A stretch of DNA of 63,895 bases, counting the filler, from Octopus bimaculoides (taxonomy: Eukaryota): assembly GCF_001194135.2 (NCBI RefSeq). It is 5 parts of 5 records of this genome, joined end to end, with 100 filler letters (N's around TTAATTAATTAA, not from the genome) between each part and the next. Parts side by side here need not be neighbours in the genome. Positions count along the whole stretch, not along the records: positions 60,031 to 61,654 come from NW_026391807.1; 4 more parts are not named here. One strand, given 5' to 3'. Shown here in pieces: positions 1 to 63,895 of the stretch. The notes under the pieces are model-generated. The model was not told the DNA's origin. It worked only from the letters and a program-made list of their open reading frames with translations, and did no database searches. Made by a program: the position numbers and the translations under genes. The number at the start of each line of letters is the position of its first letter. The stretch's first letter is position 1.

Positions 1-146
1 GTGTATTATTTATGTTTGCATTTATGTCGGTAGGTAGGTAGGTAGGTAGGTAGGTAGGTATAATTTCTTGCTTGTCTCAGTTATTGGATAGAATAAGTAC
101 CAGACTTCAAGAAATAAATACTGGGGGTCGATTTCTTCGTCTAAGC

Positions 147-2162
147 TAAGGATCACCAAACTACGGTCAGTTCATCCGGCCCGCGGCCGCACTACCTTTT
201 GTGCAAGTACCTGCAATGAGAGTTCATTCCTTCAACGATCGTGTTTTAACTTGCACTGCCGTGTTTAAACCGGTTTGAAGAGTGTCGTATATACAAGGAA
301 TAACGTCAGTGAATTATGTCATCAGCCTTTCAGTAAGTTCAGTTGTACGGAGGACAGAAGAAATTGGAGAGAACACAGTGCTACATATACGCGAGAAAGC
401 GAGGAACTTCTTTGGTGCTGGATGAGTGTACTGATTTTTCGCGTATGTCACAACTTCTCCTGTTCATTCGTGATGTTAATTTGGACTTTCAGATCACAGA
501 AGAGTTGGCACTCGTTTGCAGCATGCACGGAACAGCAACTGGAGAAGACATTTTCATGGAAGTGCAGAAAACTTTGCAAGACTATAACTTTCAGTGGAAT
601 CAGCTTCGATGTGTTACATTTGATGGAGGAAAAAACATGGCTGGAGTGAGGAAGGGTCTGGTGGGGCAGATCAGGACTAAGTTGGAAGATCTTCAACTCC
701 CAGGCGTTCTGTTTATACACTGCATTACATATTAGCAAGCACTCTGTGGGAAAGACTTAGATATTTTGCATATTGAAACCAGTCGTTTCTGCGGTGGACT
801 TCATTCGGGTTCATGCATTTAATCACCGCTAGTTCGAGGCCTTTCTTGAAGAAATTGATTCTGAATTCTGTGACTTGCCTTATTACACACCAGTGAGGTG
901 GCTCAGCTGCGGTAAAGTCCTGTTTCGTTTTTATAAGCTCTGAAGAGGAATAGATATTTTTCTCACCGAAAAGGATAAAGCTGATCCATTTCTATCAGAT
1001 CCTACATGGCTGTCAAAGTTGTCATTTTTGGTTGACATCACATCCCAGATGAATGAATTGAACTTGAAACTTCAGGGAAAGGATAACCTTATTTGTGATC
1101 TCTACAGAATCATCAAAGGATTTCGGAGAAAGCTATCATTGTTTGAAGCACAACTGGGAGGAAACTTCTCTCATTTTCAGTGTTTCAAAGAATCATATAT
1201 ACTCACTCCTCTTCGGTGAGAAAAATATCTATTCCTCTTCAGAGCTTATAAAAACGAAAAAGGACTGTACCGCAGCTGCGTCACTTCACTGGTGTGTGAT
1301 AAGGCAAGTCACAGAATTCAGAATCAATTTCTTCAAGAAAAGCCTCGAACTGGCGGTGATTAAATACATGACCGCGAATGAAGTCCACTGCAGAAACGAT
1401 TGGTTTCAATACGCAAAAATATCTAAGTCTTTCCCACAGAGTGCTTGCTGATGGAATCGCAGAAGATGTCAACCTCGAGTTTCCGATGAAGATTATTCAT
1501 GACTTAAATAAAAAAAATTTGGAGAGATTTTCAGATCTCGACAGAATTGAGAGTGACAGTCTCCTGTTTCAAAATCCGTTTGATTGTATCCTTGATGATG
1601 TACCAGTCGAACTACAGTTGGCGTTCACTGATTTTCAAGCAAATGAGTTGTTGAAAGAGATATACAGAGAAAGAAAGCTTGAAGAATTTTATTGCTCCTT
1701 AACTGATGATGAGTTTTCAAATTTGAAGAAATTTGCCCCTGGTATGGCATCAGTGTTTGGAACAACATACATCTGTGAGCAAACATTTTCAAAAATTAAG
1801 TATGTGAGGTCAGCACATCGAATGAGATTGACAGATAAACATTTGAAAGCAATTCTCTTGGTTGGATGTAGCAATTTCAAAGCAAATGTTGTCAATATCT
1901 TAAAAGCTAAACACCAGTTTCACAAATCTCATCAAAATTTTTTTGCTACTTAGTTTGTGAGATTCGGATATGTGCACACTGGGTGTGATATAACTATCCT
2001 ATTGCTAACGTCACTCTCTTTGATAACTTTTTGACAAATAAATATGTTGGTTTGTTTTTATTTTTTTGTGTATTCACTGTATTGAACTAAATGGTTGTAC
2101 GGCCCGCGCTTGTCATTCTCTCAGTTATTTGGCCTGCTGTGAAAAACATTTGGTGACCCCTG
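147..2162 (+). mobile_element. Full-length but inactivated hAT DNA transposon (Charlie/SPIN/Buster group, GTF2IRD2-like transposase)
   Basis: Imperfect 14-bp TIRs taaggatcaccaaa (147-160) and tttggtgacccctg (2149-2162) match 11/14. The 8-bp TSD is gtctaagc (139-146) / gtctaaac (2163-2170). Transposase fragments carry hAT motifs SLVLDECTD, VTFDGGKNM, HCI(I)H, VRWLS and TTYICEQTFS, broken by stops and frameshifts. The element splits a SINE whose halves lie at about 70-146 and 2163-2230. Confidence 0.9.
343..1953 (+). pseudogene. Disrupted hAT transposase (GTF2IRD2/ZBED5-like DDE)
   Basis: ORF pieces 343-735, 1019-1219 and 1378-1953 carry the D, D, CxxH, W and E motifs and a C-terminal dimerisation-like region. 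There is an in-frame stop near 733, several frameshifts, and a 259-bp inverted self-insertion at 1195-1453. Confidence 0.85.
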
Positions 2163-2369
2163 GTCTAAACTCTTCAAGTCAGTGCCTTAGCATGGCCGCA
2201 GTCCAATGACTGAAACAAGTAAAAGGTAAAAAAAAAAACATTGGGTGGTGAATGCGCAAAAACGTTAGAAATGCCGGACGAGGTGCCTTGTGATAATTGT
2301 CTGATTCTTCAAGTTCTGAATTCAAATCCCTTCGAACTCAACTCTCCTTATCATTCCTCGAGGTACAAT

Positions 2370-5300
2370 AGAAAGTATTATGATATTCTATGAGTCTCTT
2401 CGTGCCACAATTGTACCTACTCCAATCGAAGAAAAAGTTATCATTCTTGATGATTTTAATGCCTGAGTTGGCAGAGACCATGAGACGTGGGATGCACTAG
2501 GCCATTACAGCATCGGTAAGATGAATGCAAATAGTCTGAAGCTGCTTGAGCTCAACTCAGAGCTCAACCTAGCAATTTGCAACACATTCTTCCGCTAAAA
2601 GAAGTATAAAGTTACTTGGATACACCCAAGGTCAAAAGATGGCCATATGATAGATTTCATAGTAACCTGGAGATGAGCTCTGAATGATGTCTGCCATGTG
2701 CGTGTCATGCGTAGAGTAGAATGCAACACAGACCATAAGAGGATTCGGGGGAAATTTAAGTTACATATTCGGAAAAAATCTTGTATGTGTGGGATCAAAA
2801 CTCTGAAACGTATTGATGTTGGGAAGTTAAAACAGCAAGAGATACTTGAGGCTTTGAATAAACGTTTGAATGCTATTGACTTCGGGGATCAATTGTACAC
2901 TGCAGGAGCAGAAGAACTTAGATTCATGGAAAAAAAAAACCTAAAGATTGGTTTGATGATAATAATCTGGTTATCAGCCAACTTTTAAAGAAAAAATATG
3001 CTCTTCATGAAAAGCTTCTGAGAGAGCGTCCTACGAATTTAACAGCTATTAAAACGACATATAAAGAGCTGAGAAGGCTTTAAAATAAGTGGTAGTTGAA
3101 GATCTCTGAAGATATTCAAAGTGCTTGTAACGCAAAGGATTTAAAATTGATCTATAGTCTTTTGTGCGTAGAAAATGGTTCAACAACTTCGTATATTGTT
3201 TCCATTAGGTCCAAAGACAATACTGCCGTTATCAAGGAGTCAGAGAAAATCCTTCACTGATTTATTTGATAATCCATCCTCAGTTAACCATGATGTGATA
3301 GATGGTATCACCCAATGTGTTGTAAATTTCAGAATGGATCGATTACCAAATTATAATGCGGTTAAAATGGCCATCAACCAGTTAAACACAGGTAAGGCAC
3401 CTGGATCAGATAGAATTCCTCTGGAACTGTTAAAGGTTGGTAATAAGAACATGACACAAACAATACTTCATCTCATCACAGAGTGCTGGGATGGAGCTTC
3501 TATACTACAAGACTTGATAGCTGGTATCTTGGTGACTTTGTTTAAAGGCAAGAGGAATAAAGGAATCTGCGATCACTACCGCGGCATCACTCTGTTGGAG
3601 TCTGTGGGAAAAGTTCCTGCTAGATTATTGATGAACAGGTTGATGAAGGACATTTGTCCTACAGTAATCCTTGAATCACAAAGTAGCTTTAAATCTGGCA
3701 GATGGACGATTGATATGATCTTCTCAGCAAGGTAGATTCAGGATAAATGTATTGAGCAGCAGGTTCCTCTGTATCAGGTCTTTATTGATTTGACAAAGGC
3801 CTTTGATACGTGAACAGAAGCGCACTGTAGAAAATATTAGGAAAAAAAGGGTTCCCACCAAAGTTTATTATATGCTCGTTCGACTGCACAGAAATATGAA
3901 GGCTCGGGTTGGCTTGAATGGAAAATTGTCCAATGAAATCCCAGTTGATAACGGGGTGAAGCAGAGAGATATCCTGACTCCCACACTGTTCTCAATATGC
4001 TTTGCTGTGATGCTGACTCATGCATTCCAGGACTGTGCAGAGGGTATTCTATTGCGAATTAGAACTACAGGAAGGGTCTTTGACCTAAGAAGGTTCAATT
4101 TCAAATCCAAGGTGATTCCAAATATTAATTAGAGAACTCTTGTATGCAGACGATGTTGACTTTTTGGTTCACTCTCAGGATGACATGTAGCACATCATAG
4201 ATTGTTTTGCAGCATCTTGTAATGCTTTTGGCATAGAAATTAATTTAAAAGAGTCCAAGGTAATGTTCACCCCATCACCAGTGGAAGCATGTATCGAGCC
4301 AAATATAATGGTACATGGAACTAGGTTACTAGATTGGGTGTAGTTGAAACTTTTGTTTCCCAGGGTAGTGCATTATCAAGGGATGGTTCTCTGGATGCAG
4401 AAATACACCTGCGCATTTAGAAGGTCTCTGTAGCCTTTGGAAAACTCGAAAAGAGAGTGTGGGCAGATCATGGCATCAATATCAAGACCAAGATCAGTGT
4501 GTTCAAGGCCTGCATTCCAAGTGCTCTGTTGTACTCTTCGGAAACATGGACAGTACAATCGTAAGCACCTTAATTTGCTTGAACACTTTAACCAAAAGTG
4601 TTTAAGAAGCATCCTAAACATCAAATGACAACAGAAAATACCTGACACATTAATCCTTACAGATGTTGGCTGCACGAGCATCGAATCTACCATGATATCC
4701 TCTCAAATGCGTTGGGTAGGCCATGTTGTGCGCATGAATGAAGAAAGACTCCCAAAGCAACTATTTTACAATCAATTGCACTCTGGGAAACACCTTCAGC
4801 ACAAACCAAGAAAAAGATTTAAAGATTGCATAAAAAACGGCCTTAAAGATCTTCAGCTTGAAGATCAGAACTGGGAAGTGGTTGCGCTTTAAAGAGGAAT
4901 AAATGGAAAGGATATGTGAAGGAAGGCTGCAGAATGTTTGAATAGAGATGTCTTGATTATGAAAATTTTAAACGCCAGCTTCGAAAACGTCACAGTATGA
5001 ACATTAATAAGAACATAGTGAGCTGTATTTGTGATGTTTGTGGTTGTTTACGGCTCTCTAAATCTGGATACATCACTCATTTAAAATCATATAAAAAGCC
5101 AACTATAAGCAGCTATGTCCCTCCAACGCTAGGTGAGACATGTGTGGTGTGAAAAAAGATCTGCAAATCAATATCTGGTCTTAAAAGGCATATGAGGGTA
5201 CATAAGGATGACATCCCACGAGTTGACCCATAAATCCAAGAGGGCACATCTTTTGTCTGTCACGTTTGCTGCAGACCGTACGAATCTACTACTGGACTTA

Positions 5301-5527
5301 AAAGCCACATAAGGGGTCATGGACGAGCGTTTGGGGCTGATGATGGTTGGTGGGGGGAGGGGTACATGGGGAGATGGCAATCATCTGCAAAGATGGAGCA
5401 ATCACCATGTATGTATGTGTATGTATGTATGTATGTATGTATGTGTATGTATGTATGTATGTGTATGTATGTATGTATGTATGTGTATGTATGTGTATGT
5501 ATGTATGTATGTATGTATGTATGTAGT
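2370..5527 (+). mobile_element. 5'-truncated, decayed RTE-clade LINE (endonuclease remnant, reverse transcriptase, C-terminal C2H2 fingers, (ATGT)n tail)
   Basis: EN remnant VIILDDFNA* (GDFNA motif) near 2440-2465. RT blocks KAPGSDRI, YRGITLLE, FIDLTKAFD, GVKQRDILTPTLF and LYADD (about 4139-4153). RTE C-terminus MRWVGHVVRM..RLPKQLFY..GKH..KPRKRFKD. Many stops and frameshifts. Microsatellite tail at 5407-5527. Confidence 0.9.
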
Positions 5528-5885
5528 ACGTACGTCATTGTTGTTGTTCAGACAGGTGTTACCGTTTTTTTTTTAACGTAAAGTGCACCTGAAGGGAAAT
5601 TGGTTGGTGTTCAGAGGCTTATCTGAGAGTTCGAAAGTATTAACAGCATTCAACCCACTGTAACCATGTATTCCATTGGTGAAGGTTTTATCTCAAAACA
5701 TCCAAAATTTCTATGCAGCGAGAAAAAGACCGCTCTCGAGATGCTTACAAATGAATCCACACAACCATCATTCGGGACAAAATAGTAGGGGAAGCAACTC
5801 CAAATGAGTTATTTGCGAGTTACTTCCCTTGCGCTAAATTTACCAATGTAAGTAGCATAAGATGTAGAAGAATGATGTTGTAAGA

Positions 5886-6452
5886 GGTAATCTTCCAGTT
5901 TAGGGCGGTAAAAAAAGTAAATAAAAATACACAAGGGAAATAACTTAACGTCTTACTAGTATTATCCGTACAACTCTGAAATGTGTTTTTTTTTAGCTGT
6001 TTTTAAATAAATCACACACGTGTTTTTTTGTTTTATTTTAACAAGTTCACATGGTACTAAACAATCGTTGCAGGTAAACTTATTCCTAATAAGCCGACGG
6101 CGCGCACACCATTCCAACATTTTGTGTCTTGAACTGCTGCATAATTCACTAATGTTCTTCTAATATGATTAATTGACGAGTGAGTATTTCATTTTCAGGA
6201 ACAATAAGTTGTTGTGCAGCCGGTCTTCCATGCGGGATTTTCGATCTCTCAGCCAGTACTATGATATTCAATGACGTGTGTGATTTATATATAAACAGTT
6301 AACTTCAATCAAATCACGTGTGTGATTTATTTATAAACAGCTAAAAAAAAACACATTTCAGAGTAGTACGGATAATACTAGTAAGACGTTAAGTTATTTC
6401 CCTTGTATATCTTTTATTTACTTTTTTTACCGCCCTAAACTGGAAGATTACC
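5886..6452. mobile_element. Non-autonomous Mutator(MULE)-like foldback MITE, 567 bp
   Basis: About 137-bp near-perfect TIRs (5886-6022 vs 6315-6452) starting GGTAATC. Perfect 9-bp TSD gttgtaaga at 5877-5885 and 6453-6461. No coding capacity inside. Confidence 0.85.
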
Positions 6453-7044
6453 GTTGTAAGAAATTATAGCAAGTATGAGGTACTAGACAGTCGAAAGCTT
6501 TGCTGAAAGCAAATACATTTTTTCGACGCACTTCTCACAGGTGAATGGCCGCTAGTGATTGACATAGGAGAGTTGGTCGACAATAGAAGGACATGGCTAG
6601 TAGTATAGCTACACAAACGTGCTCCTACCTGACTTTGTTATCTCATAACTTTCAGAAAAATAGATATTTTTTGAAGAAATTCTCGACAGATAACTTTCAG
6701 ATGGTGAGGATTCCGATTATATCAGAATTTGTTGCGGAAATTTTTTTTCTAGTGGTGGCGATGTGTTTCGGATAATTCACACCAGTGTTTCCCCATAATT
6801 TTCAGAAGAATTGATATTTTTTAATGAAATTTTTTAGGCAACAAATTCAGTGGAGTTACTTGTGTAGGTATGTTGTAGAAGTTAACAGTTGTTTTCAACA
6901 CTTTTTAAACGTTGGTAGAGTGAGCATCCGATCGAGAATTGTTGCCGTTTAGACTTCCAAGTTAGTCGTGATTAGGAGGAACTGTGATCAAAGCAAGACA
7001 TTCCAATATCGACCATCTCGTCTTCTTATATATCTAGCACAACA

Positions 7045-7086
<42 letters not shown>

Positions 7087-7126
7087 AAATAAGCAACATA
7101 TATGTATATATAGTCAATAAATCATA

Positions 7127-7322
7127 CGAGGGGCATTCATTAAAGATTTCCCCTGACCCACATCCCAAGGACTGGAATAAACGAAACTTGGCATAATTAT
7201 TAGTCCCCTACATTAGCCACCACTAGTGGTGACACACTTCTCCCATCGCTTTATGCAGCTGTAGAAGTCGGAAATAAGTTCATCATCATCCGAAAAGTGC
7301 ATCCCCTTCAAAAAAGACTTCG
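7127..7322 (-). mobile_element. Mariner 3'-end fragment
   Basis: TA followed by a CGAGGGG terminus. The minus strand reads KSFLKGMHFSDDDELIS...KRWEKCVTTSG, resembling the mariner transposase C-terminus. Confidence 0.6.
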
Positions 7323-7487
7323 TGGTGTGTGTGTGTGTGTGTGTGCATAAGGCGAACTGGAAGAATAGTGAGCACATTGTATACGACGAGCTTAAAATAA
7401 ATTCCTATTTTGTTAGTAACCAAATTTTCAACACTACATAAGTCTTGCATGCTGTTGATGAAAATCACATTCAATTTTTTCTTTTTA

Positions 7488-7700
7488 ACTTCCTACTATG
7501 GGCACAAGGTCTGATTTGAAGGCAAGAGCTTAAGTCGATTACATAGACCCCAGAACTCGATTGATATTCTATTTAATCGACCCCGAAAGTATAAAAGGCA
7601 AAGTCGACCTCGTCAGAATTTGAACTCGGAACGTAAAGACGAAAGAAATGCCAGTAAGCATTTTGTCTGGCACGGTTATGATTCTGCCAGCTCTTCGCCT
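7488..7700 (-). mobile_element. tRNA-derived SINE copy (family with ggcggtgagctggcagaa head and (ATT)n tail)
   Basis: Reverse complement of the copies at 12878-13497. Further copies at 11288-11416 (-), 25683-25895 (-), 27890-28015 (-) and about 28090-28240 (+). Confidence 0.7.
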
Positions 7701-7972
7701 TTATTTCTAGAGATTAAAGAGTTAGAAGCATCAAAAATTATGCAATTTGTGGTTGGACAGAATTTAACAAGATCCCTGGACAACATTCTTCAGCGTGTCT
7801 TTTTTTTCTAGGACTGTACGGTGTAGTTAAAGGAAGATTTGATTGCTATGTCTAGCAGGTCGATTGATACTATAGATATTTCTTAGACTACATACACCTT
7901 TTTTTTTAAAGAAAATACGGTTGTGTTTTAAAAAAAACATTTGGTTGCTATATCAAGCAAATCGATTAACTA

Positions 7973-8041
7973 CATACGTATTTCTTCGCTGCTTCATACG
8001 TAAATACTACTTCCGGTGGAAGACCTCGTCTCTCTTACATC
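7973..8041 (+). promoter_or_regulatory. Putative TATA-less PMPCB proximal promoter / 5' UTR
   Basis: ETS/GABP-type site ACTTCCGGT (8009-8017) sits inside the inverted repeat CTTCC-GGT-GGAAG (8010-8022). CATACGTA occurs twice (7973-7980, 7995-8002). The region is locally CpG-enriched and lies directly upstream of an ATG in good context (catcATGG). Confidence 0.5.
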
Positions 8042-8110
8042 ATGGCTACCAAACGCCTCTTACAGTTCTCCTTGTCTCTCCTCACCAGACAAGCACAAGC
8101 TCGTTCTCAG
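8042..8110 (+). CDS. PMPCB: PMPCB exon 1 ([23 protein letters not shown], mitochondrial presequence)
   Basis: ATG at 8042, donor cag|gtatat, phase 0 matches exon 2. The peptide is basic and lacks acidic residues. Confidence 0.8.
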
Positions 8111-8271
8111 GTATATTTCTCTTATTATTATTTGCAAGTTATCATATTTTATCATTCATCAACACCAACATTATTCTAGCGAATTTTAGACAGCCTCATG
8201 CCGAGGTCATCACTTTGAATATTATTATACTTCCGACGGCAAAGGACACCTTGTGCATGTGTGTGTGTGTA

Positions 8272-8317
<46 letters not shown>

Positions 8318-11300
8318 TATCATATGTAATTGGTTTTTACTATTCTTCTAATTTTTAATTGACCTTATTTAATTATCAAAAGCTTCGCGCTTAAACTACT
8401 AATTATCTGGAACCTTTCCTGTTTGTAACTCCAATACAAACCAAAAATGAATGACCTACCGTGAAATAGTCTTTGTTTACTTTTTACAAAATTATAAAAA
8501 GTATATATGTAATGATCCAATACATATTGTTTATCTGAACGTAAAGGAAAAATGAATTATAAGAAATACTAGAATGTTCCTAATGTTTATTATTATGTTC
8601 ATTAAAAATTGGTCAAAAGAATCTTGTGTATTATTTAACCTTGAAAAGTCTTATTTTTAAATGTCATCTTCTTTTCAAAGAAGAGACGGACGAGTGTATT
8701 CTATTATTGTTCGCATCGATTGTGATTGAGTTTAAATATTCATAATTAAATGAATAATCAAAGTATTTGAAAGAAATGTTAATATTTCTGTTGTATAAAG
8801 TGTGTGCTTCATTATTCGAGAATCATCCCAGCATTTGTGAGCGTGACTATTTTCTCACACACACACAAAATATATATATATGTATATATTCTCTCTCTAT
8901 ATATATATATCCTTTTAGTGTTGACTCTCACAAGAATGAGCATTCAATAATAGAGATTAATAATATATTTTATTCTGGTTGAATCAGTCTCTGACTACCA
9001 CAACTGCCGATGCATAAGACCCTGAGCACCCACAAACGTAGCAAGAGACTGATTCTAACCAATATATATATGTGCGTGTATATAATTTTTTCATTTTTCT
9101 TATCAATTTCTGTTCATGTCTACGCATCCTCATATTAGAGTGGGTGGGCGTTTACACATTTCAATCTGAAATTCGATTTGCCTTATCTATATTTAAAAAT
9201 AAACTGATTTTAACTTCAAATGTTGACCAGTTATCTATCTATCCATCTGTAGTTTTTGTATCCCCAGATGTCTTCAATTTCTTGCTTCAACCAAGTCATC
9301 TTTTGTCTCTGCTATTTTCAAGAAAAGCCTGACCAAATACATTTCTCACTTATCCTCAAATATAAACAAACCTAAAACTCCTCCAGTGACATTGCATCAA
9401 TCTCTTATTGTGAAACTAACTTCTTGTCGTGTTAGCAAAATACATCTTTCCTCGTTTATCACAAGGGTTTAGTGAAGGCATGTGGTTTACTGGCTATGGT
9501 ATTCGGTTCACAATCGTATGGTCATTTGATTTCAGGCGGCGCATTGTGTCCTTCAGTAAGACACTTTGTGTCACATTGCTCCAGTCCACTCGGCTGACAA
9601 AAGTGAGTTGTACCCGTAATTCAAAAGGCCACCCTTGTCACATCCGGTGTGCCATGCTGAATCTCCCTGAGAACGTGCTCAGCCACTTGTATGTTAATTT
9701 CATGAGCAGGCTATTCCACTGATCAAATCAACTGGGACCCTCATCATTGTAACCAATGGAGTACCAGCTAATTAAATCACAATGGTTTAGCTTCAGAAGA
9801 AAAGAAGCACCTCCATGCACTTTGTAAATGGAACAAATGATAGATTCATTGTCACCAAACTTATGGCTACATGTATTTGAATGTGGGGTTGATATCTGAT
9901 TAGTTTAATACTCTGCCTCAGTGTGATGCTGAAATATTCTAAGTTAGAAGGTGAACCTGACCTTTAGCTACTTCAGGCGAATAATACCGTGAAATAGACA
10001 TGCAGTCTACCACAGTATACATAGTCTATGCTGTGAAATGCCCTGATCAGGGCTTTGGGGTGAACTGTATGCTAAAGTGTAAATGGGCAGTAGACCTCAC
10101 ACTAAAGTAGCACCTGTCTAATTATGCCAACACTGTGAAAGTTACTTTCACTATATTAACAGTATGAAGGTGTAAAGCTAACCTCCAACAATGTCAACAC
10201 AGAATTAGTTGTGATTTTCACTTCTTGAGTTAACAATTGTATGAAATCACCTCAGAACTGTATTCCAATAGAGGTTCAGGCATGACTAAGAAGCTAACTT
10301 TGCAACCATGTAGTTTCAAGTTCAATCCCACTACATGGCATCTTGAGCAAGTGTCTTTTGTAATATAGCTTTGTGCAACCCAATGCCTTCTGAGTGATTT
10401 TGGTAGAAGGAAACTCTGTGGAAACCCACCATGTGTGCGTGCGCGTGTGTTTGTCTCCCACCACACTTAAACAATCAGTGTTGGTGTAGTTACACCCTGT
10501 AACTTAGCTGTTTGGTAAAAGAGACTGCTGGGGGTTGATTTGTCCAACTAAACCCTTGGGTGGGGGGGTGCCCCAGCATGGCTGTAATCCAATGATTAAA
10601 ATGAGTAAAAGATTTTAAAAAATACACTTTCTCCACCTCATCAGTGTAATATCCAACTGATCCTTTCATTGTTCAATTCCTTATCCACTCTATGTCTATC
10701 ACGAACCTAGGACTCTTCTATAGTCTCAGGCCAACCAAACTATTGTGAGTAAATTCAGTGGACAGAAACTGAAAGAAGTGTGTGTGGTATGTATGTATTT
10801 GTGTGTCTCCTTGACTTGATATCACATCACAGTTGTAAATAGGTGTCACTGTCATACAAGTAGTGTCATTCATTTTCAATATTCTACAGAAACATGACCA
10901 TGGGTGAATATTATCTTGCTTAGAAACAGTAAGGGTTAGTGGCAGGAAGAGTATCTGGCCATAGTAAAATTGCTTGAACCAACTCCATCTGACCCATGCA
11001 AGCACAGTAAAGTTAACATTAGAATGGTGATAATGTCACAAAATACTTTGTGCTAATTGTAATTTTTCTTGATGTTTTTGTTTTCCTTTCAAGGTACCTC
11101 TTAGCATCAGCAGACGATGGCGATCGGCAAAAGCTGCCACTTACGAACAAACACTGTTGAATGTACCTGAAACTCAAGTGACAACTTTGGCCAATGGTAT
11201 ACGAGTTGCAACTGAAGACTCTGGGATTCCCACTTGTACTGTAAGTTTCTGCTTTTTAATGTAAACTTTTAACAAACATAGCATTTAATTCTTACTACTA

Positions 11301-14300
11301 TAGGCACAAGTCCTGAATTTCAAAAGAGGGGACTAGTCAATTACATTGACTCCAAAAGATGAAAGGCAAAGTGGAATTTCAATTTTGAATGTATTGACAG
11401 ACAAAATACTGCTAAGTATTGAATTCCAGGGTTATATTTTTTTTAAGAAGGGCTGCATTAAGTATTTAACGCACAATATATGCAAGATGTTGTAAAGGTA
11501 GTAGGAGGAGAGATAAATGTATCAGAGTAGGAGTGGAGATTCTGACCCAAGTTTGCATTATTTTCTATAAACAAATCAACAGTGATGTGATTGAAAGATC
11601 TCACTTTAAAAGTTCATTAATGTTTTATATATATATACTAGACTACCTGTGACCCATTGGGTCACTGACGGCTCAGGTTATAAAACATTGAAGCTGATTT
11701 TCAACATAGCATTGAAATGAAAGTTAATTTTATGATGATTCAGTTAAATATTTCAATTCGTTTGTGTCATCATAGGACTGGTTTACAAGTTCATGTTTAA
11801 GGTTTTATTGATTATTTACAGCATCTAATAGAAATAAAATGTCCAGGATGAACTTGAACTCCAGTAACAGCATTTATTTATGGCTTATGTGCATACTTCT
11901 ACAAAAATGCAAAAGGAATTGTTATATAACATAAACATAAAATTAATGGAAACAATTTTCACAGTATTATATATCCCCGTTTCAGGGTTATGTTACTTTC
12001 GGAGTATTTTCCCATTATGCGCCATTTTAGCTATTTATGAAGGTACCCCAAAATAAACATATATCTTGGAAATCCATGATCCGATTAACTAGAAACTTGT
12101 TTTATTCCATTTGTGTTCACATTTCAGGGGTACCTTACCTTCAGAGTATTTTCCCATTATGCGCCAGTTTGGCTGTAATGAATTACAGACAAGCACGCAC
12201 ACAAGCAAGCAAACAGTCTCAGTTTTAGTAGTATATAGATATGTATGTGTGTGTTGTAATGAGCTGTGCTATTATTAGTGTTTTTTTCTCTTTGGCTTGT
12301 ACAAATGTCTTCTCCTATAGCCCTGGTCCAACCAATGCCTTGTGAGTAGATTTAATAGATGGACACTGAAAGGAGCCTTACTTGGAATAAGCAAGGGTTG
12401 GTGATGGGAAGAGCATCCTGCCATAGAGAATGCATCACATCAAATTCCATCCAGCCCATGCAATCACAGAAAAGTGGACATTCAAATGATGTTAATGATA
12501 TCTATTATAATAATCCGTGCCATTGTTATTGTTTGTTTTTAAGTTATGTATCTGACTGTTGTAACAATTTGTGTTATTCTTCTTCTTTGTGTATGCATCT
12601 CTTATAATGTACTATTCTTGTTTTGTTTTCTTCTCAAGGTTGGCTTGTGGATCGATGCTGGCAGCAGATTTGAAAACGACAGCAATAATGGTGTGGCACA
12701 TTTCTTGGAGCATATGATATTCAAAGGAACATCAAAACGTTCCCAAACTAGTCTGGAGCTTGAAGTTGAAAACATGGGTGCCCATCTGAATGCCTACACT
12801 TCTCGTGAACAGACAGTCTATTATGCCAAGTGCTTCAGTAAAGATTTACCACAAGGTTATTATTATTATTAATATTAAGACAGTGAGCTGGCAGAATCGT
12901 TAGCATGCCAGGCAAAATGCTTAGCAACATTTCATCCATCTTTATATTCTGGGTTCAAAATCTGCCAGGGTCGACTTTGCCTTCCATCCTTCCAAGGTCA
13001 ATAAGTACTAGTGAAACACTGGGATTGATGTAATCAACTAGCCCCCTCTCCCCAAATTTCAGGCCTTGTGCCTTCAGTAGAAAGGATTGTTATTATTATT
13101 AACATTAGGGCGGTAAGCTGCCAGAATAACTAGCACCCCAAGCAAAATGCTTTGCGGCATTTGGTCTGGCCTTATGTTGTGAATTCAGATTCCACCAAGG
13201 TTGACTTGGCCTTTCGTCCTTTCGGGGTCAATAAAATAAGTACCAGTTTAGTACTGGGGTTGATGTAATCGACTTATCCCCTTCTTTGAATTTGCTGGCC
13301 TTGTACCAAAATTTGAAACCATTATTATTATTAGCAGCAGCAGCAGCAGCAAGCTGGCAAAACCATTAGCATTATGGGCAGAATGCTTAGTGGCGTTTCA
13401 TCTGTTTTACATTCTGAGTTCAAATTCCACCGAGGTTGCCTTTGCTTTTCATCCTTTTAGGGTCCATAAAATAAGTACCAGTTGAAAACTGAGCTCAATG
13501 AAATTGATATATATATATATATATATGATGGGCTTCTTTCAGTTTATCTATACTAAATCTGCTCACAAGGCTTTCTACTATAGCCTGGGGGTCTAATAGA
13601 AGACACTTACCTGAAGTGCCACATAGTGGGAATGCACTGAAGCCTACATGGTTAGGAAGCAAGCCTCTTGACCACACAGCTATACCTGCTCAAGGATTAA
13701 ATTATTCAGCATAGTAAGCCATTATTTAGATGGTGGGGTGAGGATTAAGGGAGATTTCACTGCTATTCCTAGCAGCTGAAATGACTGCTTCAAGGCTCTG
13801 ATATCTCCTTGTAACCTACCCTGCCTGATACTAAGATCTTTTCTTCCACTTAGCCTAATATCACCTTCATTCATACACTTCAGCAACCCCAATGTTTTCT
13901 TGCTCTTACATGGACTTTGGTTATTTCTGATTACAGCTCTTGACATTCTTTCGGATATCATACAAAATAGCACTCTAGGTGAACAGGAAATTGAACGTGA
14001 GCGTGGAGTCATCCTTCGGGAAATGCAGGTCAGTGTGTCTTTGGTCATTCTCCAAATTACATCATCTCTCTTTCTCTATATCCCTTTGAAATTTCTGTCC
14101 TCTTTTTCATCATCATTTAACGTCTGTATGTTGAACAGTTTGACAGGATCCGATAGATCAAAGGACTGCATTGGGATCCAATATCCTCTATGGCTGGATG
14201 CCCTGCCTAATGCCAAGTTCTTCACATAGAGTGTACTGAGTGCTTTTTCATGTCTCTAGCTCTAGTGAAGTTACCAAGTAACTCACAAGACAAGATACCT

Positions 14301-14514
14301 TGATTGTGAGTAATAGTAAGAGGAAGTGGTTTATGCCAGGAGCTGAGAGGTAAGATTGTGATAGAGGGATAAAAATGGTGCATTGCTGAAGAGTAGTGTT
14401 TCTCAACCTTTTTACCCTTGCATAACCCTTAAAAAAATTACATATCTCAAGGAACCCCTGCACAAAAAAATTATACACCATATCTTTCTTATCATAGTTC
14501 ACGTGGTAAATATC

Positions 14515-14571
<57 letters not shown>

Positions 14572-17500
14572 GTCCATAAATTACAGACATCACTAAATAT
14601 ATCCCCAATGGTTGTTATATTTTTTTGATAACATGATAGGTTAGATAGGGTGATGTCTATATTACAATAACCAATAATATGTTGTGCATGTATAGTAATA
14701 TTACAATCATGAAATTAGCATTAGCTTATCTCACTCTCTTCTCACGGAACCCCTAGGTTTCCGGGGAACCTCAATTGAGAAACACTACTGTAGAGATATG
14801 TGGCTACCCCACAGGGAAAAGAGGGAAGAAGATGGAGATGATATTATTTCTTTCTCATCCCCTCTCTTCCCTTCTCTCTCACACATTCAACCCTACCATC
14901 TTATATCCCATCTAATTTTATAAACACTTCTCTAATTCTATTCCAATTTCGTATTTTCCCAGTTGAGGTTTATAGCTGTATGTTATCACACTTCTGTTAG
15001 CAGTCATCATCATCATTTAATGTCCACTTTTCCGTCCTTGCATGGGTTAGACAAAATTTCTTGAGGCAGATTTTCTACAGCTGGATGCCCTTCCCGCCAC
15101 CAGCCCTTGCCTTTTTCCAAGCAAGGTAGCATTTCCCCCTAGCCTGATATGTTTTCCATGGAAGACTGGAAGCAAACAGCCTCACTTGTATGATGGTTAT
15201 ACTTGTTTACAACCATCACATGATGTTAAGATAAGAATGCACACAAACACTCACATGCATATTCACATGACAGGCTTCTTTCAATTTCCTCCTATCAAAC
15301 CCACTGACAAGTTTTGATCAGCCCAGGGCTATAGTAAAAGACAACCGCCCAAGTTGTTGCACAGTGGGAATGAACCCAAGACCAGATGGCTGGGAAGCAA
15401 GCTTGACCACACAGCCACACCAGCATCTAAAGATGACTGGATAATATAATACAGATCTCAGTTATCCATATTGTCATTTTATGTCTGTTTTCCATGCTGG
15501 TATGGGTTAGATGGCCCTCTAATCTATGGCATAGATTAGAGGGCCACATCTTGCTCAGACGTTTTGGTCTGAGCACAGTCTTCGGCTGGAAGTGTTTTCT
15601 AACAACAACCACTTTACAGAGTGTACCACAGTGGTTCTCAACCATTTTTTTGCCTTTGGACTCCTTTGATTCCTGTTCTATTCTACTGGACTGCCATAAC
15701 CATTTGGTGTGTATAAAAAACATCTTACTGTATTTTTATAATTCAATATTTTCAAGAATTTAATAACAAAAATGTATTGTAGAACATAAGCAATTTATTG
15801 CACATAAATATTTTAACAATGAATTCTTATGTGGACACCCAAGGGGTGTATGGACCCCAGTTGAGAACCACTAGTGTACTGGTGCATTTTTCCATAGCAT
15901 TAACACTAAAGATGTTATCATGTCCTCAGTGTCCTTCCAACCCTATGGTATCTCTTGTCGATTCACCTACAAAGCATGAAGTGATTTAATTCCTGTTTGT
16001 TTTCGCTTGTGTTTTAGGAAGTTGAGACTAATCTCCAAGAAGTTATATTTGACCATCTTCATTCAATAGCTTACCAAGGTACACCTCTTGGCCGTACAAT
16101 CTTAGGACCCACTGAGAATATTAAGTAAGCAAGCTGATATTTCTACTTATCTATGTTTCATAGCTTATTTGAGATAGATTAGTTTTAACAGCTTATCTGA
16201 CAGAGATTGAAATCCATCTACCACCACAACACCCCCACCATTGGCAGCAGTTTAATGTTAACTGACAAAGTTTTTGTCTAAGATTGCGCACCAACATACC
16301 TTGACAACCATCTTGCTCTGTGTACCGTGACACATTGTCATCAAAAAGCCTGTGCTACAATCGTGTGTGTGTATGTTTAAAAGTACTCATAAAAAATACT
16401 TGATACAATCTCAATGTTTAAAGAAAGATTTTTTTTTTTTTTAAAGTTATTAACAATTTAAAAAGACAATGTCACAAACTTTTGGGGGAAGTTTTCCTAT
16501 AGTGTGTGTTTTGTGTGTAAGTGCTTTCATTGTTCAGAACAACAAAAGCTCTTACACTATACAAAAACTTCTTCCACAAACGTTTGTGATATTCTTTTCA
16601 GCTAATAGTCAATAACTTTTAGAAAATCTTTCAGTGTGTATGATGAAGCTATAAGGTGATACTCCAGCATTCAACTATGAGTGCATGGCATCATATAGCA
16701 GAAACAGCTGTAAGCTAATGAAGTCCGTAATATTAATTGTTTATTCCTTTGTCATTTCAATTTCTTTATTACCACTCTATACTCAACAGATGCTTCATTT
16801 TGAAGTATATCTGAGTCCAGGTGATTAGCATGACAATGCCTATGCATTGATAGTGGCATAGAATACATTACCTCAAATCTTGTTCCTGTTAATTGATTTA
16901 ATGGTTATTTTCTTTTGATTTCTTTTCATTTTCTGAAGGACTATTAACCGCAATGACCTCAAAGAATATATTTCCACTCATTATAAGGGTCCACGTATTG
17001 TCCTGGCCGCTGCTGGTGGTAAGTAACACTTTTCTTCTCGGCTGTTCTTGTTTTTTAACCGACTGCTGTTATTACATATAACTGGGGCACTAGAATATTT
17101 AATTCATTAATTTAGCAGTGTCTTCTGAAGTGGTGCAGGTTGTGATATGGTGTAGAGACACTCACTAATGACTGTAAGACAATACACATCCTCATCATTT
17201 CATATCCACTTTTCCATGCTTGCATGGGTCAAACGGAATTTGTTGAGGCAGTTTTTCTTTGGCCAGATGCCCTTCGTATTGCTAACCCTCACCTGTTTCC
17301 AAGCAAAGTAATGTTTCTCATTGCTTGACATGTTTTTCACAGAAGATTTGAAAAGAATACCCTTCCTTGTATGTTAATGATGCTCATTTTCAAGTCACAT
17401 GATATGTAGACAAGTGTAAACACAAACACACACGCATACATAACGTGTGTGTGTGTGTACCACAAACATGCATACATGACAGGCATCTTTCTACCAAATC

Positions 17501-19732
17501 ACTCACAAGGTTTTGGTCAAGCCACACCACTGATCAATCAATTAATCAATTTTATTTCAATAAAGAAAAGTTTTAATTAGATTTATGATTTCTGTAATTA
17601 ATTTTTTTATAGAAGTTCATTTAAAACTATACTAGTAATACTTTGCTACAATATTTCCATATTTTTTGTGCAATAAATATAGTGTAATGTTGAAAACATT
17701 TTTATTTTCATATTCACTTTTATCTCTACCACATTCAGTCACTCTCTCCATAGAAAAAAAACACTAAATTTACTGTTACAGTCTTCTATAATGTGATAAA
17801 AATATTTGTACATGAATGTAACAGTGATGCCGTTCGTTTCCACTCAAATGTGAAAATCATGTCTTGAGAAGACCCGTCAAAGCCAAGTGAGATCATAGTG
17901 GGTGTTTTTTACGTGATATAGGTGTCATTGACCTGATACCAGCATTGGCCACGATTACGGTCTCACTTGGCTTAACAGGTCTACACAAGTATGGTATATC
18001 GCCAAAGGTCTTGGTTACCTGTCACTGCCTCCAACCATAAGGTCCAACACTTGAATGGTGCTTTTTACATTCCACCAGCACAGGTGCCAGACAGACAGCA
18101 TGGACATCGGCTACGACTATGATTTCACTCGGTTCAACAGGTCTTCACAAGCACAACATATCACCCAACGATTGAAATAGGTGAGGGTTGGTGACAGGAA
18201 AGGCATGCTGCTGTACAAAATCTGCCTCAACACATTTCACCCCACTCACATGGATTCCTCTTATAGCCACTGTATACTCTGCAGATTTGGTTCTTGGTAA
18301 AGATTTCAGAGGTGTAAGTTCACACCATTTGAGCACTACTAAGTGTGTTTTCTATATTGGGCATCTCTGGATCTCATTTGTTGACTCTATATGTGTGTGT
18401 GTGTGTTCGAATTGTTATATTGATGTTTTTGTTTATCTTGTAGGTGTGAACCATGACAATCTGGTCAAGCTATCTGAGCAGTATTTTGGCAACATTACTG
18501 CTGGTTATGATTCAGAAATCCCCATCAGTGCACCTTGCCGCTTTACTGGCTGTGATGTAGGTATATCTCCTCATAATAAACAACTAAACAATCATTATCA
18601 TCATCATCCACTTTCCTAGCTGGCATGGGTTGGTCAGAAAACTGATTTGGCTAGGTTTCTACGGCTGGATGCCTTTCCTAACGCCAACCACTCCAAGAGT
18701 GTAGTGGGTGTTTTTTATGTGGCATGGGTGCCATTGACCTGATACCGGCATCAGCCACAATTACGGTCTCACTTGGCTTAGCAGGTCTACACAAGCATGG
18801 TATATTGCCAAAGGTCTTGGTTACCTGTCACTGCCTCTATAATGTCCAACGCTTGAATGGTGCTTTTTACATGCCACCAGCACAGGTGCCAGTCAGATGG
18901 CACTGGCACTGGCCACGACTATGATTTCACTTGGTTCAACAGGTCTTCACAAGCACAACATATCACCCAACAATTGAAGGGTGCTTTTAATAGGTCAGTT
19001 ACAGGACACTAGCATCAACTATGACTATGATCTCACTTAGCTTTTTCGAGTGTTCTCAACCACGACTCATCTCCAAAGGTCTTGGTCACTTGTCATTGCC
19101 TCTGTGAGACCCAACATTCGAAGATTATTCTTCACCATAACCATTTTTAACATTTTGGGTTTTAAAAAATTTTTTTTTACCATGTCCATCTTCACCAGCA
19201 GACTTTTGCCTTACACTAGCCATTCCTTGCCATCCAATCTTGTGCTTCGCTAGTTTTAGCAAATCAATTTACATTTTCTTTAAGAAAGGGTATATTTGAT
19301 AATGTGGTCTTAGATATTCTATGTCTGAAAATAAAATATAAAAGACAGCAGGAATGTTGTTGACCTGCAATTAAACAAATACAACAGCAGTATCATGAAA
19401 CCTTTATTTGTCATAGCTGGTGTATGTATTATGTACCAGTTTTTGTATTTATGCATAAAGTACTTGTGTGTGTGTATTTATGCATAATATACCAGTGTGT
19501 ATATTTATGAAGAGGTGCTGGAAAGTTCCTGGCTTTAAGAGTATCATGAAAGGCCTAGTTGGTGGTCCAAAGTTCTGAGTTTTTTTTTTTTTTTTTTTTA
19601 CAGGGCTTAGAAAAACTAAAGGACCACTTCAATAAGTGTGTGAATCTGAGAGGGGAATATGTTAAATAAGAGCATAACTGATCATCCCATACTTTCTTCT
19701 ACCCAAAGCCAGGAACTTTTCGGCACCCCCTC

Positions 19733-19807
<75 letters not shown>

Positions 19808-22800
19808 GGACCAAAGTGTGTTTGTGTATTTATGCATAATTACCAGTGTGTGTGCATGTTTATACATAACATATCAGTAAGTTTATGTTTAACTTTGATT
19901 TCTTCACAGATTCGTGTACGTGATGACGACATGCCATTGGCTCATATTGCTTTGGCAGTGGAAGGATGTGGCTGGAGTAATGCAGACAATATTGCTTTAA
20001 TGGTGGCCAACACTCTGATTGGTAGCTGGGATCGCAGTCATGGCGGTGGTGCCAATTTGGCCGGGCGTTTAGCTAGCAATTCTGCCAGAGGCAACCTCTG
20101 CCACAGCTTCCAGGCCTTCAATACCTGTTACACAGACACCGGGATGTGGGGCATCTACTTTGTGTCAGAGAAACTTTCAATTGATGACATGATCTTCAAC
20201 ATACAGAATGAATGGTAAGTTGCTTTTCAGCATCAGCATCATCATCATCATTGCTGTTATTGTCTCCATGGCCAGATGAATAATTGGTTGGATTAGCACA
20301 CGGTGAAAATATATTGCAGAAATGATTAAGTGTATGTAGGACTGAAGAATGTTTTTTTAATACTTGATCCCTCTCTCTTTCTCTCTCTCTCTCTCTTTCT
20401 CTCCCCCTCTCTCTCTCTCTCTCATATTAGTTGTTAAAGAATGAGTGTTGTTTACAGTACACAATGACAACTGGGAATCCTTCTATTCTTCTACTTGTTT
20501 CAGTCATTTGAGTGCAGCCATGCTGGAGCACCACCTTTAGTTGAGCAAATCGACCCCAGGACTTACTTTTTGTAAGCCTAGTACTTATTCTATCGGTCTC
20601 TTTTGCCAAACTGCTAACTTACAGGGATGTAAATGCACCAGCATTGGTTGTCAAGCGATTTTAGGGACACGCACACACACATACTCATATATATATACAC
20701 GACAGGCTTCTTTTCAGTTTCCATCTACCAAATCCTCTCACAAGGCTTTGGTCAGCCTGAAGCTATAGCAGAAGACGCTTGTCCAAGGTGTTACACAGTG
20801 GGACTGAACCCAGAACCATGTGGTTGGTAAGCAAGCTACTTACCACACAGCCACTCTTGCACCTGGAAATTATTTTTTTTCTCCATAACCTCAACAACCA
20901 GTAAAATAATACTTTAGGGTGTAGTGTAGCTAGAAAGAATACATGAAAACTAGGATTTGACAGAAGTGCTTAAAGCAGAATCTGCTAATGGTATTCAAGG
21001 GTTGTTATATCTTCTGTCAGTGAGATTAGAGCCTTCATTAACAGGTCCATTTTGTTACAGTCAGATAATTACTTCTATTACCCAAATACCAACAAAGCCA
21101 AAGTTGTGAAACTATCTCTCCCCATTTTTCCTCACAGGATGCGTCTCTGTAGCAACGTGACTGACTTTGAAATTCAGAGGGCTAAGAATTTGTTGAAGAC
21201 AAACCTTCTCCTTCAGCTTGATGGTTCCACTCCTATATGTGAAGACATTGGCAGGTCAGTATTATTGTTGTTAAGTAACCTTTTTTGATTTGCATGTGTT
21301 TTTCCTGCTGAGTCAGGTTGTGTGATGATAGCCACCACTACTGCTATCGATGTATTTTCCGACATACAGATCAAATTCTTCAGAGCAAAATTTACACCTA
21401 CAATTATGTTAGTCGACTTAGACACCAAGACGACTTGGTGATGTGAAATGCAGCAGGTTTTGGATAAATAGCAACAATGCTTGAATATTTATACTAAATA
21501 TTATATTGCCTTGCATGCCAGAAAACATTGCACCCTACATTGATACCCCACACCTGTTTCCAGTCTAATAGGCTATAAAGCACATTACTGTTACGTCAGT
21601 TTTATTTAGTAATCAATAACTTTGAGGGTTAAGATATTGGACTACTGACCAACAAGTCCATGATCCAAAACCTTAACCTTCACATCCGTTCCAGTTTCTT
21701 TCACTGGCACTAGAACTGGTTCCACTCTTCATTCACAGCTGAGTGTTTGGCAGTAAGAGAGGTCATCCAATACAAACTGTAATTACTTGTGTGTAAATTG
21801 CTCTGCCCCCGAATTTAGTGTTTAATCTTGATACAAAATTTTTACATCTCATAGTTTTAGCTTATGTCACACCCCAGTTTTTTCAATGAAAATCAAGTAT
21901 AAAATATTTATACCCTAGTAAATATAGTGTACCTTCATTATCATTGCTTTACGTCCTCTTTTCCATGCTGGCATGAGTTGGGTGGATTTTTTTTTTTTCT
22001 CAAGCAGTATTCTACAACCAGTTCTCCTTTTAGTTGCCTCTTAAGACATGCAATGAAGCTGGGATTCAATAAGTACAGCAGTGTGGAAAATGGATGAAAA
22101 CAACAAAACTGAAATGAAGATCTCTCTATAAAGTACCTTAACTGACAAGCATTCAATATTTATTCTCCCCACACTGTATGACATTATCTATTGTACATTT
22201 GTAAATAGTTAGTCCTGTTGCAAAGCCTGGACAGGGAGGCTGATTGGCTGGTTGATTGATGAAATCTTCAGTGTTAATCATGTAACCCAATGGCTTATGA
22301 GACTAATTGTCATAACAACAATGTGTATCACTGCTAAATTTCATGGATTAACTTCAGTATTTTTGTCAGGAAGGTTGAGAGGATATTGGGTGTGGTGCTT
22401 AAGGGTACCATGCTACTAGTCTAAGATGGTCATGGATCCAAATTTTTTTTCACTCATTTAGGGATCAACTGAATGCTTTACTACAATGTATCATCCTCGT
22501 TCTTTCACAAGCCCTTACACATAGTTACATTGTCTCATTCACACTCAAACCTTCATTTGTACCTCTCTCTTTCTTTCTCTCTTTTCAGGCAAATGCTTTG
22601 TTATGGCCGAAGGATTCCATTACCAGAACTGGATGCAAGGATTGATGTAAGTCATTTCTACTACCCTCACTTTCACCCATCCATCCACAAACACTATCTC
22701 CACTCATCAGCCCTCTAAACACCATCAGTTCAATCCAAACAGTTTACCAACACAATCATCTGTATATTTTTAAACTCTCAAAAGCTTGTCATTATTGTAA

Positions 22801-24347
22801 GACATAAAACCAGTAGAATTGGTGGTGTGTCAGACAAAATGCTTTGTAGCATTTCTTGCAACTCCCTAAATTCCACCACGGTCAACTCTGCCTTTCATTC
22901 TTTCGGGGTTGATAAAATAAAGTACCAGACAAGAATTACTGGCTTTGAACTCTGCAATATATATTGATCATTACTGTAAGATTTTGTTGTGTTTTAGGAG
23001 GGTCATTTCACTAATAACACACACACACACACCGGCTCAATATCACTTCTTTCTCATTAGTCATTGTTAAATATCTATTCAGCCTACTAATCGATCGTTT
23101 GTATAATATGTTGGTTAAACAATAAAGTGAGAGTGCATGGCTCAGTGGTTAGCGTCAGGCTCGCAATCATGAGGTGTTGAGTTAAATTCACGGTCTGGGC
23201 TATGTGTTGTGTTCTTCAGCAAGATACTTTATTTCACATTGCTCCAGTTCACTCAGCTGTAGAAATAAGTTGTGACGTCACTGGTACCAAGCTGTATCAA
23301 CCTTTACCTTTCTCTTGGATAACATCAGGGGCATGGAAAGGAAAGGCTGGTATGCATGAGTGACTGCTGGTCTTCCATAAACAACCTTGCCTGGACTTGT
23401 GCCTCGGCGGGGAACTTCGTAGGTGCAATCCCATAGTCATTCATGACTGGAAGGGCTCTTTACCCTTTAAACAATAAAATAGTTGTATGTTAGTCGAAAT
23501 CTATTCATTGCTATTTGCAACCTTATCAATGACATGCCTCCTCTCTTCAAGGTCTGCCTTGAGTCTCATATCCTTGTGATAATATGTCAGTTTAAAATAT
23601 CACAGTAAATACCTTTTAAACAAATCTCTTCTACTCACATGTCTTACCCTGGTTTTATTTTTTTTTTTTTTTTCTCTCTCTCTTTCTACAGGCTGTAGAT
23701 GCAGAAACCATCAAGTCAGTATGCACCAAGTATTTATATGACCAGTGCCCTGCTGTGGCTGCTGTAGGTGAGTAGTTATAAGTGTGTATATGGTGTGTGC
23801 CTGTGTGTCTTTTTATTGCTGCTCAATGCTCTAGCTCAGTGATTCTCAATTAGGGTCCATATAAGATTTTGTTGTTAAGATTTATCTGCAATAAATTGGT
23901 TATACTTCTACATAACCCTTTTGATACCAACCCACTTGATCCTACCCTTGGTCCTTTGAAAAAACTTCCAGTTTTTAAAGGATCTAAATTAAAACCTCTC
24001 ATCACAATTTCATGTTAATTTATGTTCCGAGCACAAACTTAATAATTATAGTTATTTCACTAAATCCTTCATCAAATTCAAAACTAATTGAAATAAATGC
24101 AGTGTATTTCAATGGAAATATCGTAACAAAACAGTTAAAATATCAACTGAAACTCTTGAACAGTGTGCTTTGTTAGGTACTTAATTATAAAAGGGTCAAA
24201 AGAAAATGTTTGAATTCTGTTTTGTTTTTTTATTATTAATCATTCCAAGAGTCTCTATACTTGTTTCTTCTTATCATTTCAGGACCTATTGAACAGTTAC
24301 CAGATTACAATCGTATCCGTGGTAGTATGTACTGGGCCAGATTATAA
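8042..24347 (+). CDS. PMPCB: Mitochondrial-processing peptidase subunit beta (M16B), complete 12-exon gene, 481 aa
   Basis: Exons 8042-8110, 11094-11240, 12639-12855, 13937-14028, 16018-16124, 16939-17018, 18444-18556, 19910-20214, 21138-21254, 22589-22646, 23692-23767 and 24283-24347. All introns are GT-AG with consistent phases, giving 1446 nt (481 aa + TAA). Arg/Ser/Leu-rich presequence, HFLEH zinc motif, Gly-rich [21 protein letters not shown]. Confidence 0.95.
9473..9770 (+). mobile_element. tRNA-derived SINE with a conserved-core-like central motif (MetaSINE-like)
   Basis: The central motif gtgtccttcagtaagacactttgtgtcacattgctccagtccactcggctg resembles the Meta domain as recalled. An antisense copy lies at about 25120-25400 and a related head at about 23130-23470. 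Confidence 0.5.
11094..11240 (+). CDS. PMPCB: PMPCB exon 2 ([11 protein letters not shown]...[27 protein letters not shown])
   Basis: Acceptor tttcaag| and donor |gtaagt; M16 N-terminal motif. Confidence 0.95.
11637..12240 (+). mobile_element. Putative non-autonomous Helitron/Helentron-like (HINE/DINE-type) element
   Basis: Starts ACTAG after a TA run. Perfect 5' palindrome gtgaccca-t-tgggtcac (11649-11665). Internal roughly 60-bp direct repeat (11979-12042, 12121-12183). Short microsatellite-like tract and a TTTTAGTAGTATATAGAT terminus. Confidence 0.45.
12639..12855 (+). CDS. PMPCB: PMPCB exon 3 ([10 protein letters not shown]...HFLEH...KDLPQ)
   Basis: Acceptor ctcaag| and donor |gttatt; HXXEH at 12699-12713. 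Confidence 0.95.
12878..13497 (+). mobile_element. Three head-to-tail SINE copies in PMPCB intron 3
   Basis: Copies at about 12878-13100, 13108-13332 and 13345-13497 (truncated). Each starts with a ggcggtgagctggcagaa-like head; they are joined by (ATT)n tails. Confidence 0.75.
13937..14028 (+). CDS. PMPCB: PMPCB exon 4 ([12 protein letters not shown]...[10 protein letters not shown])
   Basis: ttacag| ... |gtcagt, phase 1 to 0. Confidence 0.95.
14394..14787. mobile_element. hAT (Charlie-type) MITE
   Basis: 13-bp TIRs tagtgtttctcaa / ttgagaaacacta. 8-bp TSD ctgaagag / ctgtagag (7/8). Internal (TA)n. Confidence 0.8.
15629..15873. mobile_element. hAT (Charlie/SPIN-type) MITE
   Basis: TIRs cagtggttctcaac / gttgagaaccacta. 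8-bp TSD gtgtacca / gtgtactg (6/8). Confidence 0.75.
16018..16124 (+). CDS. PMPCB: PMPCB exon 5 (EVETNLQEV...GPTENI)
   Basis: ttttag| ... |gtaagc, phase 0 to 2. Confidence 0.95.
16939..17018 (+). CDS. PMPCB: PMPCB exon 6 (TINRNDL...RIVLAAAG)
   Basis: ctgaag| ... |gtaagt, phase 2 to 1. Confidence 0.95.
17896..18978 (+). repeat. About 280-bp direct duplication flanking PMPCB exon 7
   Basis: 17896-18176 and 18702-18978 are colinear and highly similar. Each is built from shorter internally repeated units. Confidence 0.8.
18444..18556 (+). CDS. PMPCB: PMPCB exon 7 (GVNHDNL...PCRFTGCD)
   Basis: ttgtag| ... |gtaggt, phase 1 to 0. Confidence 0.9.
19508..19733. mobile_element. Mariner-derived MITE (226 bp)
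   Basis: About 29-bp TIRs tgaagaggtgctggaaagttcctggcttt / aaagccaggaacttttcggcaccccctca, flanked by TA. Internal remnant [18 protein letters not shown]. Confidence 0.75.
19910..20214 (+). CDS. PMPCB: PMPCB exon 8 ([12 protein letters not shown]...IQNEW)
   Basis: tcacag| ... |gtaagt, phase 0 to 2. Confidence 0.95.
20481..20862 (-). mobile_element. tRNA-derived SINE, full-length antisense copy (same family as 49481-49951)
   Basis: Reverse complement of the 49481-49951 family, including A/B-box head and gaataaaa-type tail. Confidence 0.8.
21138..21254 (+). CDS. PMPCB: PMPCB exon 9 (MRLCSNV...CEDIG)
   Basis: tcacag| ... |gtcagt, phase 2 to 2. Confidence 0.95.
22589..22646 (+). CDS. PMPCB: PMPCB exon 10 ([19 protein letters not shown])
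   Basis: tttcag| ... |gtaagt, phase 2 to 0. Confidence 0.95.
23692..23767 (+). CDS. PMPCB: PMPCB exon 11 ([25 protein letters not shown])
   Basis: Long pyrimidine tract, ctacag| ... |gtgagt, phase 0 to 1. Confidence 0.95.
24283..24347 (+). CDS. PMPCB: PMPCB exon 12 ([21 protein letters not shown])
   Basis: tttcag| acceptor and TAA at 24345-24347; conserved MPP-beta C-terminus. Confidence 0.95.
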
Positions 24348-24478
24348 TGTAGACCTAAACTGTATAGCGAATCATCTGAGCATGATGAAATAAGTTATGG
24401 AAGTCCTCTTATGTTTACCAACTTTCTCACACCACACACACACACACACACAATTGATGTAGTGGTTCTTTATGGATA

Positions 24479-24484
24479 AATAAA
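24479..24484 (+). terminator. Probable PMPCB polyadenylation signal AATAAA
   Basis: First canonical AATAAA, about 130 nt after the stop, followed by a GT/T-rich stretch. Confidence 0.5.
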
Positions 24485-24599
24485 GAGTTACCTGTATCAA
24501 ATGTTGCCATTGTATTGTTATTACTATTATTCTTGTCAGGTGATAGAATACCAGGTGAAAACACTATGTATTTTAATTACATGAATTTATGCTTTCATT

Positions 24600-24822
24600 T
24601 CCATTTCCGTTGCCAGTACTGCCTGACTGGCCTTCGTGCCGGTGGCACGTAAAAGCACCCACTACACTCTTGGAGTGGTTGACGTTAGGAAGGGCATCCA
24701 ACTGTAGAAACTCTGCCAAATCAGATTGGAGCCTGGTGTAGCCTTCTGGTTTCACCAGTCCTCAGTCAAATCGTTCAACCCATGCTAGCATGGAAAGCGG
24801 ACGTTAAACGATGATGATGATT
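24600..24822 (+). mobile_element. SINE/LINE-tail repeat ending ...catggaaagcggacgttaaacgatgatgatgat
   Basis: Multiple copies, e.g. 28995-29180 (+), 29933-30035 (-), 15005-15130 (-), 18595-18720 (-) and 26870-27030 (-); (GAT)n tail. Confidence 0.7.
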
Positions 24823-26039
24823 TCCAATTCATTCATCCTTCTTCTCCACACTCTACTCTTGGGAGAGTCATGTGGGGAAGAGTCCTATCCAAATCAACCA
24901 TTGATACACTTTCTGCCTGGATTCCCAAACATGACCAAGTAAGTCTATGAATATTATCCAACCATTTCATTCTTGGTCTACTCCTTACTCGTTGACTCAG
25001 CTTAAAGAATCTGTCTTGTGATTCTTTCCAATGATATTCTAATCACATGGCCCATAGCACCAGAGCTGTAACCTTTCAATGCCAAAATTAATTTTTTCTG
25101 CCATCCTTCTAGGGATTGGAAGAATTACTGCCTGGCACTCCATCAATTACAATGATGAGTGTTCCAGTTGATTTGATCAATGGTACTTGCTTGTGAAATT
25201 AACATGCAAGTGACTGAGCACTCCAGATGTAGTTCTCAGGGAGATTCAGCAGGACACAAAATGTGACAAGGCTGGCCCTTTGAATTACAGGTACAACTCA
25301 TTTTTGCCAGCTGAGTGGACCGGGGCAATGCAAAATAAAATGTCTTGCTTAAGGACACATACTGCCGAGAATCAAACTCCCAATATTACAATTGTGAGCC
25401 AAACGCCCCTAAAAGTACCAGGTCTAAAAAAATAAGTATTTGGGTTGATTAGTTCAACTAAAATTCTTCTAGGTGGTGCCCCAGCATGGCTAGTCAAAGT
25501 GACTTAAACAAGTAAAAGATAATATTTTTTGAGGTTCTTTACATCCTGAGTTCAAATCCCACTGAGGCCAAATTTATCTTTGTGTCTATAAAATAATATT
25601 ATAACTGAAAAGCTCCAATGTCCAGTACTCAGGGTTACATGCTTCTGATCACCAGCTGCAAAACTGAACCTGCTTTACCTTTGAAATGTTGACTTCAAAT
25701 TTTGGCACAAAGTCAGGAATTTCAAGGCAGGAGTACAGTTGATCACATCAACCCCAGTGCTCAAACGGTACTTAGTTTATTGACCCCAAAAGGATGTAAG
25801 GTAAAGTCGACCTCAGTGGAGTTTGAACTCAGAACGTAAAGACAGACAAAATGCCACTAAGCATTGTGCCGGGCATGCTAATAATTCAGCTAGCTTGACA
25901 CTTTTTTTCTTTTGAAATATTCCAAATGAATATTTCACAAGAAAAGCAGGCTTGGTTTACAAGCTGATGATGGGAAGCGAGTAACACTGAGCACTGGAAA
26001 TCGGAGCCTTTCAATTACAATGAACAGTCTACATTAATA

Positions 26040-26365
26040 CAGAGTCCTGTAATTTATCACTTCTGGTGGATCATACATCCGAAAAAGATGCACACTCTGA
26101 ACGTTAGAGCAATAATGTGTTTACAGGAAGTTAAACGATATGGCTGATCATAGGACGACCAATGGTTTTGCATCCATAAAGCGCTCAGCCTTATAAACGG
26201 CTCGTCGACATTTCTATACATTGTTGTGTGTCTATGTGCAAGGTCTCAGGGACATAGTGACGCACAAAGATTGGCCGTTGTGGTGGGTACTCTCCCTTGC
26301 ATTTATTTATTAATTTCACTTCTGGTCACCATAAATAAATGCTAAACTTCCTGTCTTTTTTTTTT
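26040..26365 (+). promoter_or_regulatory. Orphan promoter-like island, candidate small ncRNA locus
   Basis: ETS-like sites at 26058, 26123, 26317 and 26345, CCAAT at 26159, TATAAA at 26192-26197, two hairpins at 26224-26267 and 26299-26342, T10 at 26356-26365. No gene start nearby. Confidence 0.35.
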
Positions 26366-27233
26366 AAACCTTTTGCTTTGGCACATAGTCTTGATTACAT
26401 TAATCAGCTCATTTATACCTGAAACCATATTTCATATGATCTACTGTGGGCAAAACGGTCAAACTGACCATGAAAGCTTTCTTAGGTGATTCCACCATGA
26501 CTCCTGTTTCGTCATCTAGCTATTTTGACTGAGTGAAGCCTTTACGGAATGACTCCCTAATAAACTCCATGCTTTTTGTAACTGCTCTAGTTTCATTTGA
26601 CATCCATTCCAGGGCAGCAGTTAGAAAACAGACCTACTGTAGGGTAGGAGGCTCTCTAGTCCTGCTACAGACAAAGACAACAAAGATAATTGGGTCTGTG
26701 ATTGTGTGCAAGATGTCAAAATGAATCACAATGAATGGCAAAGCATACTAAGAACTTGTCCAATCCAGGCTAACAGGATGAAGCAGATGGATGAAAGTGA
26801 TTGATTACAATGGTGACAACATTGATGAAAATGATGATGATGGCAACAAAGTTGATAAACATCATCATCATCCTTTAATATCTATTTTCCATGTCGATAT
26901 GAGTTGAACAGAAGCTGGCAAGCCAGATGGCTGCAAGAGGCTCCAGTTGTCTGTTTTGGCATAGTATCTACAACTAGATGCCCTCCCTAATGCCAACCAC
27001 TTTATAGAGTATACTGGATGCTTTTTACATGACACCAGTGCAGGTGCTCTTGTTCTTGGCACTGACATGAATGTTCTTTATATGGCGCTGGCATGAGTGT
27101 CTTTTACAATGAAAATAATGATGATGGCGGTGATGAAAATGACATCAATGATAATGTTATGCGTATTTAGAGAGAAAGAAAAACCTAAAGGCATTTTTTT
27201 GTTTCCCTATACTTTTAATACCAAATAATTTAA

Positions 27234-27590
27234 TCACTTTTTCTCATCCTCAGTTTTATCTTGATTTAAAGGGTCCTTTTTTAGATATTCTTTCTCATCA
27301 TGTTTCTCACTTTCCTCTTTATTACTATCATTTCGGTATTTCTTGCGAAACAAATCCCACAAATTTTCATTATCTTCTCCAAGCAGTTCTTTTTGAATAT
27401 TTTTTACTTCTTCAGGTACTTTTGGAGCTTCAAAAATTCCAGTTTGAAACATGAATGCACTGTTGCTTATCCCTTCAGCCTTTACAGCAAGACCTTGGCT
27501 CTCATCAGATTCAAAATTTGGCGGTATCAATCCTGCAGCCACAAACCGACGTTCAGCATTGAGAAAGTTAAATGTGGAACAAGCATGGTC
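27234..27590 (-). CDS. NDUFAF3: NDUFAF3 terminal coding exon, 118 aa with long charged tail
   Basis: ctttcag|gac acceptor; ACSTFNFL motif; stop at 27234. Confidence 0.85.
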   Translation of the reverse strand, partial: DHACSTFNFLNAERRFVAAGLIPPNFESDESQGLAVKAEGISNSAFMFQTGIFEAPKVPEEVKNIQKELLGEDNENLWDLFRKKYRNDSNKEESEKHDEKEYLKKDPLNQDKTEDEKK

Positions 27591-30035
27591 CTGAAAGTAA
27601 CAAAGACATAAAATGTTATCACTTAATTCAAGAAAAATTGTGATAATACAGGGAACAGTCAATTCAGTTAAGATTAAAATATTTTTGAGATAATCTTATG
27701 AGGGAAGGGATAATAATAATATTATTATTATTACTGAGAGAGCAGCACACATCATTAAAATGACACAGGGATACAAATATACAAAGTCCAATATACTCAT
27801 CATGACTACCCATCTGGTAAAAGTACACCAGGCATATGCATCCCAACCATATGTGCATGACACGGTGTCATCATATCAAGATAATCAGCACATGATCTTA
27901 CAGGTGGGGGCCCAGTCAACTTCAACGGAATTGGAACTCAGAATGTAGCAGCAGACGAAATACCATGAAACATTTTGCCTGGCATGCTAACAATTCTGCC
28001 AGCTCACCACCTTATGTAATAATAATAATTTTAAAACCTCTGTACTGATGGAGACACACACACAAACTACACGTATGCACACACATGGTGGACTCTCATC
28101 AATTTCAATGAACAAATTTTCCAATCTGAGTTCAAATACTGCCATAGTCAAGTTTGTCTTTGATCCTTCTGGAGTCAATAAAATAAGTGCTAGTTGAGCA
28201 CTGGGGGCGAGGTAACTGATTAGGCCCCTCGCCCTAAAATTGCTAGTTGGTTATTCTGTGCTTTCAAAGACTCATGGAATATAGAAAATCCTTACAAAAA
28301 AAAAAAAAAGAGGTAAGCGTTGGTAACAGGAAGAGGTATATGAGACCATAAAATCCTGCTTTAAATATAAATCTCCATCTAAACCCATGCCAGCATAGAA
28401 AAACATTTGCATGAAACAGATGAAGACAAGCTGAAGGAAATGGATCTTAAATGAGACAAGGCACAGAGAGATGCTAAGGACCAATCTGAATGGTGTAGAA
28501 TTGGTAGAGACTTATTTTCCAACTAGGAAGAAAAGGGAATTTTTTTAAAATATGGAATGACAATTATATATCTATCTATCTCGTCTTCCCCATGCCATAC
28601 TGATATTTACCATCAACCCAACTCTTGTACATTTTTTATTAATCACTACATCCAACTCCAACCCAATCTCTACCAATCTGTTACTTCCCTCCTACACTAT
28701 TATGAAATTAACTATCTTTGCTTCTTCCTTCTAAATCCATAATTTATAAATTCTCCTTATGCACAACTTCTTGTTCTTTGACAGTACACTCTAGTACCCT
28801 GTCACCACCATCCTTATCTCCCTTGTAGCTACTCGTACCCATCTTGCATAATCAGAGCCAGATTAAGACTTTGGGGGCCCACATACCTATGTAATTCAAA
28901 ATATAAACAATAATAAACCATAAAATAGATTTTCATTTTTCAAAATGAAGCAAAACTAACAGTGAGATGGAAAGTAATGTTTATTTTTGTATTCGTGCCG
29001 GTGTCATGTAAAAAGCACCCACTACACTCTCGGAGTGGTTGGCATGAGGAAGGGCATCCAGCTGTAGAAACTCTGCCAGATCAGATTGGAGTCTGGTGTA
29101 GCCATCCGCTTCGCCAGTCCCCAGTTAAATCGTCCAACCCATGCTAACATGGAAAGCAGATGTTAAATGAAAATGATAATGATGACTTCCCTTTATTTAT
29201 ATCTGAAAAGTTTTCTCCTACTTTTAATTGCAACGTTTTTGATCAGATCCTCAAAATTAAACTTACATAACACATTTGCTTCTATATTTATCATCCCAAA
29301 TATTATTTTAGCAAGTTTGAAATTATTTCTTTTGTACTGTAAACCATTTACCCTTTCTGTGGTGCCCCACTTCCTTTGATGCCCTAAGCATGCACTTATT
29401 TTACTTAATGGTTATTCCAGAGTAGCCGTTATAGCTTGACATCTGTGTTAGTCATTCTATCATACTTTAACCTTCAACACCTATTCTTTCAAATACACTC
29501 TAATTCAGTCAAGAGGACTTTTTCCTTTTCCTTTCTCTGTCTTGCAAGTATCATGTAAATAGCACCTAGAACTCTCTGTAAAGTGGCTAACATTAAGAAG
29601 GGCATGAAGCTATAGAAACCATGTCAAAATTGACACTGTGGCCTAACACAACCCAGTAGCTTGCCGATCAGGTCAAACCATCTAACATTATGCTACCATG
29701 GCAAAATAGATGTTAAATGATGAAGAATAGCAAATCTTTAAAAATGTGAGGTTGTGTTGTAAGTAGCTTACTTACTAAAAACATGGTTCTGGGTTCAGTC
29801 ACACTGCATGGCACCTTGGGCAAGTGTCTTCTACTATAGCCTCGGGCCAACCAAAGCCTTGTGAGTGGATTTGGTAGATGGAAACTGAAAGAAACCTGTC
29901 GTGCACATATATATATATATATATATATATATCATCATCATCATCGTTTAACGTCCGCTTTCCATGCTAGCATGGGTTGGACGATTTGACTGAGGACTGG
30001 TGGAACCCGAAGGCTACACCAGGCTCCAATCTGAT

Positions 30036-30116
<81 letters not shown>

Positions 30117-31326
30117 ATGTTTGTGTATATATATGCATATGTATATATGTTTGTGCGTCTGTGACTGTCCCCCGCTACCATCGCTTCATAACTGATGTTT
30201 GTATGTCTACATCCCTGTAACTTAGCGGTTCGGCAAAAGAGACCAATAGAATAAGTACTAAGCTTACAAAGAATAAGTCCTGGGGTCTATTTGTTCAACC
30301 AAAGTTGGTGCTCCAGCATGGCCACAGTCAAATGACTGAAACAAATAAAAGAATAATTATATTCTATTACTACTTACCGTTGTGAGAATTTCAACACTTA
30401 TGTTTTTTGAACGCAGGTAACGAATCAACTTTTTGTCAAATTTTGAAGTGTCACTTCCAACACCAAGAAGAAGAATATCTGAAAAGTTTAACAAAAAAAA
30501 AAACCTATTTTAGAGCATGCTCACCATTTAGTCAAAACACTGAAATATATGTCCATTGCATGAAACAGTAATATACAGCCACAACCTTTTGGAAAACCTC
30601 CCTTACCCAAGCTCTTTCCACCCGCTAACATCGACCTGTAGAACCATCAACATGATTATTTGACTGCTAGAAACACCAGCTAAGTCTGTCTTTTAACCCT
30701 TTAGCATTAAAACTGGCCATATCAGACCCAAATATTCTACATGTTTTATATTCAAACTGACTAAATTCAGCCTCACACACCTACCCTACAACGTCCTTCA
30801 AGAATATACTATCACATCATTGAACTCTAGAAGCAGTGACATAATGCATGATTAATTCAAACCAATTTGAATAAATAAACATTACATTTTACAGAATAAT
30901 CTGGATGCTAAAGGGTCTAAAATGAGGGCACATTGGATAATGATTGCATTCTTAGATATCCCAAAAGAGATGGGAAGGTCATGGAATTAATGCTTTAGAT
31001 CATAGGTCTGCTAGATCAGGCTGACCTATGGTTGAACAATAACCACATGCAGAAGTTTGACCCTTTAGCATTCAAATTGGCCAGATCTGGCCCAAATATT
31101 CTATCTGTTTTTTTAATGATGATGAGTTCAAATCTTTCTTGAAAGCCTTAAAAATCACAATGACGAAACCACACCAATATATTCTCTCTCTTGAATCATT
31201 TACATGAAACTCAATTCTTTAGTGATGTACCAACAAGACCATTTTGTGTAAATTCTTACCTGGTTTAGGTTCCAGCAGACAGAACAATGATAAAGAATCT
31301 TCACTGATATCTTCAGGACCTTGCAC
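27234..31326 (-). CDS. NDUFAF3: NADH dehydrogenase complex I assembly factor 3 (Mth938-like domain), 3' three coding exons; 5' exons not found
   Basis: Exons 31326-31260 ([22 protein letters not shown]), 30478-30378 ([10 protein letters not shown]...VEILTT) and 27590-27234 ([24 protein letters not shown]...*). Introns are GT-AG and phases match. The peptide aligns to the human NDUFAF3 C-terminal half (DITEDSFSLFWLLEPRIEIVVVGTG...NACATFNFL...GAALIPP). Confidence 0.88.
30378..30478 (-). CDS. NDUFAF3: NDUFAF3 internal exon ([34 protein letters not shown])
   Basis: tttcag| ... |gtaagt on the minus strand, 101 nt, phase 1 to 0. Confidence 0.85.
30697..30915. mobile_element. piggyBac-like MITE
   Basis: TTAA (30693-30696) then ccctttagcat ... 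atgctaaaggg TIRs; the right TSD is degenerate. A second partial copy lies at about 31060-31110. Confidence 0.55.
31260..31326 (-). CDS. NDUFAF3: NDUFAF3 internal exon ([22 protein letters not shown])
   Basis: ctgcag| ... |gtaaga on the minus strand, 67 nt, phase 0 to 1. Confidence 0.85.
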
Positions 31327-31598
31327 CTGCAGAATAACAAATGCAAAAAATGGAGTAAGCTTCTCATGAATAATATACTCTCAACTTATCATTTCAGCAT
31401 CCATTTTCCCATGCTTGCATGGGGTATTCAGAATTCATTAAGGCAGATTTCCTATGGCCAGAAGCCTCTTCCTGCTGCTGGACCTCACACGTATCCAAGC
31501 AAGGAAATATTTTCCTATAGCTTGACATATTTTCACTTGTGTGATGAAGATGCATACTGTTTTACATATATATATGTGTATGTATATATATGTGTTTG

Positions 31599-31636
<38 letters not shown>

Positions 31637-31853
31637 CAAAGAGGTGCTGAAAAGTTCCTGGCTGTAAGGATATCATGAAAGGCCAGGTTGGAAGCCCAAC
31701 CTTCTGAGTTCTTTTACCGGGCTTAGAAAAACTGAAGGTCTGCTGCAATAAGCATGTGAATCTGAGAAGAGAATATGTTAAATAAAATCATAATTAACTG
31801 ATCCTCTTGTATTTTCTTTTATCGAAAGCCAGTAACTTTTCAGCATCTCCTCA
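31637..31853. mobile_element. Mariner-derived MITE, second copy of the 19508-19733 family
   Basis: Same TIRs and internal GLEKLKVCCNKHVNLRREYVK remnant; TA flanks. Confidence 0.7.
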
Positions 31854-31857
31854 TATA

Positions 31858-31957
31858 NNNNNNNNNNNNNNNNNNNNNNNNNNNNNNNNNNNNNNNNNNN
31901 NTTAATTAATTAANNNNNNNNNNNNNNNNNNNNNNNNNNNNNNNNNNNNNNNNNNNN
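31858..31957. other. Artificial assembly join: N44-TTAATTAATTAA-N44 (also 44761-44860, 59931-60030, 61655-61754)
   Basis: Identical 100-bp construct four times. The palindromic 12-mer puts a stop codon in all six frames. Confidence 0.95.
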
Positions 31958-32022
<65 letters not shown>

Positions 32023-32482
32023 CTTTGTGACTAGCAACTATCCTCCTCGTTTCTCCAAAAACTAACATGAATTTTGACTTAATTTCTAATGCTTTCCAAC
32101 TAGATCATTACTCAATGTGTTCTACTATTTAAAGATTTCTACATCACTTATCTAGTCAACATGTCCCTGCACGTTTAGTGCTGCAAACTTTCGTCCATCT
32201 ACCTCAGCCAATATCATCAAGTTCGGTGATTACTTCTGTAATATGTAATAGTGTTACTACCACAGATATAAGATACAATCTTACTTTCACACACATATTT
32301 AAAGATATACCTAGCCACAAATGCATTAGAGATGAATTTATTTGAACATATTTCCATAGGAAATATATACACACACATATATACATACACACACACATAT
32401 ATATGCATACATGCATACATACATACACATACACAAACATATGTGTATATATATATATATATACTTACACACACATACATAC

Positions 32483-32590
<108 letters not shown>

Positions 32591-33869
32591 CACATACACA
32601 TGTATCCAACCCTTTATGTAAATGTCGATTGACACAAGTTTACTTGAACAAAGACACCTAGAAACAGGTACACACCTTAACACACACTCACACACACAAA
32701 CATACATGTTTTTCTTGTAAAACCCGTTATTACTAAAGTTGTTTCATACGCTTATATGTATATATCAGTACATTCAATTTAAATTTACTCTATTCCTTTA
32801 TTCTTACAAAAATACCATAGTAACTCAATTATTTTCAGCGGATTTTTAAAATCTTTCGTCAAATATAAGAAGCAGATCAACATAGTTGTTTATACTTGTC
32901 GTTTAGAAGATATTCGTCCATATTCATAGACGCAAACCTATGTTAATTGCCGGAAAATCATTGTGTAATTTTGGACATTGTGTCATAGTGAAATATTTTC
33001 GAGTTCGAACTCATTATGAGGCACAATTGCATAAGTTATTGAACTTTAAGTTGGTAATTGTAAGTGAACTTTGACAGGCGGAAACACTATAAAAATCCAC
33101 CCCCATATATAGATATCTATCTATCTATCTATCTATATAGATAGATTGATAGATAGATACAAGATTATTACCAGTTCAAATATGCTTGGGGCATATTCAA
33201 ACCCCCGTCAGAAAGCCATTTACTATGTTTTGTCATGGAGAAAATTTCTCGCTGTAGACGAATGGTGTTAACACACCTAAAAGCAGCTCGCAGTGCGGAC
33301 AAAGAGTCACAGGTTTAAGGAATGCATTAATGTAAGTTTCAAAGGTTCATAAGCAAATGTGTAATCAATCAGATGCTCATAATGAATGAAGCTTTGGTTG
33401 CGCTTGGCACGGAAATGTGATTTCTTATCGGTCACTTGTAAGCTAAGATCCGACTGAATGTGCCCGTTCACTTAGAAAATTGTTGAGGACAATTGTCATA
33501 GGGGAACCTGAAGCATACCTTGAAATCTATCAACTAAAAATATGGAGTGTTTTCCAATTGTTATCATTAACGAACTTTAATCTTGCGTCAGTTCCAACAA
33601 ACTGACTAAAAAATATAAAGGAGAATGAAGCTCTCTTACTAAACTTGGTCGAGTTGCTTGCTCTACACCTTCTATAATTCCTTCACAATCTAATATCGTT
33701 TCGCAGTGACTTTTGCAGCAATCTTCAGTGATTTGATCGCATGAACCGGTAGATCCAATGAAAATCCACGCTACCATCCTTCATCGAAGAACCATCCTTC
33801 AAGATCAAAGTAGCTAAGGATTCAATTATTACGGTTAGCTATGTGCTTGACAGTCATAGACTTTTACCC

Positions 33870-33927
<58 letters not shown>

Positions 33928-35980
33928 CTTTAGTGTATGTGCGCATCTGTACATTTTCCCCTAATGTAAGTTGACGAAGGACGTAAATATCGACGAGAAA
34001 ACTGAAACGCGGTGCTCTTCAGACAAAGTCCTTTCCGATATTTGTTTTACACCATATAACAGACATTCTTTTGACGTTCTCACAGTTGTAGATGCAGAGA
34101 GACCGCGATTGATCCGCTGGGAACATATAACCACCAATACTTTTGTTAAGCAACTGCGGTAAAAAGAAAGTAGGCATAAAAAAAACATCTTTCTATTTAC
34201 AGGCATGACTATTTAGGAATCATATTATTTCCATTGATTTCATATTGGCACAGTTAATGAGGCTGAAGCACATAGCATATGATCATCAGAATTTGAAACT
34301 ACAACATTGTTATTCGAGATTTAAAGGTTGATCACATTGAAGATCAATAAGATTTTAATAATGAAATGTTCAAATTTTAAATTTTCACACACATTTCTCC
34401 AGATTTCCAGAAAGAATTTTTTTAGGTTTGAGCTGAGAGCGGACAAAATTTTTAAGGTCAAAACAACTGACAGAATCATTGGTTGGTCTGGTGCCAAATG
34501 TAAATAATTGGGAGAAGTAAACTAAGACAAAGAGTAAAGTAATATAAAAATATTTCTTTGTAATCAGTTGGGGAAATGTATTGATTAACTGAAAGCCATT
34601 TTGGTGTTATCTATAAAATTCAAGAATTTCTTAATCAATTGAACGGACTAATAATGCCAAAAAGAAACGTTAACAAAGAATAAAAGATGTCTGTCATTAT
34701 TAAGTAGTTTTTTTATTGCTTTTACTTGATATAAAGTAATGATCACTAGTTGTAGTTAAAAAAGTAAATGTAGTTTCTATTGTTTTATTGCCGTTCTACA
34801 ATTTGTTACCGAAGTGAATTACTTGAATGAACCTCTCATTCTAGTTTTTTAAAACATGTTTCAATAGAGTAATTAACTACACCGTTTTATAGATGTACAT
34901 ACATGTATATAGACACACACATACCATACCCACACATTTGCACATAATCATAACAACATAATGCAGTTTTAAAAATATTTCGAAACTTTTTGATTAAAGA
35001 TTTAAAGCTGGCACAGAAACACATTGCATAAATAAGTTAACTCCACCAGTCAGAAAAAATTGAATCTACTAATATTCTTATCATACATATCGACTACACA
35101 ATACTAACAACAGTACAAGAGTCACATAAACAAGTTAAAGCAGTTAAATATTTTCGTATTATTAAAAGCAGGGATTGATATGTAGTTATGGCGATGTTGA
35201 ATGCTACAACTAACTTTTTACAAAAAAAAGAAACAAACAAACAAACAAAAGAAAAAAGAAATTAAAAAATATATTTGATGTCATTCACTAGATATCCTCT
35301 CTTCAATTGAAATCCTAGACTTATCTTGAGTAAGATTAGATTAACAATTTCTCAGTTTCTTTTAGTAATATTTTGTTCCAGTTTACTTCGACCACTGAAA
35401 TTTTAGAATTGTTATTTCGACTTCATACTAACACATATCTTACATAGATATTGGCCTCAGCTGCGTCAAGTATTGCAAAGCGTTTATCATATCTGTCGGA
35501 TAACTAGAGCAGCTTTACTTTAATCCTACTATCAATATAGAAATACTAACCAACAGAGTATTATGAACGACCTGAGAGGCAGGTACACACATTCTTTGGC
35601 ATCAAAGTATTTCAGCTTAAAGAGTCTACTTAACAAAGACCCTAACACTTGTCCACTGTGATCTGGTCAGTGATTTTATCTCTGTGACTATTAAGACGAT
35701 TATTATTTCCATTTACAATAGAGCGAAATAAAATTCTAATGGATGGTGGTATCTAAATATGCTTATATTTGTTTTTACATTTCCAACTTTGTTCACATGA
35801 ATAATGATAGACAAAAGGAACAAGGGAAAGAAAGAAATAATTGTGTGTAAGTGAGAGAGAGAGAGAAAGAAAGAGAGACTGAAGGATGGCAAAAGAAAGT
35901 AAAAAAGTGAGAAGCAAACCATAGTAAATATATTGGGAAAAAAGAAATGGAGAGAACTGACATGCGCGCCCGCGCCCGCC

Positions 35981-36023
<43 letters not shown>

Positions 36024-39000
36024 NNNNNNNNNNNNNNNNNNNNNNNNNNNNNNNNNNNNNNNNNNNNNNNNNNNNNNNNNNNNNNNNNNNNNNNNNNNNN
36101 NNNNNNNNNNNNNNNNNNNNNNNNNNNNNNNNNNNNNNNNNNNNNNNNNNNNNNNNNNNNNNNNNNNNNNNNNNNNNNNNNNNNNNNNNNNNNNNNNNNN
36201 NNNNNNNNNNNNNNNNNNNNNNNNNNNNNNNNNNNNNNNNNNNNNNNNNNNNNNNNNNNNNNNNNNNNNNNNNNNNNNNNNNNNNNNNNNNNNNNNNNNN
36301 NNNNNNNNNNNNNNNNNNNNNNNNNNNNNNNNNNNNNNNNNNNNNNNNNNNNNNNNNNNNNNNNNNNNNNNNNNNNNNNNNNNNNNNNNNNNNNNNNNNN
36401 NNNNNNNNNNNNNNNNNNNNNNNNNNNNNNNNNNNNNNNNNNNNNNNNNNNNNNNNNNNNNNNNNNNNNNNNNNNNNNNNNNNNNNNNNNNNNNNNNNNN
36501 NNNNNNNNNNNNNNNNNNNNNNNNNNNNNNNNNNNNNNNNNNNNNNNNNNNNNNATATATATATATATACACATACCAATACAATAAGATACTATATCTA
36601 TTCCTCTATCTCCCCCACAAACATACTTACGCACCTACCTACCTACCTACCTCCCTACCTACCTACCAACCAGTCGTTCATCGCAGTAAACGTGGTTATC
36701 TTTCTGAAACCTTCCGTACATCATATTTCATTTTCTTGATATTTCACTCAAGCATTGCATTCATTTAATTACAGTGAGGTAACTCTATTGATTTACTTAC
36801 CAGTTGTGTAGACAATTATATAGACACTGCCATGAGAATATACATTAATACACGTGCGCGCGCACACACACATACACACACGCACACAAGTGTATCCATT
36901 TCATCTATATTCACCACCACCATACATACATACACTCACATTCATACTCCAATATATATATTAGAAAATGTAGGTGAATATTTTACTTTCGTCATTTTGA
37001 AATGTAAAAGTTATTAGGAAAAAGCCTCATCGTCAATGAAGACGCCAGTAAAGTCCAGAAACGTATGAATTGATTGCTTGAGTGATAATATGTAAAATAT
37101 AACAGACAATACTCTTTAATATCGTTGTCGCTGATACATTTCTGACTTTATGGCCTTCTCATTCATTTTTCTTTAATTCACATTCTCTGTCTTTAGTTTC
37201 ATGTCTTCTTTTGTCAGTAAATCCTTTATATTAAGTCACTATAAACTGAAGTTGCTGCTTTCTTTAGCCCGAGGTCAGGCTTGATCAGGTATATCTTTCA
37301 TCAAATGCGTTTCAGGTACGATCATCACGTTTCTTTGTATAACAGAAACTACGTTGTCCATCACATCCTTATTTACCTAATATAGATAGGGTATGATTTG
37401 AGGGAGATTTGGCTGCTGTTTCTAGCAGATCTAGCGAGTGCACTGAGATTGCAGCATTGGTAGGATATACTGAAGTGTTCATGAAGACTTGGTTTAGAGA
37501 ACAATTTCTTGTAAACGCATTCTGAGATTCAAAAGATGATCTAGGACATGCTTAGCGTATATGATGCGAATATATCTTATAATACATTTTTAAGTGTGTT
37601 GAAATTCTATACTGAACAGGAGGTTCACTCATAACATCATATCCTTCAGGAGCTCTGAGAAGTAGAACATTACTACACTGGCTGAAAGAAAACGCCGGTT
37701 GAAGAAGACTGCAGACTATGCCATCAAATCGAACCTATTATATATANNNNNNNNNNATATATATATATATATATAAATATATATATATGCAAGATGTGTA
37801 TTGTGTTGAGCAGAGACAGGTGAGCTGCCTCACGCGTGGGATGTGCTTAAATGTCAAATCGGAGACACATCTTGTTTATATGAGAGGAAGTACATTCGCA
37901 ATTACTGCTCCAAGCTCCCACAGGGGAATTAATACTAACATTCCTTCCCCCCACACTACTCGCGGTCAGTACTCTGCATCGACAGGTCTCTAACCAAGAA
38001 AAGTTATGCCAGTTCATAGTTCTTTTGATGTATATATAGAAAGAGAGGTAAGTTTAAATTAACGAACAGATGTAGAAGTGAGTTGAAACATGTATGCTGC
38101 AGGTGTTGATTTCATTAGATATTTTGATAAATTGATTTGTTAACATTTTATTTAACATAAAAATGCAATAGATTGGTTTTGAAATTTCTAATCACACTTT
38201 AGTCGCTAAACATCCATTTTTCCTTTTCATACATACATGCACACGTACACAAATGTACGTACGCACGCACGCACATATACAAGACTGTGGTTAAATCGAA
38301 AGTGTACATACATAAGTCAAGATTTCACAAGAAAAACGCATTTTCATGGATATCATCCGCGTTTTCGTATTAGATCTTCTGTCATAGGCTGTTCTTTTCG
38401 CCATAAATTGTTGAGGAAATATTCATTTTTGTACTTGAATTTTGAGATTAACTTATGCTTTCCAATGCGCACATAAAGAAAATAATACTTTTCTGTCAAT
38501 ATATGGTATTTCTCGGTCAAAAAGTAGTCCTCATTGCTTGGTATACCGAGCATAAACTTTGTTCTATTATTCTGTTATATTATATTCGTTCTCGTCTTTC
38601 AATACATACATCAGTATATTTTGACAAACCATTTCACTACTTTTGCTTATATTTCGGGAGGAGAGTATTGTGTTTGGTATACAATGAAAAAGACCTGCAT
38701 TTCTCCTAAAAGTGCTTTCAAACGAAGATCACGTAACTGTACCTCAGTCTGTTTAGAAACCGCACTGGGCTGTGTGATATTTTCTGATAATGAATGAACT
38801 AGTATTTTGTGTAAGTTCCTTGGACGGAACCTTCCTAGCAATGGGAATGAGCGTTACTATTGGAGTGCACGCATTTGTTTCCATAGATATTAACGCTATA
38901 ATCATCTTTAATTGTGGTTCAGAAGTTTGTTTTGCATAGACATGCGGATTAAATCCCTTTGTTTAGCACTTTGAGTAAGTGTCTTAGGAGTTGGATATTA

Positions 39001-39927
39001 AGTGGGGTAATATAATGAATTCATTTAAGCTGCTTGTGCTTCGTACTTTGGCATTGTGTTAAAATAGCTGCTCAAGAACTTCTTAAACGTACGGCTAAAT
39101 AAAAGAATCTGTTGGCTACAAAATTAATCGTATTTTGCGCGAACTTCCGTTTACTATGCGCGTATGTCTGTGCGAGCGCGAATGTTTGGGCCGAAATATC
39201 GTAGTACGAGTTAAGTGTAATATTTATTTTTCTTTATTTATAATAGTATTACAATGTATCCTTTTCCTATTCAATTTTAATGCATTTTTAATACATATAA
39301 AATACATTTTAATAAATTAGTTAATTTCTCTGCTACAACGTTGTCAACCAACGTTGTATGCGAAACAAACTTCTAAACCACACAGTCACGTGTGCGCCCA
39401 CGCCTTCTTGAGAGAATATTACACATGAAGTATAAACGTTTTTCAAGTAGATTTCGACTGCCGTAAGGAGATTAATTTTTAGGAGCACTTTTCAAGGTTT
39501 ATTCCATAAATTGACGAAAATTTAACTAAAATATTCCCAAGATCATTTCGGGAGAAATCAATAAGCCAAGAAAAGAAAAACTCCATTAAAGTTAGAAGCT
39601 TTGCAATCAAGAAAGACAACATCAACAGAAGGTAATGAACTGTAAATTTCTTCCTGATCGATAAGCCATGTTGATATAAGGGAAGTAAGAGAAACAGCAG
39701 ATGCTCTTTTGCACGAGTGTTTAGTGGGATCTGGAACGCAGGAAATTGAGACGTAATTAAATGAATTATGAAATACCCTCAATGTTGGAACATGACAAAT
39801 CATTTGCAAATAATTAGTAAGGGTTATATAAATTCAACAGTTTATGGAATATACTTGTCAAATTATAATAAGGAAATTTTTACATCGTATAATTTTACTT
39901 TCTGCTGAATAAGATTTGAAAATAAAA

Positions 39928-40066
39928 GAAGAAGAAGAAGAAGAAGAAGAAGAAGAAGAAGAAGAAGAAGAAGAAGAAGAAGAAGAAGAAGAAGAAGAAG
40001 AAGAAGAGGGGGAGGAGGCGGCGGAGGAGGAGGAGGAGGAAGAAGAAGAAGAAGAAGAAGAAGAAG
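39928..40066 (+). repeat. (GAA)n/(GAG)n polypurine microsatellite
   Basis: Seen directly; it produces the poly-E, poly-S, poly-L and poly-F ORFs of the track. Confidence 0.95.
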
Positions 40067-41154
40067 TCGTCGCCACAACAGCTAGAAGTCAAAGTACGAA
40101 GCATAATCTGCCTGAATTAATTATCTTACTCTTCTTTAATTCAGCGTCTAATATATTATCATTAGGAATTTCATTGGATACAAAAAGATCTCATTCGCCG
40201 GAAAATATAATCTAATCATAGACACTTGTATCAAAGTAGTAATAATATAATAAATTAAGGAAAGGGAAGCATATAATTTGTTCAAACTGTTTTCCATGTT
40301 GTAGTGTCTAGTTAAAAACAGAAATACACAAAGCATATTTAAAATGACATTGTCCCGTAATTCATTTGCATAAAAGAGGAATCGATATGAAGTCCCGGAA
40401 TTGTCTCACTTGAAGCTCACCACCATTTAACGACACCTAATTATATATACAGTGATGGGGAATAACAAGAAGAAAAACAAAAATAGATGAAAAGTAATTT
40501 TTCAAATAGCATGATCCCAATTATAATGGATAATGTTCTCTGGAAATAAATTTGTTCTGGAATATTTAGCATAATACTAACAAATGAAAATAGCTCCAAG
40601 ATTTCATCGATAGAAGATCGTATCAACTACTTTTCAATGGTAGTCATTATATTGCTTAATATTTTGAAGGTTTATTTTACAAGATTCAGTCATGAATTCA
40701 AGAGACACATTTGATAGTATCAGTCGCAATTGCAAATATAGATTGAGCGTATTCAGTATATGGCACCATTCCTATTAGTATACTGTGAAAGAGCAACACG
40801 ACGTTAACGTCCTCTTATATATAATGCTATAGACAACATATGCATTATTATGCAAGCAAATGATTCATATCAAAATTTTCGTGATAAGGAAACATCTCCG
40901 AGAAGACTGTCATAACTGAAACAGAAACCGAAATCTAATGTTTTAAAAGTTGGACACCGTATATTTATTCTTTTTTTGTGTTTTCTTTTTACTCGTTACA
41001 GTCACTGGAATGCAGCCATGCTTGGGCACTGCCTTGAAGTATTTAGACGATGAAATCGCCTAGAATACCATGGAAATCTGAATATTTAGTTTACTAATAT
41101 TAAGTTTATAGCCATAAAAGATTCACAAGCAGATAAAATACAAATCTACAACTT

Positions 41155-41204
<50 letters not shown>

Positions 41205-41585
41205 GCACAGATACACACTCACCACATTGACTACGCAATTATGATGAAAAAAATTCGGTCTCAAACCAGGAAAAAGAATACAGCCAATTACGAGATGTAA
41301 AACTATGAACTGTAATAAAATCTCTTAATAATAATAATAGTCGATATAAGTGTTCGTTGGTTTATTTCTTCAGTCAAGTTTTACGTCATAAACCGAGAGG
41401 GGGAAAGCGAGAGTAAAAGAGAGATATAGAGGACTGGATGAGTGTTAGGACTTTTTGAAAAATATATAAAAAACAACACATTTTTGAATGAAATTTTGCA
41501 GAAATAGCTTTTCCAATTAGTAGATTGCGATTATGTTAATAATAATAATAATAATAAAAGATAGCATATATTTGTAGTAAATATC

Positions 41586-42003
41586 TTTTACCTTTTATTT
41601 TTTGTTTCAGTCATTAGACTGCGGCCATGCTGGAGCATCGCTTTCAAGGATGTTTAGTCGATTGAATCGATCCCGATACTTATTTTTTTGTAAAGGCCGG
41701 TACTTATTCTGTCGGTTTCTTTCGTCGAACCGCTACTGTTACGGGGATGTAAACAAACCAATACAGGTTGTCAAGCGGTGGTGGGGGACAAAAACAGACA
41801 CAAAGGGGCACGCACATAGATATATATCAATATATATTATACACAGCGGGCTTCTTTCAGTTTCCGTCTACTGAATCCACTCACAAGGCTTTGGTCGACC
41901 CGAGGGTACAGTAGGAGTCACTTACCCAAGGCACCACGTAGTGGGACTGAACCTAAAACCATATAGTTGGGAAGCAAACTTCTTGCCACACAGCCAAGCC
42001 TGT
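41586..42003 (-). mobile_element. tRNA-derived SINE, full-length antisense copy
   Basis: Reverse complement of the 49481-49951 family. Confidence 0.8.
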
Positions 42004-43929
42004 GAAATGAGAAGTTTATTTAATTTAATTTACTTCATATAAGAAATATTTTTCTTTTGAAAATTAGTATTCATTTAATCATTTTTGTAAAAGCTTCAAG
42101 AAATATGACAAAATGAAATACTGTGTCCTTGTTAGCAATTAATATTTACGTACCAACTGCGAGGAATGTGTTCAATATGTAAATTGGTTTACCTAATAGA
42201 GTAACACCACTAAACTTAATAGGTATTTAAGCAATGCGTTCATGGATAGTTGAGGAGTTGGATGTGGTACTGACGAAAGAGCAATAACTCTTGAAATAAT
42301 ATGCTACCTATTCCTTTATGCATTCTTATTCCTCTTCGATCGCATTGTTTACATAAACGTATTTATATACGAAACTCCGTAACTCTCAGGGCTGACTCTG
42401 AATTCGATTGAGATAAACTTAAAAATGATAAAAGTTAAATGATAATTATTGCACGTATACCCTATCTCCTGATATTGCCCATAGTGGCAAAAATATACGA
42501 TCAAAGTTGTAGTTGCTCGCCATATGATGGGTTACACTCTCGTAAATAAAACATTTACTGTGAAATGTATTTTGCCATAGAATCTTTTTCCCGCAGTTCA
42601 TCCTTGAAATAACAATCTACACAATACAGATATAAAAATATAAGTAGTATCCACGCTTTATTTACATGCCGTTTCTCTTGTTTTTAATCATTTCTTTGTA
42701 TTAAAAAAAGCAGTAAAGTGTGTTTGTTCAAGCTGAGCCCATGTCAAGAATACATTTTCGAATGCATATATTGCATGAATATATTGCACGTATACTTTGA
42801 AGAGGTATAAATAAATGTACAGTTATTTACAGAAAATAAATATTTGTTTGAATACCCTAGAATAATGTTGTATCTCTTTTCACTTTCAATTTTATATATC
42901 TACATATAAAAGCGTTACTCCAGCATGGTCTTAGTCACGATGGTTGAAACAAGCTAAAAAACACAACAAAAAAACAAAATGAAAAGTGCCCATTTCCAAA
43001 GAACTATGTTTGTGTATGAAGCCATGTAAAAAGGATCCTTTGAGATTAATTCTATATTTTCTATTTCTATTTTTACGTATTATTAGATTGGGGAAGAAAG
43101 CAGATTGACTTTTCTGCTAAATACATCTATTAGTTCTTTGAAGAGGAGATCAGTAATCCATATATTAGAGATTGTTGATCGCATTTTCTACCCAACGGCG
43201 CTTTTACACATCCATTTCTCACTCTCTATGCTGTATACTCTTCCACTCTTCTTTTCTTTCTTGAACAACTATCACATTTTTTTCTATTTTCTTCACGTGA
43301 ATCATTTATTTCCAATCAGTTCATCGTAAAATCCACAATTTCTCGTTCTCTGTTGTTTGTCCTATCTTTTATTGACAATTATTATCATTTTCTTTTTGCT
43401 TTTAGCATCCACTCTCGCTAAATAAACACAATCGATGCCACCTTTTTTCAATAGAATTCTTTCCCACACTTACGGATAAATGCACAATATTTGCATCATT
43501 CTCATCATTACTATTTTCTTTCAGTGTGTGGGTATTCGGCACCAATGAGAACTAATTTAGTGTGGAAGAACATTCATATTAAATGTCGACACAGTGCTAA
43601 ACAATGTAACATTAATTGCTACCTATTAATATAATGTACAGGTAGCAATATTACTATCATTATTTGAATTCTGCCGCGCGCGCACACACATATATACACT
43701 AAGCACAACCGTGTGTCTTGTGTTTGTGCGTCACTCTCTATATCTATCTGACTACTCTATATATCATTTCATCTTAGCGTACGCACACACAAACGTACAC
43801 ACACTCACACAAACACATACACACACAAGCAAAAGAAACGTAACTAGTAAACATCTCTGAACATCTACACTTCTCTTTCCTAATACGTGTTTTAACCATG
43901 TCACTGTTGAAAGTTAAGCAATGTGTGTT

Positions 43930-44520
43930 CGATGGACATGTATTTGAAGGCGAGGCAATATTTACTCAAGTTAAGTCGTAATAGATTTGGAGCGACCAGA
44001 AATGGTGAATGATAAATCTAGGTTGTGAGCGCAAAATTCAGAAGAGGCTAATTTTAAAAAACGAAATTGAGGAAAAGAAAAATTACTAACAGCAAGATAC
44101 GAGCGTAATGCTGTTATGGTATGAAGTCTGGGAAGTGCCTTCAATATATATGATGTCTATTGATGCTTACTGTTGCTGAATCACCTCGAATATTAGGTGA
44201 AGTTTACAAGTAAACATCATTAACAAACAAGACAATGTTAGATGGTTTGCCGAAGGTATTCAGTAGAGTTACTGATGAATTATCTATAATATTTAAGTGG
44301 AGGTTAGCATACTAAGTGCAGTGAGCCAAAAAAGTTAATTAATTAAAATTCTGTCCGTAATGAAGTGAATTAGCTTTAATGACTAATTTTGGTCAAGAAA
44401 CATAAAGGAGGCAATTCTGAAATCCAATCTAATTAAACATTGAATGGAGGCAGAGCTGTTCGTGACACAATGGAGGGTCAATATAAATGGGTGAAGAGTC
44501 AAGTACTAGAAGCACTAGAA
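43930..44520 (+). mobile_element. Very decayed LINE (RTE-like) 3' remnant
   Basis: Only motif shadows remain (LLxG/YEVW-like, IDAY..RILG-like, WRxAVRD-like), with no continuous frame. Confidence 0.3.
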
Positions 44521-44718
44521 ATTAAGAAAGACAACAAGCATTTTAAGATAGAACACACACACGCATATATGTATGTATGTATGTATGTATGTTATGTATA
44601 CACGACTTAGCATGGAAGTTGTCTTATAACATCAAATACAATGTTATATGTATATGTGTATATATATGTATATATATGTATACATATATAATATAAATGA
44701 TATATATGTATATATATA

Positions 44719-44760
<42 letters not shown>

Positions 44761-45329
44761 NNNNNNNNNNNNNNNNNNNNNNNNNNNNNNNNNNNNNNNN
44801 NNNNTTAATTAATTAANNNNNNNNNNNNNNNNNNNNNNNNNNNNNNNNNNNNNNNNNNNNAATGTATATATATATAAATGTATACATACATATATGCATA
44901 TTTATATATATATGAGGAAAGGAATCTGAAAATGCAGGAGTCTTTTAAAAGTATTTAACTGGATTGACTTATTCAATATATTTTCAAAAGTAATAGTTAC
45001 ATAAATGCATTCAAATCAAGTAATAGAGTCTTTGATAATGATAAGGAAAAGTTTGAAGCTTTGTGTATCCTCTGTGACGAGTCAAAAAATAGTTTACACA
45101 AAAACATTCAGATCAGGTAATGAAACTTTTTACACTGAAAAGAAGATAAAAATTAGTTTACATAAATATATCAAAATCAAGTTATAGAGTTTTTGACAAG
45201 AAGATAAAACATGTCTGGTTTGTCAATCAGTGGGTGCTAAAGTTTTAGTCTCACTCTGATCAGAAACCATAATTGTTTGCAGCATCCTAAACTGAAAGAA
45301 AGATGAGTAGAGAGATAACAGACCATTTA

Positions 45330-46500
45330 TAGTTCTCGAATCTGGTTGAAGGGTGTCCCATCTGGATGGAATTTAATTGTTACCACTATTTTATACAGAG
45401 ATGGTGGCTCAAAATTGCCTTCTTTAAAAAACAAAGAAACAATGTGGTTGGTTGATGGCTGTCACAGGATCAAAAGATGGTTCTGTTTTTCAAAAAGAGT
45501 TGGCTTAGAATTGCTTTCTCTCTAAAACCAGTGTGGGTGGTTGATGGCAGTCACATGATCCAAAGGTTCTAATAGTTGTTGCAAAGAAGGTGAAATCAAT
45601 AGCAAAACAAAATGCGTTTAAACAATTGGCTGATAGGAGGGAACAAAATCCTCTGCATGGCAAATATGTGGCCCGTAGCAAACAAGCCGATGTAGACCAG
45701 AAGCACACCCATCAATAGCTAGGGAACTCAGGGTTAAAGGCAGAGAGTGAAGGCTTTATCTTGGCTGCTCAAGGTCAGAGCTTATTGACCCGGAATTATC
45801 AAGTCAATGAAAAATGGTGTGGACCCAAAGTGCCAATACTGCAACGATGGGATAGAAACAGTCGACCACCTAATCTCTGGGTGTAAGGTTTTAGCACCTG
45901 TAGAGTACAAATCAAGACATGACAGGGTTGACTAATATCTACACTGGATAATGTTTTGGCATTATAAAATCAAAACTGCTGTCAAATGGTACAATCATCA
46001 CCCTGAGGCTGTAACTGAGGGAGAAAATGTAACGATTCTTTGTGAGTTTCCATTATGTACAAGCCGGACCATCAAAGCAAATAAACTATATATTGTTGTG
46101 AAAGACCAAAACAATAAAGTCTGTTTATTGATTGACGTGAGCATGCCCTGTGACCATAATATCTCGGCAAAAGAATTTGCTAAGCTCAGAAAAATAAAGA
46201 TTTGCTAATCGAAATTGAAAAGATGTGGCAGTGATTGTTGAAAAGATGTACCAGTGATTGTTGGAGCATTTGGAATGATAAAAAAAGAACTGAAAATTAT
46301 TCAAGAATAATACCTGGCTTACCATCCATGCAGGAAGTGCAAAAGATTGTCTTCAGTGGTACGTCAAACGTACTGAGAAGAGCCTTGTTGCTGTGAATTT
46401 TCTTTCCCTTTTCCCTTTTATTTTTTTGTTTACTATTTTATTTTTTCCTTTTCTTCTCTTTCCCTTTCTGTCTCTTTTCTTTCCCTTTCTCTCTATCACA
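45330..46500 (+). mobile_element. 3' fragment of an RLE-type (R4/Dong-like) LINE
   Basis: LKAESEGFILAAQGQSLLTRNY, CCHC knuckle (C..C..ETVDHLISGC), RHDRV, endonuclease-like IKANKLYIVVKD...CLLIDVSMPCD..K, and VPVIVGAFG...VLRRALLL* (stop 46394-46396). Frameshifted; pyrimidine-rich tail. Confidence 0.8.
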
Positions 46501-47397
46501 TGACTTTGTAAATGAACAATCTAGTGTGTTTATTTTAATGGCCTACAAATGCATACAGTGCGTTTCTCTGTCCTAGGTGTCAGAAAGACACTCCGCAAGA
46601 AATGGAAACAGAATTGAAAGATGATAATTAAAATAATCCCGATGGAACCAGGGAGCATCCTTAACTCCAAAACGAAGATTTTCGGGTCATGTTTACATTT
46701 TAGGAAATTCCTGCTAGCCTTTTGAAGTCTGNNNNNNNNNNNNNNNNNNNNNNNNNNNNNNNNNNNNNNNNNNNNNNNNNNNNNNNNNNNNNNNNNNNNN
46801 NNNNNNNNNNNNNNNNNNNNNNNNNNNNNNNNNNNNNNNNNNNNNNNNNNNNNNNNNNNNNNNNNNNNNNNNNNNNNNNNNNNNNNNNNNNNNNNNNNNN
46901 NNNNNNNNNNNNNNNNNNNNNNNNNNNNNNNNNNNNNNNNNNNNNNNNNNNNNNNNNNNNNNNNNNNNNNNNNNNNNNNNNNNNNNNNNNNNNNNNNNNN
47001 NNNNNNNNNNNNNNNNNNNNNNNNNNNNNNNNNNNNNNNNNNNNNNNNNNNNNNNNNNNNNNNNNNNNNNNNNNNNNNNNNNNNNNNNNNNNNNNNNNNN
47101 NNNNNNNNNNNNNNNNNNNNNNNNNNNNNNNNNNNNNNNNNNNNNNNNNNNNNNNNNNNNNNNNNNNNNNNNNNNNNNNNNNNNNNNNNNNNNNNNNNNN
47201 NNNNNNNNNNNNNNNNNNNNNNNNNNNNNNNNNNNNNNNNNNNNNNNNNNNNNNNNNNNNNNNNNNNNNATACACACACACACACACACATATATATATA
47301 TGTGTGTGTATATGTTTGGTATATGCAACTGAGGTAGTATTTAATGAAAATAACCACGTATAAAACATCTATATACTATATACATAGATATGCATAC

Positions 47398-47590
<193 letters not shown>

Positions 47591-47951
47591 TTTAAATATA
47601 CACACGCATATATATGGCCATGTATATGTATCTAGACATTTATATACTTATATATGTATATACATACATACATACATACGTACATGAGTATCTTTGTGTA
47701 CATGTGTATTAGAAGGTTTTTCCAGCCACTGTACATGGTATATTGTAGTAAGATGGGGTACAGGAAGAGTTGGGATGTGTGGGCGTTGTAATCATGTGGT
47801 CTGTTTTAGTCCAGGTAACTATTATTATCTCCCTCACCACCTCACAATTATACACAGGTAATTAACAGCCAGTAACACACCATTAATACTACCATAGTCA
47901 AAGGAGGAAAACGTTCAATTTACCCAGCTGGTTTCCTGTTTCGTCGGCTCT

Positions 47952-48016
<65 letters not shown>

Positions 48017-48458
48017 NNNNNNNNNNNNNNNNNNNNNNNNNNNNNNNNNNNNNNNNNNNNNNNNNNNNNNNNNNNNNNNNNNNNNNNNNNNNNNNNNNNN
48101 NNNNNNNNNNNNNNNNNNNNNNNNNNNNNNNNNNNNNNNNNNNNNNNNNNNNNNNNNNNNNNNNNNNNNNNNNNNNNNNNNNNNNNNNNNNNNNNNNNNN
48201 NNNNNNNNNNNNNNNNNNNNNNNNNNNNNNNNNNNNNNNNNNNNNNNGAGTAGGTGGTGTAGTATGTTTCGCAGATATGTTGTGATGATGTCCAATTACT
48301 ACAGAAAATACCAACGGCTGCTGTTTTTGAGATTGAAGTCTGTAAGAGGCGAGCATGTTTGATAAGATATTCAATGGTGTCTTTAGTTTCCCTTCTTTCA
48401 GATAGACTCATTCTTAGTCTTGCATATTTCTTCCTTCTCAATTTTCTCTCCCGTCCCC

Positions 48459-48529
<71 letters not shown>

Positions 48530-48734
48530 CCCTTTTTTGTTTGTCTGTCAGTTTATCTGTCTTTTCCCTCTCTCTTTCTCCTCTCACTGTTGTCGCTACC
48601 TCGTTCACTGTTTATAGATACATACATACATACATACATACATACAACAGTATTATATCTTATGGAAAAGTGGTGGTGGTGGTGGTAGTAGTAGTAGGAG
48701 CTGACGAGACAGGAAACCAGCTGGGTAACTTTTC

Positions 48735-49085
48735 CATAAGATATAATATTGTTGCTAAGACTATTTACAAAACTATCCAGAGAAAGGCTTCTCCTGACAG
48801 TCACATTGGAACCAGAATTTATTTACACCTTTAGAAATATAGATTATTCCAATATCAACAACACAGTGCAAACACGATCTTCTAATATTATTCAACTGGA
48901 CAAAGAATACAAATCATGCGCTGTTGTAGATAGAGGTCAGCTGCTCAGTGGATGTAGATGTCTCATCTAAAAGTGAGAGAAAGAACAATTATGATGAACT
49001 AATGAGAAACATACAGATCTGTCCGGTTTCTGTGACTGAGGAGGAGATAACCACGCCGAAATGCTTGCATCTCACAGACTGAGTA
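48735..49085 (+). mobile_element. Highly decayed RLE-type LINE 3' fragment
   Basis: IRYNIVAKTIYKTIQRK and RSSNIIQLDKEYKSCAVVD resemble the RHDxVA...RPDIVxxDK..C.IVD motifs. Confidence 0.4.
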
Positions 49086-49480
49086 GGTGGCATTGCGAGC
49101 TGATTTCGGTGCATTTACACCATTTGTTTACAGCGAGAATTTATTTCCATGACATAACACATTCTTGCGGGTTTAAATATGCTCAAAGCATATTTGAACT
49201 GGCAATAGCCTTACATTTATATAGATCTATATTTAGGCTATAAATGTCCAATAGTATCCGTTATAATTGATGCATAGGGTGAGGTAGCAACAGAGTTGCA
49301 TAAAAGCCTTGAAATGTAAACTCCCTAACACCCTTCTATACAATCTTTTAATGAAAATTTATTAGACATTTCAAAGATTCTCCATTTAAGTTTTCTGGAT
49401 TGAACATATATACACAATCACGTGTGAAACATGGTACACGCATAGATAAAAAAAAATTACTCTTTGTAAGTAAGTAAATA

Positions 49481-49642
49481 GGCACAGGAGTGGCTGTGTG
49501 GTAAATAGCTTGCTTATTAACCACGTGGTTCCGGGTTCAGTTCCACTGCGTGGCACCTTGGGCAAGTGACTTCTACTATAGCCTCGGGCCGACCAAAACC
49601 TTGTGAGTGGATTTGGTTGACGGAAACTGAAAGAAGCTCAGC

Positions 49643-49698
<56 letters not shown>

Positions 49699-49951
49699 AT
49701 GTGTGTGTGTGTGTGTGCGTGCGTGCGTGCGTGTGTGTGTGCGTGTTTGTCCCCCATAACATCGCTTGACGACTGATGCTGGTGTGTTTACGTCCCCGTA
49801 ACTTAGCGGTTCGGCAAAAGTGACAGATAGAATAAGTACTAGGTTTACAAAGAATAAGTCCTGGGGGCGATTTATTCGACTAAAGGCGGTGCTCCAGCAT
49901 GGCCGCAGTCAAATGACTGAAACAGATTAAAGAATAAAAGAATAAAAGAAT
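49481..49951 (+). mobile_element. Full-length tRNA-derived SINE with internal microsatellite
   Basis: Head with A-box-like tggctgtgtggt and B-box-like ggttcagttcc, internal (TA)n(TG)n, and (gaataaaa)n tail. Other copies at about 10270-10615, 29750-30357, 13528-13690 (-) and 63235-63453 (-). Confidence 0.85.
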
Positions 49952-51689
49952 TTAAAGAAATGCGTACCATTTCACATACATTGTATATATGCATACACTA
50001 ACTCACTCATATCCATGAATCACAGAAACAATCTCGATTCAAACAAAAGAGTCTTGTCACAATCTTTGTGATCGGCTTGAATTCTGACCTTATGCTTCTA
50101 CTTCTATTCTTCTGCTTAACATAGGTCCTGTCAGTATTACTGTTGATTTACAAGTTATCAATGGTGTTTTGTATCTTTGTAGTCATTTTGTCCAAATTGC
50201 ATAACTTTTTAAGTGTTCAGTCCAGTATTCCTAATATTGGTACTTTCACAGGCACTGTAAAATCACTGTACAATATAGTTTTATTGAATGCAAATTACTC
50301 TGACTTACATACCACCTAAAGTCTGTTGAAATTTATCAAAGTAGCTATACTTAGGTCCCCACGTGTAAAATTTTCTCATCAACTTCGAGATACTTGTAAC
50401 ATTTATCACTTGATATAACTGAGATACACAGGCCGTTGTCATCCATATTCTTTATCTAGTCAAAATTCTTTCCTCGATTCACTATAAAATATGAAAAATT
50501 ATCCGATCAAATTCTGTTCTTGTGTCCCGCGAGAATGTTGTGACAAATTCTGTCGTTTGGTGCCTTCAGTGTTACAGCTTAAGATCATTAACCAAAATGA
50601 TGTGGGTGATAGAAATTTTTGTCTCTCCCATGCAGATCCTAATATATGGCATTGGTCTTTCTGCAATAGAGACAACAAAAGGGCTATTGCAAAGCTGAAC
50701 AGCATAACAGACAAGTTATGACCGTAGAATATTCCTTTTGATAATCTAATTTCTGATTGTGATTATAGAAGCCACTCCAGCTGTAGTATGTATGTATGTA
50801 TGTATGTATGTATGTATGTATGTATGTATGTGTATGCAAGCATTATGCATACATGTATGCATGTATGTATGTATGTATGTATGTATGTATGTATTTACGT
50901 AAGTATTTATACATATATGTACATATATGTATGTATACATGCATCATCCATGCATGCCTGGATGTATGCATGCAGGAATATATTTAAGTCCACCCGTCTG
51001 TCCGTCCGTCCATCCGTCCGTCCGTCCGTCCATCCGTGCGAATGTATGTTATGTATGTATGCATGCACATAGAATTGTATTATATAAACGTATTGTAAAT
51101 ATTTTGGAACTTGCATTCTGTTATTTTAGAAGTATTGTGGCCGTATCTAAAGTTTTAACCGAAAATGATAGGCCTAACGCTATGAATGGGTTGATCTTTT
51201 AAGTACCAACTGGGTTTTATCTGCAACACACTAATGATTTTGTCTTCCGTGTTCTAGAACGCAGAGCGCACTCTGACAGGAGTCGAGACATGCAGTGGGG
51301 GCATCCTTTTAAGAGAACTTATCTATATTCAGGTAAATACTCAAAATAGCTCTTAAGCAGATATAACCTCTCGAATTCCTAACTCTTATTCTTAGCCTTA
51401 AACAGGTGTTATCTGTACTCGATGCCTACAAGTTTCTTTCGTAGCATGTTATGGTCTACACTTGAAAACTGGTAATCTTTTTGAAACATACATACCTATT
51501 TATGTAACACACACGTAACACACACAGATACATACTTATCTATGTAACATAGAAATATGTTTATGTAACACATTTATATTTATCCAACACACGTATATTT
51601 ATGTAACACGTATATACTTTTGTGACACACGTATATTTATGGAACTTATAAATGTATTCAACCAAAAGGCAGGTCAGGACAGGCCTCAC

Positions 51690-51817
51690 TACCATCAAAA
51701 ATTGATTGATGAAAAATTAATTGCAATATGTTGGTCTAATGAATTGATTGGAGTCGTACTGCCAATTAAATAATTGATTGCTATCATATCAATTAATTGC
51801 AGTTAATTACAACATTG
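51690..51817 (+). mobile_element. Solo hAT right-end remnant related to the 56275-56388 subterminal region
   Basis: Same-orientation aattgattg / attaattgcaata motif array, ending aattacaacattg (compare atttacaatccctg). Confidence 0.45.
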
Positions 51818-52577
51818 TGAGCGAGAGTTTTTCAAATGGCTCACTTCATTCGACGTTCAATTGGAAAATAGAGCGTTCGATTATAATTTGAGGTATTGTG
51901 TTGACGCATTATTCTGACTGCTGAGAATGATTCACACATTCTGTCGTGTTTGGGAATTGGCTATTGTGTATGTTGTCAAATAATCGCTGTCGAGGGATTC
52001 TTGGTTCTGACTGCCGAGAATGATTCACACATTCTGTCAAGTCATTAAATCGTAACTTCGCCTGCAACGCGGTTGTATCCTGAATTTCGCTCCAACATAT
52101 TAACTGAATCAGACTGTAGAGACCTCCTTTGGTCTTACCCGAGATTCGAAATCGAATCTAGAAATTCTCCCTAGCCTTGCGGCAAGCAGACTACTAGAGG
52201 TAGACTGACAGAGGGAGAGAGAAAACGTTCCTGCGTGGTGATCGGTGGCTATGATATTTCACCATGCAGCTTCTCACTCCTGTCTCTCACTTGTTCACTT
52301 CCGCCGTTCTAACAAACATCACTCTGTCTATCTTTTTCCTACTGCTACAACGGCAGGAACATTATACACTCTCATACAAGGAAAAATTAACTCTCGATTA
52401 TTTTATACACGCCTGCCCGTCGTGGTTTGGCTATGCATATTAAGTAACGGTAAATAAAATTTGGAGTCAACATCACCTTCGACCACTGTCCTTATTTCCT
52501 TGAAGTCCAACACATCATCCTCCTCTTCTTCAACATCACACCCGTTACAAGACTTTCATCAGTGGAGTGGCGAAATA

Positions 52578-54479
52578 CTGGGGTTTTCCGAAAATCCGCC
52601 CAGGGCTGTTAAACGGGAAATTCTACTTAACAAAACTATTTTGGCTTAAATAACCGCCCACGTATAATAAGCGCCCATGGGCGGTAATATGCAAGTAAAA
52701 TATTTCACCTAGGAAAAACAAAGATATTCTCAAAAACCATATTTATTTTATACAATTCCATTGAACTTCTATCGTCTCAGTTATAAGATATATAGACATA
52801 AAGAAACTGAAACAGCCTTAAAAGAAGTAGCATATTAAAAAATATTCTGAAGTTAGCAATGGATCTATTAGGAAATATTGAAAATTAAACTGTTGAAAGC
52901 TTGAATAGAAGCCTCATATGAACAAATAATGTCCTTGGGCATTTATAGTAGAATAATAACCGAATAGTTTCAAGTTAAATATCACGAATTTCTTCATTTG
53001 TTGCTTGGCCATAATTCACATCAGAGCAACTTTCATTTACTTGTATCTCATCTTCTTCAATTTTGTCATTATGTGCATCTAGTGCATTTATCTCAAGGCC
53101 AGACAAAACATCTTGTAAGCGTGAGTTTAAGAAGCTATGTTCTACAGTCTGTCCGCGAGGAGCAATTCCACAACATTCAAAAGCACGCTTTGTAGTTCTT
53201 TTATTTAAAGTGGCAACAGCTTGGGTTACAAAGTTCACTATCTCTTTATAAGAAGGTTTTTTACGATATCCTTTATTTGTATACTCCTTTTTGCCATTTG
53301 AAAACTAATTCTCCCATTCAGCACGAAGAGCTTTCTTGAAAGGACCAATAATTAATACGTCTAACGGCTGCAAGTAAGATGTTTTAGGAGGTATAAGTTT
53401 GAGAATTGTATTCCTACGTTTGAACACTTTTAGGAGCTCTGTTTTCTTGTGCACTGAGCATTCATTCCTGAATAACACTGAATTTTGAGCATGGAATAGT
53501 TGTGCTGCTCTCTGCCCAAACACTTTGTCAGCCCACAGCTGCATGAATTCATATGTAATTGATCCCCTTTTGGAGACTGTTAAGTAAATATTCTTTGGGA
53601 CCTTGATTTTAGGCACATTTTTCAATCATTTAAGGATAATAATTGTTTTCAACACCTTTCCTGCAGCATTAACACACAACACAGCAGTAAAACCACAGTG
53701 GCTAGTATCTACATTTTTATTGCCAACAAAATCTATGGTTGTTGAACTCAACATGTCAACGTATACAGGTGTTTCATCCATATTATAAATCTGGTCAGTA
53801 TCCTTATCTGCTGTTAATACTGGAATGCTATCTAGGCAGTCACTGGCGATTTGTGTCTTTTCTCCAAGTGTTTTATTGTCTGCTAGACCATCAGATATAA
53901 TCTTTCTCACAGTCAGTTTATTCCGATTTATGAAATTGAAAATCCATTTATCAGAACATCTGAAGCTGTTCATTTCAATTCCAAACCTATTTACCAATTA
54001 AAAGTATATTCCCGTAAATGGTAATAATTTACAATTATATTATTTGCACGCTGAACAACAATCCACTGTAAGAGTTCAATCTCTAGATCTCTATGTGCTG
54101 GTCCTCTACCTCCACCAATTGATCTGCGCCTCCTCTTTTCTGACATATGGATTAACTCAGTTTCTTTTGGGCACCATTTTCTCAATCGTTTTCAATCAAT
54201 ACCTGTCGCCTGATGCAGCAGATAAATTGCCAGAATGTTCTTTCACTCGTTTAATAGCACTCAATTTTTCACTAAGGGTATATGATCTTGAACACGTTTT
54301 AATATTTTCTTTCAACTCCATTATTGGGAATAAAAATACTTTGAATTTATCTACAGACGTAGAGCAAATGAACGCCTAAACAGAATGCAAACAAGAACAC
54401 TAACTCTGTTCCAACTTTTAACCTCAAATAAACGCCCATCCAAATAAACGCCCATGGGTGGATTTTCGGAAAACCCCGC
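52578..54479 (-). mobile_element. Full-length, inactivated pogo-type (Tc1/mariner superfamily; POGK/Passer-like) DNA transposon
   Basis: About 25-bp TIRs ggggttttccgaaaatcc(g/a)ccca with TA at 52576-52577 and 54480-54481. Frameshifted ORF from ATG 54321 to about 52975, with N-terminal HTH, CENP-B-type HTH (LEIELLQWI...SDKWIFNFINR) and DDE_1 motifs MDETP, N(for D)ECSVH and QPLDV. Confidence 0.88.
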
Positions 54480-54529
54480 TATCTTCTATTTTAAACTGTG
54501 ACGAAATATCTTTTATTTTAAATTAACCC

Positions 54530-56388
54530 ATGCCGTGTGAAAACGAGCAGAAAATATTTAAACCAAACAGACAGTGAACATGTATGGAAATGCAAGTGTG
54601 GAAAAAAGTTGACCACCCAGAAAAAAGGAACTGGATGGACAAATCTTATGAATCATATAAAAAACCAGCATCCAGAATATTCTACTACACAAGCAACTGG
54701 ACAACCATCTTTATCGAGTTTTCTTTCACCAAGAAGTAGTTTGGTCAGTCATGTTTATGGTTGGATTGAATGAATATGTGTTGGTTTAAAACCATTTTCC
54801 TTTACTGAAGACCCACTGACTCGTAAGTACACAGACTTGGGAAGTATGACAAATGTGACCTTAAAGAAATACACGGAGAAACTGAAAGTGGAAAAGAAAA
54901 TATCTGATGAACGTCCAAGTAAATTTTCGTTGGTAATCGACGGTTGGACTAAGGGTTCGACGCGTTTCATCGGACATTTTGCATCTTATTCGTGCAATTA
55001 TCAAAATGACTATTGTAATGTTTTGTTGGCATTTTCGCTAATGGTAAGTGAAACATCATTCACTGCTTCTGATTATGTCGAATTTATAGAATATGTGTTA
55101 AGTGTCTATAACAAAAATTTAGAAAATGTTGTAGCTATTACCGGAGATAATACTGAAGTAAACAAATCTATAGCGAATTTGTGTAGAATACCATTGATTG
55201 GATGTGCCTCTCATAAATTCAATCTAGCTGTTTCTGCTTATCGCAACAAGCGGAAAGTTCTGCTTGATAAAATTAATATGTTGATGAGAAAGCTAAAATC
55301 ATTAAAACTTGCGGGTAAACTTCGAGAAAAACCGCCTTTGCAACCTATACAAAGAAATAAAGCCCGTTGATCCAGTACTTATGGCATGATTGAGAGGCAC
55401 ATCCAACTCAAGCTGTTTTTAGATTCTTTTCAAGGCGTTCCAAAGCTGGTTGATTTTTCTGTTGACTCCACGCAGACTCTAAAAGACATTTTAGGAAAGT
55501 TACGCTCAGTAACAGTTGCCTTGCAAAGAACAGAAATAAATTTGGGAGATGCTCGAATTCTTTTTGAGGAAATTCTGGCATTGTATCCTTACGAGGAGTT
55601 AAAAAAATATTTGCCTCCATCGGCAGCCATTGTGCACAGCCCAAATTTTGAAAGTGGAGTAGTGAAAATTTTTTAACATGCAGAAGCAGAGCTAACTGTG
55701 GATGAAGTGGCTGTTCTACATCAGCTGAAAGTGGTGACAGACACGTAAAACAGTCTGATTTACCTGTAGATGATTTTGCTTCAATTTGTTTGAAAAACAC
55801 GAAAAAGATAAAATTTCACCTCAGCAATATCTGAAACGTAGATTTTTGTTACCAGCGTCCAACATCTTGGAATGTTTCTTCAGCTCAGCACTTAGGCTTT
55901 TAATGATTTTCGGCAATACTTAACACCATTGAATTTAGAAATGCAATTATTTCTAAAAGTCAATCGCGCTTTCCAGGATGAAGACCTAGTTTCAGAAATC
56001 TGCAATCGTTCATGACCTTTTGCTATATTAGAACATTTGAGAAACTCTTTCAATTAAAGACCTTCAATTTATTTGTTTTTCAACTATTGTACAATGTAGA
56101 GTATACATGTTGTTTGTTTCTTATTCTAAATAAATAAAATTGAATTTTGAATGTTTTCTGATAATAATAAAGTTTTTTGAAACTATAAGACGTGCTTTTT
56201 ATTTTCCTATCATTTTGGCTCTTATCTAAATGGAAGCTAACACTCCAAAATATATGGTGTTTTTACGTTCGGCAAAATAATTGACAATTAATTGCAATAA
56301 TTGATTGGCCTGTATCCCAATTAAAATTAATTGATTGCTAGGAAAATAATTGATTGGAAAGGATCCACTCAATTATTTACAATCCCTG
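54530..56388 (+). mobile_element. Inactivated BED-finger hAT transposon lacking a recognisable left end
   Basis: BED finger WKCKCG...LMNHIKNQH, VIDGWT, TGDN, GCASH, R*(W)SST and the dimerisation motif LLPASNILECFFSSA...LEMQLFLKVNR, with stop at about 56015. The right terminus is ...tttacaatccctg with subterminal aattgattg repeats. Many stops and frameshifts. Confidence 0.85.
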
Positions 56389-56869
56389 TACTACTCGCAT
56401 ACAACTAACACTAAGACCTTTAATATATGCACTTTTGCAACTGTATTAAAGGATAATTAAGGTACTGTATTACTATGTGGACGTTGTCACCCACAAAATC
56501 CCCTTAAAGAGAACAGTCTTCCTTAAAGGTCTTGGTGCATTTATTTTGGTATTTTATATATTATTTGATGTTTAGTTTAGTTTTCATGTTTTAGGTATTA
56601 TGTGCTGCAATTTTATATTTTCCCGAGTAACCTCTTGTCTCCTTCCACCTTCCCTTCAACACTACTCCCATACCGCTCAACTGTTTACCATCTACGCATG
56701 TTTTTTTCTCAAACCCAGTATATTACTAAATCCTTATCCTACCTTCCTCTCACCCATTACCGCCTTTTGAATTCCAAAGCTCCAAGACATACCTTCTCTT
56801 TTACAACTGACACAAAACTTCAGTTGTCTCAACTTTGCCCAACCAAGTAGATGCCTGCATCTATACGCA

Positions 56870-58930
56870 ATCTTCAAATTCCACCGCCTTCAGATTTTTC
56901 TCGACGCTGTGCAGCTATGGTCTCTAATTGCAAGGTACGTTTTTCCATAGCTCATGTCTTTGACGGAGCTGAAACCCAAGGTCAAGATTAGGCATCTGGA
57001 ACCTGGAATGTTATCAATGCTCACCGTCCTCTACCAGTCAGGCAATGTAGTCAGTAGAAGTTCCACTTTAACAATATATACCGGACTAGCATTGAGTTTC
57101 TTGAGGAAACTCTTTGTGTCGACGAGGACGAACTAACTGATTTACTTCGAAGGACTTTTAGGCTAGGGACTACTAAGGACAACTTTCAGATATCATTGGC
57201 CTAGCAGTGCTACCAAAGAGCGCTACCAATTTGAGATAAAATGTACAGGCACAGAAGTGCCGCCAAGCAGGACTGTTCGACATGTCTCTAAAGTGACGGA
57301 ACCATTCTACACTCGTGCACTGTCCGAGCATTGTGGCTTGTGATGTTTTGTCGAACAGCTGTCGTCACGTGTAGGATACATTCTGCTACTGGCTGAGTTC
57401 ATAAAGAAGATCGCCCACCTCCTGCCTTTAACAAGATGAGGAAGGGTGAGTTCCTCTTCAGCCAACCCCTCATCCACTTTTCAAATCAGACACTGAGCAC
57501 TTTAAGCGACACGTCTCTCCGGCGATCTACGGCGCTATTCCACGGTGTCTTTAGGTGTCGAACTGTAAGCCGTTTTGTCCGGATTTATCTTTGTTCCTGT
57601 CATCGCATTATATTTCTTTATGATAGTGCCGAATACTTTCATTTCTGTGGTGCTCGACAACATTACGGTGATGTCATCCTCATACATCGACATAGCTCTT
57701 TCGCGTCCCAACTCAAAATGGATGCTCCTCTATAGTTCTTGCTTCTGCATCGATATCTTTGGAGCCAGTTGGTATGGGAGAGATGAGAAAGGACACTCTT
57801 GACGTACCGAGTGCATGATAGGAAAAGATTTCAGGAGATGGCCGTTCACTTTGACCATCAAGCGAATGCTTCTATACATTGTTGTGATCCAGCATCTGGA
57901 AACGGGTCCGAAATCGATCCAATACTTGACAGCTGTTAGAACTGCTGTCAAGTATTGGTCGACCATATCTAAAACTTTAATTTGATTAGGTTCCCACCAA
58001 AGCCATATATATATTTTCCCACCCCCTTTATGAGGTTTTTGTAGGATCTGCTGGGGATCGCACACATTTGAGCTTTTTGGACTACATGACCCAACCTCTT
58101 TATTAACACCAATCGAGCAATTTATTTTGCGGAACTGCTCGCTACCTCCTGCACCTTAGTTGCCGTTATTGGTCTTTGGCAGGGTCCTGCGTCGTCCGTC
58201 GAAGGCTTTGGCTGGCTGTCAAAACAGGTATTAAAATTTATAACCAACTTTTTGACTTATCGCTTGCTTCAGACAGTCGAAGAAAATACTGCTGAAATGC
58301 CACACACATCTGTTTATAATCGAGTCACACTTGCTCTCCTGGTCTGTCAAAGACTGAATTGTAGCTTTGTTGTCACGTCACGCCTCCACCACTTGAGCTC
58401 TTTGAACGTCTTTTGTTCCATCTTGTTTTAGCGCACGAGCCCTGACAACCCAACCTTTATGTTTCGCGTTGAAGAAATAGTAGAGGACCATTCTTGCTCG
58501 TCGGTTCTAATCGCCTGTTCTAGTTTTCTAATTGGCTCATCCTCTAGTTTATTTCTCTCTAATTTACATCTCTAGCACTTGCTCTTTACCAAACGCTATC
58601 GATTATAATTGCTCTTTTCAAGGGCGCCCCACCACATGTTGACGATTGCTCCTGTCGACTGCAGTCCCTGCAATCTTTACACCACAGGATACACGCATTC
58701 AACTTCCAGTAACCAAGTCACTGTCTATGAGTCTCATCTAAGTCGACTGTGTAACCGATCAGTTTAAAATGTGGGTACTCTACACTATATCTGCTAACCT
58801 AACATACGCTTTAAGTAGGTACGACTTCGCTGACCCATTGTGGTTACTTCTTGTCAACAGTGGTATATTTGGGATGTTCAGTCAGTACTTGTCAGTCAGT
58901 TGGAATCGTCTGAGCTGATTAATGCAGTTT
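56870..58930 (-). mobile_element. Decayed Tx1/L1-like LINE (EN end and RT)
   Basis: Minus-strand remnants GYWKLNA (end of EN), K(A)FDMVD..YL..VL, VKVNGHL.KSFPIMHSVRQECP, MYEDDIT (YADD) and TGTKINPDK. Numerous disruptions. Confidence 0.75.
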
Positions 58931-60217
58931 TTCAATCCTCTTCTTTGAGATAAGCGCACACAATTCCATCAAGCGTCAAAAGTAAGAATTAGAGACAGCA
59001 ACTGTTTCATAATTTTATGATTCATGCCGACAAATGTAATTCCTAGATGAAATTTTAACGAAGAATTTTATTAAGCATATACCTCCACCCCACACCCCAA
59101 ATACACCCTTATATACATTCTATGTAAGTATGCATATATGTATGTATGTATGCATGTATGTATGTATGTATGTATGTNNNNNNNNNNNNNNNNNNNNNNN
59201 NNNNNNNNNNNNNNNNNNNNNNNNNNNNNNNNNNNNNNNNNNNNNNNNNNNNNNNNNNNNNNNNNNNNNNNNNNNNNTTGATTCCTTTGTATGCATATAC
59301 ATATAAATGTATAGATATGTATTTATGAATATTTATGCATATGCATGTATATGTAAAAGTGTATATATATGTATGTATTTATATTTATGACTTAACCTTA
59401 TGAATTTTCTAAACTCTCTGACGAAGCCCAGAGGCACACCCAAGTACCTTAATGTCATCTACCAAATGCTTCAGTTCACTGAAGGGATGGAAGTAAAGTG
59501 GTGTACCATGACCTCTTGGCTGAAACAGCTGTAAGATACTATTCTACTTCCTATGCTCTACGTTACGTATTTTAATAATTACTGGTATTTTTATATTTTT
59601 ATATATTATATATGTAAAGCATAATATGTTATACATGTATGTATACTGTTATAATTGTTGTTTTAAAAAATAAATAAATAGATATAATATAATGTCTAAA
59701 AGTTGATGAATACCACCTCTTCATCTCCATTTTCTTATTGCTGTATAAATTTAGGGTAAAACAACTTTGTATCCTCACCCATTTATTACATTCAGTAATG
59801 TAATTGCCATGCAATGAAAAAACACTTGTGTATTAATAATTGGGTATTCTACCAGCTGTATAAGGATAGACATAATCCCTTAGTTGGTTGGATTCAAAAC
59901 CGCTAACTCTCTTGGAATTATATATATATANNNNNNNNNNNNNNNNNNNNNNNNNNNNNNNNNNNNNNNNNNNNTTAATTAATTAANNNNNNNNNNNNNN
60001 NNNNNNNNNNNNNNNNNNNNNNNNNNNNNNATTATTTTTAACTTTTAGCATGTCTTATTTCTTATTTCACACATTCATTTCTTCTTTGTTTCGTCATATT
60101 CGATCTGATTGTTTTGCTATTGCTTTTTCTCAAGGTTCTTGCTTTTCTATTATTTTTTCATTACTTATTGTTCATTTTTTAAAAATCACTCTCTTTTATC
60201 TTGTAACTTCCTTCATT

Positions 60218-61426
60218 TTAGTTATTCACTCGCTTTTCAAAACAGTGATAGATTTTCAAATGAAATTTTTTTGGCAGCAAAAGCTTGTCTTCTAATTCTT
60301 GTTGTTTATATTTGAAGGATTCAATCCCACCTTTTTTATAAAATGGTATTTTCTCTAATGGGTTTTCCTCTCCAGCTCCATAATCCAAATTGGCTTCACA
60401 GAATATTTTCTCTTGGTCTTCGCCTTGGTAATTTCCATCTTTGTCTGTACCGTTGTATTTATAATGCCGGTAAAACATACTCTCCAATATTTTCTGTGCC
60501 TCTTTGAGACCTTCATTATTCTCATTCTTTAATATTTCCTCCAAAACACTATCTGTAAAATAAGTAAATTTCTTCATATCGTCAACCTTTTCGAAAATTT
60601 TCATGTGTTTATCTGCGGATCTGAATGCCTCTCCAAGTAGCGTATTAAACAGTAGAACAGTTTTGTGTTGGTAAGCTGCTTTATGTAGTCGATATCGGGA
60701 ATAAAACATATCATAGAAATTATCAAGTGTTTTGTCTCTGTAGCATATTTCATCATTTATTACTTTGGACATTTTCATCATTCTTCCGTGATCAAATGAT
60801 TTTCCAATGCCAAGAAAATGAGAATCTCTTGCCAGGTAATCCCATTTATTAACGTCGATTTTATAGTCTGTATTGTTGACAATTTGGTAAAAAAACTTTG
60901 GCTTCTTCTTCTTAGAATTTCTTGGTTCACCAATGATAATATCTTTTATGAAATCAATGTCATCAAGCTCAAGTTCTTTTTTAATATGTCCGTTTTTTTT
61001 AAGAAGTTCATCCAACATTTCGCACGTTGCATTTTCATTTTTCCACTTTTCACCTCCATTTTCCTTGCGATGTTGGTTGATAATTTCTTGAAAGGCGTAA
61101 GAGAAAGGGCCATGTCCTAAATTATGACACAAAGCAGCAATTTCAACACAAAGTATATCTCGATCAGATATTTGCAGATCGGGATTTTGCTCCTTAAGGT
61201 GACGAATCATTTTGCTAGCAAGATAGCATGTCCCCAGACAATGTTCAAATCTGTTATGTGAAGCACATGGATAAACGTAATAAACCAAACCTAATTGTTT
61301 GATATTACGTAATCTCTGGAACTGAATCGTATTGATAATATCTACACAGAGTGGTGGGAGCTGCATAGCCCCATGAATAGCATCCTGAAAAACCTGATCC
61401 CAGTATGTACTGCGTGAGTTGGCCAT
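60218..61426 (-). CDS. SAMHD1: Intronless SAMHD1-like HD-domain protein (402 aa, no SAM domain), predicted catalytically impaired
   Basis: Uninterrupted ORF with an in-frame TAA 10 codons upstream of the ATG. Motifs VFQDAIHG, QFQRLRNIKQLG, ASHNRFEH, LCHNLGHGPFS, IDVNKWDYLARD, RLHKAAYQHK and DYG...NP align along the human SAMHD1 HD domain. The symbol denotes the family, not proven orthology. Confidence 0.88.
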   Translation of the reverse strand: MANSRSTYWDQVFQDAIHGAMQLPPLCVDIINTIQFQRLRNIKQLGLVYYVYPCASHNRFEHCLGTCYLASKMIRHLKEQNPDLQISDRDILCVEIAALCHNLGHGPFSYAFQEIINQHRKENGGEKWKNENATCEMLDELLKKNGHIKKELELDDIDFIKDIIIGEPRNSKKKKPKFFYQIVNNTDYKIDVNKWDYLARDSHFLGIGKSFDHGRMMKMSKVINDEICYRDKTLDNFYDMFYSRYRLHKAAYQHKTVLLFNTLLGEAFRSADKHMKIFEKVDDMKKFTYFTDSVLEEILKNENNEGLKEAQKILESMFYRHYKYNGTDKDGNYQGEDQEKIFCEANLDYGAGEENPLEKIPFYKKGGIESFKYKQQELEDKLLLPKKFHLKIYHCFEKRVNN

Positions 61427-61754
61427 TATGAAATATTCAGGAAAATATCTAACTTACTTGTTAGTTGCTTTCTATATTGCTATTTTCGCTGCTGGTGGCC
61501 TTGTTGTTACGTTTGTTGGTTTTGAAATATTGAGTAGAAATATGAATTATACAGACGTGTTCAGTACGATATTTCTAATATTTGATTTGAAAAGATCCCA
61601 GTCCCATTGGCATTTAGATGTCTGATGTCAGAAATAATATAAGCGATCTAAAAGNNNNNNNNNNNNNNNNNNNNNNNNNNNNNNNNNNNNNNNNNNNNTT
61701 AATTAATTAANNNNNNNNNNNNNNNNNNNNNNNNNNNNNNNNNNNNNNNNNNNN

Positions 61755-61789
<35 letters not shown>

Positions 61790-62569
61790 TTGTATCTATG
61801 TGTGTGTGTGTGTTTGCGTGTGTACATATGTGTGAGTGTGTATGTGTGTGTATATATATGAATGTATAATGAGAAGGATGTCAGCAACATAAGACAGACG
61901 TCGGTCAAAACACGGCCTGTAAGAGGAACGCCAAATAACAGCATTAAAATACTACGATTGCAAATTTGATAAGACATTCTGCTAATATATATTACTTACT
62001 TTCGATGCATTTATACACACATACATCCACACACACACATATATATATAAATAGATATGAGTATAGCTACGTGTTGTTATACCTATCAACCTTTCTATCT
62101 TCTAACTTCATGAAACACACACACACACACACCCACACACCCACACACATATATATATATATATATATATNNNNNNNNNNCCATATATATATATTTATAT
62201 ATATATATATATATATAATTATATATATATATACATGCACACAAATACATAACATGAGCATGCAGGCATATTTATATACATGCAGCTGCATGTAGAAGCA
62301 TATCTGTATAGATAATACATCTCGCTGTCTCTTTCTCTCTTTCTTTCTTTCTTTCCGAAGACCTATTATGTAAAATATATCCATATATCAGTATGTTTGT
62401 GTGTGTGTTAGTGTACGTATGTGTTTATTTGTGTGTGTATGTATGTGTGTGTGTGTGTTTTAATGCGTGGGTGTCTGCGCGTCTGTGCGTTTTGGTGTAT
62501 ATATTTAAATATCCATGAATGTATGTATGTATGTATGTATGTATGTATGTATGTATGTATGTATGTATG

Positions 62570-62619
<50 letters not shown>

Positions 62620-63090
62620 GTTACATACATGTGTGTGCTTCTGTCTGTCCATGTGTGTCTTCATATGTGTGATAGTATACATTAATTTCGTTCATATTCC
62701 ATAAATGACATTTCCACAAATCCCCCCAAAATAATGTCGGAGCTTCAGATCTGATAAAACAAGTCATATTGTTCCTGAAAATGAACTATTAATGTCAAGC
62801 TTGATGTAAAAACAAAAATACGATCGCATATGTGAAATACGTGTGCTGGAATCAGACAATCGCGTGGGCAGATGTATATGCATTGTCGTACATAGAAAAA
62901 AACATCGCCGCATAACTGATCTGCAGAGATATTCATACGCGCTCACTGAAAATAGTTCCTCTCTTCTCTATATACGTGTGAAATGAACTGAATGTGAAAT
63001 TGGGTCTCGCAGGAAAGTTTTGCAACAATAGTTACATATAGTTTCATGTCTATATATGTCTTGATGTATACACATCTATACATACATATG

Positions 63091-63232
63091 TTATATGGGG
63101 CACTTGTTAATGGAAAGAGACCCCGGCAGAAACCAAGGCTGCGATTTAAGGACTGTGTCAAGTCCTCACTAAATACCTGTGATATGCAGGAGACTGACTG
63201 GGAGAACAATGCCTGTCACCGCCACAGATGGA
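63091..63232 (+). mobile_element. RTE LINE C-terminal fragment fused to an antisense SINE half
   Basis: LYGALVNGKRPRQKPRLRFKDCVKSSL...DWENNACHRHRW resembles the RTE C-terminus seen at 4692-4892. Confidence 0.65.
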
Positions 63233-63895
63233 TGAAGCAGGTTGTCAAGCGATGTTGGGGGGACAATCACAGACACAGACACACAAACACACACATATAC
63301 ATATATACGACGGCCTTCTTTCAGTTTCCATCTACCAAATCCACTCACAAGGCTTTGGTAGAAGACACTTGCCCAAGGTGCCACGCAGTGGGACTGAACT
63401 CGGAACCATGTGGTTGGTAAGCAAGCTACTTACCACACAGCCAATCCTGCGCCTATATATATATATATATATAATATAACATGAGGATGGAGGATATCAA
63501 ACTTTAATAGTAGATCACAACATTTGTTTCTGCACTGCACACCTGGTTTAAGTTGCTGAGTTTATATTCAAAGACCATTATAGAGAAACATTCTTTATGT
63601 ATGTATGTATGTATGTATGTATGTATGTATCTAGCTATCTATCTATCTATCTACCTATCTATCTCGCCTAAAGCTGAAACCGTACGGTAAAGGGATATCA
63701 CAATCGCCAATTTCCGGCCGTCTACGGTCGCTCCCGGCAGGTATGTACACAATTACATGTGCATTGACTGCAGCATCAGAGTGTTTCAAGTCTTGTTTCT
63801 AGCAGTGTAGGTGGTGTAAAACATTCAGTCATATTTAGTGACATTATTTGTTTTCCTTTTTGGCGATAACTCTGCTAATTACCTGCCATATATAT

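What the first reader, a model, noticed from the sequence alone, without database searches (positions are those of the whole stretch)
60218..61426. Intact SAMHD1-like ORF with the catalytic site selectively dismantled: candidate pseudo-dNTPase
Against human SAMHD1, the metal and catalytic positions read H167 kept (H62), H206 kept (H101), D207 to N102, H210 kept, H215 to Y110, D218 to Q113, H233 to N130 and D311 to N193. Allosteric D137 is N32. By contrast Q142, R143, R145, Q149, R164, K312, Y315, D319, D330, R333, K354, N358, R366, H370, Y374, Q375, H376, K377, R451 and K455 equivalents are retained, and 402 codons have no stop or frameshift. D207 and D311 substitutions are the standard dNTPase-dead mutations. 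Loss concentrated on catalysis with the scaffold preserved suggests selection for a non-catalytic role. Options include a nucleotide or nucleic-acid sensor, a dominant-negative or regulatory subunit of hetero-tetramers, a decoy for viral antagonists, or a dNTPase-independent retroelement restriction factor in a LINE-rich genome.
Basis: partly seen in the sequence, partly recalled or inferred. Interest (0 to 1): 0.8.

Follow-up and report, generated by a model that had tools for sequence, protein, structure and literature searches.

The report
Octopus SAMHD1 copy with dead active site
This octopus gene encodes a complete, well-folded copy of the antiviral dNTP-degrading enzyme SAMHD1 whose catalytic residues were replaced; evolution has kept the copy intact in three octopus species and it is made as protein in one, so it is a naturally occurring 'dead enzyme' with some non-catalytic job.

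Summary
Window 60218-61426 (minus strand) is an uninterrupted 402-codon SAMHD1 homologue (E~1e-80 to human SAMHD1; AlphaFold pLDDT 92.9; TM 0.90 to the human catalytic core). It carries D207N, H215Y, D218Q, H233N and D311N, while the substrate-pocket and allosteric-site-2 residues are kept. The piece is an unplaced 1.6-kb contig of Octopus bimaculoides.

Two corrections. D137N and D218Q are not part of the dismantling: HD-intact octopod paralogues share both, and D137N also occurs in canonical-type Argonauta and coral proteins.

The gene belongs to a monophyletic 'HN clade' found in O. bimaculoides, O. vulgaris and O. sinensis. The clade lies inside a tandem array of single-exon SAMHD1-like genes and often sits head-to-head with HD-intact copies. 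All seven full-length HN copies are intact, whereas other array members have decayed. dN/dS is 0.35-0.5, and 0 of 3000 neutral simulations keep the frame open. Four of the six changes at family-invariant columns hit catalytic residues (P=4.5e-4). An O. vulgaris HN protein was detected in a skin-mucus proteome.

Verdict: a selected, translated pseudo-dNTPase. It most likely binds nucleotides and oligomerises without hydrolysing. Its partner and role are not determined.

The parts
60218..61426 (-). Complete single-exon coding sequence (402 codons plus stop) of an HN-clade SAMHD1-like protein, a pseudo-dNTPase
   Evidence: ORF list. Human SAMHD1 E~1e-80. Source is the O. bimaculoides contig LGKD02096939.1. 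AlphaFold2 pLDDT 92.9, pTM 0.92. Foldseek TM 0.90 to the human SAMHD1 catalytic core.
60827..61252 (-). HD-domain match (residues 59-200)
   Evidence: Pfam PF01966, E=1.4e-9, 38.7 bits against a cut-off of 22.
61241..61243 (-). H62, equivalent to human H167 (metal ligand, retained)
   Evidence: Alignment in human numbering.
61121..61126 (-). H101-N102 (CAT AAT), equivalent to the human H206-D207 'HD' motif, here 'HN': the metal-bridging Asp is replaced by Asn
   Evidence: All seven HN copies read AAT; all HD-type copies read GAT/GAC. H206R/D207N is the metal-disrupting inactive mutant used for human crystal structures (PMC7311409).
61097..61099 (-). Y110 (TAC), equivalent to human H215, the general acid
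   Evidence: Human H215A has no detectable activity but still tetramerises and binds substrate (PMC7311409).
61088..61090 (-). Q113 (CAA), equivalent to human D218, the partner of H215. This change predates the HN clade and is shared with HD-intact octopod paralogues.
   Evidence: Human D218A lowers kcat about 40-fold.
61037..61039 (-). N130 (AAT), equivalent to human H233, the Mg ligand of the Fe-Mg centre
   Evidence: Human H233A is about 300-fold down.
60848..60850 (-). N193 (AAT), equivalent to human D311, a metal ligand. N in 5 of 7 HN copies; D (GAT) in two O. sinensis copies.
61331..61333 (-). N32 (AAT), equivalent to human D137 in allosteric site 1. Not clade-specific: also N in HD-intact paralogues, canonical-type Argonauta and coral.
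   Evidence: Human D137N switches the AL1 activator from GTP to XTP with normal catalysis.
61427..61654 (-). 5' flank of the gene (228 nt). It is part of the duplicated array unit and is homologous to the upstream regions of O. vulgaris/O. sinensis HN copies and of HD-type copies.
   Evidence: blastn. 84-88% identity with 2-3 gap columns, against 91-92% in the ORF.
60031..60217 (-). 3' flank (187 nt), homologous to the 3' flanks of O. vulgaris/O. sinensis HN copies. No canonical AATAAA within it.

Best explanation
The ORF is a functional gene for a catalytically dead SAMHD1 paralogue, a pseudo-dNTPase.

Shown:
- It belongs to an Octopus-genus clade (the 'HN clade') inside a tandemly amplified family of single-exon SAMHD1-like genes that lack a SAM domain.
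- In the clade's ancestor the metal-bridging Asp207, the general acid His215 and the Mg ligand His233 became Asn, Tyr and Asn. This happened on a background that had already lost Asp218. Asp311 became Asn in most copies.
- Since then the protein has been kept under purifying selection.
- It is predicted to fold as a complete SAMHD1 catalytic core.
- An orthologous copy is translated in O. vulgaris.

Inferred from human mutant data: it cannot hydrolyse dNTPs by the Fe-Mg mechanism. Single changes at four of these positions in the human enzyme abolish activity or cut it 40- to 300-fold (H206R/D207N, H215A, D218A, H233A), and H233A, D311A and H206A/D207A are all used there as dNTPase-defective controls.

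Inferred from what is conserved: the substrate-pocket residues (Q149, R164, K312, Y315, D319, R366, H370, Y374, Q375) and the allosteric-site-2 residues, which are contributed by several subunits of a tetramer (D330, R333, R352, K354, N358, H376, K377, K523), are retained. The replacements are near-isosteric (D->N, H->Y, H->N). So the protein most likely still binds (d)NTPs and assembles into nucleotide-bridged oligomers without turning the nucleotide over.

Most likely mode of action (inference, least certain): it acts as a non-catalytic subunit that co-assembles with the HD-intact paralogues encoded next to it, tuning or scaffolding their activity in an innate-immune setting. A homo-oligomeric nucleotide or nucleic-acid binder is the main alternative.
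For: Identity and fold.

Catalytic table and retained pockets.

Selective loss: 4 of 6 clade-wide changes at 73 family-invariant columns are catalytic (P=4.5e-4), and 62 of 73 columns are untouched.

Clade: seven intact copies in O. bimaculoides, O. vulgaris and O. sinensis. Monophyly has 100% bootstrap for the core six and 77% for all seven, with an Argonauta HD-intact copy outside.

Selection:
- NG86 omega 0.34-0.37, bootstrap CI 0.22-0.59.
- YN00/ML 0.41-0.48 and LWL85 about 0.5.
- 0 of 3000 neutral simulations stay open.
- The ORF has only one indel, 6 nt and in frame, while the short flanks have 2-3 gap columns each.
- Decayed array members serve as an internal control.

Translation: OctVul6B005787P1/A0AA36FCK9 is identical to the ORF at L002:15431-16672. 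It is a high-confidence master protein in the O. vulgaris skin-mucus proteome, with 24% coverage, 9 peptides, 15 PSMs, 6 group-unique peptides and 1 protein-unique peptide (PMC11431876 Suppl. S1).

Human mutants: H215A is inactive but tetramerises and binds substrate. H233A is ~300-fold down, D218A ~40-fold down, and H206R/D207N disrupts metal binding (PMC7311409). H233A, D311A and H206A/D207A are used as dNTP-hydrolysis-defective mutants (PMC4489885). H206/D207 mutation barely alters structure or tetramerisation (PMC12090746).

Pairing: HD-type and HN-type genes lie head-to-head, 2.7-4.7 kb apart, in L002, L003, L004 and L005. HD-type paralogues are detected in the same proteome.
Against: - There is no biochemical assay. 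Loss of activity is inferred from human point mutants, and the octopod family had already lost D218, so its chemistry may differ from the human enzyme.
- No expression data exist for the O. bimaculoides gene itself, and no run-assembly transcript of it turned up.
- The proteomic support rests on summary statistics; the peptides themselves were not in the stored part of the table.
- Omega of 0.35-0.5 is only moderate constraint.
- Gene conversion occurs in the array (Ovu_HN3 is a mosaic). It could help keep frames open and blurs orthology.
- AL1 residues K116, N119 and D137 are changed across the whole octopod family.
- K312Q in three copies and R366L in one copy show that the pocket is not inviolate.
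- Hetero-oligomerisation is suggested only by gene adjacency, co-detection and retained interface-spanning sites. A homo-oligomer fits equally well.
- The contig is 1.6 kb and unplaced, so the O. bimaculoides context is unknown.
Confidence: 0.6

Rival explanations
1. Stand-alone non-catalytic effector. The HN protein acts on its own, as a homo-oligomer or monomer, through one of the dNTPase-independent activities known for SAMHD1: single-stranded nucleic-acid binding, protein-protein interactions in DNA repair, or damping of innate signalling. Alternatively it acts as a dNTP sensor or sequestering protein. It would have no functional tie to the HD-intact neighbours.
For: Dead human SAMHD1 mutants keep several dNTPase-independent functions: R366C/H keep DSB repair, CtIP and cyclin A2 binding, and innate immune suppression (PMC8497992; review PMC12090746). 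The retained pockets and scaffold fit this reading as well as they fit hetero-oligomers.
Against: The human partners and regulatory sites lie partly in regions this protein lacks: there is no SAM domain, and the C-terminus ends near human residue 559, so T592, K580 and K595 are absent. The repeated head-to-head pairing with HD-type genes would be coincidental.
Confidence: 0.22
2. Still an enzyme with altered chemistry. H167 and H206 remain, and N207/N311 (through their carbonyl oxygens) and Y215 (as an acid) could support a different metal, a different substrate or a slower reaction.
For: The replacements are conservative isosteres rather than random residues, and the substrate-pocket residues are retained. 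The whole octopod family had already changed D218 yet kept the other catalytic residues, which suggests lineage-specific chemistry. Two O. sinensis HN copies have D311.
Against: Three to five residues, each individually critical in the human enzyme, are changed together (PMC7311409). One O. sinensis copy adds H210Y and H233K, showing further drift at the site. 197 of 224 family members keep all eight positions.
Confidence: 0.1
3. RNA-editing-gated metal site. Coleoid A-to-I recoding of the two AAU Asn codons (N102, N193) to IAU (read as Asp) restores the HD...D metal ligands in some tissues or conditions.
For: Both Asn codons are AAT and both are preceded by T (CAT|AAT, GTT|AAT). From my own knowledge, a 5' U is the ADAR-favoured neighbour and N-to-D recoding is common in coleoids. 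Position 311 varies A/G among paralogues.
Against: Y110 (TAC) and N130 (AAT) cannot be edited back to His. H215A alone abolishes activity and H233A cuts it ~300-fold. No editing data were examined. The context argument is weak, since about a quarter of sites have a 5' T by chance.
Confidence: 0.04
4. Young non-functional pseudogene, or an assembly artefact, that has not yet acquired a stop.
For: The contig is short and unplaced. The HD-type O. bimaculoides contig L006 needs three frames. There is no transcript evidence in this species.
Against: The substitutions predate the O. bimaculoides/O. vulgaris split (dS about 0.15-0.2). Seven copies are all open. Omega is below 1, and neutral simulations never stay open. 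The same codons occur in independent assemblies of two other species. The orthologue was detected as protein.
Confidence: 0.04

Closest known systems
Human SAMHD1 (dNTP triphosphohydrolase; PDB 4BZC, 6TX0, 4ZWG and others)
   Same: The catalytic-core fold is the same (TM 0.90, ~38% identity). H167, H206 and H210 are kept. So are the substrate-pocket residues, 10 of 11 allosteric-site-2 residues, and AL1 residues Q142, R145, R451 and K455.
   Different: D207N, H215Y, D218Q, H233N and D311N. There is no SAM domain. The C-terminus ends near human residue 559, so the T592 regulatory tail is absent. There are internal deletions around human 278-299 and 462-499. The CDS is a single exon in a tandem array.
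Engineered inactive human SAMHD1 mutants (H206R/D207N, H206A/D207A 'HD/AA', H215A, H233A, D311A)
   Same: The same positions are hit. The engineered mutants keep fold and tetramerisation, and nucleotide still binds in the pocket of H215A and H206R/D207N (PMC7311409; PMC12090746). The predicted structure matches the 7LU5, 7LTT and 7A5Y mutant structures as well as it matches wild type.
   Different: Here the changes arose naturally, are combined at 4-5 positions, and have been maintained by selection across species.
HD-intact octopod SAMHD1-like paralogues (for example P0005, P0006, P0008; L002:5212-4055; Argonauta P0014 and P0016)
   Same: 66-72% identical, single-exon, without a SAM domain, in the same tandem array, and sharing D137N and D218Q/E.
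   Different: They retain D207, H215, H233 and D311. They have G211A, whereas the HN clade keeps the canonical Gly.
Pseudoenzymes in general (pseudokinases and similar dead paralogues of active enzymes)
   Same: This is a paralogue of an active enzyme that lacks the catalytic residues but is conserved and expressed. It is encoded beside its active relatives.
   Different: I found no pseudoenzyme member of the SAMHD1 family described in the searchable literature.

Membership tests
SAMHD1-type dNTP triphosphohydrolase (HD-domain superfamily) | Sequence and fold homology to the SAMHD1 catalytic core | tested here: met
   phmmer E~1e-80 to human SAMHD1. Pfam HD E=1.4e-9. AF2 pLDDT 92.9. Foldseek TM 0.90.
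SAMHD1-type dNTP triphosphohydrolase (HD-domain superfamily) | H...HD...D metal-binding tetrad (H167, H206, D207, D311) | tested here: not met
   H62 and H101 are kept; D207->N102 and D311->N193.
SAMHD1-type dNTP triphosphohydrolase (HD-domain superfamily) | Catalytic residues H210, the H215/D218 dyad, and H233 | tested here: not met
   H210 is kept; H215->Y, D218->Q, H233->N. Residue roles are from PMC7311409.
SAMHD1-type dNTP triphosphohydrolase (HD-domain superfamily) | Substrate-pocket residues (Q149, R164, K312, Y315, D319, R366, H370, Y374, Q375) | tested here: met
   All nine are retained in the window protein.
SAMHD1-type dNTP triphosphohydrolase (HD-domain superfamily) | Allosteric site 2 (V156, F157, D330, R333, R352, K354, N358, R372, H376, K377, K523) | tested here: met
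   9 of 11 are identical; the exceptions are F157Y (conservative) and R372A. R372 is also changed in all other octopod paralogues.
SAMHD1-type dNTP triphosphohydrolase (HD-domain superfamily) | Allosteric site 1 (K116, V117, N119, D137, Q142, R145, R451, K455) | tested here: inconclusive
   V117, Q142, R145, R451 and K455 are kept. K116Q, N119Q and D137N are family-wide in octopods and not clade-specific.
SAMHD1-type dNTP triphosphohydrolase (HD-domain superfamily) | N-terminal SAM domain | tested here: not met
   Only the HD domain is found. The protein starts 10 residues before the equivalent of human K116. Many invertebrate and fish 'SAMHD1-like' proteins also lack the SAM domain.
SAMHD1-type dNTP triphosphohydrolase (HD-domain superfamily) | dNTP triphosphohydrolase activity and nucleotide-dependent tetramerisation | not testable with these tools
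   This needs recombinant protein. It is inferred absent (activity) and present (oligomerisation) from the residue patterns.
Pseudoenzyme (catalytically dead, functional paralogue of an enzyme) | Essential catalytic residues replaced | tested here: met
Pseudoenzyme (catalytically dead, functional paralogue of an enzyme) | Maintained by purifying selection after the loss | tested here: met
   Omega 0.35-0.5, CI below 1. Seven intact copies in three species. Neutral simulation 0 of 3000. Only an in-frame indel.
Pseudoenzyme (catalytically dead, functional paralogue of an enzyme) | Expressed as a protein | tested here: inconclusive
   Met for the O. vulgaris orthologue (skin-mucus proteome). There are no data for the O. 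bimaculoides gene in the window.
Pseudoenzyme (catalytically dead, functional paralogue of an enzyme) | Demonstrated lack of the ancestral activity | not testable with these tools
   Needs an enzyme assay.

The most novel reading that the evidence does not exclude
The two lost Asp metal ligands are encoded as AAU codons in an ADAR-favoured context (5' U). In a coleoid, A-to-I recoding could therefore recreate the HD...D metal site post-transcriptionally. The HN genes would then be editing-gated SAMHD1 subunits whose metal binding, and hence behaviour inside mixed tetramers, is switched by tissue or condition rather than fixed in the genome.
Probability: 0.04. Interest if true: 0.85.

Novelty: new variant of a known kind. 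Interest (0 to 1): 0.62.

Why it matters
A long-running dispute about SAMHD1 concerns which of its antiviral, anti-retroelement, DNA-repair and immune-damping roles need dNTP hydrolysis. That work relies on engineered dead mutants, and the results conflict. For example, two groups disagree on whether D311A still restricts LINE-1 (PMC4489885).

A lineage in which evolution made a dead SAMHD1 and kept it for a divergence of dS about 0.15-0.2, beside active paralogues, is a natural separation-of-function experiment. Whatever this protein still does is a dNTPase-independent function important enough to be selected.

It also adds SAMHD1 to the enzyme families with pseudoenzyme members. And it points to an unstudied, tandemly expanded SAMHD1-like gene family in octopus, with proteins present in skin mucus, as part of cephalopod innate immunity.

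The practical limit is that everything beyond 'dead, conserved and translated' is inference.

Tried and rejected
1. Pseudogene or assembly-error reading. Rejected by dN/dS, the neutral simulation, intact copies in three species and the proteomics.

2. 'D311 kept in O. sinensis (P0002)' as evidence against a dead clade. P0002 is a chimeric gene model. It follows the HN copy at L003:10001 up to about residue 285 and then the HD-type copy at L003:38330. Two real O. sinensis HN copies do have D311. There it is an isolated A/G site, not a long conversion tract.

3. D137N and D218Q as part of the dismantling. Rejected: both are shared with HD-intact relatives.

4. Retrogene origin specific to the dead clade. 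Not supported: every octopod family member seen has a single-exon CDS, including canonical-type Argonauta P0072.

5. Search for the actual HN-specific peptides in the proteome supplement. They are not in the stored, truncated part of the peptide table.

6. Third protein-database search with the 143-aa catalytic segment, to find partial HN transcripts or other species. Unproductive: 41 candidates, and its own cluster was not recovered.

7. Search for a canonical Octopus SAMHD1 orthologue with Argonauta P0072. No annotated Octopus protein appeared in the top 120; the only close relative was a run-assembly protein, P0031.

8. Bacterial-type promoter and terminator scan, poly(A) signal, Rfam, tandem repeats and composition of the piece. 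Nothing above chance, and the bacterial scans are not relevant to an animal gene.

9. Literature searches for a described inactive SAMHD1 paralogue or a cephalopod/mollusc SAMHD1 expansion. None found.
Full report
WHAT IS THERE. The piece (window 60031-61654) is the whole of a 1,624-bp unplaced contig of Octopus bimaculoides, GCA_001194135.2 LGKD02096939.1. On the minus strand, 60218-61426 is an uninterrupted ATG-to-stop frame of 402 codons, with an in-frame stop 27 nt upstream of the ATG. The other listed ORFs are short and sit on an AT-rich background. There is no Rfam match, no notable repeat and no compositional break.

The protein matches the Pfam HD domain (E=1.4e-9) and human SAMHD1 chains at E~1e-80 over residues 11-329, with a weaker C-terminal stretch. 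An AlphaFold2 model built on a 38-sequence family alignment is very confident (pLDDT 92.9, pTM 0.92). It superposes on tetrameric human SAMHD1 catalytic cores with TM 0.90 and rmsd 2.9 A. It matches the inactive H206R/D207N and H215A mutant structures as well as it matches wild type. So this is a complete SAMHD1 catalytic-core scaffold. It has no SAM domain and lacks the C-terminal regulatory tail.

CHECK OF THE OBSERVATION. I aligned the protein with human SAMHD1. I had typed the human sequence from memory and verified it against the segments HMMER printed from the PDB. I aligned it also with octopod paralogues and with canonical invertebrate proteins.

- H167, H206 and H210 are kept.
- D207->N102, H215->Y110, D218->Q113, H233->N130, D311->N193 and D137->N32.

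The pattern is not chance. Of 73 columns invariant in 14 other family members, 62 are untouched in all HN-type copies. Six are changed in at least 5 of 7 copies, and four of those six are catalytic (hypergeometric P=4.5e-4). Among 224 SAMHD1-family proteins, 197 have all eight catalytic positions, and only this Octopus group has several changed at once.

Two corrections:
- D137N is also present in every octopod paralogue, in the canonical-type Argonauta protein and in a coral SAMHD1.
- D218->Q/E is present in all HD-intact octopod paralogues.

Both changes are therefore older and are not part of the clade-specific loss. In the human enzyme, D137N merely switches the AL1 activator from GTP to XTP (PMC7311409).

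RELATIVES AND GENOMIC SETTING. The closest proteins are all octopod. Fetching their loci showed a tandem array of single-exon SAMHD1-like genes on one O. vulgaris chromosome (OX597824.1, 24.97-25.21 Mb) and on O. sinensis CM016869.1.

A tblastn scan of those loci recovered seven full-length 'HN' copies, counting the window's. Every one is an open frame of 391-413 codons with D207N, H215Y and H233N. D311N is present in five of the seven. One O. sinensis copy additionally has H210Y and H233K. Interleaved with them are HD-intact copies.

HD-type and HN-type genes lie head-to-head, 2.7-4.7 kb apart, in L002, L003, L004 and L005. L004 and L005 are near-identical duplicates, and L002 and L003 are orthologous between species, so these amount to about two independent instances. 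The whole 1,624-bp piece, flanks included, aligns at ~90% to the O. vulgaris and O. sinensis HN loci.

A neighbour-joining tree on the codon alignment puts the HN copies in one clade, with 100% bootstrap for the core six and 77% for all seven. That clade is sister to the Octopus HD-intact copies, and an Argonauta HD-intact copy lies outside. The catalytic losses therefore happened once, after the Octopus/Argonauta split and before the O. bimaculoides/O. vulgaris split.

The divergent seventh copy (Ovu_HN3) is a gene-conversion mosaic. It is HN-type across the catalytic region and HD-type near the C-terminus. The D311 in two O. sinensis copies is an isolated A/G difference flanked by HN-type sites, not a long conversion tract.

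IS IT UNDER SELECTION?
- Between the window gene and its O. vulgaris/O. sinensis counterparts, dN is about 0.07 and dS about 0.15-0.21.
- Omega is 0.34-0.37 by NG86, with a bootstrap 95% CI of 0.22-0.59 and no replicate at or above 1.
- Omega is 0.41-0.48 by YN00 and ML, and about 0.5 by LWL85.
- All of this divergence accrued after the catalytic residues were lost.
- Simulated neutral evolution over the same divergence left the frame open in 0 of 3000 runs.
- The ORF differs from its orthologues by a single 6-nt in-frame indel, whereas the 228-nt and 187-nt flanks each carry 2-3 gap columns.
- The array supplies its own control. An HD-type copy at L004/L005 (~19.1-20.5 kb) has at least two frameshifts. 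There are 87-codon HN-type stubs in L002 and L003. The O. bimaculoides HD-type contig L006 can only be read in three frames.

So family members do decay, and the HN genes have not. The constraint is moderate. It is similar to or tighter than that among the HD-intact paralogues, whose omega is 0.4-0.9.

IS IT EXPRESSED? No transcript evidence for the O. bimaculoides gene was available. For O. vulgaris, a TMT proteome of skin mucus (PMC11431876) lists OctVul6B005787P1/A0AA36FCK9 as a high-confidence master protein. Its 413-aa sequence is identical to the HN ORF at L002:15431-16672. The entry shows 24% coverage, 9 peptides, 15 PSMs, 6 peptides unique to its protein group and 1 unique to the protein. 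HD-type paralogues were found in the same samples, and some were more abundant in senescent or aquarium-kept animals. The peptide sequences themselves were not in the stored part of the supplement.

WHAT IT MOST LIKELY DOES. Established mechanism (PMC7311409): the HD-motif residues hold an Fe that forms a bimetallic centre with a Mg ligated by H233, and H215, polarised by D218, protonates the leaving group.
- H215A has no detectable activity yet tetramerises and binds substrate normally.
- H233A is ~300-fold down and D218A ~40-fold down.
- H206R/D207N is the metal-disrupting mutant used to trap nucleotide-bound tetramers.
- Mutating H206/D207 leaves structure and tetramerisation essentially unchanged (PMC12090746).
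- H233A, D311A and H206A/D207A are all used as hydrolysis-defective controls (PMC4489885).

A protein combining D207N, H215Y, D218Q, H233N and D311N should therefore be unable to hydrolyse dNTPs by this route. This is an inference.

What selection has kept is informative. All nine substrate-pocket residues are retained. Nearly all allosteric-site-2 residues are retained, and that site is built from several chains of the tetramer. The replacements are near-isosteric.

The best-supported reading is a nucleotide-binding, oligomerising, non-hydrolysing SAMHD1. Given the recurrent head-to-head pairing with HD-intact genes and their co-detection, I rank a non-catalytic subunit of mixed oligomers with the active paralogues first. 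A stand-alone dNTPase-independent effector ranks second; dead human mutants keep several such functions (PMC8497992). Altered chemistry, editing-restored Asp ligands and a plain pseudogene rank lower, for the reasons given under the rival explanations.

In one study catalytic mutants of human SAMHD1 lost LINE-1 restriction, and another group disagreed for D311A.

COMPARISON WITH WHAT IS KNOWN. By homology and fold this is a SAMHD1-family protein. By the family's defining catalytic features (the H...HD...D tetrad, the H215/D218 dyad and H233) it fails membership as an enzyme, and it lacks the SAM domain. It meets the working definition of a pseudoenzyme on residues and selection. On expression it meets the definition only for the orthologue.

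Databases label these proteins simply 'SAMHD1 homolog' or 'HD domain-containing protein'. I found no paper describing an inactive SAMHD1 paralogue or a cephalopod SAMHD1 expansion. I therefore rate it a new variant of a known kind.

LIMITS.
- No assay was run, and there are no O. bimaculoides expression data.
- The contig is short and unplaced.
- Pairwise omega comes from paralogues in an array with gene conversion.
- The proteomic evidence is summary statistics only.
- The mode of action is inferred from residue conservation and gene order alone.

Noticed in passing
L003:10001-39553 (O. sinensis CM016869.1); protein P0002: The RefSeq model 'SAMHD1 homolog isoform X1' is a chimera. It follows the HN copy at L003:10001 to about residue 285 and then jumps ~28 kb to the 3' part of the HD-type copy at L003:38330. 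This looks like an annotation artefact in the tandem array.
   Followed up: yes
L002:9941-11182 and L004/L005:9812-10987 (O. vulgaris): The deposited models P0003 (393 aa) and P0007 (328 aa) are truncated at the 5' end. The genomic frames run to upstream ATGs, giving 413-aa and 391-aa proteins that include H167.
   Followed up: yes
L006:69-1383 (O. bimaculoides LGKD02126151.1); proteins P0004, P0009: The HD-intact O. bimaculoides paralogue can only be read by switching through three frames, and the gene models bridge the shifts with introns. It is either a pseudogene or contains indel errors in a short contig.
   Followed up: partly
L004 and L005, ~19090-20500: An HD-type family member with at least two frameshifts (a decayed copy). 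87-codon HN-type N-terminal stubs also lie at L002:18901-19161 and L003:24632-24372.
   Followed up: partly
L002, L003, L004, L005: HD-intact and HN genes recur as divergently oriented (head-to-head) pairs 2.7-4.7 kb apart. This suggests a shared regulatory region. I did not analyse the intergenic sequence.
   Followed up: partly
L004 vs L005 (OX597824.1 24,970,932-24,991,918 and 25,015,141-25,036,127): Two 21-kb segments 44 kb apart carry the same HD/HN/decayed-copy unit, with an identical P0007 protein. This is either a recent segmental duplication or an assembly duplication.
   Followed up: no
Human position 218 in all octopod single-exon paralogues (e.g. L002:5212-4055, P0005, P0006, P0014, P0016): Even the 'HD-intact' octopod paralogues have Q or E in place of D218. 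The human D218A mutant loses ~40-fold in kcat, so the nominally active family members may be slow or differently tuned enzymes. D218E also appears in a few fish and amphioxus proteins.
   Followed up: partly
Human position 137 in P0072 (Argonauta), P0101 (coral) and all octopod paralogues: The AL1 residue D137 is Asn in several canonical-looking invertebrate SAMHD1s. In the human enzyme D137N changes the activator from GTP to XTP, so the AL1 ligand may differ in these lineages.
   Followed up: no
P0120 (Gasterosteus aculeatus) and P0115 (Gadus morhua): Two fish SAMHD1-like paralogues each carry one classic inactivating change: LCHNLGH (D207N) in stickleback and IDVNKFDY (D311N) in cod. They may be independent dead or weakened paralogues in fish expansions.
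   Followed up: no
P0005, P0008, P0015, P0018 (O. sinensis / O. vulgaris): Long HD-intact paralogues carry a repeat-rich insert of ~150 aa (recurring ...TSESKMQSNIEGTI... units) between the catalytic core and the C-terminal lobe. One of them (A0A6P7U4P1) is among the mucus proteins raised in senescent animals.
   Followed up: no
L008:3001-4341 (Argonauta hians), P0072; L009/L010 (Logan SRR11869391, SRR11869384), P0031: The canonical-type cephalopod SAMHD1 (all eight catalytic residues) also has a single-exon CDS and no SAM domain. No annotated Octopus orthologue appeared among its top 120 hits; the only close relative was a run-assembly protein of unknown species at 64% identity.
   Followed up: partly
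HN-clade alignment, human positions 237 and 130: Besides the catalytic residues, the only family-invariant positions changed clade-wide are S237T (7 of 7 copies, four residues after H233) and P130S (5 of 7). Their significance is unknown.
   Followed up: no
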